A stretch of 62,554 nt of DNA, filler included, from Rhabdomonas costata (taxonomy: Eukaryota): NCBI GenBank assembly GCA_019059605.1. It is 32 parts of 32 records of this genome, joined end to end, with 100 filler letters (N's around TTAATTAATTAA, not from the genome) between each part and the next. Parts side by side here need not be neighbours in the genome. Positions count along the whole stretch, not along the records: positions 27,423 to 29,281 come from JAHMHO010008109.1; 31 more parts are not named here. One strand, 5' to 3'. Every line of letters begins with the position of its first letter. Within the stretch, counting starts at the first letter, position 1. This document shows positions 1-62,554 of the stretch, one piece after another. Position numbers and translations under genes: made by a program. The notes beneath the pieces are model-generated. The model was not told the origin of the DNA. It was given only the letters and a program-made list of their open reading frames with translations, and made no database searches.

Positions 1-1099
1 GGGGGGTGTTTTTCCATAAAGAGGTTAGCTACCTCCTTATGCCGTTTTTAAACTTTCTCGTTAAAGGTTTACCCCCTAATACAACTTACTGAAGTGGGCA
101 GAGAACGGAACCAGTGCAGCCTTGGCAACAGCTTTCCTCCACCTTGAACGGTGTGGGGTTGCGTCGGAAAAGTCCAGAGGAGCGAGTGTTCAAGGGGGGC
201 ACCTCATCTCCCAGAAAGCGCATCTTGCAGCACTCGCAGTACCGAGGGGCGACCTCACGGCCGCGCTTGCGAGTGGATTGCCGCTGGGGCTATGAGTAAA
301 GGAACAGATGAGAAATGGAATGCCATCCACTGACCAAAACAGCAGCGGGTCTTCTAAGTCTTTCAAGGATTTGGCAATGATTCCTCAAACTCAGTTTTTC
401 CGGACAATTGTTTTTTGTACAGTTTTGGAATGCGACTAACGTTGTTTGCAGTTCGAGGAGGAGAGGGAGCAAGTGTGCCGTCAGTGCCAGCGCCATCAAC
501 TGAAGACGGTTTAAAGGGTCCCCTCTCTCTTCCTGACCATTTCACACCACCACGTGCTGCAGTGGCATATGTTTCAGAACGATTTGAAGCACCGACGCAG
601 AAGCATTGTTTCACTCGAATCTGAGTAGATGAAGGGTCAGGAGCATCAGATACAAAACCGATGAAAGAACTCCAACCCCTTCCGACCTTCCGTCCGAATA
701 CCTCCTGGCGTCTTCTGGTGGTGGAATCCCCACATGACACCGCCGCCCTAAAACAACACATGCCCCGCAAGAGAGCTCCAAGTGCAAAATAGCACTCTGA
801 TATTCCTTTCCAATATCGACAAGGAGACAAACATGTCCCCCATTCAACTTTTGATGCAGTTTATGGTCGAATGCTGTGAAAAGAGCCATTGCAGTATCAT
901 CCATCACGTCGCAGCCCAAAGCACGAGCATACCCAGGCTTCAATGAAGGTGAGGAGGATGTGGAGGATTCATCGCTGGGCGAAGCCTTTGGGGAGTCCAG
1001 AAGTCGAGGCAGACCGTCGCTGAAAACGCTGAAATGGAAACCAGGCAAACTCCGAGCCAGCCAGAAATTTCTGATGAGGGGCCCACGCACGAGCGGGCA

Positions 1100-1500
1100 G
1101 GGAGAGTGGTGAAACGTGCAGTATGGATATCGATGGTCCTTCTCAGTTCAAGCAGATGTCCTCAACTGAACAAGACCGACACCTTAAATAACAGGGTCAG
1201 GGAGAGGAAGAAAGGTAGGCAGGACAGGCCGAGGAAGGTATACCTGAAAAAGGGCCGGTCTCTGCCGCTCAGGTCGCTCACCCATACGAAGGCCTTACCC
1301 TTCCGGAGCAAGCGCTGCAGGCTAAAGCCAATACCCGCCCCCCACCATCCACACCCCAGGACTGGGACTAGATCTCGAAATTCTTCTCTCTTAAACTGTG
1401 TACAAAACAAGGCCATATAACGACACCTTCAACTCAACCTTCTCCGTCCCCATATCCGATCAAAGGAACCAGCGACCACGCTGTCTTGATTCTCCTCAAG
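1100..1500 (+). mobile_element. Possible decayed non-LTR retrotransposon APE-endonuclease fragment
   Basis: PAPHHPHPRTGTRSR resembles the T(F/H)xxxxxxxSRID motif and is followed about 90 nt later by YPIKGTSDHAVLI (terminal SDH motif); the reading frame is broken. Confidence 0.3.
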
Positions 1501-1859
1501 TTTATATAATACTCACGCAAAAGAACTTTCACTATCCCTTTCACTAAGGAATGATAAAGCCGAAAGGCCGCAGAACCTTTCCTCGTCTTCTGCCGCGGCA
1601 TCGCTGGGATTGCCCTGTGCAAAGATATAAAGATATATGTGATCCCAACGGGGAGAGCCTTTTAACGACGCTTAATTGCATACAACAAGGCACACATTAT
1701 ATCTTAGGTGTGGACAGGAAGGAAAACCATGCACACATGTGCAAGCACACACAGACCCGCGACAGCGAGGCCATCGACACCCGCTCCTCCAGCGCATGCC
1801 TCCGCAGAAAGTCTGCAAGAAAAAATCCACCGAATACAAAACAGAAACTACACAAAACC

Positions 1860-1959
1860 NNNNNNNNNNNNNNNNNNNNNNNNNNNNNNNNNNNNNNNNN
1901 NNNTTAATTAATTAANNNNNNNNNNNNNNNNNNNNNNNNNNNNNNNNNNNNNNNNNNNN
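1860..1959. other. Artificial scaffold spacer N44-TTAATTAATTAA-N44; first of 31 identical spacers, about every 1.96 kb (last at 60599-60698)
   Basis: Identical N-flanked, stop-rich TTAATTAATTAA linker repeats at regular intervals; flanking contigs are all about 1850-1860 nt and unrelated in content. Confidence 0.98.
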
Positions 1960-1984
1960 ACCTTAGGGTGGGGAGTGACGACGT

Positions 1985-2330
1985 CTGAGTTTTGGGTTCG
2001 GTATCTGGATTTCTCTCTTGGGTTTTTGATTTCGTGGTTGGTTTTTTGTTAGGTTTTCTGAGTTCCTCTTCGGCATTTGGTATTCGGGGTTCTTTCTCCT
2101 CTTTGGGTTCTGGATTTCTGAGTTCGGTATTTGGGATTTTGGTCTTCGTATTCTGTATTGGGGTTGGTATTCGGTATTTGTATTGGGGTTCTGAGTCGGC
2201 ATTTGTGGTTTGGGGTTCGTATTCTGGGTTCATGCGTTGGGTTTCTGTCCTCTGCGTTTTGGGTTGGATTTCTGGGGTCGGGGTTCGGAATTCGAGGGGT
2301 TGGGTTTCTGTCTCTAGTGATTTGTGAGTG
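1985..2330. repeat. Degenerate G/T-rich tandem low-complexity repeat (GGTATT, TTGGGTT, TTCTGAGT motifs)
   Basis: Recurrent tttgggttc, ggtattcgg and ttctgagt units with strong strand asymmetry. Confidence 0.7.
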
Positions 2331-3919
2331 CTTAGTGTCTGCAAGTCGAGGATGTTGGTGAGTCGGAGTTATGCCTCGGGGTTTGGTTTAGTCTTCTGGT
2401 TCCATCTTCGGAGTGTGGTCTCTGTTTTGTTTTTCCTGATGTCCCTCGGGATATCTTTACGCGTAATGGTGTGTCACATCAACGACGGATCCAATTGGCC
2501 TTCATTTATATCGACAATAGTCCTCAGTAACCGCGAGTAGTAAGGATTGGTCACCCTGAAGTTCAACGTCTGGTTTGGCATCGTTTCTCTGACTGACCGA
2601 ACTAACATGAGGCATGTGGTGTAGCAGGTATCACGGTGAGGCTATGCAACGTAGCGCGTAACTCAACACCTGATGAACACACTGTAGTAATTGGTAGAGG
2701 CGATTCATTTCATCACCCCACAGGTTGGCCAAGGTGATGTGACCTCTGCTGGTGGACATGAACCCAAGTCATGCATGTGGTAGTAGTGCTGGGTAGGCGA
2801 CCCAAGGTCGACCTATGTATGGCCTGCGAAACCATGCATAGGTGATAATCAACCAACTCAACCCACACGATAGGCACAGTAACTGAGTGGTTGTGGTGAT
2901 CGGTGATGCAACGTCACTCAAGCCATATCGCCCGAGTCATACACGTAACGCAGTGTTGAGGTGACGAGTTACCGGTAGTGGTAGATGTGTCAGAGGGGCA
3001 TACAACGATGGTGCAACCGCCATTCGCGTATACCACTGCCATCGTTGCTACTACTCACACTCGTCAACCCGAGCATTGTGGTTGTGTTAGCCTCGTGGTA
3101 GTGGTAGTGATGAGTGTGGTGCTGACAGGTAGAGGTTGCGTTACTACTTCCACTGCCTAAGGTACACACCAATGCTACTCAAAGCACAGAGGTCATGGTG
3201 TCAATGCTGATGGTTAGAGACAGTGATACGATAGGCGTAGTGCACAGCCGCAATGCCTTATCCACCACATCCACACTTCCATCCAACCGCATGCGTAATT
3301 GTTACAGAGTTAAGAGGGAGTGACTAAGGCGATGTCAGCACATACGCTAAGGTTACTGCTCTAACTCTGCCAACCAAGCATAAGCGTTATGGTGGTAACA
3401 GAAGCCCCATGTTGAAGGCATGCGCTGATGAAACGCCATACCATCACTACCTATGCGTATTCCAGACACTTAGGGGCAGAATGAAGCGTAGCGTTGAGAG
3501 AAAGGAAGGAGTCACGGAAAGCACCATATGCTGGTGAGAGTTACTCCTGACAAGATGCAGAGGTATCAACGATAACTCTTCATTTAGTCGTCAGCATGCT
3601 CCGATGGTCGCATGCTTCCTCCAACAGAGTTTCACTCCACCGACTGACGTCTGCTACGTTCACTTATAGTCACTTCGCCCGAGTCCCTCGCTACGTTCCT
3701 CCTGACGTTCTCGCTTCCCTGCGCTACGCTCGTCCTCTGCATACGTTCCTTCGACCACGTTGATGGTTCACACTCGACAAGCTACGTTCATGTATACTGT
3801 TCACTGGTAACACCCCAACNNNNNNNNNNNNNNNNNNNNNNNNNNNNNNNNNNNNNNNNNNNNTTAATTAATTAANNNNNNNNNNNNNNNNNNNNNNNNN
3901 NNNNNNNNNNNNNNNNNNN

Positions 3920-4270
3920 GGGTTTGGGGTCCGAACTGCATGATCTGGTAGGCGAATGTTTTGTACTTTGTTTTGAAGGCTGTGCGCTCCAAGTGGTATG
4001 GGTAGATCTTGATCTGGTGAAATCTAGAGTGCAGATTACTTCATGCTGGAGAAAACGAAGCTGTGACAATGCGTGGCAGTTGTTGAATTTATTTGAACAG
4101 AAAAATCTTGTTCCATTTCCATATCTTCATTTCGTTGTCACGCTAGCAGCGGACGTCTGTGCTAATTGGAATGTTCCACCTTTTTCAGAGTGTTGGAGAG
4201 CGGATCCTCCATTGATCTGGTAGGGATAAATGGAGGCTATGGTGTTTGTGTGATGGATGAGGAGGAAGAT
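3920..4270 (-). mobile_element. Decayed Ty3/Gypsy LTR-retrotransposon reverse transcriptase fragment
   Basis: Minus strand reads SNLHSRFHQIKIYPYHLERTAFKTKYKTFAYQIMQFG, matching Gypsy RT LDLxSGYHQIxIxxxDxxKTAFxTxxGxFEYxxMPFG; an upstream frameshifted YP(L)P..MED motif; an in-frame stop is present. Confidence 0.65.
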
Positions 4271-5879
4271 GCGGAGTAGACTCCTTGCGCTCACTAAAGA
4301 TTACCTTATAACTCAACTGTGGCAATGCAAATTGTTTTCAATTGCAATATGTGGAGATATACAAAGAGAAGCATTTTAAAATTAAAATTCCGCATGCCTT
4401 ACGTCCAACTCCCGTGTGAAGTCTGCATCAAGTTCAATCACTTCTGTTGTTAGCTGCTGAGGCACAAGGAGTTGCATCGTACCAACTCCAGAGGATCCAA
4501 AACACATTCACATCACAAAATCTTTGAACGTTGTAGGCAAATGCGCACGGGGTGTATTGCAATGTACTCCAACAGCAATTGAGCCACCACTTCACACTTC
4601 CGAAAACTGAATCTTGACGTTTTAGTCCCAATTCCGTTGTAGAACGTAGAACAGCAAGAATTTTACAGTTACTTGATATTCGCAATTGCTACCGCTCTAA
4701 CCGGGTTTTGTGCTTCCAAACCAAACCACTGCGCGTGTCAATACTTCAATACATTCCTGTAGCAAGCAATCGTACTTGTTGCCGTACTGCATCATACGCA
4801 TTGCCCGCATTTATGCATGTGTGTAAACGACTGCTTCCTACCCAAACTCCACAACTCCAGTTAACTCAAACCAATTTTTTTACACTATCTAACTCCACGC
4901 AAATTTCAGCAATAATTTATATTTTGTGGTCACCATCCCTCCATCCCAACAATTGCGAACTTCACGCCTACTGCGCTTGTGGGCAACAGTGATGAGTGAT
5001 GTTTGGCACACTACCTTTTGTGATGTGAAGGAAACGGACGTTTCAGGAGAAACCGTCAATCTATTTTTGGTTTTGTTAGATAAACATGAATGCAAGGCGG
5101 TTACATGACAACAAAATGTCTCCAGCCTCTGATTATCTACGCAAGAAGTTGCAAATATGACTGAGACATATGCCAACAAAGCATGGCAATGTCACAAGCC
5201 TACCATGTCTCTTGAATCTGTAGGCTGCTGCGTGTGAGACTCAGCATGTCTCCTGTGAGCGAACTTCCCATGCTTTGAGCACTCTTCAGACCTACTACTC
5301 AGACTGAACTCATCACTCAATACGCTGAAGCACTTTGCATGCGTCAAATAGCAATCTGGTTGTGGCTCTAAGAATAAATTGATTTCATGAATCACAAACA
5401 ACAAAAGCACAAACAAAGGAAATCAAAGACCAAACCATTAGATCAGCCTCTTCCCATCCCCTTTTGTCTGCCGCAAACCTTAATCAAACAAAGGACCACT
5501 CTGAACAAAAACAGGTCCAGAGAACACGCAAACAACATCCTTCGATGCAATCGAATTTCTTCCTTCGAAGTAATTATCTTTCTTTCTTTCTTAAATTACG
5601 CCAATTAAGACATTGATGACATAATCTTTGAGATTTCCAGAATTCCTTCTGTCTTCGATGCAACTCTCTTGTGCAAAAACTTATTTTCAATGCAACTATG
5701 GCGCTTTACTATTGCCACTCTTCTGTCTCTGGCCCGGCCCTCGGCAATTCTTACGGAGCTCGTCTTTTCTTTGACACCCNNNNNNNNNNNNNNNNNNNNN
5801 NNNNNNNNNNNNNNNNNNNNNNNTTAATTAATTAANNNNNNNNNNNNNNNNNNNNNNNNNNNNNNNNNNNNNNNNNNNN

Positions 5880-6130
5880 TGTGGTGGTGTTGCCGACACC
5901 GCCAGCAGCGGCGGCAACACCACTGCGCACCTCTCAGACCCACTTTGACGCCCACTTGGCGGAGCATCCCGGGGACAAGCCCGCACGGTGGTACCGAAAT
6001 AACGCCCGGCGGTGGGCGGGTCTCCGTCACCCCGACTGGGGCCTTACCGCACCCCTGGGGTTGCAGCTCCTGAGCGCTGTCCCTGCAATGGAGTCCGTCG
6101 TAGGCTCCCCGACTGCCTCTTTCACATCAC
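5880..6130 (+). mobile_element. Possible hAT transposase C-terminal dimerisation-domain relic
   Basis: FDAHLAEHPGDKPARWYRNNARRW...LGLQLLSAVPA resembles LxxYLxE..DPLxWWxxNxxxF..LAxxLLSIPA; the downstream SxERxFS motif is not intact. Confidence 0.3.
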
Positions 6131-7849
6131 CGGCCATTGTATCCGTCTCCAATGTGGTGAAGGACTGCCACCAAAACCTCTGAGCAAACCTGTCGTACGC
6201 GCGGCAAGGAGTAACCGAGTGACACGTGGTTCTTTTTGTTCATTTGGATGTGTCTGGAACCTGCCCGGAAGTATTGTGTGAGGTGTGTACCTGCACCACT
6301 TTTTCCTCGTGTTCCATCCCAGCCTGCTTTTGCTTGATTTCTGTGCGTTTGCGGAAGAAGCGCGCTTCTCTGCGGTCTTTAATTTTTACAGAGTTTAGCT
6401 CTTTCTCTTTCCTCTTCGAGTAAGTCCTAGCGGTGCATACCATGGTGCAGGAACACCCTTGTGGCTTTCACTCTGCGTGGACTTTGGAGAAAGAGAGTGT
6501 ACCCCTGTTCTCTTGGTATTACTTCTTGTTCAGCTGTGGTGTGCATGAATGTCTGGCTCGCGGGGTGTTCTCTGCACTCGGTTTGATGTCGGGTGGCACC
6601 CTATGCAGTTTTTGCTAACGCTCTGTGCAGCGCAAATGGGTGAAGGTGATCTGGTTTTATCTCTTCTTCGTTTACGCGTGGTCTCCAACACTGGAACGTC
6701 CCTCGTTCCTGAAAATCTCTTCAATGTCATCTTTATCATTATTACAAGTGGAGGGGTTATTGCCCATGTTTCATTCATCTATCTTCCACCGAATTCCTCT
6801 TCTGCAAACAGTAGCATGAAGCTACACATAGGACGCAAGACGCCGAAAGCACGTTTCGTGATGCCTGATCATTGGGTGTGCACCTTCACCTCCAGAGATG
6901 GTCACTATTGCATCCGCTCGCTCTTCATTCTTCCCTTGTGCGTTCTATGGATGATAGGAAGCGTCTGGCAATTCGCTGGCGCAAGGGCACAACATTGTGT
7001 TGAAGAAGCTTTCAAGTTGCTTCGAACACAATGATAAACAATTCGTGCAGCTCCTTGTTTACCGCTGTTTGTTATGTGTTGTTGTTGCGATTTCTTCTCG
7101 GATGACGTTATTGTCTCCGTATCAGAGAGAGATTGCGCAATCAAACCTCGTTTATTTCCCATTCCCACTCAGTTACTTTGCTTACCTCTCCTTTTTGACA
7201 CTGCTGCTGGTGTGACCTACAGAAATATTCAAATTGCTGTCAAGCCAAAGGTTGGGCTCATTCTGCGTTTCAGCATTGGTGGGGTTTTGCTACTGAGCAA
7301 TGAACAAACAAAGCGATATATAACGTGGGATTGCACAAGCGCCATCGTCTAGCTGCGCCTGGGATTTGTCCTTTGGCTTCTTTCGGGCGCCTGTCGTGTT
7401 TTCCCAATTTTAATGGACCTGGGAAGCGCTGAGGTGCATGAGCAAGCGTCACGGTCCTTCCGATGCTACCTTAATGTGAAGCTGCGCAAATGCTCCTGAT
7501 GTTTCTTTTTTCCTTCCGGAATCCCCTGCGCAAAGTTTGTCTTGAGCAATGGGCGGTCTTCAAATGTAAGCAATGAAAACCTATCATAGGCAACCAAACA
7601 AACCGCGGCAAACACTTGTAACAGAGGACCATGTTGGTCCACAAATATTTCCAATATTTGTTTTATTATTTGTTTATCTTCTCCCTAACCGCCACCGCCC
7701 ATACACATTCGCTGCCGGGTACCGGTTCCCATCCCCCCNNNNNNNNNNNNNNNNNNNNNNNNNNNNNNNNNNNNNNNNNNNNTTAATTAATTAANNNNNN
7801 NNNNNNNNNNNNNNNNNNNNNNNNNNNNNNNNNNNNNNGGTGGTGGTTA

Positions 7850-9637
7850 GTTGAGGTTGGGCAGCTTGTGCTCCTTGCTGTCAGACGAGGTCACGAAGTG
7901 GTCGATCTGAGCCATCGCCAGCTCGACCTCCTGAACCAAGGAAAGGAAAGGAAAGAGAAACTGTCTGCACTCTACCCCATCACATCCTAGGAGACTGCAC
8001 GCAGCAAAAGCACACCTTCAATCAAAGAAAGGCGGGATATTTGAACGAGAAATGCGAAATTCCGGAATTTCTGAATGATGCTTCTGGAATCTGACATGGT
8101 GCTTTCTCAAGGCAGTGGAGGTCATTTGGGAGAGGGCATTCGCTCGCTCCTACCCTCAATCGCCAACACTTTGCACCATTCTCCAACCAAAATAGTGGCG
8201 GTGTTGAGGTGTTGAGGGTAACTTTTAAACTACACCTTGATGTCTGACTCTTGCGAAAGCACCACAGGGGAGTAAGGTCCGGCCTGCGCTGTGTCCTCCG
8301 CTGAGGGCTCTGGGGTGTAGTGCCGCCGCAGAGCAGCCTCCGTGGGCGAATCGACGTAGGTCACTCCCTTGCCGATCCACCTGAAAGCAATCAGACCCGC
8401 TCAAGAAAAAAGTAGTGGTTCATCCTGCAGGTTCGGCACTCAACACGGGGGCCCACCAGATAGACAAAGTCGGCGGAACTTAGATTCTCGGAGTGCTGTC
8501 CCGCATTAAAAAGTTAAGTTGTGTAACGAAGCAAACGCGGTCAAAACTTCTCAAATTCTAAGTACTAACATTAGCACGCGCGGCGATGGTTGAAGTGATG
8601 CAAAAGAGGGAGGGGGGGGAACAAAAATAACCGAGCGCGAGCTGAAAAGAAGAGGGGCGAAAGAGGAGAACAGAGGCTACCGCCCGAAGTCCATCCCGTT
8701 CCGCCTGTTGAACTCCACTCCAGTGGCATCCAGGGTAAACCCCGGGGAAAACGTCAGCTGGGAAAGGGATACCCCTCTCGGAAACACGAAAAAGTTGAAC
8801 GGGTGAACCTGCGCAATCCAGCAAGCAAGGAAGCACACCGATAGATTTTTGAGCAAGCGCTTCACATATTTGAAGCCTGTGTGTGTATGTGTGCAAAATG
8901 TTTTGGTGTATCGTAACTGCTGCTGCTGTAACTGCTGGGGTGCTGCGCCGGTGCAGCGAACGTGAGGAGACAAGAGTTGTTTTCTTTTCATCTTTTTTTT
9001 TTCGGGGAGGGGGGGGTTCACGCATTCAGTTTTTGAGTGGTATTGCTTTGTTCCAGTCTTGCCGAGGTGGGAATGTGCGGTTTGTCGCAGCTGAGCAGCC
9101 AATCACAACGGAGCACGGCACACTCATGAGCAGCACATCATCCCAGGATGGGAAAACATTGTTTGCCCCTGTGTTTTTTGCTCTTGGATTCTGTTCTTGA
9201 CGGTATGACCAATTGAGTCGTTGGTGCGGAGTTGTTGGTGCGCCCCGCCAGACACCCACATCGTGACCGCAGAGCCGGAGCCCTGCTCAGCCGAAGCGAA
9301 GGCATATTTCGTGCGAGGACTGAGAGCCTCCCTCCCCCATTTTACATACGTGTCATGCTCACCCATCAGATGGTCCGCCCCCTCCCCGCCTCATCTCCCT
9401 TTCTTGTAATGAATATGGACTTGACAGTTACAAATGTCGAAAACAAGACCAAACAGTCTCGGGTCGTCCTCCTCCAAAACTCATGGCGATATAAGTGACA
9501 AGCGTTTGTACGGGAAGCAAGGGAAGGGCGAGGTAACCTGGTATTCAAAGCCAGGAATATCAGACAGCCTGGTGAAAATTGCCAGGCCGACCTGAATGAT
9601 TCCGTACTTCATGCCCACTTTACGCAGCCTGGTGTAC
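7850..9637 (-). CDS. PARN: Poly(A)-specific ribonuclease PARN (CAF1/DEDD family), internal exons 9637-9538, 8808-8681, 8380-8236, 7930-~7850
   Basis: Spliced YTRLRKVGMKYGIIQVGLAIF...VHPFNFFVFPR...VEFNRRNGMDFGRWIGKGVTYV...EVELAMAQIDHFVTS (start of R3H-like region); all junctions GT-AG and in frame. Confidence 0.85.
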
Positions 9638-11997
9638 CTAAAAAGCAGACCCCTCCCCCTTCGCAGCCGCCCCGTAAAAATCGCAACCCAGAAACGCNNN
9701 NNNNNNNNNNNNNNNNNNNNNNNNNNNNNNNNNNNNNNNNNTTAATTAATTAANNNNNNNNNNNNNNNNNNNNNNNNNNNNNNNNNNNNNNNNNNNNGGT
9801 TGTGGTGAGAGTAGCGATATTACGTAACGTTCTCTAACACCATACAGCCGCCCTGGCTATGCCTACCAGTAAATTTCCCATTGAATCGCTACTCTTACCA
9901 CTCGTTTTCCCAACCTGCACGGCAGTCTAACCCGAGTGCAACCTCCCCGTTGCACCTTTTACTGAAAGCATGCCCCGGTCCCTCGATCGTGCACCATCTG
10001 AATCTTTTTGTCAAGACGATAACCTGACTGAAAGTGCAATTCATCTCATCCAATTCCATGAGCCTCATTCCTTAAATCTTGAAATTCTGAATAACCAGAA
10101 TGCCCCCTTGGAATGGCTGGCTTCAGGCGACGCCTTGGCTCAGGAGCTGCGGCATTCGTCTCAGTTCTCTGGGGATCTGGTTACCCTGTCCAATAAAGCC
10201 AGCGCAGCTCGTGGCATTTTTCGTTTCTCGCTTTGGCGAGGGCAGGAAGGAAAGCTCTTAGGCCAACCCACACATTGGACCGGCTTTTGAAGGAACAAGT
10301 GAAACGCTTCAACCTGGGATGCCAGAAGGTCGTGAGAAGAATTCGGACTAAGCATATGACCAAATGGAACCATTGCGTCATTCTCCGACCCTCGCCTGTT
10401 CGCCCTCCTTTGCTGAACGTCTCTTCCAAAAGGACTAATTTGCTTTGCGGCGAAGGAGTGATTTTGACCATGGCTGTGAAGAACGACGAAGCGACGGCAC
10501 AGTAATTGATCAAATATGTGTATAAAGTTTTCTTTTCTGGAGAACGGACATGCGTTAAAGGTCGATGTCACGTAGGGTATTTACTCACTCAAGAGTCATC
10601 TTGCAACACAAGTTTGCCTTCGAACGTGGAATTGTAACATTTTTGGAATTCGCAAGGTTATTCATTGTGAGGACACAACCTTTCCTGCTATGTGGCGACG
10701 TGTCGTCCCCGACGCAGTTGTGTGCTGGTGAGGGGGTCGCACGTTCAGGGAAGGGGCTTGGCCTTGACTGGCAGCGGCGGCCGCGCATCAGAGACTGCTG
10801 AACCACCTCATCTCAGCTTCTTTCCAGATACTATAAGAAATCAAGCTTTCCATTACAGTACGGTGTGTATCTGGTTGCAGGTGTGTATCTGCGCACATGA
10901 AAGATGCGGCATACGCGTTGATGATCAGGGGAAGGAGGCGGAGGGAGTCCGGCAAAACCATCTGAGCAATGGTGCGCTGGGCCTGGGGCAAGCACCCCCT
11001 GCACACAAAAAGAGCAGGCACCAATTGTAGGGCAAGGACCGTGACCGTTCGGTGGTGAATGGAAGCGTTCGACCCCCGCCCTCCTCACATCAACCTTGTC
11101 CGCGACTCCACAGACAGCTGACAGGTCGAGCCCACACCATGGTCTATTCATAGAGACCCATACAACATGCAAGGAATACCAATGTTTTTTTTTTCGCTAC
11201 GTACACTTAATTTCAGAAAATAGTGGGCGAAACGTGGAGAGAAAGGTCTGGTCTCTGGTAAGTCGTGCCTGGGCCCCTTTTCGGTGCCCGTTCTTTTTTC
11301 TATTGTTTGCCCTGCTTCATTACCTGCTGCCTGGGCCGTGCGACCTTCGTTCACGGCATACGCGCTTGCCTTGTTCTTGTCCATATTCTTTCTCTGTAAG
11401 TTTCCCATCTTCACTCCCTTCATTTCTCCCCCCCTCTTTACTGTTCTCGGCGGTGCCGTTTTCGGCATGCCGGTGACTACCTATGTGTTCTCGCAGGTTC
11501 TTCCCTCAGATTGCATTTCTACCCCTCTCCCCTGGCTCTGTTCCTCGAGGCACGGCCGCAGGTTTTCTGTGTGCTTTTGAGCGAGAGAGAGAGTTTGCGT
11601 TTGCAAAATAAATAGGCTGTTTTGAACAGCTCGCCTTCTGACCCTGCCCTCCCTTTNNNNNNNNNNNNNNNNNNNNNNNNNNNNNNNNNNNNNNNNNNNN
11701 TTAATTAATTAANNNNNNNNNNNNNNNNNNNNNNNNNNNNNNNNNNNNNNNNNNNNGTGGTTGGGTCCAGAGGGCGGTCGGTCCATGCGTATGTCCGCTC
11801 TGCCAACAGGGCAACGCAGACACCAGATCCGCCCCTTCCCTTGTCCGCTGCTGTTGACGCTCGCGAACATAGACCTGAACGTAGACCTGCATTCTCCCTT
11901 ATTGCCAATGTCCGGATGTGCTTTAAAGTTGACCTCTGGCGTGCCACAGAGGTTGAGGGATTGGGGGTGGGACAGGGTAGGTGGGGTGCCTCCACAG

Positions 11998-13279
11998 GTT
12001 CCGAGGGGATACCGTGCCCGTGAGGTTCACCACACGGACCTTCCAAGGCAAGATGCCCTCCGTGACGTACCACATCCCGGTGAGGGTGACAATGGACGCG
12101 CTGTCCGACGTATGGTGATGCGGGCAGTGTCAGGGTGCTCTCATTGGAAGGTGGTAGTGAAAGTACTCGGGTGCCTGTTCCGCACCGGTGAATCTTTGCT
12201 TTTAACTGAGCTTTTTACAAAAGCTGTTACGTACGTGCTGTTGGTGAGGAGGTACACTATAACCACTGACGTCGCGGAAACGCCCTCACCTAAGGTTGGA
12301 GAGTTATTGCTGTTTTTCATTTCGTGACTTTTGCCTAAGTTTTTTTTGATCGGCGCTGAGTATTGTGTTGGCACTTGTTGGCACTTCTGCAGTTCGTGAA
12401 CTCCATTCTGGGGATGGACCCCCCGGTTGCGTTCAACTTCCTCTGCCGCAATGAGTTCATTGTCTTCAACGTGCTCGAGAAGTACATGAAGAAGCGAAAT
12501 ATTAACAAGGTCGCGACAAACAGAGCAAATGGAATAGGATAGGGTGGGGATGGGATGAGATGGGGATGGACAGGGCCCATACCCTCGCGATTTTGTCAGG
12601 CTTGTGACCGCTGCTCCTCCTTCCCTCTCGTGTGCCTACCACGCCTGCGCGCAGGAAACGACCTTGGACTTGGAGTACACTCCTGCATGTACGCTGCCGG
12701 GCGCTGCTCCTCTTGTTTTGTCTTTCTTTTTTTGTGTGTTCTTTTGATTGTGGCGAATGCCCTGTATAGAGTAGGGTTAGGTGGTCCCATTTTCTTGTGC
12801 CAGTGCAAAATGAAAGAAACGATTGCGCTGAAAGCTAAAACGCCTAAAACGAAATTTCTATGCATGATTTGGCCAGTGGTGTTCTTGGTTTTGATTTCAG
12901 TCTAGCTAAGGGTGTCTCAGTCCACCCCGAATTTGTTGGTGACTTGCGGAGCAGGATGAGCGGATATTGATATTAGGGTACCTGTTGGTTGTGGTCAGAT
13001 TGTCATTGCTGGAAAATACTATTGGAAAACGCAATAAAAGCGTGTTGGAAATTAGCTTTGGATGGAGAAATGGATTTATGGATGGAAAAAGCATGATAAA
13101 AGATCTCTGAGACAGGATTCCTTTTCAGTTGACATCGAGGCGGGCACGAGCATGCCCCATGACGACTGGGTCAGCACGATCTGCCGCCTACCCCTCCCTG
13201 AGCCCGAGGCGGGGACAAGTCAAGAGGACCCTGCGCTGACTCAGCCATATCTCACAGGCTCCTACGACCGCTGCGTCCG
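11998..13279 (+). CDS. WDR12: Ribosome biogenesis protein WDR12/Ytm1 (NLE domain plus first WD40), exons 11998-12109, 12393-12509, 12655-12688, 13129-~13279
   Basis: VPVRFTTR...YHIP...FVNSILG...FNFL...ETTLDLEY...PHDDWVS...LTGSYDRCVR; GT-AG junctions in frame. Confidence 0.85.
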
Positions 13280-13721
13280 GTTCACCCCCACCCCTGGACG
13301 CTCTCTTCTGTCCTTTAGCTCTATTCTTCCTTATTACTGTTCCCTAACTTATTTTTTTTACTGTAACCGTAACCGTAACCGCAACGCGCGCTGAACTTCA
13401 TGGCTGGTGGTATCATAGCACTTTTGGCCGCTTCCTCTCGGCGTCTCCGAACAGCAGCTTTGAAAGCCAAGAGAGTTGGGAGGGTTCTTTTTTATTTTCT
13501 TGCTTTTTGCATCTCAGCTCCAAGGAAACGAATTATCAATGCAGCGCTAACTTGCATTGATTCCCGCAGCCCGGTCGGAATCACACCTGAAAGCTTGTGT
13601 TGGATGTAATGGGGANNNNNNNNNNNNNNNNNNNNNNNNNNNNNNNNNNNNNNNNNNNNTTAATTAATTAANNNNNNNNNNNNNNNNNNNNNNNNNNNNN
13701 NNNNNNNNNNNNNNNTTTGGG

Positions 13722-14626
13722 TGCTGCACCACCAGCCGGACGTTTACGTCGGCTTCCAGGAGGGCCCTCTGGATCTCCTTCAGCATCTCATCGACGACAG
13801 TGTCGTCGAGGAGAGTGCAGTTCTTCTGAAGAAAAATGGGGTGCTGTGGCGGCGAGCTATATCCCTTCTGGTTCCATCTTTTCGTTTTTCTTTTACCAAA
13901 CGCTTCCAGTTCTCAATCTTGCTAACCTGAGTTGATACAGGTTTCGGGTCTTGTAAAGCATTTTGTATGCGTGTGTGTCTGTGTATGTGAGAGTGGTGAG
14001 AGGGTACCCGGCACCAGTGGCATCACTGGTACCCATCCAAAGCCCCCCCAAAATTAAGTGATCCAACTTTAAATCCCATGACATCCTGAAAAACCCACGG
14101 GGCACGTGCATTGCTCCCTAACCTCTTGCAAAGCTTCTGTTGGGAACCCAGGGGAATCGTTCGCTTTCATCCCAACAAGCGTACCCAGGTACCAATTGTG
14201 CCGAGGCACCAATGGTACGCCCCCCCTCCTCTACAAGAGTCCAGGTTTCCTCAGTAGTCTACTTCTCTACAGGCTCTACTTCAGGCTGATAAGAACACTG
14301 TGTGTTTACAAGTGTGTTGTGCTGAGCTGCGCTATGCCTTCGTGAAAAGGTCATTTGCCCCTCCCCACAGAAGAAGGTAGCCTACGCTCAATCTACAGGC
14401 CTTTTATTGACGAAGATATGAATGTTTGGAGTATGGACAAACGGAAGAGTGCATTGGACAACGGAAACATCGGCCAGATCTTGCTTGCTCAAGGGGACAA
14501 AAAAACACTCTTTTCACAAATTAATGACGCGTGGTGTGTGAGCAATGGGAGTAGGGGCAATGCACACAAACGTACCATTGTGCTGAGGGCCTTCGTAATC
14601 TTGCTTCCTAGCTCGGCTAACACCAT
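13722..14626 (-). CDS. SRP54: Signal recognition particle 54 kDa subunit, N-terminus; exons 14626-14576 and 13825-~13722
   Basis: MVLAELGSKITKALSTM|KNCTLLDDTVVDEMLKEIQRALLEADVNVRLV, the canonical eukaryotic SRP54 start; GT-AG intron. Confidence 0.93.
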
Positions 14627-15361
14627 TTTCGATGCAAAATTGGGAAAGTGGCAAAAAAAAAAACAGAGAAGAAAAAGGCTGGTAAAGGAAAGTATCAGAG
14701 GACAATGTGAGGAGTCCTATAAATACGAATTCATCGACAATATAACTTGAAAACATTACATCGCATAACTTGCATTGCTTATTATGAAAGTGGTGAAGTC
14801 CTTTCCTTGGTTCTGCTCTGGTGAAAGGTTACTTTCACAAAGGAAAACTCCAGCCAACCACCCCGCATCATAACTGCTTTTTTAAAAGCCCACTTATGGG
14901 AAAACGCACAGTAGGAACCATTCGAAGACTGTCCTTCTCTCCCTAATCCACGCGTTAGGCATTGGGCTAACAACCACAAAGAGCCCACGAGCCCATAGAG
15001 TGACGAGCGCGGTCTTGCAGAAGGTATCGGCGGAAAACCACAAATCAAACCCAACAACAAAAGGCCAACTAAGCACAAGGGGGGGCGGCGGGGGGTTCTC
15101 TTGCCCTCCGGGCCTCGGTAGAGAAAGCTGCTGCGCCAGTACAGAACAATACAGTACAGGGCCTCAGTTGCATCCGCTTTTGGCTTTCTTACAGCGCAAA
15201 AGAAAAAAGTAACAAAATGGGCAGTGGTTGCTCATGTGATGATGGCCCTCTGCAAGCACCACGCCGGACGCGCTGACCAACAAAACCTCTCTTCTTGGGT
15301 CACGCACACCCATGCCAACACGCAAAGTACAAAGCCCCACGTCCAAAAGAGAAGGGATAGG

Positions 15362-15553
15362 CTACGGCTTAGCTAGTGTTGCCACAGTGTTAGCCACTTT
15401 CTGACGAACGGCTTCCCAATCCAAGGGACCGGGGACCTCCAGGATCTTTTCCACGGGGCCCGGTTCGTCCAGGGTGGGTCTGCGCAGCAGCGAGGCGATG
15501 GCCCGAAGCGAAAGCCCCGCCGAGGCTCCGATTTGGATCACCATCGTGGCGAC
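15362..15553 (-). CDS. Terminal exon of a hypothetical protein upstream of SRP54
   Basis: tttgtag acceptor followed by a GC3-rich open frame VATMVIQIGASAG...LAKP-stop. Confidence 0.45.
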   Translation of the reverse strand, partial: VATMVIQIGASAGLSLRAIASLLRRPTLDEPGPVEKILEVPGPLDWEAVRQKVANTVATLAKP

Positions 15554-15925
15554 CTACAAAACGACCCCACCACCNNNNNNNNNNNNNNNNNNNNNNNNNN
15601 NNNNNNNNNNNNNNNNNNTTAATTAATTAANNNNNNNNNNNNNNNNNNNNNNNNNNNNNNNNNNNNNNNNNNNNTTTGTGTGTGTTTGGTGTGGGTGGGT
15701 TTGGTGACGCGTGGGAGGTAACGCGGGAGGCAGGTATAATTTGTCAGCCGTACGCCATGATTGCACAGGAGTGCTAGCAAGCATTGGGATAGGAAATGAG
15801 ACCGGCTGAATTCGCGGTAACTCATGTTTTCAGGGAACACAGAGATCTGATGGCCTGTGACGCGTTTTCCAAGGGTTCCATATGAAGCAACGAGGCAACT
15901 CCATCACGGGTCCGTAAAAGCATAC

Positions 15926-16774
15926 TAGTCCAGCCCGTCGAAGGCGAAGTCAATCTGCTCCTGCTCAGTACCCCGAAAAAGGATCCGAATACCTGCAAGA
16001 TAAGCAACGCAACAGGCAGAAGTGGGCCATGTCATGGATGGATGGTTGGGGAGGGGTCACAGTGGAAGGCAGCGGAGACAAGACCTGCGGTAAACTCCTC
16101 AAGGTCAACAGATTCGTTGTGGTCACGGTCGAAGACACTGAAGATGGTCTGAAGCTGAGAAAACCATGTGAAAGAAAATCGCAATCTCTCAATGGGTGGG
16201 CCTTTTTCATTCGCAAGGGGTGAAAGGAAGGCTCCAGCCATCAAACCGTCAATGAGCGGTGGCAAAAAATCGCCTGAGGCCCCCATGTCATGGGAATACC
16301 AAAACACGCACTTTGTGCACAGGGCAATGTTTGCTGTAGGTCGTTTCTGCCTCCAGCGGGCTTTCAAATACTCTCCCGTAGCGTGGCCGCTACTCGGGGT
16401 GCGGATCAACCCTCTTCTGCTACGCAGAGGTTCGTGGGACACCTCCCTCCAAAACACATGCACATGCAAAATCAGGTGCAGGGGCGATTCAACTCCAATG
16501 CTGTCGACAGGTGTCGATTGAAGACCAAAGCCGAAGTGCCGGATCACAAAAAACTGGAAAACAATGCAAAAACAATGTTGCATAATTCGCCTCCCTAACC
16601 CTCTGCTTTCTATTGAAAATAAAGCATGTGCCACAGACCACCGCACTCTCTGCAACAACAAAAAGGAGATGGTGCGCCCACCTGAAGTTGCTGCTCCTGT
16701 GGGCATTCCTGGTCCCCAAAGCATGTCTTTAGAACCCGCACAAACGCGTCCCGGGACAAGACGTTCTCCTTGGC
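15926..16774 (-). CDS. EF-hand calcium sensor (NCS/calcineurin-B-like), exons 16774-16682, 16148-16085, 15992-15926
   Basis: LSRDAFVRVLKTCF...TIFSVFDRDHNESVDLEEFTAGIRILFRGTEQEQIDFAFDGLD matches the NCS/CBL EF2-EF3 pattern; GT-AG junctions. Confidence 0.75.
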
Positions 16775-17461
16775 CTGAGTAGAAAAACTGCCCCAAGGTG
16801 CCCCAAGGGCAGAATCAAACTGTGGTTCAGAGATCCGACAAGTTTTTGTGTTCTAACGGCAAGACGAAAAATATGCCTCAACAAAAAATGAAAGGCCGCG
16901 ATAGGCAAACACCGACCAACAACGAAAATGCTGCACGAAGGAAGGAAACCGGGCTGTAAAAAATCTGCCTTTTTCCTTTGAGGTGTCAGTGTCCGTGGAG
17001 CAGGCAAATACTACGAACCAAACAACGAACAAACCAACCAAGTTCTTTGTCAAGCTCTGGAAGGTAACCCGTGGATACAGCGACACATCACAGCATCAAA
17101 GGGCCAACAACTTTTGTAAATCAGCACATGCGACTGCAAGAGTGGGAATTTTCACAAAGAGTATCTACATAATAGGACGCCTCGATGCAGTCGGTTTCCG
17201 TTTCCCCATTGGTCCGAAAAGGGAACATGGCAGCAAAGATAATTGCTGGCTAACGTACCTCAGTGGCAAATTGCCTCTTGAGAAAATTTATGGCGTCTCC
17301 AGAACCGAAGTCCAGCGATGGGCAACCACCTTGATCTGTGCAGAGGAAATGTTCCCACGCCTCCCCTCCTCTCCCTTCACGGCTGGAAAAAAGCACAGTA
17401 TAGAGGCAACTTTGAACTTGCCATTTGCAAATGATGGGTGTTGGTCTGGTTTGCGAGGGGC

Positions 17462-17533
17462 GGGGAGCCCAAGCACCGAAAAACAACCTGTGAGGCACCT
17501 CAAACGTTGTTTTTCGGTGCTTGGGCTCCCCAC
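17462..17533. repeat. Terminal fold-back inverted repeat; similar hairpins at 17634-17792, 23254-23403, 41125-41207, 54639-54724, 56795-57044
   Basis: Near-perfect arms of about 25-70 bp with a spacer, always touching a contig end. Confidence 0.85.
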
Positions 17534-17807
17534 NNNNNNNNNNNNNNNNNNNNNNNNNNNNNNNNNNNNNNNNNNNNTTAATTAATTAANNNNNNNNNNN
17601 NNNNNNNNNNNNNNNNNNNNNNNNNNNNNNNNNGTGTGGGGTGCGAGTGTGGTGGCTAAGTTGTAGAGTATGCATTACAGGCACGTTTATGCTTCAGATT
17701 TCTTGCTTCTCTTCTCAATCAACGACATCTGAAGCATAAACGTGCCTGTAATGCATACTCTACAACTTACCCACCACACTCGCACCCCGCACGAACGGAG
17801 AAGCAAC

Positions 17808-19460
17808 CTAGAGGGAGCGCCCACCACCAGAGTGGAGCCGACCATCGCCAAAGCATGCCCGAAGTCGGCCAAAGAGTTGTTCACGGAGGAGTTCACCACT
17901 TGCTGCAGGGGAGTAGGAGGAGCGCACGTATGGGCTCTGCATGGTGCTTTACGCTATCTGCCTTGTCAATCGATCTTTTGGCATTGGGTGGTAAAAAAAT
18001 GACTCTCCGCGGTCAAAAAAACGCCAGCACGTGTCGAAAAATAGCACAACTTGTGCCAAAATTATTTTAACAACCCAGTGCCAAAATTTGACAACTGAGA
18101 GCCAAAATAGGTGAACGCCGACTGTAATGCAACCGAATCATGGCCGTGGTATCCTTCACCGACAATCCGCAGTTAGGGGCCCCACGCTGAATCTAATTGG
18201 GGTGTGAGCGATTGAAGGTGGACCACAACCTGCTGTGTCCACTGCCCAGAAACTGCATTTTTGGTGAAAGTCACCACGTAGTCATTGGGGATGTAGGTCA
18301 AGTCTGAGGTTGCAGGAGTCTCAGCGAAGATGTGCGTCCCCCTCACGTTGGTGAAGGTTTCACCCGGGCGACGAATGGCCGACCCAACGGCAATGACGTC
18401 CTGCGGAGCAACATCCCCACCCCACTCCCAAACTGAGCGCAAGATCTAACAAAACCACCGCAAACACGAGCCATCAGCTTCGCTCAAGTAAGTCACAATA
18501 TTGTCCAGTGCCCGCAAGGAAGCGTGGGGGCAATAGCAAATGGAAAAGCGGAGGTATGTTAGTGAGCGTCCGTGCGTTGACCACCACAAGAAAAGGATCG
18601 CCGACACACTAAAAGCAAAGGTCAATAGAAAAAATCAACAGGTTTAGGGGGTCTTTGCAAGGTCGAAGGAGCATCTTAAAATGCACATGACCCCGTCTCT
18701 GGCTGTGTATGAGATGACATGATGGGAGGTGAAGGAGGACACAATACCCCATTTGAGGCCAAAGAACGGCCAAACCCCACCACGCCATAGGGCCAGACTT
18801 CGTTGGCCTCCAAGCTCATGGCCGGAACCAGCGACACGGGCCCCAAACCCCCGCTCCATTTCCAACACCCCCGCTGCCCATAGGCTTGATACACGAAGGC
18901 GGCCCCTCTGCCGTTCTTGTCTGTGTGAGCGCGTTTGGAAAATGGAGCCAGGCAGCAGACCCTGTGGCTTCATCCATTCTGAAGGCGCTCTCCAATATTC
19001 CGCGGCTCCCACGTGAATTGAACCCCGGAAGTGACCGTTCAGGGCCCCCCAGCCACTGTTGTAAACCCTCTCTCATACTCACTGTGAACGCAGTAAATCT
19101 GGTTGAGGGCACGAGGATGAACCCCATCCATCCCTCTTTTAAACTAAAGTTCTGAATGGATACATTAGAAAAGACAGGGAACGGTTTCCCTACTTGGGAA
19201 AGAGCAGTACTGCCATGCAACTCCCAAAGCAATGCAACACGGAACCGTTTTCGGCGCCGCTCCGGCGTTGGGGCTTCGCTCACACTCCCAGAAGCTCAAC
19301 TCCTGAGCTCTCCTCCCTGGGCTCCCCGCCCTCGATGGAGCACGGGCCTCACCCCTTTTCTGTCTCCGCGATGCATCGCTGCCTCGGGTACTCTCCCCCG
19401 TCTCGCAAGGTTGGTGTCCCCCTCGAGCGACGATGGTGTACGCGGCCTTGGGAACCCCGA
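17808..19460 (-). CDS. FG-GAP repeat (integrin-alpha-type beta-propeller) protein, exons ~19460-19392, 18920-18748, 18400-18230, 17902-17808
   Basis: VGVP...GRGAAFVY...FGRSLASNG|DVIAVGS...VVTFTKNAVSGQWTQQ|QVV...DFGHALAMVGSTLVVGAP gives successive FG-GAP units across GT-AG junctions. Confidence 0.75.
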
Positions 19461-20587
19461 CTGGGGAGGTTTGGGGCGCACCCCCCACACCCNNNNNNNN
19501 NNNNNNNNNNNNNNNNNNNNNNNNNNNNNNNNNNNNTTAATTAATTAANNNNNNNNNNNNNNNNNNNNNNNNNNNNNNNNNNNNNNNNNNNNGTTGGGGG
19601 ATCGTTGCCATCGCGACCCTTTTGGGGTAGGAGTGCGGAAACGTGGCGATTCTTCATGACATGTCTTGTGCTTTATATGCTGGTACCTCGGGTCTACCCT
19701 TCAGGTTCGGTGGTCTCATTTCGCCTGACCAATCGTCAGTCTACTCACCAACAATTATCCTTGTGCCATTGGCCGCATTGTTTGTCGTGTCGCCGTGTGT
19801 GTTGACCCTTGTGCGAGCATCCTCGTTAAGGTATACAACATACTATTGTTTAGATCTCGACCTTCTGCGCCCCGGGATGGAGGATGTCCTGTACAATCAC
19901 TGGCTGAGAGCCGCTTGGCACCCCTTTCCCCGCTGACGGCGTCCTCGGTGGGAGGCATCTTTGGAAGTTATGCCTGTGAGCCTGCATCTGGGCTTGAACT
20001 AGACCTCAACCTCGCAACCATTCGCAGGTATAGCGACAAAAAGCTTTATTATTCTTTCTTCTCTCTGGTGTGTGTTCTTGCTTGGTTCTTTGATCTGATA
20101 CGAGGCACCCTCCCAGTCCATCTGTTCAGCAACACTTCGCGCTGTTGTGGCACCTTTGCATTCGCGCTTTTTTCGTTAGGATATACGAGCATTTTTCGAC
20201 TTGTCTTTGACATAAAGGCTTAAGTTGGACCACGTGTACAGGAGCTCAATTTTCGGCAGATTTGCTACGGGAACTTTGGGGGCTGGGTCCAGGTTCTTTT
20301 TGACACCGGCAGTGCTCGACAGTCCTTTTTCGGCCCACCCCATTAACGGGTGTCAACCGACCATTCTGCCCAAGTTATGGTATTGACGTCGAAATTTGTT
20401 TCGGATCTTCGTTTCCATGACCCACTGAAGATCCATCTTTGAGAGTCACGATGCATTTTTAAGCCAGCACCTTGGCCTACTTGTCAGTGTCTCTCTTAGT
20501 GGTGGTGTTAAACTTCACGAAACATCGACAGCGATAGCTTAGGCTGGCACACCGCTTCACGCCCCTGATGTTTTTCTGTATGATCAG

Positions 20588-20762
20588 GCGGTTGAGCGCA
20601 GTTGACACGGAATCTAATCCCCCTAGCTCCACGTGTTTCCGCCGGAGCGTCGACGGCGAAACGTGCGTCACGGAGAAGCCCCTGGTGATTGTGCTGGTCG
20701 ATGACAACCGGATCAACCTGCTGCTTCTGCGGAAGATGGTGCAGCTGACACTGACCTGCAAC
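20588..20762 (+). CDS. Exon encoding the start of a response-regulator receiver domain (hybrid histidine-kinase type)
   Basis: LVIVLVDDNRINLLLLRKMV matches ILxVDDNxINxxxxxxML; flanked by cag acceptor and gtatat donor. Confidence 0.7.
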
Positions 20763-21551
20763 GTATATCTACTAATGATTCTTCTGGATTTGTTTTCGCC
20801 TTCTTTTTGTCGCGGTTGACTTTGATAGGAGATAAGAAATGGTTCGATTTGCGGACCGTTTGCTATTTCTTCTGCACAATAATAATAGTAGTATTGGTTG
20901 CCCACAGCTTCACGAGAAACTTGGGGGCTACCAGCACCCCTATCCCGGCTATATTTCCTACCCCTGAATGGCTGAATTGCTCATAGGCTGACAATGGAGA
21001 GACTCCAATGCACACAGGGGTGGGCTGTACGATGGTGAGGTTATATGGCTGTGGAAGCAAGGCTAGATAGGGCCGCTTCAGGGATACGGCTGCATATAAC
21101 GTGGAGGAGTAGCGGTATTTTACAGTCACTTTCAAGGATTTTTACAAGGGTTGCAGTTTCGGACCTTCCCAAATTTGCGGACAAGCCCACATACCGAAAC
21201 TTTCCTTCTGCACAGTATATGTCAGAGCCTAAAGTCGCCTAAGGGAACATTCCCACCTGAGAGCGGAAAAAGTGCAATCGAGCACAGGGTAACTTCGACC
21301 ACATCATTCAAAATCTGTTGCAGCCCAGGATGGGTGGACACCATTGTCCAAGAACACTGATACTCGCAATTTTATGACCTGAACACTCTCTTAGCAATAA
21401 TATCCCACGCAGGTTCACATCTGTGAAGGCGGCAGGCAGGCCACAAACACANNNNNNNNNNNNNNNNNNNNNNNNNNNNNNNNNNNNNNNNNNNNTTAAT
21501 TAATTAANNNNNNNNNNNNNNNNNNNNNNNNNNNNNNNNNNNNNNNNNNNN

Positions 21552-22302
21552 GGGTGGTTGGCGTGAAGAGCAAGGTGCACCTCAAAGCGCTGCACAAGGG
21601 GTGCCCCCAAGGTGCGCTCCAGCTCCTCCGCGGCCTGTACGGATCGGCAAGGAGGGAAGGTAAGCGCACGTAAGCGCACGCACACAGCAGCCCGACATGC
21701 AACGGATTCAGGCAAACGGCGCTCATCCTGACTGCAATCGGGAGTCATGGGGTTGACGCAACGGGATCCGACGAGCGGTTTTGAAACAATGAGCGCCTTT
21801 GCAAACTCACGATAAAGGGAGTGAGGTGGGCGATGCTTAGGATTAGGGGCTAGGGGCTAGGTTTGAGGTTGGGTCAGCGTTACAGTTGGGGTCAGGTTCA
21901 GGGCATCCTGCGGTATTTAATTTAAGGCGAGCATGGAGATGCTTCAGCAGCACCAAAAGGAATGGGGTCAGAGGAAGGAGCGGTAGAGGCCTCAACCTCA
22001 GTGGGCAGCCCCAGCTGTCTAGCCCTGCGGCACATCCGGTAAAGGTGCCGCGGGGTGGGCGCTGCCTGCGCCACGTTGGAAGCGGTGATCCGCAGGCTCT
22101 CCGGAAGGTGTCCCGAAGTACCCTGCTGTGCCCGGGCCGCGGCCAGGAGGGTCTCCCCGTCGCAGTGCCACCGCACCTCGGCGGGGCTATGAAGGTGCTC
22201 CGACAGCGCTGCGAGGGAGGCATAGACGTCCGCTTCGCTGTCCGCCTCAGCCAAGACGTAGTACGGGGCGCTCTTGGTGATCACCCGGTACTCATGGGGT
22301 AC
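21552..22302 (-). CDS. Hypothetical protein, internal exons 22302-21997 and 21634-21552
   Basis: ttgcag acceptor, GC3-rich frame VPHEYRVITKSAPYYVLAEAD...RARQLGLPTE|AAEELERTLGAPLVQRFEVHLALHAN, phase-consistent GT-AG intron. Confidence 0.55.
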
Positions 22303-22660
22303 CTGCAAGCCCAAATGTACCCACACCGTCCAAGAGAAGCAGCAAAACGGCGAAAGCTAACAAAAATGAAAACTAGCACAACCTCAGATGGTAGACAGCC
22401 GAAAATGCCTCATTCAACTGATAGTGCGCATAACTTGCATTGGCGGGGGGCGCGGTTATGCGGTTATACATCACCATATGCATCACATTTAACCCTACTA
22501 TACCCCACACTGTTAACATACGAAGGGCACAAGGCAAACGTTCGGATAATTATTTTCTTTCGCTGGTGACGCTCCCTTTGTTCTCTTGTATTCCAATTGT
22601 GCATTTCAATTAGTGGTTGTGTGGAGTTTCTGTCCCACTGCCATTTGTGCTTTGTGACAG

Positions 22661-22835
22661 GTACAGGGGGAAGCGGCGGTAATCAGGTGCGGTCCAGCTA
22701 TGTTCAGCTGCACTGTGAGGGGGTGGAGGCCCGCACCAGCATTGTGAGTGGCGCCGCAGAGCCGCGGTGGTCGGAGCAGTTCCTGTTCCCCGTGGTCCAC
22801 TCCCCCTTGGCGTCTCCCTCGGAGCGCTCTCTCAG
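22661..22835 (+). CDS. C2-domain exon
   Basis: SSYVQLHCEGVEARTSIVSGAAEPRWSEQFLFPV matches C2 PYV...(K/R)TxV.....PxWxExFxFxV; AG and GT flanks. Confidence 0.65.
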
Positions 22836-24511
22836 GTCTCTTTCGTGAGGAGTTCTTCCCATAAGGGGTTGGGGCACGTCCTATCGCGAAATACGGCGTG
22901 AGAGTCTGTTACCCATCATCTCTGTCTTTCCTCCTTCCTTACATTCCTTAGCAGCACTTAGGAGCAGCTAAGGTTTGATGCGTAAATTAGGCACTTTGTG
23001 AGATTTGCACACCAGGTTCTTTTCGACCCCTAATACTTTTGAAATGCAGAACTCCAAATTCATTTTCTGTTTCGTTTCATTAAAATTACCTCGTACGGCG
23101 ATGGTGGGCCACCTCTGGTGCTCGTACATCCTGACCCGTTATTTGCAATTTTTCAGCTTTTCCTGGTGACATCCCAGTGGAACCATTCCAAAATCACTGT
23201 CGACAGACGCAGGAGGTTATGTATTTCTACCTTTTCACAGGGCAGGGGGATTTCGGGATCAGTTAGAGGGCTTCGGGATATTGGAGGTCGGGAGAAATGG
23301 ATTCTTGATCAATGAGTGAATACTGGTGCTCTGGTTGAGCGGTCATTGATCAAGAATCCATTTCTCCCGACCTCCAATATCCCGAAGCCCTCTAACTGAT
23401 CCCAAAAACCNNNNNNNNNNNNNNNNNNNNNNNNNNNNNNNNNNNNNNNNNNNNTTAATTAATTAANNNNNNNNNNNNNNNNNNNNNNNNNNNNNNNNNN
23501 NNNNNNNNNNCGTGGAGGGAGGGGAGGTCTGCACCAGCCCTTGTGGGCAATACGCGCGGGCCGTTGTACTTGCGCGCTGCTGGGAAAGTGTAGGGATGGA
23601 AAAACACCCTCTCCCTGTACTTTTGACTATGAGCTTGTGGCTGGTTCGCTCCCGCAAGCGCCGCCTTTGGTGTGTTGTTCTTGTTTTTCCTTCTTAAGCC
23701 ATACAAAAAGCAAGCACGGTGGGTCCAAAAGTGTTTGGGAAAGGTTGCCCGTGTTTATTGTTGGCCGCTCCTCTGAAAGCCTAGCCATGTGGTGTGCGGG
23801 GGCAATCAAGTTGCTGAGCTTTTCTGGTCATTGTGTGAAAAAATGGAGTGGCAATGGCAATATTTCAGTGTCCCACCCCCACCAGCCATTCCTTTTGCGC
23901 TTCAAAAGGCAAGTGACACTCAGCAGGACAAGATTCCGATTCAACGATACGTTTCAATGAGTATGGGTCAGCGACCTCCAGACCGATGTCGTTTAACGCC
24001 GCTGAGCTGTAGTCGTCATAGCCCACCCGTTCAAAACCGTCGCTGACGAGAAGGGCGCTGCGGAGTTTCAAATGCATCATTTTCCCAGCAGGCAAAGCAA
24101 AGAGTAGTTCGGTGGTTGCGAACGGAGGTGAAGGTCAACCAGGGATGAAGATTGGGAAGGGAAAACGCACTTGGGGGTGCGTAATGAAGAAGACGCAAAA
24201 CGCTGTTGAGATATGATGGGCTTGGAAAGAATACTGGGTGTCAAAATCAAACACGCTGGTGTGGAACAAAGCAAGCAACAAATTGAGTGAGGATTGTATA
24301 GTGAGTGAGCGCCAAGGCTCCTTTCCTGAGCTGATTCTCGGACGTTTTAAGAAATAATGTGCAGTGGCCGCCGGACCAAAATCCAGGCGCCAACCTCATT
24401 GTACCTTTCTCCTGCCCCGTTTTTTTCGCAGGCTTTTCGTTTATGTTTTGAGCGTGTTTCAGAACATTCACCCCGGCAGACAACTCTCGAACCAGCGTTG
24501 GTGAACTGTGG

Positions 24512-24922
24512 ATGGTGACCCTCACCCTCTCCCCTTTTCTCCGAGGAATGGTTTTGCTCATCATGGTCCTGTGCCTGCTGATGGTAATGTCCCCACCATC
24601 GGGCCGCCTATGGTGGGGCCTCACCATGGCCTACCCTTCGGGAATGAAAATCCCTCTAGTTCATGACGTCTGCCGCAACCGCACCGTTATTGGATGGGAC
24701 CCTTCTCTGAGCCTTCCCACAGGGAAGTGCTGGAGCCGCAACGGGCCGGAGGTAATCTGGACTTGGCTGGACCAGGCCTGCGTGCGCGGCAATGGCAGCA
24801 GCGTCAACCTGCCAGAACTGGGGATGACTCTAGGGGTGCGGTGCCGACCCCGGGTGCCGCCGTCAGGAATTCCCGCAGTGGACTTCACGTTTCGGATCGG
24901 AAGTGTGATGCCTCCGCTGTGA
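24512..24922 (+). CDS. Hypothetical protein with N-terminal hydrophobic signal/anchor (probable first exon)
   Basis: ATG-initiated GC-rich ORF starting MVTLTLSPFLRGMVLLIMVLCLLMVM; no recognised domain. Confidence 0.4.
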   Translation: MVTLTLSPFLRGMVLLIMVLCLLMVMSPPSGRLWWGLTMAYPSGMKIPLVHDVCRNRTVIGWDPSLSLPTGKCWSRNGPEVIWTWLDQACVRGNGSSVNLPELGMTLGVRCRPRVPPSGIPAVDFTFRIGSVMPPL

Positions 24923-26431
24923 TATTTTTCGTCCTATGCATTGGGGGGGGGGAGTAACCGGTTGGACGACGTTAAACGGTGTGTTACAATACTGGAGATT
25001 TTCTATTTGGGTACCTTTCCTCGGTTTTTCTGGTGTGTTAGAGGCTGACTTCGGTGAATTTGCCCGGGAAGGGTGATGAACGGTTCTCAGGAGATGCCAC
25101 GCAAAAGGGACAGAGTTATTTTAGGCGAAGGCCAGCGGACGCGGCACGGCCGGAGCGGGCGGCTGAGGAGGGAACGTTGCATGGGGGGACTGGGGGTGTT
25201 TTCGTACCATGGTTTGTTGGCGGCCGAACCTACCAGTATATAGCAGGCTACTCCGTAAAATGAGAGTTCTTAACCACGGCACACCACAGGATGTCGCGAA
25301 GGACACCGGCATAAATAGAGGCTAAAAAGGATGGACGGGTGGCGATTCAAGAAGACACCAACCCNNNNNNNNNNNNNNNNNNNNNNNNNNNNNNNNNNNN
25401 NNNNNNNNTTAATTAATTAANNNNNNNNNNNNNNNNNNNNNNNNNNNNNNNNNNNNNNNNNNNNTGTTTGTTGGACAAGGTTGGACAAGGCAAAGGTTGA
25501 TTTGAGTCTGACGTGGGACAAAGGCAAGCCCAAACGATGACGTCCAGGCCTATCAGGGCATGACACACAATGTATTGTGTTGACGAGACCCATCGGGAGT
25601 CGAGTGGAAGACACACCATTTCTAAAAAACTGTTGCCTTTGTGCGGAACTTTCACTCATTGGACAGCATGAGGTTACAATGGACATAACGGCATCTACCG
25701 GCGGGAACGTGCGGCAAGAGCGATCGTTGCTCAGTCATCCGCGACAATTCGGCGCTCTCTGGTAGCCAACTGCTGGCGAAGATTTCACAGCACAAAAGTC
25801 ATCAAAATGAAAAAATGGACCATATCGACTTAAAGAGGTTTTTACAAGGCTTAGGTTTTAGGTTGGGCATGCCCTACATTCTCCATGTCCAACTCTTGTG
25901 GCTTCAACTGCTTCCCTTTCCTTTCCGAACCGTAAATGATCTCAGGCCCAGAGCTGGCGTTGCGTTAGTCACAAACAGGGGTAATGCAGTTGATGGGGGG
26001 GGGGCGGCGGCGTAAGATGCCAAAACACTGTTAGAGTCATGACGCCCTCATGAATACCACATGGAGCAGATTGACACCTTCCCTGGATAAAATAACCGCA
26101 CCAAAAATCAGGAACCAAAGCCGCACCTCCAACGACATCCAGAAGGTCCCATCATCCTTTTCGTCATTCCCGATTTTCAACAGCTGCGAGAGAGAGATAG
26201 ACAAAATGCTCAAGGTACCCCAACAGTAAATCAGATTGAAAAAACATGATGAAATGAATACATTTGAAAGAAATGGAGAAAGTACCGAAGGGTACACGCA
26301 TCTGCACAGGTGCGCGTTATGAAACAAATTAACGTTCGAAGGCCATGCTTTTGTGTGAGAAAGCAACAGACAAAACGAGGAAGCAGTCTTTGTCACATAA
26401 GAGCTCCCATGCAAGAGAACCCGAAAGAAAC

Positions 26432-27320
26432 TCCAGAAACCCACACAAGATCAGCACCCACGGAGGGCAGTGGGTCCTTGTAGAAATTCCCGGAAACCAG
26501 AGCGACGCGGCTGCCAAGTCCTGCGCCGGGGGAAACAGCCTAATGGTCTGCTATGCCATACCGCTTCCGGAAACTCAATGGGCATTTGATGAGCATGAGC
26601 GACAGGAAAGAATTAGTTTTTTTTGTTTCCTGTCCGACAATGCTCTGTCACTTGAAAATCAAATTGACACCTCGAAACGACCAGTGACATGGGGCAAAGC
26701 GTTGGTCAACGCACCAGCAGCATTGATGCGCTTCTCCGCCATCGACACCACGTGCGGAAGGTCAAACAAAGTCGCCTTGGCATTGGGATTTTGCTTCAGA
26801 TAGGCCAAAGCCCAGGAAGCTGGGCCACAACCCTGTTGCGGAAGCCGAGGAGTACACCGCAAGGGTTCGTTTCAGCAGCAGCTCTCATCCGATACATCGG
26901 ATAGGCCGTGCATAGACATTTGAGGTTCAGCTGCCGTTCTCGGGCATTTCCCGTTCTACTTGGGAGAAACGGAAAATCGCAACCGGCTAACGGTCTTGAA
27001 GGTGTATGTCAAGTCCAAGTGAGAGCATACCACGTCCAGGAAATGGTTGCCTTTCAGTCCACGCACAGTGGACAGCACCTTGCCCGCCTCCGGCTCAGAT
27101 AGGTTACTCATCGCTTCAATGAAAGCCTCCTCGTCCTTCTCCTTCCCTCGAATGCTGTTGAAGCGGAGCTCCGAGCTTCCCCCCCCACCACCCTTGACGA
27201 TCTCGGCGAGCTGGCCCCAGCCTCGGTAGATGTTGCTCATGTGTTGGGTCAGCGCAAGCACACTTCCGGGCCCTCGCTGGCCCAGCGCCGCTCGAACAGA
27301 CTCCGGGGCCGAGTACCTGT
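26432..27320 (-). CDS. SAM-dependent O-methyltransferase (Methyltransf_2, ASMT-like, bacterial-type), exons 27320-27031, 26832-26715, 26520-26432
   Basis: GWGQLAEIVK...EEAFIEAM...HFLDV|GCGPASWALAYLKQNPNAKATLFDLPHVV...RVALVSGNFYKDPLPSVGADLVWVS contains the LDVGxG, DLPHV and G(D/N)F motifs. Confidence 0.88.
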
Positions 27321-27422
27321 GGNNNNNNNNNNNNNNNNNNNNNNNNNNNNNNNNNNNNNNNNNNNNTTAATTAATTAANNNNNNNNNNNNNNNNNNNNNN
27401 NNNNNNNNNNNNNNNNNNNNNN

Positions 27423-29134
27423 GTGTTGGGGTGATCTACAACATCCCAGGGATGGCCATCAGCAGCCCCCCGCTGAACCTCACGACGGAGCTTCTGGTGG
27501 GGATCTACACGGAGCGAGTGACGCAGTGGGACGACCCGCGGATCGTGGCACTGAACCCAGCGATTGCTGGGCAGCTCCCCAGCATGCCGATCACTCGGTT
27601 TGTTCGGAAGGACTCGAGCGGCACGACCAGCGTGTTCACCAGCGCCCTGAAAGCGTTCAGCTCGAACTGGACTGCAGTGGGCACCAGTGTGACGTGGCCG
27701 AACACCAACGGGAAGCTGCAGACGGCCACGGGAAGCTCCGCTGTTGCGATCTCTGTTCTGTGGACTCCGTACAGCATCGGGTACGTGGGCTCGGACACGA
27801 CGATGCAGTACAGCCTGCCCTCTGCCCAGTTCATCACCCCGGGCGGCCAAGTCCAAGCTCTCACCGCGAACAACACCGCGCTGGCTGCCCTGTCGTTTCC
27901 GCTGGGCGCTGACCTTTCTGCGACAATTGTGAACGCGCCGTACCCCGCCTATCCCATCTCTGGTTACGAGTACTTCATCCTGCGGATGTCGTCGATGGGG
28001 TGCGAGAAGGCTTACTGGCTGCAGCGTTTTGTGCAATTCACGTACAGCTCGTCCTCACAGACTCTTGCGATTAGCCTTGGATTCACTCCCACGAAGAGCA
28101 CGGTGATGGAGCAGGTGATGACGAAGCTGAATGAGCTGCGGTGCGTGGACACGGACGGTTCGAAGCCTCTGGTGTACACGCTGAAGCAGCGCTATGACCC
28201 GGACCCCGTGCTGGGTATGAAAGCGAGCTTACAGGCTTTTAGGAAGTGATCGTAAGCCTTTCAATGTCACGTTCCACTATACTCCGCGGTTTTCTCTTTC
28301 CAGGTAGCTCTTCGGTCAACTTGCTGCCGATTGTCCTTCCTTGCGTTGGTGGCCTGTGCTTGATCGGTGTGGCGGCTTACATCCTTAACAGGTCGTGCTC
28401 CTGTAGACCCGTTTTCCATTTGTGTAAGATTGCGTTTCTATGCTGGGTGGCTTTGGGGTTGTTTTGTAATGCCGTCTAGGTGACACTAGATGACGCTATT
28501 GAGGTTTGATGCAGATTTCGGCACAGCTTGCGCATCTGTGTTAGTGTGTGCAGTGCGGGAACATGGCGCGCTTCGCCTCTAGGTCATTTTGTGTGCTGTT
28601 TAGGCCCCTTCCCACAACCTCTTTCGCATTATCAGTGTCGCCACTGCATGAAAGTGGGGGTGAGTTGGGGGGACGGCTCTAAAAGCGTTGGAAGTAGAGA
28701 AGGGAAACACACGCAACCGCCCGGCCCAAAAATTTTCGGATTCGCCCTTTTGGTTGTGCTGATGTCCCCCTTTTTCTTGCCTCAGTCTTGCTATGGCCGT
28801 GCTGTCCAAGGCAGCGTAATTTTCTTACCAAAGCATAGTGTTTCGGACTCAGCGAGAAAAAACCGAATTTTTATATCTGGGATAAACTGGATTCCATGCA
28901 GCGAGAAACGGTTCAAATGAGAGAATTTTTGAGATCGTTCAGATGAAAGAATTTGATTGCACTGATTTTCGCGCTCTCTTCTGACAACTGGTCTGCAATG
29001 AAATCTCAAGGAAGCTGAAGAAGCGCCTGCTGGAGGTCAACCGCCGCCTCAACGACGTCAATGTCGCTGTGGAGCTCAGCGCGGCGATCGCGACATTCGA
29101 TCTGGAGAAGCTGACGTTTCTGGAGGAGATCAAG
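27423..29134 (+). CDS. Single-pass membrane protein with PstS-like phosphate-binding ectodomain, exons <27423-28214, 28304-28391, 29011-29134
   Basis: IYNIPG...LNLT..LLVGIY...TQWDDPRIVALNP...RKDSSGTTSVFTSAL...SIGYV...AYPISGYEY are PstS motifs; spliced to TM LLPIVLPCVGGLCLIGVAAYIL, then RKLKKR and VAVELSAAIATFDLEKLTFLEEIK. Confidence 0.85.
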
Positions 29135-29599
29135 GCAAACCATTGCCCTGTGCTACCCACTCCTGTCATCTCGCTTTCGCTTTTTTTATTGCCGCTCTCC
29201 AAGGGTTTTGGAGTGTTGGAACCAGGGACGGATCGTTGCTGTTCTTCTCTTGTCGCGTTGCAATGGAAGAACAACAACACCNNNNNNNNNNNNNNNNNNN
29301 NNNNNNNNNNNNNNNNNNNNNNNNNTTAATTAATTAANNNNNNNNNNNNNNNNNNNNNNNNNNNNNNNNNNNNNNNNNNNNGGGTTTTGAGGGATTAAGG
29401 GTTTTGGTTCCTTTAATACTCTATGCGTAGAAATTTCGGAGCAGGCTTGAACTGGGAACAGGGGGTGCTGGATTCCTTTTCGGAATATTCTCTTCATAAT
29501 TTTTTTCTCGAATCTTTTGGGTTGGCCAACACCAGCGAGTTATTACACGGGGTTTTTGGGACAGGAAAAAGTCTCCCTTTGTCATCCATGTCCGCACAG

Positions 29600-30340
29600 T
29601 TGGTTCGCATGCACTGCAGGCTGCTAACTTCAGCTGACGTTTCCGGAGACGTATTTGAGTATGTGGCTGAGCTGGCGCTGGGTTTTCTTAGGTCGTTTTG
29701 CGTCTACGGAGTTCGGTAACGTCCAAGGTGGTGCTGGTGGTGCTCTAGTCCTTGGTTCAAGTTCAAATTCAAGAACCAACACCTCCACCACCACTAATTC
29801 CCTAATTCCCCGTTGTAAGACACCACTGCTGTTGCTGTGTTGCAAACGCTGGAGAGGAAAAACCATGAACTAAAACTATACACCGCGGCACCGTGCAGGT
29901 GCAAACACACACAAACACAACACACCGCATACCAAGAAGGTGAAAAAGTTTTCCTGGCCACCTTCACCCCCGCGGCCACGCCTGCTTCATAGGAGGCCAA
30001 AGGTTGATTTTTACTGCATCATCTTTGACGTCCGAAAAAAGTTTTCTTCATCTCTTTCGATTTCTTACAGGTTTTGTATGAACATAAAAAACTGGCTAAC
30101 CCTGTCCAGCCGCCCTTACACAGTCAGATGTTTGAGACGTACGCAAGAAGTTCTCATCTCATCCAACACCGCACTTCGGTGAGCGCTGACATCTGAGCAG
30201 TAGGTGAATGAAATGACCCCAAGCACGTCTGGTGCCGTCCGACAGTGGATGGCTCTTTCAGCCGAGTGGAAGCACTACGCTTTCAAAAACATGGTTCTTC
30301 CATTGTGTCCCGGCAACCAGCCGCCACTGTTTCCTTGTGG
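29600..30340 (+). CDS. Hypothetical protein, several short exons
   Basis: AG/GT-flanked segments such as LVRMHCRLLTSADVSGDVFEYVAELALGFLRSF (about 29600-29715); frame of later exons is ambiguous. Confidence 0.3.
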
Positions 30341-31694
30341 TAGGGGGAGGGGTACAGTGGCGACACTTACTTCAGATTAACCTTCACTTTTCTTTTCTTT
30401 TTTTTTTTTCACGTTGCGGAGTATAAGCTTCATTTTGCACGTGGTGATCTTCACACATCATGCTTCGTACAAGGAATGAATCGCCAACAATCGAGTTGCG
30501 ACAGAATTGATGATCTGGTTGCTCGTGAACACGTCGCATTCAAGCGGAAATGCAGAGCCCCTTGGGAAAGGGGCCGACCTACAGCCAGGGGCACAGTGCC
30601 CCAAAAAGGGGGGGGTAGAACGACATGCACATTTGTTGGTCACGCTGCTGCTGCTGCTGCTGCTGTGAGCGTATTTTCGTCCTGTTTGAGGCAGGACGTG
30701 GACAAAGCAGCCCGGGAAAAATCATTTCCTCACGGCGCGAGGCAGTTGCGCAGACAATGTGCGGTCTGTGCAGGTAAAAACATCAAACCGGGGAGGCCGA
30801 TTGAAACTTTGTCTGGGACCACAAGAGGACGGTAAAACATGACTGAAGGATCAAACCAACACTCCAAAACGTGCCCAAAGAATTGTTGTGCGGTGCAAAA
30901 AGCCTTGATTCAAATGACATCTGCCCGGAAATCAAAGCTAAATTGTAGCATTGTCTGCCGATTGCCCCGTCATTAAAAGATGAAACATGGGAACGAAAGA
31001 ATCGATCACATTTAAAATTGCAGCATTTAGGATTGGGACAGCGACGCTTTACAGTGAACCCTCCGTATCGGGAGCAAGCTCTCAACGACTACGGCACATG
31101 AAGGTGAGGGCATTGCCTGTGGGTCACCTCGCAAAAGAAAATATTGTCTTCAGTATGAATTATTTGACCCCTTATTCCACCGCTTGCTAGTCCTTGTTGT
31201 AAAGCCGAAGAAAAAAGACCCCAGCCTTCTTTCATCAAAGAANNNNNNNNNNNNNNNNNNNNNNNNNNNNNNNNNNNNNNNNNNNNTTAATTAATTAANN
31301 NNNNNNNNNNNNNNNNNNNNNNNNNNNNNNNNNNNNNNNNNNTGTTGGTGGGTGCCACAAAAGCTGTGTGTACGGAAGACAAATACAGTTTGGGACACAG
31401 TGGCCCGAAAGTGGGCAAAGAAAAACGAAATCTGCATCTGGGTGAAAAAAAATGCAATGGGAGGGAACCTTGACATTTGGAGGACAAAACTGCACCTCCA
31501 CGTGGAAGCGTATGGATAGGAAGTGGAGTCCAAGCGCAAAGCACATGACAAACTATTCCTCTCCGAAACGCTGCGAAACGCCACCATTGGAAAAGTGAGA
31601 GTCAAAGAGAGTCAAACGGTTTGCAAAAGAGCAGTGGGGCTTTTCGGCCTCAGTTTGTGGGGTGAAGGTGCACGCAGGGGTGCAGAGGAGAACC

Positions 31695-33185
31695 TTCTTT
31701 CGAGTAGTAAGTGGGGCCCTCGTAGGTCACTACCCTTTGGTAGATAGGGTACCGGTGGTCATCCAGCGCGAAGGAGTTCTGCCGCTTGTCCACCATGGTA
31801 ACATGGGGGGACCACACCGCCTGCACACGACAAGATGGCGTGTATGCGCGAAAATTGTCGCGCAGCTCCAACCAAAACGCAACTCGCATTTCCTCCTGCC
31901 AACCGTGAACAGATATGGTGCAACCAACTCTCCCATTTTCCATTGCAACTCCAATCTGCAGTCGCTTGGATCAGCGCAAGCTCTGATTCTATGCAAAGAA
32001 AAAAACGAAGGCTCACCTGCATTGTAACATTGTACTTCCCGTTGGGCGGTACAAACTGTTGAAGGACACCCTGTCCGCGCTTCATGCGCTTGGTGAGAAA
32101 CTCCACTGCACAACACAAAGAAAAACACGGAAAACTTGTCCACATGGTCCACCGGCACCTCTCACCGTACGTTTAGGAGGAAGCCGACACAACACGTCCC
32201 CTCCCCAACGAGTGGATGCATCACAACACCATCTTCGAGCTCCCCAGAAACCTCAACATCCAAAATAAGCAAAAATTTGGGGTGTTTGGCGCGTAGCGAG
32301 CTGGTTGTTGATGATTGCTATGATGACTGTAAGGCGCACGCAATTTGATCATGGGTACTTGCAAGAGGTGCCCTCGGAGCGCGAACCCCTGAAACTTACA
32401 AAACGCCAAGCGTGGGTTAGGTTATTAAATGAAAAGGGAAGCGCGCTATTCTGGAAAACCCCTTAACCTTGGGCTGGGGCGATTCTGATGAAAACAGGCA
32501 GAGCAAACATACGAAGTCCCTCACGGTCAAAGTACTCCACAGATGTCTGCAGTTTTCCTTCTGCGCACATCCCCAGCCCCAGCCCCCATCAAGGCTGCGA
32601 CATCAGTGAGGGTAAGGAAGTGAAAACGTACCCCACCCCAAGAGCATAAATGCACTCTAAAATCTGAATCCAATTCCAAAATCAAAAAAACCACCTCGTT
32701 GCCGTCACGTTCGTCTTTCCGCTGATAGGTACTATCCTGACCTATTGCTCTTCAAAAAGAACAAATACCAAAAATGCAAGTGACTTCCGAAAATTCCGGC
32801 TTTGGAATGACCGAAAGTCCTAAGAAGGACCAACAACTGATGTGCACAGCTGTGCAGCGCCTGGATACTATCCCTTTATTCATGCGCAAAATGCGCAACA
32901 GCGCAATCAATAAGCATCTCACTATGTAAGGAATTTGCTCCCAGTCACTCCAAAGTTGTGCCTCAAGGAAGATATGCGCTAAGAGCCTTGAACCCACTCC
33001 CATCACAGACCCGCATCCTCAGTGCAAGAGAGATAGCTGGCCACCACGTCCAGGTCGCCGTGAAGGTTGGCCCCACATCCGCGGCCCTTCTTCCAGCAGA
33101 ACTCCCTCCACACAGCTTCTGTATCGATCTCCTTCCCCACACGGCGCTCCAGCTCGCCTTTCTGCTCCGACCAGAAGTACCATCC
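31695..33185 (-). CDS. Conserved uncharacterised protist protein, four exons
   Basis: WYFWSEQKGELERR...DVVASY|TSVEYFDREGL|LEFLTKRMKRGQGVLQQFVPPNGKYNVTMQ|AVWSPHVTMVDKRQN...YQRVVTYEGPTYYSKE; GT-AG junctions, the last two checked for phase. Confidence 0.65.
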
Positions 33186-35772
33186 TAACCCCCACCCCCC
33201 NNNNNNNNNNNNNNNNNNNNNNNNNNNNNNNNNNNNNNNNNNNNTTAATTAATTAANNNNNNNNNNNNNNNNNNNNNNNNNNNNNNNNNNNNNNNNNNNN
33301 TATCTTTGAGGTTGGTTTGGAAAGTAACCTGCTGACGGCGGGTGTTTGCACAGTCCATCTGAAAGGCAAGAATAAAGAAGTACAATGCTGACTTATGAAC
33401 TATTTTCATTGCTGAGCCGGGCTCCCAAGCGCAACGCCCGCGCCGCGCGGTGCTCCAGTCCGTGCTATATTAGAATTAATTTTGGATCGCTACTTTTGGA
33501 TTTTTGATCAAATAATTTTGATCCAAAGATAGATCCAAAGATCCGATCCAAAAAATATCTCCCAGAATAAAGCCGAAAGAATACTTCTGGCTCCCCAGCT
33601 TGCGAAATGGCTGCAGTGTATGAAGGATACTTTTTCATGCATCTTTCATCTCATGAGATGTATGAAAAAAGCATCCTTCTTCTGCTGCAAGAGAGGACCA
33701 GGGAGTGTTCCAAATTAAATCCGTACAAAAATTCCCACCATGTCCGTGATCCGAATTAATCCGATTCAAAAATCCTCTTGCTGTTGGTGCCCCAGTTCAA
33801 TTGCAATTTTTACCCCTTTCACAGCCATCCCTTCCTTCTGTCTTCTTTGTGAAGTGTTTTGGAGTTCCCTGGGAAAGGTGACACCCAACAAACATAGACT
33901 CCGTTGCGCCGCCGCGCACGCCGACCAGGGCATTAACGGGGTATTAACGTGTCAACCACCGTCGTCGAAGCGTTTCCCCAACCGCGAAGGGACGCACCCC
34001 AGGAGGCTTCTTCGCGGTATGAGACGAACTCCACAAAACAGGACCCGTTGGTCGTCAGCAACTTGTCTCCAGCAAATTCGGAGCAGAAATAGGCAATGTC
34101 TCGTGAAGATGTCTCGTCTACGATTCTGCGCCCTGCGAGAAGTGTGCGGCCATCAGAACTAAGGGAAGCTTTTGAGTACCTTCACAATTTCCTCAGGAGA
34201 ACAGACGGGTCGTCCCTTACGTCCAACTGGGCGGTTGGGTCCGCGCAGTTTTCTGCAGGGATGCCATTGACGACCGCGTGCTCCAGCCACTCACAACATC
34301 GGCAAGCCCTGTTCCTGGATACGAGCAGTGTGCAGAAAGGGGAAATTAATAATGTACCGTTGATACACTTCCCGTTAAAATTCATTCATTTTTAAACCCT
34401 AACCCTATGAATAACCGTCAACCACCCCGGAGATCCGGAGATGAACACGCCCACCTGGGCCTGGTCTACGTGGGAGGGTCGCTTTTTGTGTACCCTTGCC
34501 CCCAGCTCCCACAGTGGAGTTTCCTTCCACGCCCTGGCGGTTTCCCGACATCAGCCCCGTTGACCACAAGATCTTCCGCGGCGTCTGAGGGTTTTCATGC
34601 GTTCCTGCTGTTGTCACCCAAAATCAACTTGGGGTAAATTATTTTTCAACCTAATCTGAAAACGCTACAATAATTGTCCAACGTAAATTGAACCCCTCTC
34701 ATCATAAAGATCATAAAATTTCCAAATACTGTAAATACGAGCTGAATCTTATGGGTATTTGTATCCAATTGCAGCATACTTTCCCATGCTTCAGCACACG
34801 ACGTGTGTAGGTTTCACGCTGTAACGGAATTTGTCTGCATCATAGGATCCCTGTTTTAAATGAGTCGCGGAAGCGCGCAGACTTTTTAGTGCTCGCCCGA
34901 AAGAAATGGAACAAAAGAAAAACAACCAAAAGGAGGCAAAGACAACAAATCTAGCCAGGGGGGAACGGGAGATATTGTATGGGAAGCAAATGATGAAAGC
35001 GGGGAGGTTGTTTCTGTTTACTAAGTGCTGTGTTTTTTCGTTTTTCTTTCTTTCTTTTTCCGACAACTGGAAGATTTTAAGTGAGTTTGCTGTTCACAAA
35101 CGCGAAGAAGAAGGGCCCAGTTCTGGTCGCTTTTGCTTTCGCTGCCCACACCCCACACNNNNNNNNNNNNNNNNNNNNNNNNNNNNNNNNNNNNNNNNNN
35201 NNTTAATTAATTAANNNNNNNNNNNNNNNNNNNNNNNNNNNNNNNNNNNNNNNNNNNNGTGGTGGTGGGTTATCGTGAGTGCGTGTGTGGTGCTTTTTGG
35301 TGGCAACCTTGTGGAGTAAACAAGAAAAAACACAATCTGCAAGTGCGCTGAAACCCCGGCACTGCCTAGCTCTCGGGAGTGCGAAAAAGGAGCTGATACA
35401 AAGGGTGAAAAGTAAACTTGAGCGAATGAGCTAAACCCAGAATGTTTTGGCTGCTTCAGTTGAAGCATGCGGGAGAGTGCTGTGCCGAGTTCCAAATACA
35501 GATGCTCTCCCCCATCCTGCCGTAACGAGGGCAGTGAGGCAATATTCACCCTTGTCCTATAATAGTACGTTCTGGCTCTCAGCTGCAAACGAAAAAACTT
35601 TTCATGTAGATATGCCACTAACCACTTCCTTACATTGCGTATTTCCCCCCTCTTTGGAGAGAGGGGGGATGGAGAGGGGGGATCATTTTTCTACAAGCCT
35701 CTGACTAGTATTGTGCGAAACCCCTAGAACGAGGGAGGAGGGAGGGGGGCCTGAATGTTCTGGTTTCCTCAG

Positions 35773-36790
35773 ACTTGCGTCCTTCTGAGCGAACTGTGGT
35801 GGACTCCATCGCCAAGATGATCTCGCACTGCTGGGCCGACGCCCGCCGCCGCCACGCAGCCACCACGGCAGCCCAGGTCGGGCCTGTGGGCGACCCACCC
35901 CCAACTCCAGCAGTAGGCGAGGTGCCTGAGGACTCCTCCAGCGTGGGGTACTCCCCCAGCCTGGCCCACATTGCCTTGGGCTACTCCCACGGGCTGCCCT
36001 CGCCCTGTCAGCCCCGCAGGGACCGAAGCGTGGTGACCCATGTCTTGGCCCCGCTTAGCGGTATCACGCACAGCAACTCATCACGCATGGCTACATGCGT
36101 GCACTTCTGTGCATTCATGGCGAGGTTTTTGACCTTAGACAACAGCACGTGTCAGAGAGAAGTTGCCGAACGGCATGCAATCGTCACTCTCATTCGCACA
36201 GGTGAGCTAGTGCTGTGCTGGTCGGCCTTCAGCACTTGCTGCTTCTTTGACGCCACCACGGGGTATGTTCTGCTGGGATGGCCTTTTTAGGGTGTTTTGC
36301 AAGGTGCTTGTGTTTGCTCGTGTGTGTCCGTTTCCCACCAAAAATGTATCTTATTAGCACCCTTTTTGAAAAAGACGGTGCTGGTATTTCGTGCGTATTT
36401 GTCGGCCATGGTTGCCTATGCTTATCGGAGTCCCTACCTTTCCCCACTTCTAAGTAGAGCAACGACGCCATGCGTGGTCTACTTACGCGACGGCAACCTC
36501 TTCTTTGTCTGCCCCCTCCCCCTCAAAGCTTTCGCAAGTCAATGCTCCATTCATTGGTGAAATGAGTATCTCACTCCCCTCAAGGGCCTTTTTGGATGTC
36601 CATTTGGCTCACCTGGAATTCATGGGGAGCGAGCTCCTGAGCTCCGCCGTGGTGCTTCCCGGAGGAGGCACCTCTGGCAATCCGCCCCTGCTCCTGCTGT
36701 GCGGAGAGTCCGCTCTACTGTTGCAGTGGCCCCAGCTCAGCTTGGTGATGGCTCTGCGAGACAGCGACCCGGTTTCCCGCCTCCTCCCTC
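35773..36790 (+). CDS. Hypothetical protein exons (about 35773-36060 and 36585-36790)
   Basis: GC3-rich open frames after pyrimidine-AG acceptors; no recognised domain. Confidence 0.35.
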
Positions 36791-38153
36791 CAGTCTTGCG
36801 GCATTTTACGCTAGGTCCACCGGCCACCCCTATCAGTGAAACCAGCACCACAACCGAGCATGATCTCTCTTCCCCCTCTCTTGGCGGCAACTACTTTTGC
36901 GTGCAAATGAAGTGTTGAAGGGAATTTCCCGAGCTCCATCACGTTTCTGCTTCGTTTCCTGTGCCCGTCGACACGTATTCCACAGTCCACACCCACCCAC
37001 CGTTGTCAGTCCTCGGTCTGTTTCCCCCGTAATCACTTTTCTGCAGCGGCCTAATCACGCCGTGAATTAATTAATAGTGAACTGTATTCAACCACCACTA
37101 CCACGGGGNNNNNNNNNNNNNNNNNNNNNNNNNNNNNNNNNNNNNNNNNNNNTTAATTAATTAANNNNNNNNNNNNNNNNNNNNNNNNNNNNNNNNNNNN
37201 NNNNNNNNGGTGTGGGTGAATAACTGCCCATCCCTTTTACCTGTTAAGGGCCAGGGACGAGCAGTTATTCACTCACATTCCTCACACAAGGGTTATCCAC
37301 ACAGCAACCAGCAGAAAGGGCCCAATCCAAAGACACCCCATAAATCAAGGGAAAACTGAATTTTACGAGGCGGGGCTGTAAACGTTTAGCACCGCAGTTT
37401 TTGACTTTTGCGGAGTTTTTTCTCGTCACTGCTGGACTTTCGCAGACAAATGGGACACGCTTATTCTAGGGACGGAGGGCAGTCCGCGGCCGGAGCGGGC
37501 GGGTGGGCGTTTTCCAATATTATCATACAGAAAGGTTATGACCGACTTGCAGTGCTACACGGTTAACGCCATCCCCAAAAACAGGCAGCACAGTGCGTTC
37601 CAGACGTCAGGCGTCATGGAGGGTATGCTGGAATGACAAAGGGATGCGCACAATAGTCCGGTCATCTGAACAATGACAGCGGACCGACCCAGTCAAAGCA
37701 ATGTGAGTGGAGATGTGGGAGCTCCCGATCCCGCAGACATATCCCTCCACGCGGGACAACAATGCCAGGGAGAGTTGGATCGACCCAAAAAAAATTCAAG
37801 GGCCCCCTTTTCAGGAGAATTAAGACGTCTGGTGGACAACATTCCACTGCGCCCCAAATGCAGGTCCAGCGATACAGCGCCGAATGAGTGGCCTCCCTCC
37901 AACCTTAAAATACATCAGAACCGGGACGAGGCAGTGAATCAGGCTTGATCTGCTCCCCTTGCAAAATTGCTGCCAATAAACTCGCCAGGAATGAGAGTGA
38001 CTTGACTTTAACGAGACTGAATCAAGAGTGCAAATTAAAAAAGAAATTGAGATGAGATCTCTCTGTGTGTGCGTTCCTATGCGTTCATCCAGGAATGGAT
38101 CTGATCCGACTACTTGAGCGGTGGGTAATGTACGGGCGTGTGCGTACGCGGAC

Positions 38154-39066
38154 CATCTCTTGAGTAATCTTCATCTCCGGGGGGAAGGGCTTCGGGTCCT
38201 TCCCCAGGATGTACCCGAAGTCGATGTGGAAGATCCGCCCATCATTGCGGATCATGATGTTATCGAGGTGGCGGTCTCCAATTCCTACCCCGCACGCGAT
38301 TTCCCAAAGGAAGGCGGATGCCAAAGACAAGGGAAGGATTGCTATGCAAGGTCCATTGGTGTCATGTCGGGTCATGTCATTGCCGGGTATGCCTGCTGCA
38401 CTAAGTGAAGAGAAACGCTGGCAGACAGTTACACTTGCAATAGAAACCGGAAGAGATACTATATAAAGTGCAGACTGGTATACTGGAAAAAATAATAAGT
38501 GGGCTAGCAGCAGAACCAAAGGCAAACACGACAAATGCAGCTTAGATACAATAGATAGAAAAAGAATATCAAGTTGTTTGCTGTACTTTAGGTTTCCGAG
38601 CAAAACGGGTGAGAAAATATTGCACCGAAGATCGACCAGCCGAGTATTAGAAATAAGGTGCAAGGAGCCTGGTGCGTTCGACACCCCGCTGAGCTGAGCT
38701 GAGCTCAGCTCTGCTCCAGGAAAGTTCCCAAACAAGCGCTCCACTTCCTCTTTCACACCTTCCATCTCGTACTTACGCGTATGCGAGTGTTTTGAGTGTT
38801 TTGGAATGCATCCAAGTCAGGTTTGTGCTCAAACTACCACCAAACACTACAAAAAACGTCTTTCAGGAAGGGAGTGATGCCTTTTCGGGGGAAAGGGGAA
38901 ACCAACATCATTTGCACTATCTTGCGCGCGATCCGGGCCCAATCCACCACTTTCCCACACACTGACACAAACCTAGCAGGAAGGTGATGACACAATACCC
39001 AGCGCAGCTCTTGATGTAGTTCTCCAGGGCTTCCTGGAAGGCTTCTGCGGAGCGGTTGTGGGTCCG
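38154..39066 (-). CDS. VPS34: Class III phosphatidylinositol 3-kinase catalytic domain, exons 39066-38973 and 38284-38154
   Basis: [61 protein letters not shown]; the DRHLDN and DPKP signatures are Vps34-type. Confidence 0.92.
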
Positions 39067-39882
39067 NNNNNNNNNNNNNNNNNNNNNNNNNNNNNNNNNN
39101 NNNNNNNNNNTTAATTAATTAANNNNNNNNNNNNNNNNNNNNNNNNNNNNNNNNNNNNNNNNNNNNGGGTGTTGGGTGTGGTTGGGGAGGGGTGATCTTC
39201 GGAGGTAGAGAACTGACCAGAGACCTCGCTTTTGTGACGAAGGAAAACAACGGAGGCTGCAGGCGAAAGTTCGAATCACCCTGTCTTTCTTTTCTATATA
39301 GATACGCGGGGTGTGCAGTGGCCCGCGACCAAATCCAAAACACTGCAAAGGAGGAATCTCTAGCAAAAAGAACTCCCATACGCTACACCGAGGGTTTTTT
39401 GTTGGGAAGCAGGCAACCCTCAAAATGGGAGTGGAGTTCCAGAGGTATGGGGCCTTACGCTGAAGAAGAATACGCCAAGCTACTCCTCAGCCGCAGCCCA
39501 GCCCACGGGGGTCAGCTGCAGTTGAGGAGGAGCACGAGGAAGACATCGGGCTTCCACTCTCATCGGAAGGAGTGCTGGCAACCGCTCGGAGCTCCCGCGG
39601 GGAAGCGTCAGATGGCGCTCTGTGTGTGTGTGTGTGTGAAAGACGACCCGGACCGCAACCTCTGATAACAACAAAAATTCTGGAGTTCCCGTCTTGACCT
39701 TGGCCGCCTCCCGGTCACATGGAAATCCAGGACTCTGGCTGAGAGCGTTTGACACCTGACCTGAAACGATCTTACGATACAAACAAGCCGATGGAATTGA
39801 TAAAGACTCGCGAACAGCGAAAACCACAAGTCGGTGATCGCCAAACCCAAAACCCCTCCTTCTTCGACGTCCCTCGTTGACA

Positions 39883-40994
39883 TCAATTCGAAGACGCAGG
39901 GCACCTGCTTCTTCGTGTATCAAGGCTCGAAAGCCAGGCCTTCACCACATTCTCCGACGCCGCCTTTCCGGACCTTTCCCTCCCAACAGGTGCAACAGTG
40001 CCGGCAGTGATGTCTGGGGGTAGGAAGGTGCGGTCCTTCAGAAGGGCAGCCGCCGTCGGTCGCGCCGCCGGGTTCTGCGCCATGCACTGCGAGACAAGCT
40101 CCATGCAAGCCGGGCTGGGGCACGGAGGGGCCCGCCCCGGGGTGCTGAACTTGGCGAGCACTTCACAGAGGCCCGTCCACTGCACCACGGCGAGGTCCTC
40201 AGCGATCAGACTAAGTAATCATGCAGTAGATGCTGCTCATGGGATACCGAAACCAAGAAACGGCAATAAAAATTCCGCTTCAAGTTCAACTGCAGCAAGA
40301 GAGAGAAGGAAGACGTATTTTGAAGGTATTCCAATCCAAGGGGGGTTGGGGGCATTCACATACGCTTCAAGGTCGAACATGTTCACTTCGGCCTGCAAGG
40401 GGTTCTCCTCGACATCTCCTGACAGCACGACGTCCTCCGGGAACAACGGGAAAACCCCCAGGGCACACTCCTGGACACAACAGCATCTGACGTCTTCACC
40501 TTTATTCAGTAGCAAAGGGGTAGGGACGTGGTGTTCCGGCTTGCTTTGCACATTCCGGCACCAACAACAATTTTGGATCATCATAAAGCAACTAGAGCAT
40601 TACTAAACGTCAGGATCCCACACGCAGAAAACTACTACATCGATCAAAAGGTACGAAATGTCAAAAATGGCGCGACTTCAATACCACCTAAGAACACTCC
40701 TTCGGGAAAATAGCGCAGGCGAGACGGACATGAAAGAGAAAAGCGCACCGCACAGGTCAGCCCAAGGCCCCAGATGTCCGCAGCAGCACCGTAAGCCTGA
40801 CCTCGGATCCGCTCCGGGCTCATATAGCACGTCGATCCAACCCATGTCTCAGCGGAGCCATGGCTTCCCAGCACCGTCGAGATCCCGAAGTCCGCGATCT
40901 TCACCGCACCGCTGCGGCTCACTAAGAGGTTCGACGGCTTGACGTCGCGGTGCAGGATGCCCTGCTGGTGCAGGTGGGCCAGCCCACAGCTCAC
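39883..40994 (-). CDS. MAP kinase kinase (STE7-like) catalytic C-lobe, exons 40994-40749, 40470-40364, 40210-~39900
   Basis: HRDVKPSNLL...VKIADFG...TWVGSTCYMSPERI...ADIWGLGLT..ECALG.FP...CMAQNPAARPTAAALL; YMSPERI is a MAP2K hallmark. Confidence 0.88.
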
Positions 40995-41649
40995 CTGTGG
41001 GAAGGGCATCCTGCACCACCCCACNNNNNNNNNNNNNNNNNNNNNNNNNNNNNNNNNNNNNNNNNNNNTTAATTAATTAANNNNNNNNNNNNNNNNNNNN
41101 NNNNNNNNNNNNNNNNNNNNNNNNGTTTGGGCGGATAAGTGAGCCACTAGCACAGCGAAACGAAGCGGCGCCGTTGCGCTGTGCTAGTGGCTCACTTATC
41201 CGTCCAAAGCCTCAGGCACGCTTTGAACCGCCGTTGCTACTTTTCTGCGTCAATTGCCTCGGTCTTCACTGCACCCCAACAAGCACGGCTGCATTCTTTC
41301 TCCTGAATGCCGCACCCACTTTACTGGATACAATTAATTCTAGCATTTCACGGAAAAAATGGAGGAGACATAAGGACTGCAGACGAAGGAATTTGAATTT
41401 GGGTGTGGTAAGGAGGGCCGATTGCTAGCTACGGGAATGGAAAGAAGGAAGTGGGCGGGGAACCAATTTAACGACAAGGGTGGAGGTGCTAGTGAGGAAA
41501 CATAAAAGAAGTGGAAGGAAGTTACGAGTGGGTGAGAGAAGGGCGGTGAGGGGTAAAAGTTAAAGGCGGGCGCGAAGTGAACATTACGCAGGAAAGCAGT
41601 GAGTTGGGAAGGAGAGGCCACCCCACTCACCACCCCCCCGCATGCACAC

Positions 41650-41961
41650 CTCGCACTGCTCCAGGAACGCGGCATTCCGTGTCCACACAACAGCCGCAGA
41701 GAGAAACTGCGGGGTCATCCGCAGCAGTGCGCAGGCCAGGGCCTCGTCGCAATGGAAGGTGCCGTCGTGGGTCCCGATTAGCGTGCACCCCGCGTCGGCG
41801 GGGGGCCGGGAGAGCACCCTGCAGCTCGGCAGAGCGGCAAGGGCCTGGCTCGGGGTGGGGGCCGTGGACATCCTCTCTCTCGCAGTGCGGAGAAAGCGGT
41901 GAGAGCGGATAAAGAAAAACGGGGGAAAGAGCAAAGCCCGTGCAGTGAGGGCAGAAAGCAT
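41650..41961 (-). CDS. MYG1: MYG1 exonuclease, first exon (ATG at 41961 or 41871)
   Basis: IGTHDGTFHCDEALACALLR...VVWTRN is the MYG1/UPF0160 N-terminal signature; donor gtgtgc follows. Confidence 0.9.
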
Positions 41962-44889
41962 GCAACCCCTATGTGAAAATTAACAATGAGAGGTCAAGTA
42001 ATGAAAAGCGTCCCCTCTACCTCAAATCCTCACCTGGTACCCCTCCCCCTCTTCTGTCCCAGCATTCCCATGTCCTTTTCTTTCTTGCCACCACTCCCTC
42101 ATGTTCTGGCAAAGTAGTATTCTTTCTTTCCGGAAATTTCGTTTTTTTTTCTGATTGCGCCTTCCCCTGTGTAAGGTTGTTTCGTTAGTCAATGTGCCCT
42201 TTCTATTTTTCAGTTTCTACGCGTACTGCAAATCATAGCCGCGTCGCTTCCCTCCCATCCAAACTGTAAAAATTGCTGAGCATTAGTTCGGCGACTTTGA
42301 AGAACATGCGAAAATACCAAATCGCCCTATAACTACGTTATGTGTTCTTCAGTGATAAATATGCATCCCATCATCGTGCGTAAATCGTCGCTACACTCAG
42401 CGAATGTAGTCAGGCATGTGGTTTCCAGACAAGATCATGCCCCTTGCAAGGCGGCAACAAAACACAGATTTCATCCAGCCCTTTCGGGATCCCTAAGACA
42501 CCCCCTTCCCCCAATATTATCGCCTTTTGAACAAAAACAAAGTGGCGACACAGTGCCGTGCATTTTTTCTCCAAACAGTTGGAACAGAAGTGTTCGCAAT
42601 GATGCAAGAAATGTTTGCACCCATAATCGTTCCCACCACATATCCCGGGAACCTATCCCCCAAAAGATCCAAGACAAAGGATTCTGGGGCCAACCAGCCA
42701 CAGCTGCCTCTCAGCGATCGTCAAAACTCGTCCACAACAGTAACTTCGGGCATGATAGTGAAAGTGAAAGTCCGTCCCGTACCAAAAATCCGTCTTGCTT
42801 CAAAAACGTGCCGGGGCAAAACCTTTTGCTTGTTCTTCACTCGGTGCAGCCCGTAAGCGAACGAGTTCCCCTCCCCTCCTTCCATATAGAAACCCCAGGC
42901 ACCTGCCTTACAGTGGATTCCGCAGAAAGTAAAGTGATAGAGCGGGAAAAGGCCAGCACATGCCCCGCACGGCCAAAAAAACNNNNNNNNNNNNNNNNNN
43001 NNNNNNNNNNNNNNNNNNNNNNNNNNTTAATTAATTAANNNNNNNNNNNNNNNNNNNNNNNNNNNNNNNNNNNNNNNNNNNNTCTGCGGAGGTGGCCGGG
43101 CCAATCCTGCTGGGCGCCGTCCGAGCGGCAGGTCTGTTTGTGTATGTACCAAAAGTGCCAAGGCGCACCTTGTTTGTGTGGACCTGAGTACCTCTTCCAT
43201 CGGAGGACCTTGCTCGGATATCAATTTCAACGACGGTGGGAGCTCACACTTGGCGGTAGTATAATTGTATGGGGTCACCCCGGAAATGATGGAGTGGTTC
43301 ATTTACTTCAGCTTAAATGTTTCTATTCTTCTTTGGGTGACTTCCGCATCGTCCCTCTGGACCGTAGCCGGACCGGAGGTCTGGCACAGGTATCGCAAGT
43401 GAGCTGGCAGGTTGTGGCCCATATTTGGATGGATAGATGGAAGGATGCGATGGTGGTACTCCTGAATTGAGTTTACTGGATTCCGTTCCTGAATATAAAA
43501 AAACAGAAGTTTTCTATTGGAAAACTATGCGAAGTGATGCTGCCAGAGGTTGGGAACCGTCGTTCGTTTTGTCCCCAGCCTTGTCGTGGGTTAGTCTTTT
43601 TGTCCACACCAATGGAACGCTGCCTTTGCACGCAGACCTATTTCCGAGAGGTTCAGAGCCCTCCTCGTCCTCCTCAGTTCCGCTGCCTCGCCGGACCCGA
43701 CGCGCCAATGCGCCGTAATCCCTCCTCACTGCACTTCATCTAACCTCATCCGTTTGCATCGCATCGTTTCCGCGCGTTTAGACACCACCTGAGGGGAAAG
43801 TCCCCACGAAGGGCCCATCAAAAACGCCTGTGTTTTCTTTTCGTGAAGGAGACGTGGCTTCCGTTTTTCTCTGTGTGTATGTTCGTGTTCTCGCTATTAT
43901 ATTGTAGTTGTAATGTGGGCGAGCCTTCAGCCTCCCATGACTGGAGTCTGAGTCGGCACAGTTTCCACGTGGCCCCCTCCCCCTCGGGATTATCTGCTTG
44001 GCCCCCCGACCTCTGCGCCAGAAAGTGTATTGCCAAGGATCGCAAAAATGAAAGAGCACTTTTTCTCCAACGGCTCTGAACTTCTTCAGGTCTTCCCAAA
44101 ACCCATCCATGGTGCTTGCGTGAATGTTTTGTCGCAGGCTGATTCTCCATCTGAGTGGTTCACGTTCAAATGCACCTGTCCCCCCCACACACACACGAGG
44201 TTTTTATAGCCTAACCCCCCTTAGCCATGGCGATCGACGAATGGTGGGATCTGTGCTGTCTTTTCATGGCTAGGGCAGAAGGTCCCATCGTGCTTCAGCT
44301 ATTTTGAAGTCCTCCAGTAAGACAAAGGAGGAAATATGTAGCCGATGTGCAGTTGGAGGAGGGCAATGCATCCGAGGGTGGCGCCCACCCCAGTCAAGCA
44401 AACAGTAACGCACGATTAGGATTACAAGGCACTGCGACGCGGCCAAGTGGTTCTCCTGAGAGGGGGATACTTTTCTCCCTGAGTCTTCTTCTCCTCGCTG
44501 CCGCCCCCCTCACCCTGTCCCACCCAGGGAATGCCGGAAAGGCGGGCTCCTGTGTGTCTGCGTACTTGTCTGTTGGATTTCCTCCGTGCCTCACCTCTCG
44601 CTTTCTTCTTTTTTGCTTGCCCAACCACCGGAGTTGCCGTGGTCTGGCATGGTTTCCCTGGAAGCTTCGTGCGTTTGGGGTCTGGCGCCAAGCCCGTGTA
44701 AAAGCCCCCTTGGTTTTCGCCTTTTTTAAAGTGTTTGGAGGGTGGTGCGTTCGTGCTTTTTTCCCTGCTTGTCTATCCGACTCATGCCAGCGGTGGTTTC
44801 GTGATGGACCTTCTGGACCTATGTGCCTAGAAGAGGTGCCCTCGTGTCTGTTTGCAGATTTTCTGAAGCCGTTGCAAACTGAATAGCAC

Positions 44890-44930
44890 GCACCGGGCCC
44901 AGGAATCGAACCTCGGAGGGATCATACACA
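44890..44930 (-). other. tRNA-like T-arm/B-box fragment (decayed tRNA or tRNA-derived SINE), truncated at contig end
   Basis: Minus strand CGAGG-TTCGATT-CCTGG contains GGTTCGATTCC with one stem mismatch; the 5' half is missing. Confidence 0.3.
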
Positions 44931-45054
44931 ACACCCACCCNNNNNNNNNNNNNNNNNNNNNNNNNNNNNNNNNNNNNNNNNNNNTTAATTAATTAANNNN
45001 NNNNNNNNNNNNNNNNNNNNNNNNNNNNNNNNNNNNNNNNGGGGGGTTGGGTGA

Positions 45055-46580
45055 CAGCGCGATACCGCGGCGTTGCTACTGTTGAGGGCGGTGTCGAACC
45101 GCACAAAGTCCGCGAAGCGGATCCTGGCCCCTGCCTCTCCGCGGCCCCCGGGCCGGACTTGTCCGTTGGTCACCCAGGACAGCAACAAAGCCCGCCGGCG
45201 GGCACCGCCCTATGTGGTCCGCGGCGCAACGGCGCTCGGGAGGAAAGAAAGAAAGGAAGGAAGGCAGAAGTGGGGAGCCAACCCGTGGTCTCGGATTTTT
45301 TTCGGAGGGGTTCTCGAAAATCGCGCTGATTGCGACTTTTCCGGAAGGGTGAAAAGTGTAACACCTTTAAACGGGCGAAAATGTCTGAACCTGAGAAATC
45401 GCCGGGGTACTTGCACAGTAAATGCATAACTCCCTTTTGGGAAAAACATTATCTGTGGATCTATAGGCAAGTGGCATATTTTACCCCATTCCCGCGCACG
45501 GAAAATAAATTTAATTCGCTAAAAAACTCTTCGCGTTTGCCGGTGTTAAAATAAACGTTTAACGTCGAAAAACAAATCGAGTTTCGGCACCAAATTCGAA
45601 AGAAGCTGTGGCAAAGTGGATTCGCGCTGTGGTTAGGTGCTGCACTTCGGCAAAGCCCTGCTATTTAAAGTGGATCTGTCTGCGGAAGTGCAAGGGGTGG
45701 GTGCCCGAAGTCACCTGGTGTACGTGCCTATGTATGGTGTGAATGATGGTGGCAAAGACCTCCGTCTCCAGGGGAAGTGGGCCAGCCTGCTGCGCGAACC
45801 GCAGGAAGTCCTCCGTGGTCATGGCCATGCCATTGCTCGAGGCGCTGTTTTTCGGTAGCTTTTTGGCTGCTTTTTGCCCCCCACTGGTCTCAGTGCCATA
45901 GCCAGAGCCATTGGAGGTGGAGGAGGAGGAGGCTCCGGAGGAGGGGGGGACCCGCAGCGAGGCGTATGTCTCGAACATCCGCAGCAAGTGACCTGCCCCG
46001 CTGACGAGGTTGAGCTGATGGAAATCGACGCTGGACAGGGCCCACACCTCAGCCTATGAGGCGGGGATAAGGGGTCAGGGAAACGGACGCGCCGGCCTCC
46101 CCTTGAACAAGCTCAGCCGCTAATCAGAGTAGGATGTCGTGGTCCACATCCATTCAGCGGAGCAAGTCAGAGCAATGCAGAGAGAGGGGACCGGGCGGCA
46201 ACCTTACCTTTTTCTAACTGCACCCCCAGAACATTCAAAATAATTTCAGACGTGTGATAACTCGAGGTTACATGGAACAACTATGAGTTTGTCAACCCTC
46301 GCACAGGGTTCACAGAGTGCACGTTCATGCCCCGAGTACTAAAGTGACATTCGCGGATTGTTATGAACCGACCGATGGGGAGTCCGGAGGCCCTCTCTGA
46401 CTTTCATGATTCCATTCTTTTCACCCTTGCGCACGCATAACACGCAGCAGCGCACATACGTCGGTCTTGGCCATGGCTGTGGAGGCTCTGGGGCGGTCCA
46501 TGATCAGACCCAAGGATCCAAACGAGTGCCCCCCTCGCAGCGTGCCCACAAGCCGGTTTCCGTCGCGAATCTCCACCTCC
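45055..46580 (-). CDS. cNMP-binding domain fused to an Aralar/citrin-like EF-hand region, exons 46580-46460, 46053-45760, ~45205-45055
   Basis: GEVEIRDGNRLVGTLRGGHSFGSLGLIMDRPRASTAMAKTD|AEVWALSSVDF (cNMP fold), then LLRMFETYAS...MTTEDFLRF...RIRFADFVRFDTALN, resembling the SLC25A12/13 N-terminus. Confidence 0.7.
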
Positions 46581-46999
46581 CTAAGGCACCCGTCCCGCCA
46601 ACATACGGTGCTCTGAAGGTTGGCGGGTAACAGAAAATTGCCTTACTTAGAAACCGTGAGGTAAACCATGCCAGCACTTTCAATGACTTTATCTTTGTGT
46701 CAGGGGGTATGGTTTATTTTCCACGTTCTCACCCCCCCCTCCCCACTTCCATTGGCCCAACACGCCCACACAACGTGCAGCGCGTCCGTGGTCCAGAGTT
46801 TCCCACCGGACGCTTGAGCTCAATATGCAGGCCTGCAAAGGTCCTTTTGCAAAGTGCCTTTCTGAGTCTGAGGATACAATTTCCGTGTGGTTACTGANNN
46901 NNNNNNNNNNNNNNNNNNNNNNNNNNNNNNNNNNNNNNNNNTTAATTAATTAANNNNNNNNNNNNNNNNNNNNNNNNNNNNNNNNNNNNNNNNNNNNAT

Positions 47000-48855
47000 T
47001 GGGGCGTCTCATGAAGTACTCCGCAGGGCGGTGGTGGTTGTCGGCCGACTTGATGACCATATTCGTCGCCAGGACGACAGCCCTCTTCGAATGATGCAGC
47101 AGCTTCTGGAACGCCTCGGGATTGGCTCCAAGGAGAAGCTGGTGTTTCTTTCACTGAAGCCGGAGCTGTACGACCGCAACGTGATGGAAGCCAGCGAGGA
47201 CAGTGGCGAGGCCAGTGCAACTTTGAACAGCTACTTTGCAGCCATTCAGAGCCAGGATCAGGAGATGATCTCAGCTCATGTCCCCCAACAGCTGCAGCGT
47301 GCTTATTTGATTGGTATCGGTGCGGCGGTTGACTGCTTGGTGACAACCATTGGAGACCACCTTTCAGCGAACATCAGCACCACACTTATTGCCCTAGAGA
47401 ACCACTTCAGGTCTGTTCAGGATCGTGTGCATGCATTGGCTGCTTTGCAAGATATCACGGTTGTCCGTAAGCAGGCTGAAGACTTTGTCTCACTATTCTG
47501 CTCCTATCTCGCTGCTTTGGCGCGGTGGGACATGGCTGATTTCCTGCAGAACGTGCCCATCTTCGAGCCCGGAGCGGTGACAGCAGCGATTGGCTTGCCC
47601 GTGGATGAGCTTGCGTTGGTGTTTGACGAGGAAATATCGCGCTTTGGGATGGAGGACGCAGCGTTTGTGAAAGCCTTCCGAGAGCTCGAGGCTGGCATTG
47701 GGCAAGCGCTTCGTGCCCAGCTCAGCCTCCCGCTATGCGGTGGGTCCGCACTCCTTCGCTTGCTTCGTGTATGGAGTTATGTTGTGCTGAAGACCAGGTG
47801 CAAGACTTTCACCTGGGCGGACATGGCACGGAAAGGCTGTATGACCTCCTTGGACGGGTCTCGGTGCTGGTCCCTGGAGTGGTGCTTAAAGAAGATGATC
47901 GAGGAGTGCAGCGTGTTTTTTGAGACCACTGTTTCAGAGGTGTGCAGCTGGGCACGCAAGCTCTTTGCCTCTCATGCGGAGGTGGGCCGCCGCAAGATGC
48001 ATGAGTTGAGCCGGCTTCTAGCGGAAACCCCTAACCTTCGAAAACAGATTGAGCACCAGCTCTGCAGCTACTATGATCATTTCCTTTCGAGTTGTACGGC
48101 GAAGGCCAAGGCCGCCATCGTGAACAACGTGGGTGTTCACTTCTCCTCACTGAAGCTGGACGCTCCTTTTGCAATGCTTCGGCTTCTGTGCTCGGTGAAG
48201 CTGCCTGACACTCTCTTTGCCTCCCAAAGTGGATCCAAAGGGGTCAGCACCGAAAAGCTGAGTATTGGGGTTGAGGGCCTTCCAGATGGGGTTTCATCCG
48301 TGGAAAAAGCTGTTCGCACTGCCCTGAAGTCGGTGGTCGGGCTGGATGCTGGTGTCGCTGACTTTGTGCTGCGTGCGGCGCGGTTCAGCGGGGCCCGTTC
48401 TCGGGCTTCGGTGGTGGATTTGTTTCATTTTTGTACCACGCTGGCGGAGCGTGTGACGACGGAGGACTTTGCCATGGGGGAGGGGCTGAAGCTTGACCGA
48501 ATCTTTGACACAGACCTCGAGCACCGACAGGATGACATTAACGCCCTCGTGAGTGGGCTAACCTACCTGCACTATGGCATGGTCTTGGGCAACGCCATGA
48601 ACGCCTTTGACCGCGAGCTCGAACAGCCCGTGAAGCAGCTTCATGACCGGGTCAAGCGCGAGCTCCTGGGCATTCTAAGCCACCGCGAGATGAACGACGC
48701 TGCTCTGAGGGAAATCATTGTTCAGGACTCCCAGGAGCGCCTCAGGAGCCTTGAGGAGCAGCGCGCCGCCATTGCGGAGAACAAGGAGGCGCAGGAGCAC
48801 CTCCTGGGTGCGGCCCGTGAACTCGGGCTTCCCGCCCTGATGGGCACCCCCAACC
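47000..48855 (+). CDS. Dynamin-related protein, probably DRP5/Dlp-like (end of GTPase domain, stalk, coiled coil); intronless over the whole contig
   Basis: More than 600 open codons; VVVGRLD at a G4-like position, LVFLSL, IGIGAAVDCL, LCGGSALLRLLRVW (compare DRP5 LYGGAQxxRxxxEF) and a C-terminal coiled coil. Confidence 0.55.
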
Positions 48856-49270
48856 NNNNNNNNNNNNNNNNNNNNNNNNNNNNNNNNNNNNNNNNNNNNT
48901 TAATTAATTAANNNNNNNNNNNNNNNNNNNNNNNNNNNNNNNNNNNNNNNNNNNNGGGGGGTTGGGGTCCACTGCAAGTGGACACTTGCCCCAGCGTGAA
49001 TCTGAGATCAATATGAAAACAAGCAACCCCACCACGCAAACACAGGCAAGCACGTGTGCTGAGAATGAGAAGAAAGACGAGAAAAACTGAAGCGCTCGGC
49101 TCCAAGAAGAAAAATTCCTTCGAATGCCAATGTCATCAAATCATATAATTGACCCAACAGGGGCACATGAAACGGGTTGCGTCGCGCGTATTGGAGGGAA
49201 GCGGGAGGGGGGGGAATGGAAGATCGGATGCGGGAAGATAATCAATCTCTCCTCAGTTTCCTCAGAGGGG

Positions 49271-50813
49271 TTAGAAGTGCCCGCTCTTGCGGAAGTCCGA
49301 GCCAGCGTACGGCGCACCCAGCTCGGCCTCAATGCGGAGCAGCTGGTTGTACCTGTGAATCGGGGAAAGGGAGGGGGGCAGGCGACGATGGTGGGCCACC
49401 TCCTCCGTTCCCGTGGAGCCCGTAACTATGCCACGGTCCAGCGCTCTCACACACATGCACGTACGCACATGAGCACCCAAAAGGTTGGCATTCTTCACTT
49501 CTGAGGTTTTGGCATCCGTTGGGAATGGATGGGTATGTGCAGGGGGGGGGGAAGGCGCGGGTAGGCAGGCCATCAACAGCAGAACTGGTGCCCTTGACCT
49601 TCTAGCAGCAGCATCCACTTGCAAACGAACAACCCCCGAACTTTAATTAAAATCAAACCCATGGGAAGCGAACACACACATGCATGCACACACATAGGGA
49701 CGCATACACACAGATACTTTGCGATACGCTCCCCGCGGCATGGCGCGCCCGTCTTCAGGTGGCCCGTGCCCAGCGCAACCGTGAGGTCCGCAATGAACGT
49801 GTCCTCCGTCTCTCCAGAGCGGTGCGAGACGAACACCCCCCAGTGGTTGGTGCGGCACAGCTGGAAGGCGTCAATGGACTCGCTGATCGACCCGATCTGG
49901 TTCACCTGCGGCGGGGGAAAACGGCACACGGGGAATAGGGCCAATGGGAGGGGGACTTCTGTGGAGTGCACAAGACTGGGAAGGAACAAGGGCCGTGCGC
50001 GCGCCCACATACACATACACATACACAGAGGGAACCCGAAGCGAAACTCGGGACCAACGCGGGTGTCGGGTAAGGGCAAAGCCCCCCCCAAAAAAAAACA
50101 CAACGACACAGCTCCATTCCCCCACACCTCTTCAACCGTCAACCATGCGGAATCACATAAACAGCAAAGACCTCGAGAAGTAAGGCCATACAAAAGCGTC
50201 GTGCTTGATTTCCTTTTTTGAGGTAAGCATACCTTTAGCAGCATCGCGTTCGTGGCCTTCTTCTCCAGTCCCTTCGCGACAATCTTGGGGTTGGTGCAGT
50301 ACAGGTCGTCACCGACAATCTCGACCTTCTCCCCGATCCGCGAGGTGATCTGGGCATGGCCTGTCGAAGCATAAGGGAGAGGGGGGTGGTGGCACGAGGG
50401 GCAGACCACAGCACCGCAGAGACCGTTTTTGAGTGGGGCAATGCGCAATGGCGCCTCAGGCTCGGCGTGTGCGCAGAAGGAGCTTGCCCACTTGGCTCCC
50501 ACGGGGCTTCGCCTCACCATTCCACACCTGGTCAAATCAGGGAGCTTTGGAATACCGCACAAAAACGGAAGCTTGACATCGACATTCTCCGGGAACAGAT
50601 GGCATGTGCCCGCCGCATACATCGAAAAAAGAGGGATGCCCAAGGGAGCTGGTCGGGAGGTTTACCGTCAAAGTCGTTCTCATCAAACGGGTCCTCCAGA
50701 AGCACCAAGGGGTACTTCTTGGACATCTCCACCCAGAAGTCCACAAGCTGCGCACGCGTCAGCCGCCGCTTCGGGTCCTGCTTCTCCTTGGGCACCTTGA
50801 AGTCCAAGTTGTA
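49271..50813 (-). CDS. ENO: Enolase, C-terminal half; exons 50813-50666, 50360-50233, 49905-49718, 49352-49271 (stop)
   Basis: [11 protein letters not shown]...[10 protein letters not shown]...LLKVNQIGS...[10 protein letters not shown]...[21 protein letters not shown]; three GT-AG introns. Confidence 0.97.
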
Positions 50814-50913
50814 NNNNNNNNNNNNNNNNNNNNNNNNNNNNNNNNNNNNNNNNNNNNTTAATTAATTAANNNNNNNNNNNNNNNNNNNNNNNNNNNNNNN
50901 NNNNNNNNNNNNN

Positions 50914-51600
50914 GCGTGCGACGGGAACTGGGACTGGAGGCTGGAAGAGAAGACATGGCCTTGACGGCCTGCCAATGCAAGTGGGAGGGGCCGATGGGGA
51001 GGGCTGAGAGCATGTGCAGGTGCGCCCACGCCGAAACACAAATGCGCGCGGTGCTGGGACGAGGGGGACAAGAAAGGGTGAGAAGATAGGACTCAAAAGC
51101 AGAGAGGACGGAGGCCGCGGTGAAAGGGATACAGGACAGGGTGGCGTGCGTCCGAAGCCAAGTGATGAAGGCAGCCATTTGACGGCGGTAGACTTGGCGA
51201 GAGGAGGGTGCAAGGGAGAAGTGCGCAAGTTGAGCGAAGGACGGCCACCTCCGATGAAGGAGGGGGAGTAGGGTGCCTGCAGCCCGCTGAAAGCGAACGG
51301 CACCGTGGTTATCGGAGGGGGTCCCGGACGGGCAGGCTGAATCAGCGGGCATTGGCACGCCCAGTGTAAGGCCTGGCACACCTTGCACGGGCTACGAGGC
51401 GGAAGGCTACCATCATGTAGGTAGCCCTGTCCCGCCCAATAAAACATACGCCCCTGATACCCAACAAAAGATAGGGATAGGGATAGGGAGTGGGCTGCGT
51501 CGGTGCGGGCCCGCCTGGGCGGGTACCGGGGGAGGGGACAGCCGCAGGTGCAGGGCGTACTGGTTGCTTTGTGGATAAGGGAGCGTCGAAGTTGGAGCTC
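50914..51600 (-). mobile_element. Tyrosine-recombinase element: gag-like zinc knuckle overlapped by the YR N-terminal SAM-like domain
   Basis: One frame gives GYLHDGSLPPRSPCKVCQALHWACQCP (CX2CX3HWX3C); an overlapping frame gives SLAPSSRQVYRRQMAAFITW...FESYL...STARICVSAWAHLH, the DIRS-type integrase N-terminus; no introns. Confidence 0.7.
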
Positions 51601-53024
51601 ATCGGTTCAGTGACAGGAAGGAAGGAAGAAAGAGAGGGCCGGCAAAAGAAAAAAGAATGTCTAGGAACGTGATGAGAAGGAAAAGACATCGGGGAAACGT
51701 CAGATTTCACCCGAACCATCCCAAACCCCACGTCTGAGACAGCTTTTGTGGCAACACCGGGTGAGCATATGCCTTGCTTTCGTGGCTTAGGCACCTTACC
51801 TCCTGCTCCTCTGCCGGAGCCCACCAAGCGGTTCTGCCTGTCCTGTGAGGCCCCGGAGCTGCTTCCGTTGCGGTGCCAGGGCGGTGCAGCGTACGCCCTG
51901 CGGCGTTCCCCACTAGCGCCCCCTTCAGAAAGGCACCCGCAGCCTTTGCTGCAAGAACTGCTGCCCCATGGCCACAGCCTGCGCCGGGAGCTCGCGGGGG
52001 TGCGGGACTACGTGCCCATCTTTGTCACCCAAGACGAGGGAAAGAGAAGGCCCCGCAAAGGGCAGTAGGGCCCGCCCCATCTGTGTGTTGTACGTGTGCA
52101 TGAGTTCATGTTTGTGGGGTGGCGGACCACTGCACCTCTTTTGGATTGCTGTGCTTCGGGTGTGCCCTGTGCTTTTGTCTCAGAAAACGCGAGCCCCCCC
52201 CAGATGCCACTTTTTGGATGCGTCGTATAAGTTGAAGAAAAGTGGCGTTCTCATTTGGCGTGTGAACTTCGCAGACGCCCACTTGTCTTCGTTAATTGGG
52301 CTGAAAATCCGAAAATGCTCTCCCTATGTTCAGACAGTGTTTTGGTCTTTGGCAACGAACTTTCCGAGTACGTTGTGTAATCCTCATCTGCGGATCCTCA
52401 CCAATCCTCCGGAGCCTCATTCCTTACCTTGCTTCCTCCTTACTTCGTCCCAAACCCATACCCATCGGACCAGACCTGAGACCTAACATTGACCTCAGAG
52501 CTCGAGCCAGAGTTGTGGGTTGGTGCTCTTAATTGGTGGTATGGTTATACTCGTCAGATGAGTTCCCAATCTGGACTTCTCTGTGCCGAGATATGATGAT
52601 ATGATCCCTTCAACGTCCAATCTGGGCCTATTAGGGCTTTTTGACCGTGAAAATTACCAAAAGCTTCCCGGCTTGCCTTGTTATAAAAGAAAGAACTTTA
52701 GTCTGGCACACCGTTCACCCACCTGCAGGCCGGTGTTCCAGCAACGATTTTTCTACCCCCCCCAACNNNNNNNNNNNNNNNNNNNNNNNNNNNNNNNNNN
52801 NNNNNNNNNNTTAATTAATTAANNNNNNNNNNNNNNNNNNNNNNNNNNNNNNNNNNNNNNNNNNNNGGGGGTGTGGTAAAGGAAGAAAATTCTAGGGAAG
52901 CGAGGGAAGGGGAGTCGTATTTGTGGGTAATAATAATTTCAATATGGGTATGTATGCGTAATGTGGGTGGGCTGATGACTCAGTCATGGGTTGTTCACTC
53001 TGCTATCCTTGTGGCGTGGCACAG

Positions 53025-53875
53025 GAGGTTTGAGCACCAGGCGGACGCCTTTTCCGTGAAGATGGGCTACGGGAAGCCATTGCGCGCAGGTGCAGCAGAC
53101 ATCAGTCGGCCCTCTGAGCAGTCAGGCGAGAGAACCACCTTCTTTAATCCACACCTCACACATCCAAAGTCCATAGAACCCGACCCATCCTCCGATCTCA
53201 GATGTGAGCGGTCCCAAGTCGTCCGTATCAATCGCACAGTTGTAGAGAATCCAAGGAGCAGCGTTTAGGCAGGAGGGCAGGCAGGCGGAGATGGTTCCTT
53301 GCTGAACCACTCCGCTGATGTCGAAGCTCCAGTAACTCCAGTAACGCAATGAGATTACTCAGCGGCTCAGCCTAGAGTTCACCGCTTATTCTGCCCACTT
53401 TCTGCTATTTTCTGAGTGGTTATGAGAGAGGAACGGTGGTGTGCACACTGATGGCGCGGTCCCCACATCCACCCAATCCGGCTTGAGTCCAGAAATGGCC
53501 CGAATGACCGAATGCACGAATGAACCCACCCGCAGAAGGCACCCAGCTTGCACTCCAAATGGGCACCCGGGTTCCCTCACCTCGAGGAAGGTGGAGCTTG
53601 CCGCACTTGAGTTGAGCTGTCAAACGCAAACCGACAAGCACTGCACGAGCTGCCCACCCGCTGAGCGTGAGGATGCGAGAGTACTCCAACGCGAAGCATT
53701 TCACTTCTTCTTTCGTTGGGCGATTAGCGGACCAGAGTAAATCATGTTTCTGTCTTGTCGTGTTTGCCTCCACAGGGCTTCTGCGGATCACGGCCCGCAA
53801 CAAGGGCAGCGTGGACCCGGATCCGCTGTACTGCTTGTACCACCACTCTCACCCCTCACTGGCTCACCGCCTCAG
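53025..53875 (+). CDS. STE24: CAAX prenyl protease 1 (peptidase M48), exons 53025-53089 and 53776-53875
   Basis: RFEHQADAFSVKMGYGKPLRAG|LLRITARNKGSVDPDPLYCLYHHSHPSLAHRL has the ExxAD and DPLY..YHxSHP..RL motifs. Confidence 0.9.
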
Positions 53876-55620
53876 GTAAATTGGGTCGAGTTTGAGCAAA
53901 AAGCAGGCGCGCTGCAATGACTGGGGCGAAATTTTATAACATCGTTTCAGGAGAACCTTGTTCTGGTGGTACAGATTGTTGCCAGTAGCACACTTTATGG
54001 GCATTTCGCTGAGCATACTTGGTAGCGTGCTGTCCGCCCAACGTCAGGTGTGTAAGGGGGGTTTTTGCGCCCCGCTCTCCTGGCAGGAAAAACGGCGGGT
54101 CTCTGCATAAGGAATCTCATCATCAGACATCTCAAAGAGAATCGGGTTATCACAAACAAAATTAAAAGAGACTGCGACGTTCCTAACCTCACCCCATTGC
54201 CGACCCCATCAGCAAGACAAAAGCCTACTTGTGAAGATAAAACGCTTTCAGCCTTTTTTTTTTCATCACCTCATGGGCAATGCTAGCAGGCATACAGTTC
54301 TGTGTGCCACGCTCACCCAGATATACCCTTGCACCTTCGATTTCCCGTTATTAATGGGGCACAGGTACATTGCGGAGTGTGAGCAGAAGTTTTCCAAGAA
54401 GACCATGTGAGACCCCTCGGCTCACCTTTTAGTGCCCCGAATACGACGACAACAGAATACAAGGAGCGATTTCTAAATATCAGCTCCCCCAGCACCACCC
54501 CTGCGTCAAGTTTTTATGTTTCTCTCTGTCTCTCTCGCTCTCGCTCTCGCTCATCGAACCACTCGTCGCCTTCCTCAGCTCAGCCTTGGAAACGGGGAAC
54601 GTCACCATCTCTTTTTGTCTTAGCATTAAGTTAGGTTTGGGGTCAACAGTGCGAGAAAGCTGATGCCAGCCGGTGCCACGGGAGGACGCGTGTTGGGCAT
54701 CAGCTTTCTCGCACTGTTGACCCCNNNNNNNNNNNNNNNNNNNNNNNNNNNNNNNNNNNNNNNNNNNNTTAATTAATTAANNNNNNNNNNNNNNNNNNNN
54801 NNNNNNNNNNNNNNNNNNNNNNNNACCCTCACCAAGGGCCAAAGTACTGCCTCGACCGCTGACGTTGGAACCAGGGGGTCATCCTCGTTGGGTGCACCAA
54901 GATTAAATTACCCCCCAAAAAAACTACTGCCCCCTCCTTTTGGTGAAAGAGTTTGTCAAACTGTGGCAGAAGAGTGTTTCCATATTTCGTATTTACATAG
55001 GACATAATATTGTGAAAAAAAAACTGGTCCACTAAAATTGGAAATCATGCACATACACATACGCATGCACCACCCGGTCAAGGTGTGTTGCCCCGGTGTT
55101 GGATCTGTTTGCGTTTCTTGTGACCTTTTTTGCTCGTCGAAGGAGGTTGGTGTCCTCTGCACCTACTCACCTTCACCCTAATATGAGACTGCAACTCACT
55201 GTCTGCGTTTGTCACGAGTTGTCACGAGCACTTGGGCCAAAAGCTTGTTCACCCTCATTATTGAATCATTCTCAAATAATTGAGAATGGCATACAAAAAA
55301 ATTCTGATAACAATTCTCATAACGGCACTCAGCGTGACGTTGAAATGGTACCCAAAACCTCGTTGTAACGGTTCCGCGCCGATCTGGGAAGCAGGGCACG
55401 AAGATGGTGGGGTTTCTGTGCAGGGGTACAGTTTGATGGGCACCACTTGCCGGTATAAGGCAAAGTACTGCACAGTGGTGTTCTATAAGCCCGACAAGGG
55501 GACCGCTGCGAACCCCTCCACTTGGGTCGCCTCTGCGACCTCCCCGGTTCCAGGTCTTCCCTCGTTTTTACCGTCCCATAAGTTTGGTTTTTGCATTCCC
55601 TGTTTGTATTTCCTTTGCAG

Positions 55621-56389
55621 GACACCTCGCAGCCGCTGATGACGATTAACAGATCGGCAGGTGGTCGGATGGAGGTGAACTTCAGCGACAGGTTGGCCAG
55701 CTTACTACGGGAAGTCCGTGTTCTTTCGGCGATGGGCCTGGTGATTCCCCAGGTGTGTAGGTGAAGTCCTCCTTTGTTCTCTTGTGTTCATGATCCCTCG
55801 GCCTTTCGCTTCAGTCTTCCAGCAGCACCAGCCACATATCCTCCTCTGCCTCCGCACGTCCGGGGCGCCATAGAAGTGGGGCCTTGGGGCTCATACTTGG
55901 TGGGAGGAATCATATGGACCAATGCATTACCTAACCCCCGTAAACTTAAAATTACTTTCTCTACGTACTCTGGTGGTTTCTAGCAAAGTTTGCAGCTGCT
56001 TGACTGAAAGAAACGCCTGGAAAAGGGCTTCCTTCGACTTGACTGGACTAACTTTGCGTTCTTTCCACTCTCCTTCCCCGTTGGATTCCGGTGGGCGGCC
56101 TTCACCCTTGATTTCCTGACACAACAATCCACGCACGCGCCCACACCACATACACGCACCCTTCCCATCCCAGTCGGAGTGCATCGTTCCATTACTTCTT
56201 CACTTTCATTTTCAGGAGATCGGCAAGGTATGCGCCAACGCCAGCAAGTTCTACCGCCACGCCCTGGCCATGAAAAAGGTGGCGAACTACTATAACAACC
56301 TGGACAAGACCCTGACCCGCACCCACCTGCCCATCCTTCTGGGGCACGCCCAGAAGTTCGAGGCTCTTGTGGCCCAGAACAAGAAGCTG
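55621..56389 (+). CDS. DYNC2H1: Cytoplasmic dynein-2 (IFT) heavy chain tail, exons 55621-55752 and 56216-56389
   Basis: MEVNFSDRLASLLREVRVLSAMGLVIPQ|EIGKVCANASKFYRHALAMKKVANYYNNLD matches dynein-2 YSDRLVxLLREVRQLSALGFxIP...LKQVAHFYN. Confidence 0.8.
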
Positions 56390-57287
56390 GTATGTGATCC
56401 ACCCACCCTATCCTTATCTGCCACGGACTTTCTCATTTGGGATGGAGGCTGGTTCATGGATGAGGGGAGGCAATTGACGTTCGCCGTGTGGACGTGCGGC
56501 GCCCCCCGCGCCTCCCGTCCCCGGGAGCACACCGCCCGCTTCAAAGGTGTCAAAGGTGTAATTTTAAACGTATTCTCCGCCAAAAAAAAACTTGGACTTC
56601 CAGAACGTCATGTGAAAAGTGTGAAAAGTGTGAGCAAGACGCAGGGCAGAGAGGAGAAGTAATAGGATCAGCGCCCAACACAANNNNNNNNNNNNNNNNN
56701 NNNNNNNNNNNNNNNNNNNNNNNNNNNTTAATTAATTAANNNNNNNNNNNNNNNNNNNNNNNNNNNNNNNNNNNNNNNNNNNNTTTTTTGGGTAGCTAGT
56801 GTCTCTTTTTTGAACAAAAGGATTGGCTATGGTGTGGAAAAGGCAACAAGCGATGTTTCTGCCTCTACTGAGTGCTTGCGTAGGCTTGGAGGGTGGATGA
56901 GGCTTGGAGGGTGAGGGTCCCTCCCGAAAAGGCTTCAGTGTGGCGGAGCCTCGTTCCTGGGTCGTGGACTTTGAGCTGAATCATCGCTTGTTGCCTTTTC
57001 CACACCATAGCCAATCCTTTTGTTCAAAAAAGAGACACTAGCTGCTCAATTTGCCAAGGGGTGGCGGCCACTGCGCGCGCACAATGTTCTCGAATACTTG
57101 GTATGCTTGATCCATGCCAATATTAGCAGGATTCTTTGGGGAGAGACAATTTGCCATCAGGACGGGAGCGAAGGGTCATCTCTGCCCTTGCGATTCTCAA
57201 CAGGGCACGTTCCGACCTTCTTGCTGTTGGGATAATATTCCATCCTTTTGCTCGCTTTTTCTCCCTTTATCGAATGGGGTTATGCAG

Positions 57288-58289
57288 GGCCTCGGTTGGG
57301 TCCTCGTGGTGGGCACGAAGAAGTCCGTCTGGATGTCCTACATCAACGAAGGGCTGCCTCAGACCATCGGATACATCGCGGCTTGCATTGTTGGGTTCTC
57401 CCACGCCGCTTTGTTTGTTTTTCCACACTTATATTCCCCTTCGCCATCTCAAAAATGGGAGTTGGTGGTCCAGCGACCGAGCCGTAGTGGTTGTGACTCT
57501 CCTCCCAATGCCATGAACCCACGGTATATGACTCAAGTTAGAATTGAGCTGAGTTGAACCCCCAGTAAGAGTTTAGCCATTACTCTGGCCGGAGCGACAG
57601 GATGGTCACAATCCAGTATGTGTGGTTGTAGCATAACGTAGTTGCATAGGGTAGACATCCCTTCTTACGGTCTTTCTGACGGTCAGCGGGGGCTCACCTC
57701 AAAAAGCAACAACCTAAAAAAATGCACTCTAAATTAAGCATATTTGGACTTAGAAGGTGAAAAGGAGTGGCGAAAATAACTGGTTTCTTCGGCCTGGTCT
57801 TTGCGTGTATACCCCCTGCCTGCAACATTTGGGGGTGACGTGGGTCATATTTCCACTCTCCCCTCTCCTTCCCTCCAGAGCTCGTCGCACCGCGGTTCAG
57901 TGATTCGCTGAGGGTTTATAAATGACCTCCGCCTAGCAGTCAAATTGAAAGGCGATTTGCACCCGAGAAGCGGCCAGGAAGGAAAATGAGAAATCCCCGC
58001 CGGAGGAAGCAAGTTCTCCACGATGACAATGCTGCGTGCACACGGTGTGTGTATTTGGGGGGTGAGGGGTGCTCCTTCTCCTTCCGTCTTCCGTCAGGCT
58101 GAGTCTTATGCTTCTGGTGATGGTGTGGCTGGCGATGTTCCCGCTGCAGAAGGTCATCGCACAGCTGGTGCTGCTGCAAGAGATGGACCTGAGGATGGTA
58201 AGGCCCTTCCACAGGCTGAGCTGGCTGGGCGAGGTGGCGACGTTGCTGGCCTTCAACTGCCTGGCCGCCGCGTTGAAGGAGTACCGCAA
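57288..58289 (+). CDS. Membrane receptor fragment (end of Cache-like domain, TM, HAMP), probably a receptor adenylate/guanylate cyclase; exons 57288-57394 and 58098-58289
   Basis: GLGWVLVVGTKKSVWMSYIN, a long hydrophobic TM, then PLQKVIAQL..LQEMDL......SWLGEVATLLAFNCLAAALKEYRK (HAMP plus pre-cyclase LxEY motif). Confidence 0.65.
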
Positions 58290-58779
58290 GTGTGCCTAAT
58301 CCTCTGGCCCTCTCTCTGGCTGCGCGTGCACACACATACACACACACAAACACACGTAACGAGCGAAGGCAAGCACGACCGAGTGAGCCGAGAGGAAACC
58401 CGCAACGAATCCAAAATGAAGATTAGCAGGGGCTAAGCGAAGAGCAGAAGACGGAGAAGGGCAATGGACAGTCGCGAATCGATGAAAGGTGGCAGTTGCA
58501 CCTGCTTCAGCTCATTGGACACCAGCGACAGCAGATAGAGCTTGAGCCCCTCAGCGCCCCCCAGCGCCGCCGCACGCGGCAACGGTGTGTGAGGTTCGGG
58601 CTGTCCCTTAACAGATCAGGCTGCAGGTTCTCCTACACACANNNNNNNNNNNNNNNNNNNNNNNNNNNNNNNNNNNNNNNNNNNNTTAATTAATTAANNN
58701 NNNNNNNNNNNNNNNNNNNNNNNNNNNNNNNNNNNNNNNNNGTGGGTCATCGGTAAGCTCTTTGAGGGACATCTGGGGC

Positions 58780-59680
58780 TGTGTTTAAGGCCCTCCTGGA
58801 AACCTACTCCGACCGTGTGCCCACACTGACTCCGGAGAACGTCGCCGACTTGATCCGCCAGGACACGTTTGCATTGATCGTGCACTGCTCTCCTGCGGAG
58901 GTATGCGTCATGAACAAATCTGGGTGGGTTCCGTGCTTTTGTTGGCGCCCATTGGCTACTGCGCCCCTGATTTTGCCACCCCCACCCCCCTCCCTGGGCG
59001 GACCCGGGAGTATGTCTTCATGCCCTTCGACCTGCCAACGCGTTAATACAATGCAGAAGTCGTAACCATCGGCCGCCTGTTCTTTACCTTAAAGAACGTT
59101 AACCGCTTTTCAGGCGCGGTCTTCCAGTGCGTACTTCCAACCTTTCTCAGCATGTCTCTTGTCTGGACTTGGTCGCTGAGGTGAACGAGGTTTCCAAGAA
59201 CCTTGTCGACGGCAACACAGGTGCGTATGATAGGGAGTACCTTTCCACCTGCCTGTCCCCCTAGCTGTTTCAGAATGTTAGTGTATGAGCAGCCCCACTG
59301 ACATGATTCTGGAATGTTGTCAAATCATATGCTGATATTTTCAGGTTGTCTCGCATTGTTGATGTCGAGAAAGACAGTGATATTGGTGGGTGCGTGTGAT
59401 GTTTTGTCACCCGCCGCTGTTCCTGTTCCAGTCATCGCCTTGGTGGACGATCTGGAGTGGGCCCAGGAGTTTTGGCCCGTGGATGCTCGCCCAGCTCTGG
59501 ACGTCGCGGAGCAGCCCCATATCGCTGTGGTGAGTGGAGGCATTCCCAAGATCGCTTTGGGCGGGCCTTTCACTGCTCTGGGGATGCTGCATGCCCTACT
59601 CGGGGTAATGTACAATGCCATGCCTGGATACCCTGGTGGGGTGTTCCCGGCTTCCTCCTTGGCGGAACTGCGAAGGGAGG
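58780..59680 (+). CDS. Hypothetical protein exons (about 58780-58900 and 59432-59680)
   Basis: GC3-rich frames VPTLTPENVADLIRQDTFALIVHCS and IALVDDLEWAQEFW... with AG/GT flanks; weakly thioredoxin-like. Confidence 0.35.
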
Positions 59681-60731
59681 TGAGATCTTCAACTGTAGTT
59701 GTCAAGCTTGTTTGAAGAACTGCCGGATGCCAACAAACCACTCAATATTCACTTCTGTTGGCTTCTCCATCGCCATGCCTTCTAGTTGCCCACCCCGCGA
59801 GTGGCTTTTTTTGGCACTCCCATCTCACTCAGTGGCGAGTACTGGAGAGGTGCTTCTTTTGGTTTAACTCATTTGGACAATGATTGAAGAAGGTTGCACC
59901 TTCGAATGGTGCTTTGCCAGGTTGTATTTCTGTCGTGGACTGGAGTGAAATGCTCGGCGCCAGGTAATAGCATGGGGACGCTGAGAGTGGTTTTCAACCG
60001 GACATTGCTGCATGGGGGTGGGGTTCGTACGTTTCTACGTATTGCTTGCCCTTTAGTATCCTGAATGAATGATTATGCAAAATTGAATTGATTGCTAACT
60101 ACACAACAACGTACCAATGCGCGCAGCACGCGCGCACGGGCACGCGGACTGCAGGTGGAAGAGCGATCCGTGCTAGTTGTCGGGATTTTTCCTGACCTGG
60201 GGCCAGAAAACGTATGCCTGCTGATGATGCACACTCTATTTCCATCTCTCCGCTTGTGTGCTAACTTCCAGGGGCAGGTCTCTCCTCTCCTCTGCAACTG
60301 CAAGGGAAGGCGAGAGCTTGCAGAAAGAAAGGGACAACAAGAGGTAGCATGTTGACAAGACTTGTCAGCCAGTTAGAAGTCAGCAAAAGAAAATCTGTCT
60401 GGACTTTGTTAACACCGAAAATTTGCCTCTCATTGACGCGAGGTTGACTTGCGAGAAGCATTGAAGCATTAAGTTTCTACTCAGATCTTTGAACCTTATC
60501 GATTTGGGTTCCAATCTTGAGTGTATATCAACGAGTGTGTATCAACGATTGGCCCTACCCTTTGCAAAAGTTACAGGACTATTTTGACCCCACAACCCNN
60601 NNNNNNNNNNNNNNNNNNNNNNNNNNNNNNNNNNNNNNNNNNTTAATTAATTAANNNNNNNNNNNNNNNNNNNNNNNNNNNNNNNNNNNNNNNNNNNNTT
60701 TGTTTGCACTGCTGCTATTTTGCCTGAGCAG

Positions 60732-61975
60732 GGTTTGTGCCACCCGTGGCTCTACCCCCAATGGAGACGCGCAAGGCCGCGTTACTTTCAGAGAACCCCG
60801 TGCTGCTCCAGCTGCACATGGAGTTGGTGCAGAGCGGGGTAATCACCGACGAGGAGTTCTGGGCCACATCTGCCAACAAGGTTGTGATTGCGGTGTGGGG
60901 ACGAATGGAATTGGAGGAGGTATTGAGTGCCGGGAGTGCCGGGCATTGCTTGCTTTCTTTTCTATGTTTCCATGTTCCCCTGCCTCTGCTCATCATAGAG
61001 GCTTCTGGTGTGTGCCACGCCCCAGCCCACCGGAACGCGATCGCAGTTCTTCCTCGCTGAGGTCCCCATCCGTCACGAGCCCGGCCAGATCGTGTGCACG
61101 CTGAACGAGCGCAGCATCCAGGACATCTTCAGGGTCTTCGTTCGTCCTCTTCAACCCTTCGTCCCCTCCCTCCCCCCTCCTACTCCTTAGATCCCTCAGA
61201 AAGTCAATGTACAGCCATACTTATATGCAAATGTCACAGCAGTGGCACTCGCTTCCTTGCTGTGCGTGCTCCGGCCGTGAGGTCACTGTACCTTGTGCCA
61301 GAGCGTTCCCTCCCGCGACGGCCTCCAGTATTTTTTTGCGGGGGGGGGGAACGGGGCGGTAAACGTCTGGCACTGCTGAATAGTCCTGATTTTTCTGACC
61401 CCTCTTCAACTAAATAGTGTCTTTATACGCTGCACGAACAGCACACCTAATTCCACTCTGCTATTGAAAAACCATTCTACCCTTCCTTTCTCGCTCGGAA
61501 GCTGGCGGGACCTGTGCTATGTGAGGTGCCACGTACGGCTGGCTTTGACTATGTTCTTTCCCAAGCATTACTGAAATGAAACTAGTTGCAACCTGCAAAA
61601 AAAAATGATCGACTGGCACGATCCCCCTTCTCTTTAGAGAGTGAATGACTAAAAAGTTGATTTCGTTGAGGTGACCTTATTTTTTGTTCAGGAGTTCCCC
61701 CACTTGCAGCAAGCCTACAAAGAGCAGGTTCCTGCCAAGGTTTGCATTGCGATATGCCTCTCGACATTATTGTGCATGAATTTTGGGTTCTTCTGGGTTT
61801 TTTGTTAAGAAGTGCTTGAGTTTGGTCCAGTGCTTCCAATAGTTTTTGACTTCTTCCTCGCGCTTTACCTGTCAGATGTCCGAGAAGGCCTTCTGGCAGA
61901 GTTTTATGCGGGGGCAAGTTCTTGGGCGCCAGGATGGCGACACTGGCAGCTTCCTCGCCGCCGCCCTCGCGGAAG
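60732..61975 (+). CDS. GTF2H1: TFIIH p62/Tfb1 subunit (two BSD domains), exons 60732-60880, 60999-61133, 61692-61739, 61876-61975
   Basis: LLSENPVLLQLHMELVQSGVITDEEFWA and IQDIFR|EFPHLQQAYKEQVPAK|MSEKAFWQSF are the BSD1 and BSD2 signatures. Confidence 0.88.
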
Positions 61976-62033
61976 GTGTGCGCTCACTTCCCACATGCCC
62001 ACACTCGCGTTCCACCACGCACACGGACACACA

Positions 62034-62034
62034 C

Positions 62035-62070
<36 letters not shown>

Positions 62071-62083
62071 ACAACAACAACAA
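62034..62083 (+). repeat. Intronic (CAG/CAA)n microsatellite
   Basis: caacagcagcagcaacaacagcaacagcagcagcaacaacaacaacaa downstream of the p62 donor site. Confidence 0.85.
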
Positions 62084-62554
62084 AAGGCAACACCGTTGCC
62101 AGAATTGTCGACTGTAACGCCTATCAGATGATCGAGAAAAAAGCAGTTCCCGCATCAGCCAGCGCGTCACGCACTCACAGCGTCCGTACACGCATCACAC
62201 AGATGTGCGTACACACAAATAAGAGAGTACAAGTAAGCCTTCGCGCACAGCTTTGTAGCGGGGTCCCCACTTGGAACTGGGGATGATGAATGACGGTTTT
62301 CGCTGTTACTTCCTCATCATTCAACTGTCCATGTCCTTCTCAGACAAAGGGCCTCCCAGTGGCAGTTCCAGCTCACCCATCGATCTCACCCTGGAACGCC
62401 CAGAGAGGGTGGAGGTGTGGTGAATCTCCTTGCCTTCGGGGAGTGGGAGTTATTGCGATTTCTGATAACTCTGGCAAGGTATACTTATAAAATGATTCAT
62501 TGTACACTGCACTGCTTTTTGCTTTTTGCTTTGCTATGCCCACACCAACCCCCC

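Follow-up and report, generated by a model that had tools for sequence, protein, structure and literature searches.

The contig at positions 27423-29281 of the window probably represents the middle of a gene for a euglenid type I membrane receptor, with a PstS phosphate-binding domain outside the cell and, judging from its relatives, a pseudo-cyclase inside. The window is the whole stretch of Rhabdomonas costata DNA analysed here (62,554 nucleotides), and comprises about 32 contigs of ~1.86 kb each, linked by N44-TTAATTAATTAA-N44 spacers. The contig itself (1.86 kb) is one of a fragmented eukaryotic assembly and is bounded by an unstranded N44-TTAATTAATTAA-N44 spacer on its 5' side (27323..27422), across which the adjoining contig is unrelated, and by another on its 3' side (29282..29381). 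From the relatives, we infer a signal peptide and the N-lobe of PstS upstream, and downstream a short helical module, an acidic/Ser-rich disordered linker, a dimeric pseudo-cyclase and, at the C-terminus, a conserved helical domain. The contig is a fragment only, and the picture of the family comes from public transcriptome proteins, not from the contig's own gene.

Gene structure of the contig

Three exons were delineated on the plus strand. Exon 1 (27425..28214) has an open 5' end; its product is the C-terminal ~60% of a PstS domain (PBP_like_2), and the exon ends in phase 1. It is followed by intron 1 (28215..28303; 89 nt; GTATGA...TTCCAG; GC 0.45) and by exon 2 (28304..28391), which encodes the sole transmembrane helix (SSSVN-LLPIVLPCVGGLCLIGVAAYIL-N) and ends in phase 2. 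Intron 2 (28392..29010; 619 nt; GTCGTG...CTCAAG; GC 0.48) separates this from exon 3 (29011..29134), which reads RKLKKR...VAVELSAAIATFDLEKLTFLEEIK and contains a basic stop-transfer stretch (RKLKKR) and then a juxtamembrane helix (NDVNVAVELSAAIATFDLEKLTFLEEIK). Both introns are GT-AG and both preserve the frame, and the joined exons have a GC3 of 0.805, against an intron GC of 0.45-0.48. The earlier note had described a PstS-motif exon spliced in frame by GT-AG introns to a transmembrane helix, RKLKKR and a cytoplasmic helix, and each of these elements was found where it had placed them. The exon joins, deduced from the frame and from ungapped homology over the junctions, are putative, as is the end of the transcript. 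Minus-strand ORFs opposite exon 1 were set aside as presumed chance frames, given the strongly coding plus strand.

Where exon 3 ends on its 3' side is uncertain, because ...EEIK is followed by GCAAAC and no GT, the nearest GT lying 15 nt downstream. An extension of the exon to that GT, as ...EEIKANHCP, was rejected on the family alignment, as it lacks the family-invariant Pro and Gln. The remaining stretch (29135..29281, plus strand), which runs to the contig end, showed no continuation of the family profile in any of its three frames and is probably the start of intron 3. Only 147 nt thus separate the end of exon 3 from the end of the contig, and the output domain is off the contig, as the earlier note had said. 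The other contigs of the window contained no piece of the family in a search of 1656 ORFs from all six frames, each 25 aa or longer. Within the contig, Rfam gave no match and repeats were short and at chance level only. A metagenome scan with exon 1 returned 79 pattern matches, of which 0 were confirmed by tblastn.

A PstS domain with a conserved C-lobe phosphate site as ectodomain

Exon 1 carries the motifs WDDPRIVALNP, RKDSSGTT, SIGYV and AYPI, and it scored 59.9 bits against Pfam PBP_like_2 (PF12849; cut-off 27; E 4.4e-16). The match spans profile positions 101-266 of 267 only, which places the N-terminal lobe of PstS beyond the 5' end of the contig. Comparison with solved PstS proteins in the PDB gave E-values of 3e-17 to 5e-17. 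Aligned with HMMER to E. coli PstS (1ixh), a comparison that the earlier note had proposed, the contig sequence keeps all of R135, D137, S139, G140 and T141 (5/5), and its phosphate-site motif reads VRKDSSGTT. In the C-lobe of E. coli PstS, we take R135, S139, G140 and T141 to be phosphate ligands and D137 to be the partner of R135; the ligands of the N-lobe are presumably T10, F11 (main chain), S38 and D56. The nearest proxy for the N-terminal part is the R. costata protein P0101 (50% identity over 127 aa), in which a start that looks by eye like a signal peptide leads directly into one PstS domain. P0101 retains T10, S38, R135, S139, G140 and T141, and has Glu at D56 and D137.

Exon 1 also encodes three N-x-S/T sequons, a Cys pair and a stalk (...LKQRYDPDPVLG). 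The PstS domain lies ~30 residues outside the transmembrane helix and continues in frame into the transmembrane exon and a cytoplasmic tail; it is not a soluble or lipid-anchored PstCAB subunit. Neither Peripla_BP nor ANF_receptor was detected in the ectodomain at E<=1 (Pfam). The best match of the contig's PstS domain was Entosiphon P0076 (170 bits, 35% over 342 aa). The Pfam score and the in-frame transmembrane exon bear out the initial reading of a single-pass receptor whose ectodomain is a PstS domain.

The cytoplasmic tail belongs to a euglenid and diplonemid receptor family

The transmembrane helix LLPIVLPCVGGLCLIGVAAYIL had a best 19-residue Kyte-Doolittle mean of 2.4. Together with the tail, it scored 29 bits against the cytoplasmic profile of euglenid relatives, while exon 3 alone reached 20.7 bits against the euglenid-relative profile, compared to 4.8 for the best of 2000 shuffles. 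The tail matched best to R. costata P0086 (RCo052831), with 55% identity over 67 aa and no gap across the exon 2/3 junction. The family is recognised by a single transmembrane helix and then a (N)VAxExxxAIAxFDLxxxxxL helix, and this signature is present in the contig. By sequence similarity, the contig tail is the juxtamembrane helix that marks a large euglenid/diplonemid receptor family.

A search with the cytoplasmic part of P0014 gave 58 protein matches, including 28 Euglena gracilis and 27 E. longa transcripts (species named from one per kind), so that the census covers mostly two Euglena species and includes near-identical isoforms. Diplonemid members are P0013 (Namystynia) and P0163 (Diplonema ambulator), and further members include E. 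gracilis EG_transcript_1076, E. longa GGOE01013413 and R. costata RCo052831/RCo052836. Downstream of the juxtamembrane helix, the family has a helical module (xPNKIQ...IPDQLL), a disordered linker, a cyclase-like domain and C-terminal EWMYEL helices. Outside Euglena, only two proteins extend into the cyclase-like part: an R. costata protein that is truncated and a diplonemid protein that aligns poorly.

Typical family members have two PstS domains, the membrane-proximal one being degenerate: the R...SG(T/S) motif was found in 0/11 proximal and 18/43 distal domains of two-PstS members. The PstS domain of the contig is adjacent to the membrane yet canonical, resembling that of single-PstS proteins, so that the contig copy does not follow the usual layout of the family. 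Ectodomains of other types, Bmp/NCD3G and haem-peroxidase/DOMON, are also joined to this cytoplasmic module; these fusions and the motif losses suggest that ligand specificity has diversified.

The earlier note had likened the tail to a HAMP linker preceding a class III cyclase domain. This holds in so far as the relatives have a conserved linker before a cyclase-type domain, but HAMP itself was not detected, either with PF00672 in 13 family members at E<=0.1 (Pfam) or as a HAMP structure among 46 PDB matches of the full-length family profile at E<=1. After the membrane, an AlphaFold2 model of P0035 showed helix-turn-helices, with moderate confidence only.

The cyclase-like domain of the relatives lacks canonical catalytic residues

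The family profile matched class III cyclases in the PDB, with E-values of 2.1e-11 for CyaB (3r5g), 1.9e-7 for Cya2 (2w01) and 5.8e-7 for soluble AC. The AlphaFold2 model of P0035 had pLDDT mostly >90 over residues ~395-570, and its best Foldseek matches were cyclases (3r5g: E 3.2e-10, TM-score 0.78 on the target). The Pfam cut-off for Guanylate_cyc (PF00211) was passed in 1/13 members (P0034, 24.6 bits), with P0025 at 19.3 bits, and an hhalign comparison of the family with just three genuine protist cyclase domains was weak (probability 4.8%, E 0.0084). On the profile matches and the predicted model, the cytoplasmic domain of the relatives is a class III cyclase fold.

Catalytic positions were counted in 67 family sequences, with the sites mapped via PDB profile alignments and known motifs. 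We take the class III cyclase catalytic set to be two metal Asp, a substrate Lys (or Glu), a base-specifying Asp/Thr, a transition-state Asn and an Arg. In the relatives, the first metal Asp was present in 0/58, the second in 34/57, the substrate Lys in 8/57, the transition-state Asn in 1/52 and the catalytic Arg in 10/51, and the base-specifying site was Phe in 53/53. At its first three sites, P0224, the R. costata relative closest in its tail that reaches the cyclase-like domain, reads Asn (or Cys, with an alternative gap placement), Ser and Glu. A subgroup of the family has Glu/Glu at both metal sites with the Arg kept, and residual activity is possible there. The loss of canonical residues predicts, without proving, an inactive cyclase. 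Because these residues are missing in the family that bears the contig's tail, the cAMP coupling suggested in the earlier note is unlikely, and the output of the contig's gene is likely to be a pseudo-cyclase.

Residues 392-650 of P0035, predicted as a two-copy complex, scored 0.74, compared to 0.00 for the best of 3 controls, with at least 95% contact agreement between runs and a partner pLDDT of at least 71; the supplied alignment was unused in this prediction. Among solved proteins, the mark applied to such predictions was reached by 21/30 microbial one-chain pairs and 0/23 single chains, and in eukaryotes by 17/29 pairs and 0/30 single chains. Since cyclase dimers have already been solved, the pass may reflect memory and indicates likeness only.

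Proposed mechanism and alternative explanations

In the mechanism that we propose, phosphate or a similar oxyanion outside the cell would close the PstS clamshell, and this closure would alter the geometry of a receptor dimer by way of its transmembrane and juxtamembrane helices. Signalling by the dead cyclase-like dimer would then involve no cAMP or cGMP synthesis; under ligand control, the dimer may scaffold or regulate partners such as genuine cyclases. More tentatively, the contig may belong to a large undescribed euglenid/diplonemid class in which PstS or Bmp ectodomains are followed by one transmembrane helix, a lineage-specific juxtamembrane module and a dead cyclase dimer, making each receptor a pseudoenzyme under ligand control, with the contig copy being a true eukaryotic surface phosphate sensor.

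An active receptor cyclase, in which a competent class III cyclase downstream would let phosphate control cAMP synthesis, appears unlikely. Such a reading draws on the PstS-transmembrane proteins with genuine cyclase domains in related protists (Entosiphon, Andalucia, Willaertia), on the genuine cyclase domain borne by P0076, the best match of the contig's PstS, and on the fact that the contig's tail subfamily has only one truncated relative reaching the cyclase-like part. However, the linker of the four genuine cyclases is short and none of them (0/4) matched the family cytoplasmic profile at E<=1e-3, while signature-bearing sequences that reach the first site have no metal Asp there (0/58) and invariably have Phe at the base-specifying site (53/53), and P0224 likewise departs at its first three sites. 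The retention of R135, D137, S139, G140 and T141 in the contig copy, and of T10 and S38 in P0101, bears on a different question, namely whether the PstS scaffold has been retuned to report a different small anion or metabolite. Despite the loss of R...SG(T/S) in 25/43 distal and 11/11 proximal PstS domains of family members, and the Bmp/NCD3G and haem-peroxidase/DOMON ectodomains fused to the same cytoplasmic module, these retained residues make such a change of ligand in the contig's protein improbable.

We give still less weight to the idea that the gene encodes a short, non-signalling, membrane-anchored phosphate-binding protein or decoy, or is a pseudogene, a decaying fragment from a multigene family. 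In its favour, exon 3 lacks a canonical GT donor with its frame continuing without homology, the R. costata models P0086, P0225 and P0226 end 30-60 residues past the membrane, and a family of this size can be expected to include dead copies. These three models nevertheless look truncated by assembly, because they break off within conserved sequence and the sibling protein P0224 runs into the cyclase-like domain, and introns without GT-AG borders are known in euglenids. The high GC3 and the intact frames over three exons favour a live gene, and there is conservation both at the phosphate site and in the juxtamembrane motif. A receptor with a PstS ectodomain and a pseudo-cyclase output remains the reading that we prefer.

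Comparison with known systems

The contig protein belongs by sequence to a common fold family with bacterial PstS (E. coli 1ixh, M. tuberculosis PstS-1 1pc3) and shares all five C-lobe phosphate-site residues. In contrast to the soluble or lipid-anchored bacterial proteins, it has a C-terminal transmembrane helix and a cytoplasmic tail, and its gene is spliced and eukaryotic, with no known PstCAB link.

Genuine PstS-transmembrane-cyclases, as judged by Guanylate_cyc, were found in Entosiphon sulcatum (P0076, 73 bits), Andalucia godoyi (P0012, ANDGO_00956, 80 bits) and Willaertia magna (P0169, 75 bits), with a further one in P0108 (74 bits). These Discoba proteins resemble the contig in having a single PstS domain, one transmembrane helix and a similar stalk (LKERYEPSP against LKQRYDPDP). 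They lack the AIAxFDL juxtamembrane helix that the contig has, and in P0076 ~25 residues lead from the membrane to a canonical cyclase domain. The euglenid/diplonemid family, on the other hand, shares with the contig the transmembrane and juxtamembrane signature and a solute-binding-protein-type ectodomain, but a typical member carries a pair of PstS domains, the proximal one degenerate, whereas the proximal PstS of the contig is canonical.

The trypanosomatid ESAG4/GRESAG4 cyclases are likewise euglenozoan single-pass receptors, which pair a periplasmic-binding-protein ectodomain with a cytoplasmic domain of the class III cyclase type. They differ in having active cyclase domains and, as ectodomains, type I (LIVBP-like) binding proteins, whereas the ectodomain of the contig is PBP_like_2. 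Searched against the PDB at E<=1, the family profile matched no trypanosome cyclase structure.

PstS-type domains also serve as sensors in protist and fungal class C GPCRs and receptor kinases, whose outputs are seven-helix or kinase domains, compared to the single helix and, in the relatives, the cyclase-like domain of the contig type. Among 61 relatives scanned, 12 combine the domain with 7tm_3, and further fusions involve kinase, kinase plus cyclase, TRP, RGS or PARP domains. The combination of PBP_like_2 and 7tm_3 is noted in passages on Spizellomyces (PMC3251606) and Plasmodiophora (PMC4815078).

Published record and significance

Surface phosphate sensing in eukaryotic microbes is poorly understood, and the sensing that is known is mostly intracellular or via transporters. 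A single-pass receptor with a PstS domain bearing an intact anion site (C-lobe) is a directly testable candidate phosphate sensor, and the group concerned includes the biotechnology alga Euglena and the abundant marine diplonemids. We found no publication that describes the euglenid/diplonemid receptor family. The architecture is not described in the sections covered of Ebenezer 2019 (PMC6366073), including a term search of 5 supplementary files, in those covered of PMC7719234 and of the Stentor kinome preprint (10.1101/168187), or in the abbreviation list of PMC10445921. The earlier note had raised the possibility that the architecture was already characterised; PstS-transmembrane-cyclases are indeed deposited in public databases (ANDGO_00956, Entosiphon, Willaertia), but we found no paper describing them.

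Taken with these deposited proteins, the receptors form a natural series from active PstS-cyclases (Entosiphon, Andalucia, Willaertia) to putative dead-cyclase receptors (Euglena, Rhabdomonas, diplonemids), which is useful for asking what a pseudo-cyclase domain does.

Gene structure and PstS ectodomain

The studied gene occupies the contig at 27423-29281, where a plus-strand frame is open from 27425 and exon 1 (27425-28214) encodes VGVIYNIPG...WDDPRIVALNP...VRKDSSGTT...YSIGYVG...PAYPISGYEY... Intron 1 (89 nt; GT at 28215, AG at 28302-28303) leads to exon 2 (28304-28391, plus strand; SSSVN-LLPIVLPCVGGLCLIGVAAYIL-N), and intron 2 (619 nt; GT at 28392, AG at 29009-29010) to exon 3 (29011-29134, plus strand; RKLKKRLLEVNRRLNDVNVAVELSAAIATFDLEKLTFLEEIK). 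GC3 was 0.805 in the joined exons, compared with a GC content of 0.45-0.48 in the introns. The exon with PstS motifs, the GT-AG introns and the transmembrane (TM) helix described in an earlier note were all found in the sequence where it had placed them. GCAAAC follows directly after ...EEIK; with no GT at this border, exon 3 has an uncertain 3' end. Across the final 147 nt of the contig, all three frames were unlike the downstream sequence of relatives, so the next exon lies off the contig. Rather than one locus, the 62.5-kb window strings together about 32 contigs, each about 1.86 kb long, with N44-TTAATTAATTAA-N44 spacers between them; no gene neighbourhood can therefore be read across the spacers, and the sequence flanking this contig is unrelated. 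We infer the gene parts outside the contig from relatives.

Exon 1 matched Pfam PBP_like_2 with 59.9 bits (cut-off 27; E 4.4e-16) over profile positions 101-266 of 267, and gave E 3e-17 to 5e-17 with PstS proteins of known structure. Because the match starts at position 101, the contig begins part-way through the domain and lacks the N-lobe. Aligned by HMMER to E. coli PstS (1ixh), V-R-K-D-S-S-G-T-T of the window fell on R134-R135-A136-D137-G138-S139-G140-T141-S142. R135, D137, S139, G140 and T141, C-lobe residues of the phosphate site in E. coli PstS, were all present. Among relatives that include the N-terminus, P0101 from Rhabdomonas costata is the nearest (a 229-aa fragment, 50% identity over 127 aa); its N-terminus is signal-peptide-like by eye and is followed directly by one PstS domain. 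P0101 keeps T10, S38, R135, S139, G140 and T141, with Glu at both D56 and D137, and suggests that the window gene may carry just one PstS domain whose anion site works. Exon 1, used as query in an exhaustive HMMER search, matched 4442 proteins at E ≤ 0.001, among which there was no full-length relative more than 50% identical.

Juxtamembrane tail and receptor family

Longer relatives were sought by word-indexed search, and the TM helix and tail of the window aligned with two of the matches, P0013 and P0014. The cytoplasmic part of P0014 was matched by 58 proteins, 28 of them E. gracilis transcripts and 27 E. longa by name (one of each kind verified), and all 58 carry the motif FSNDNVAQECAAAIARFDLEAVAWL immediately after the single membrane helix. 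Diplonemid members are Namystynia P0013 and Diplonema ambulator P0163. Against a profile of the family cytoplasmic region, the window TM helix and tail scored 29 bits and exon 3 alone 20.7 bits, while 2000 shuffles reached at most 4.8 bits. The closest tail was that of R. costata RCo052831 (P0086), with 55% identity over 67 residues, ungapped over the exon 2/3 junction; three more R. costata proteins share this tail. Judged from its tail sequence, membership of the window gene in this family is well supported, and the reading of the PstS domain as the ectodomain of a single-pass receptor was right.

The tail had also been taken for a degenerate HAMP linker. HAMP was absent from a Pfam scan of 13 family members at E ≤ 0.1 and from the 46 PDB matches (E ≤ 1) of the full-length family profile. 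The juxtamembrane module is a helix-turn-helix in an AlphaFold2 model of the family member P0035, and may be structurally similar to HAMP.

The cytoplasmic module of euglenids, made up of the juxtamembrane helix and the dead cyclase-like domain, also occurs on an animal-haem-peroxidase and DOMON ectodomain in P0044, and on Bmp solute-binding domains in P0036, P0053 and P0061. P0036 and P0061 contain NCD3G/TNFR-like Cys-rich stretches, and P0061 Ephrin-receptor-like repeats.

Cyclase-like output domain

Pfam barely detected a cyclase domain in the 13 family members scanned (P0034, 24.6 bits with a cut-off of 21.9; P0025, 19.3 bits; the rest nothing). In a 23-member full-length profile, the N-terminal part matched PstS structures and positions ~885-1030 matched class III cyclases (CyaB 3r5g, E 3.2e-8); a profile of the cyclase-like region only matched CyaB (E 2.1e-11), Cya2 (1.9e-7) and human soluble cyclase (5.8e-7). 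The AlphaFold2 model of P0035 (665 aa; 40-sequence alignment) had a mean pLDDT of 68.7, with residues ~395-570 mostly above 90, a confident helical domain at 584-645, a disordered linker at 324-393 and moderately confident helices after the membrane at 217-324. Foldseek placed its confident core on cyclase catalytic domains, with 185 matches at E ≤ 0.001 (3r5g, E 3.2e-10, TM-score 0.78 on target).

Catalytic positions were mapped from the PDB-profile alignments of this region and known motifs in 67 family sequences, which include near-identical isoforms and are dominated by two Euglena species. The first metal Asp was found in 0/58 sequences (Arg 21, Lys 13, Glu 7, others 17), the substrate Lys in 8/57, the second metal Asp in 34/57 (Glu 10), the transition-state Asn in 1/52 and the transition-state Arg in 10/51; the base-specifying Asp/Thr position was Phe in 53/53. 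At the first three sites, P0224, the R. costata protein that reaches the cyclase-like domain with the tail nearest to the window's, has Asn (Cys if the gap is placed otherwise), Ser and Glu. With a cyclase fold but missing catalytic residues, the domain should not work as a cyclase. None of the 67 sequences has the full catalytic set, and the proposed cyclase output coupled to cAMP is probably wrong.

Seven Euglena proteins (P0024, P0025, P0026, P0029-P0032) form a subgroup with Glu at both metal positions; in five (P0024, P0026, P0029-P0031) the transition-state Arg is also present (CAWLxAEL..., GATIERVGxET..., ...LATRLV). If any part of the family retains some metal or nucleotide binding, it is most likely this subgroup.

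A homodimer of P0035 392-650, predicted without our own alignment, scored 0.74 versus 0.00 for the best of three controls, a pass that may reflect memory, because cyclase dimers are already solved, and that shows likeness only. At least 95% of contacts agreed between runs, and partner pLDDT was at least 71. The score mark was reached by 21/30 microbial proteins whose solved structure is a pair of one chain and 0/23 with a single-chain structure, and by 17/29 pairs and 0/30 single chains among eukaryotic proteins.

The evidence best fits a single-pass receptor that binds phosphate or an oxyanion, belongs to a euglenozoan family apparently not yet described, and has a catalytically dead cyclase-like cytoplasmic dimer. 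For the window gene, we infer the nature of the output domain, the ligand and the downstream action.

The best single-domain match, Entosiphon sulcatum P0076 (170 bits, 35% identity over 342 aa, with a similar stalk), differs in being PstS-TM-genuine cyclase (cyclase domain 73 bits), with about 25 residues between membrane and catalytic domain and without the AIAxFDL helix. Where a family member has two PstS domains, R...SG(T/S) was kept in 18/43 distal and 0/11 detected membrane-proximal domains; the window domain is both membrane-proximal and canonical. The window copy thus joins a P0076-like phosphate-competent domain to the dead-cyclase family tail.

Spread of PstS fusions

PstS fusions found by the word-indexed search had TKL kinases, kinase plus cyclase, cyclase, class C GPCR helices or RGS domains as partners. 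Andalucia godoyi, Willaertia magna, Fabomonas tropica, Chromosphaera perkinsii and Naegleria lovaniensis are among the named holders of PstS-type relatives. Architectures were scanned for 61 of the top 150 relatives, namely P0077 and every one of the 60 that reach 450 aa. Solute-binding-protein families stood alone in 32/61; the others carried 7tm_3 (12), Guanylate_cyc (6, three with a kinase as well), TRP-like regions (3), Ephrin-receptor-like repeats only (3), kinase only (2), and ANF_receptor, PARP or Cu_amine_oxidN1 (1 each). P0121 (1360 aa) has a PARP catalytic domain with two PstS-type stretches.

Published mentions of PBP_like_2 on class C GPCR-like proteins concern Spizellomyces (PMC3251606) and Plasmodiophora (PMC4815078). 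Nucleotidyl-cyclase III families in the Euglena genome paper (PMC6366073) have BLUF, HAMP and cache1 domains; PstS has no mention in the sections examined, and PBP, PstS, PF12849 and phosphate-binding had 0 occurrences in five supplementary text files. Full-text literature searches turned up no description of a PstS-cyclase, or of the juxtamembrane-helix receptor family, in Euglenozoa.

Other contigs of the window

A frame at 46998-48854 (plus strand; 619 aa) is open over its whole contig with no stop and no visible intron; it is non-repetitive by eye and had no Pfam match at E ≤ 1e-5. Parts of ordinary eukaryotic genes lie on other contigs, all on the minus strand: an enolase C-terminal domain (49576-50661), a protein kinase (40647-41024), a PI3/PI4 kinase (38088-38816) and a MYG1-type exonuclease (41587-41979).
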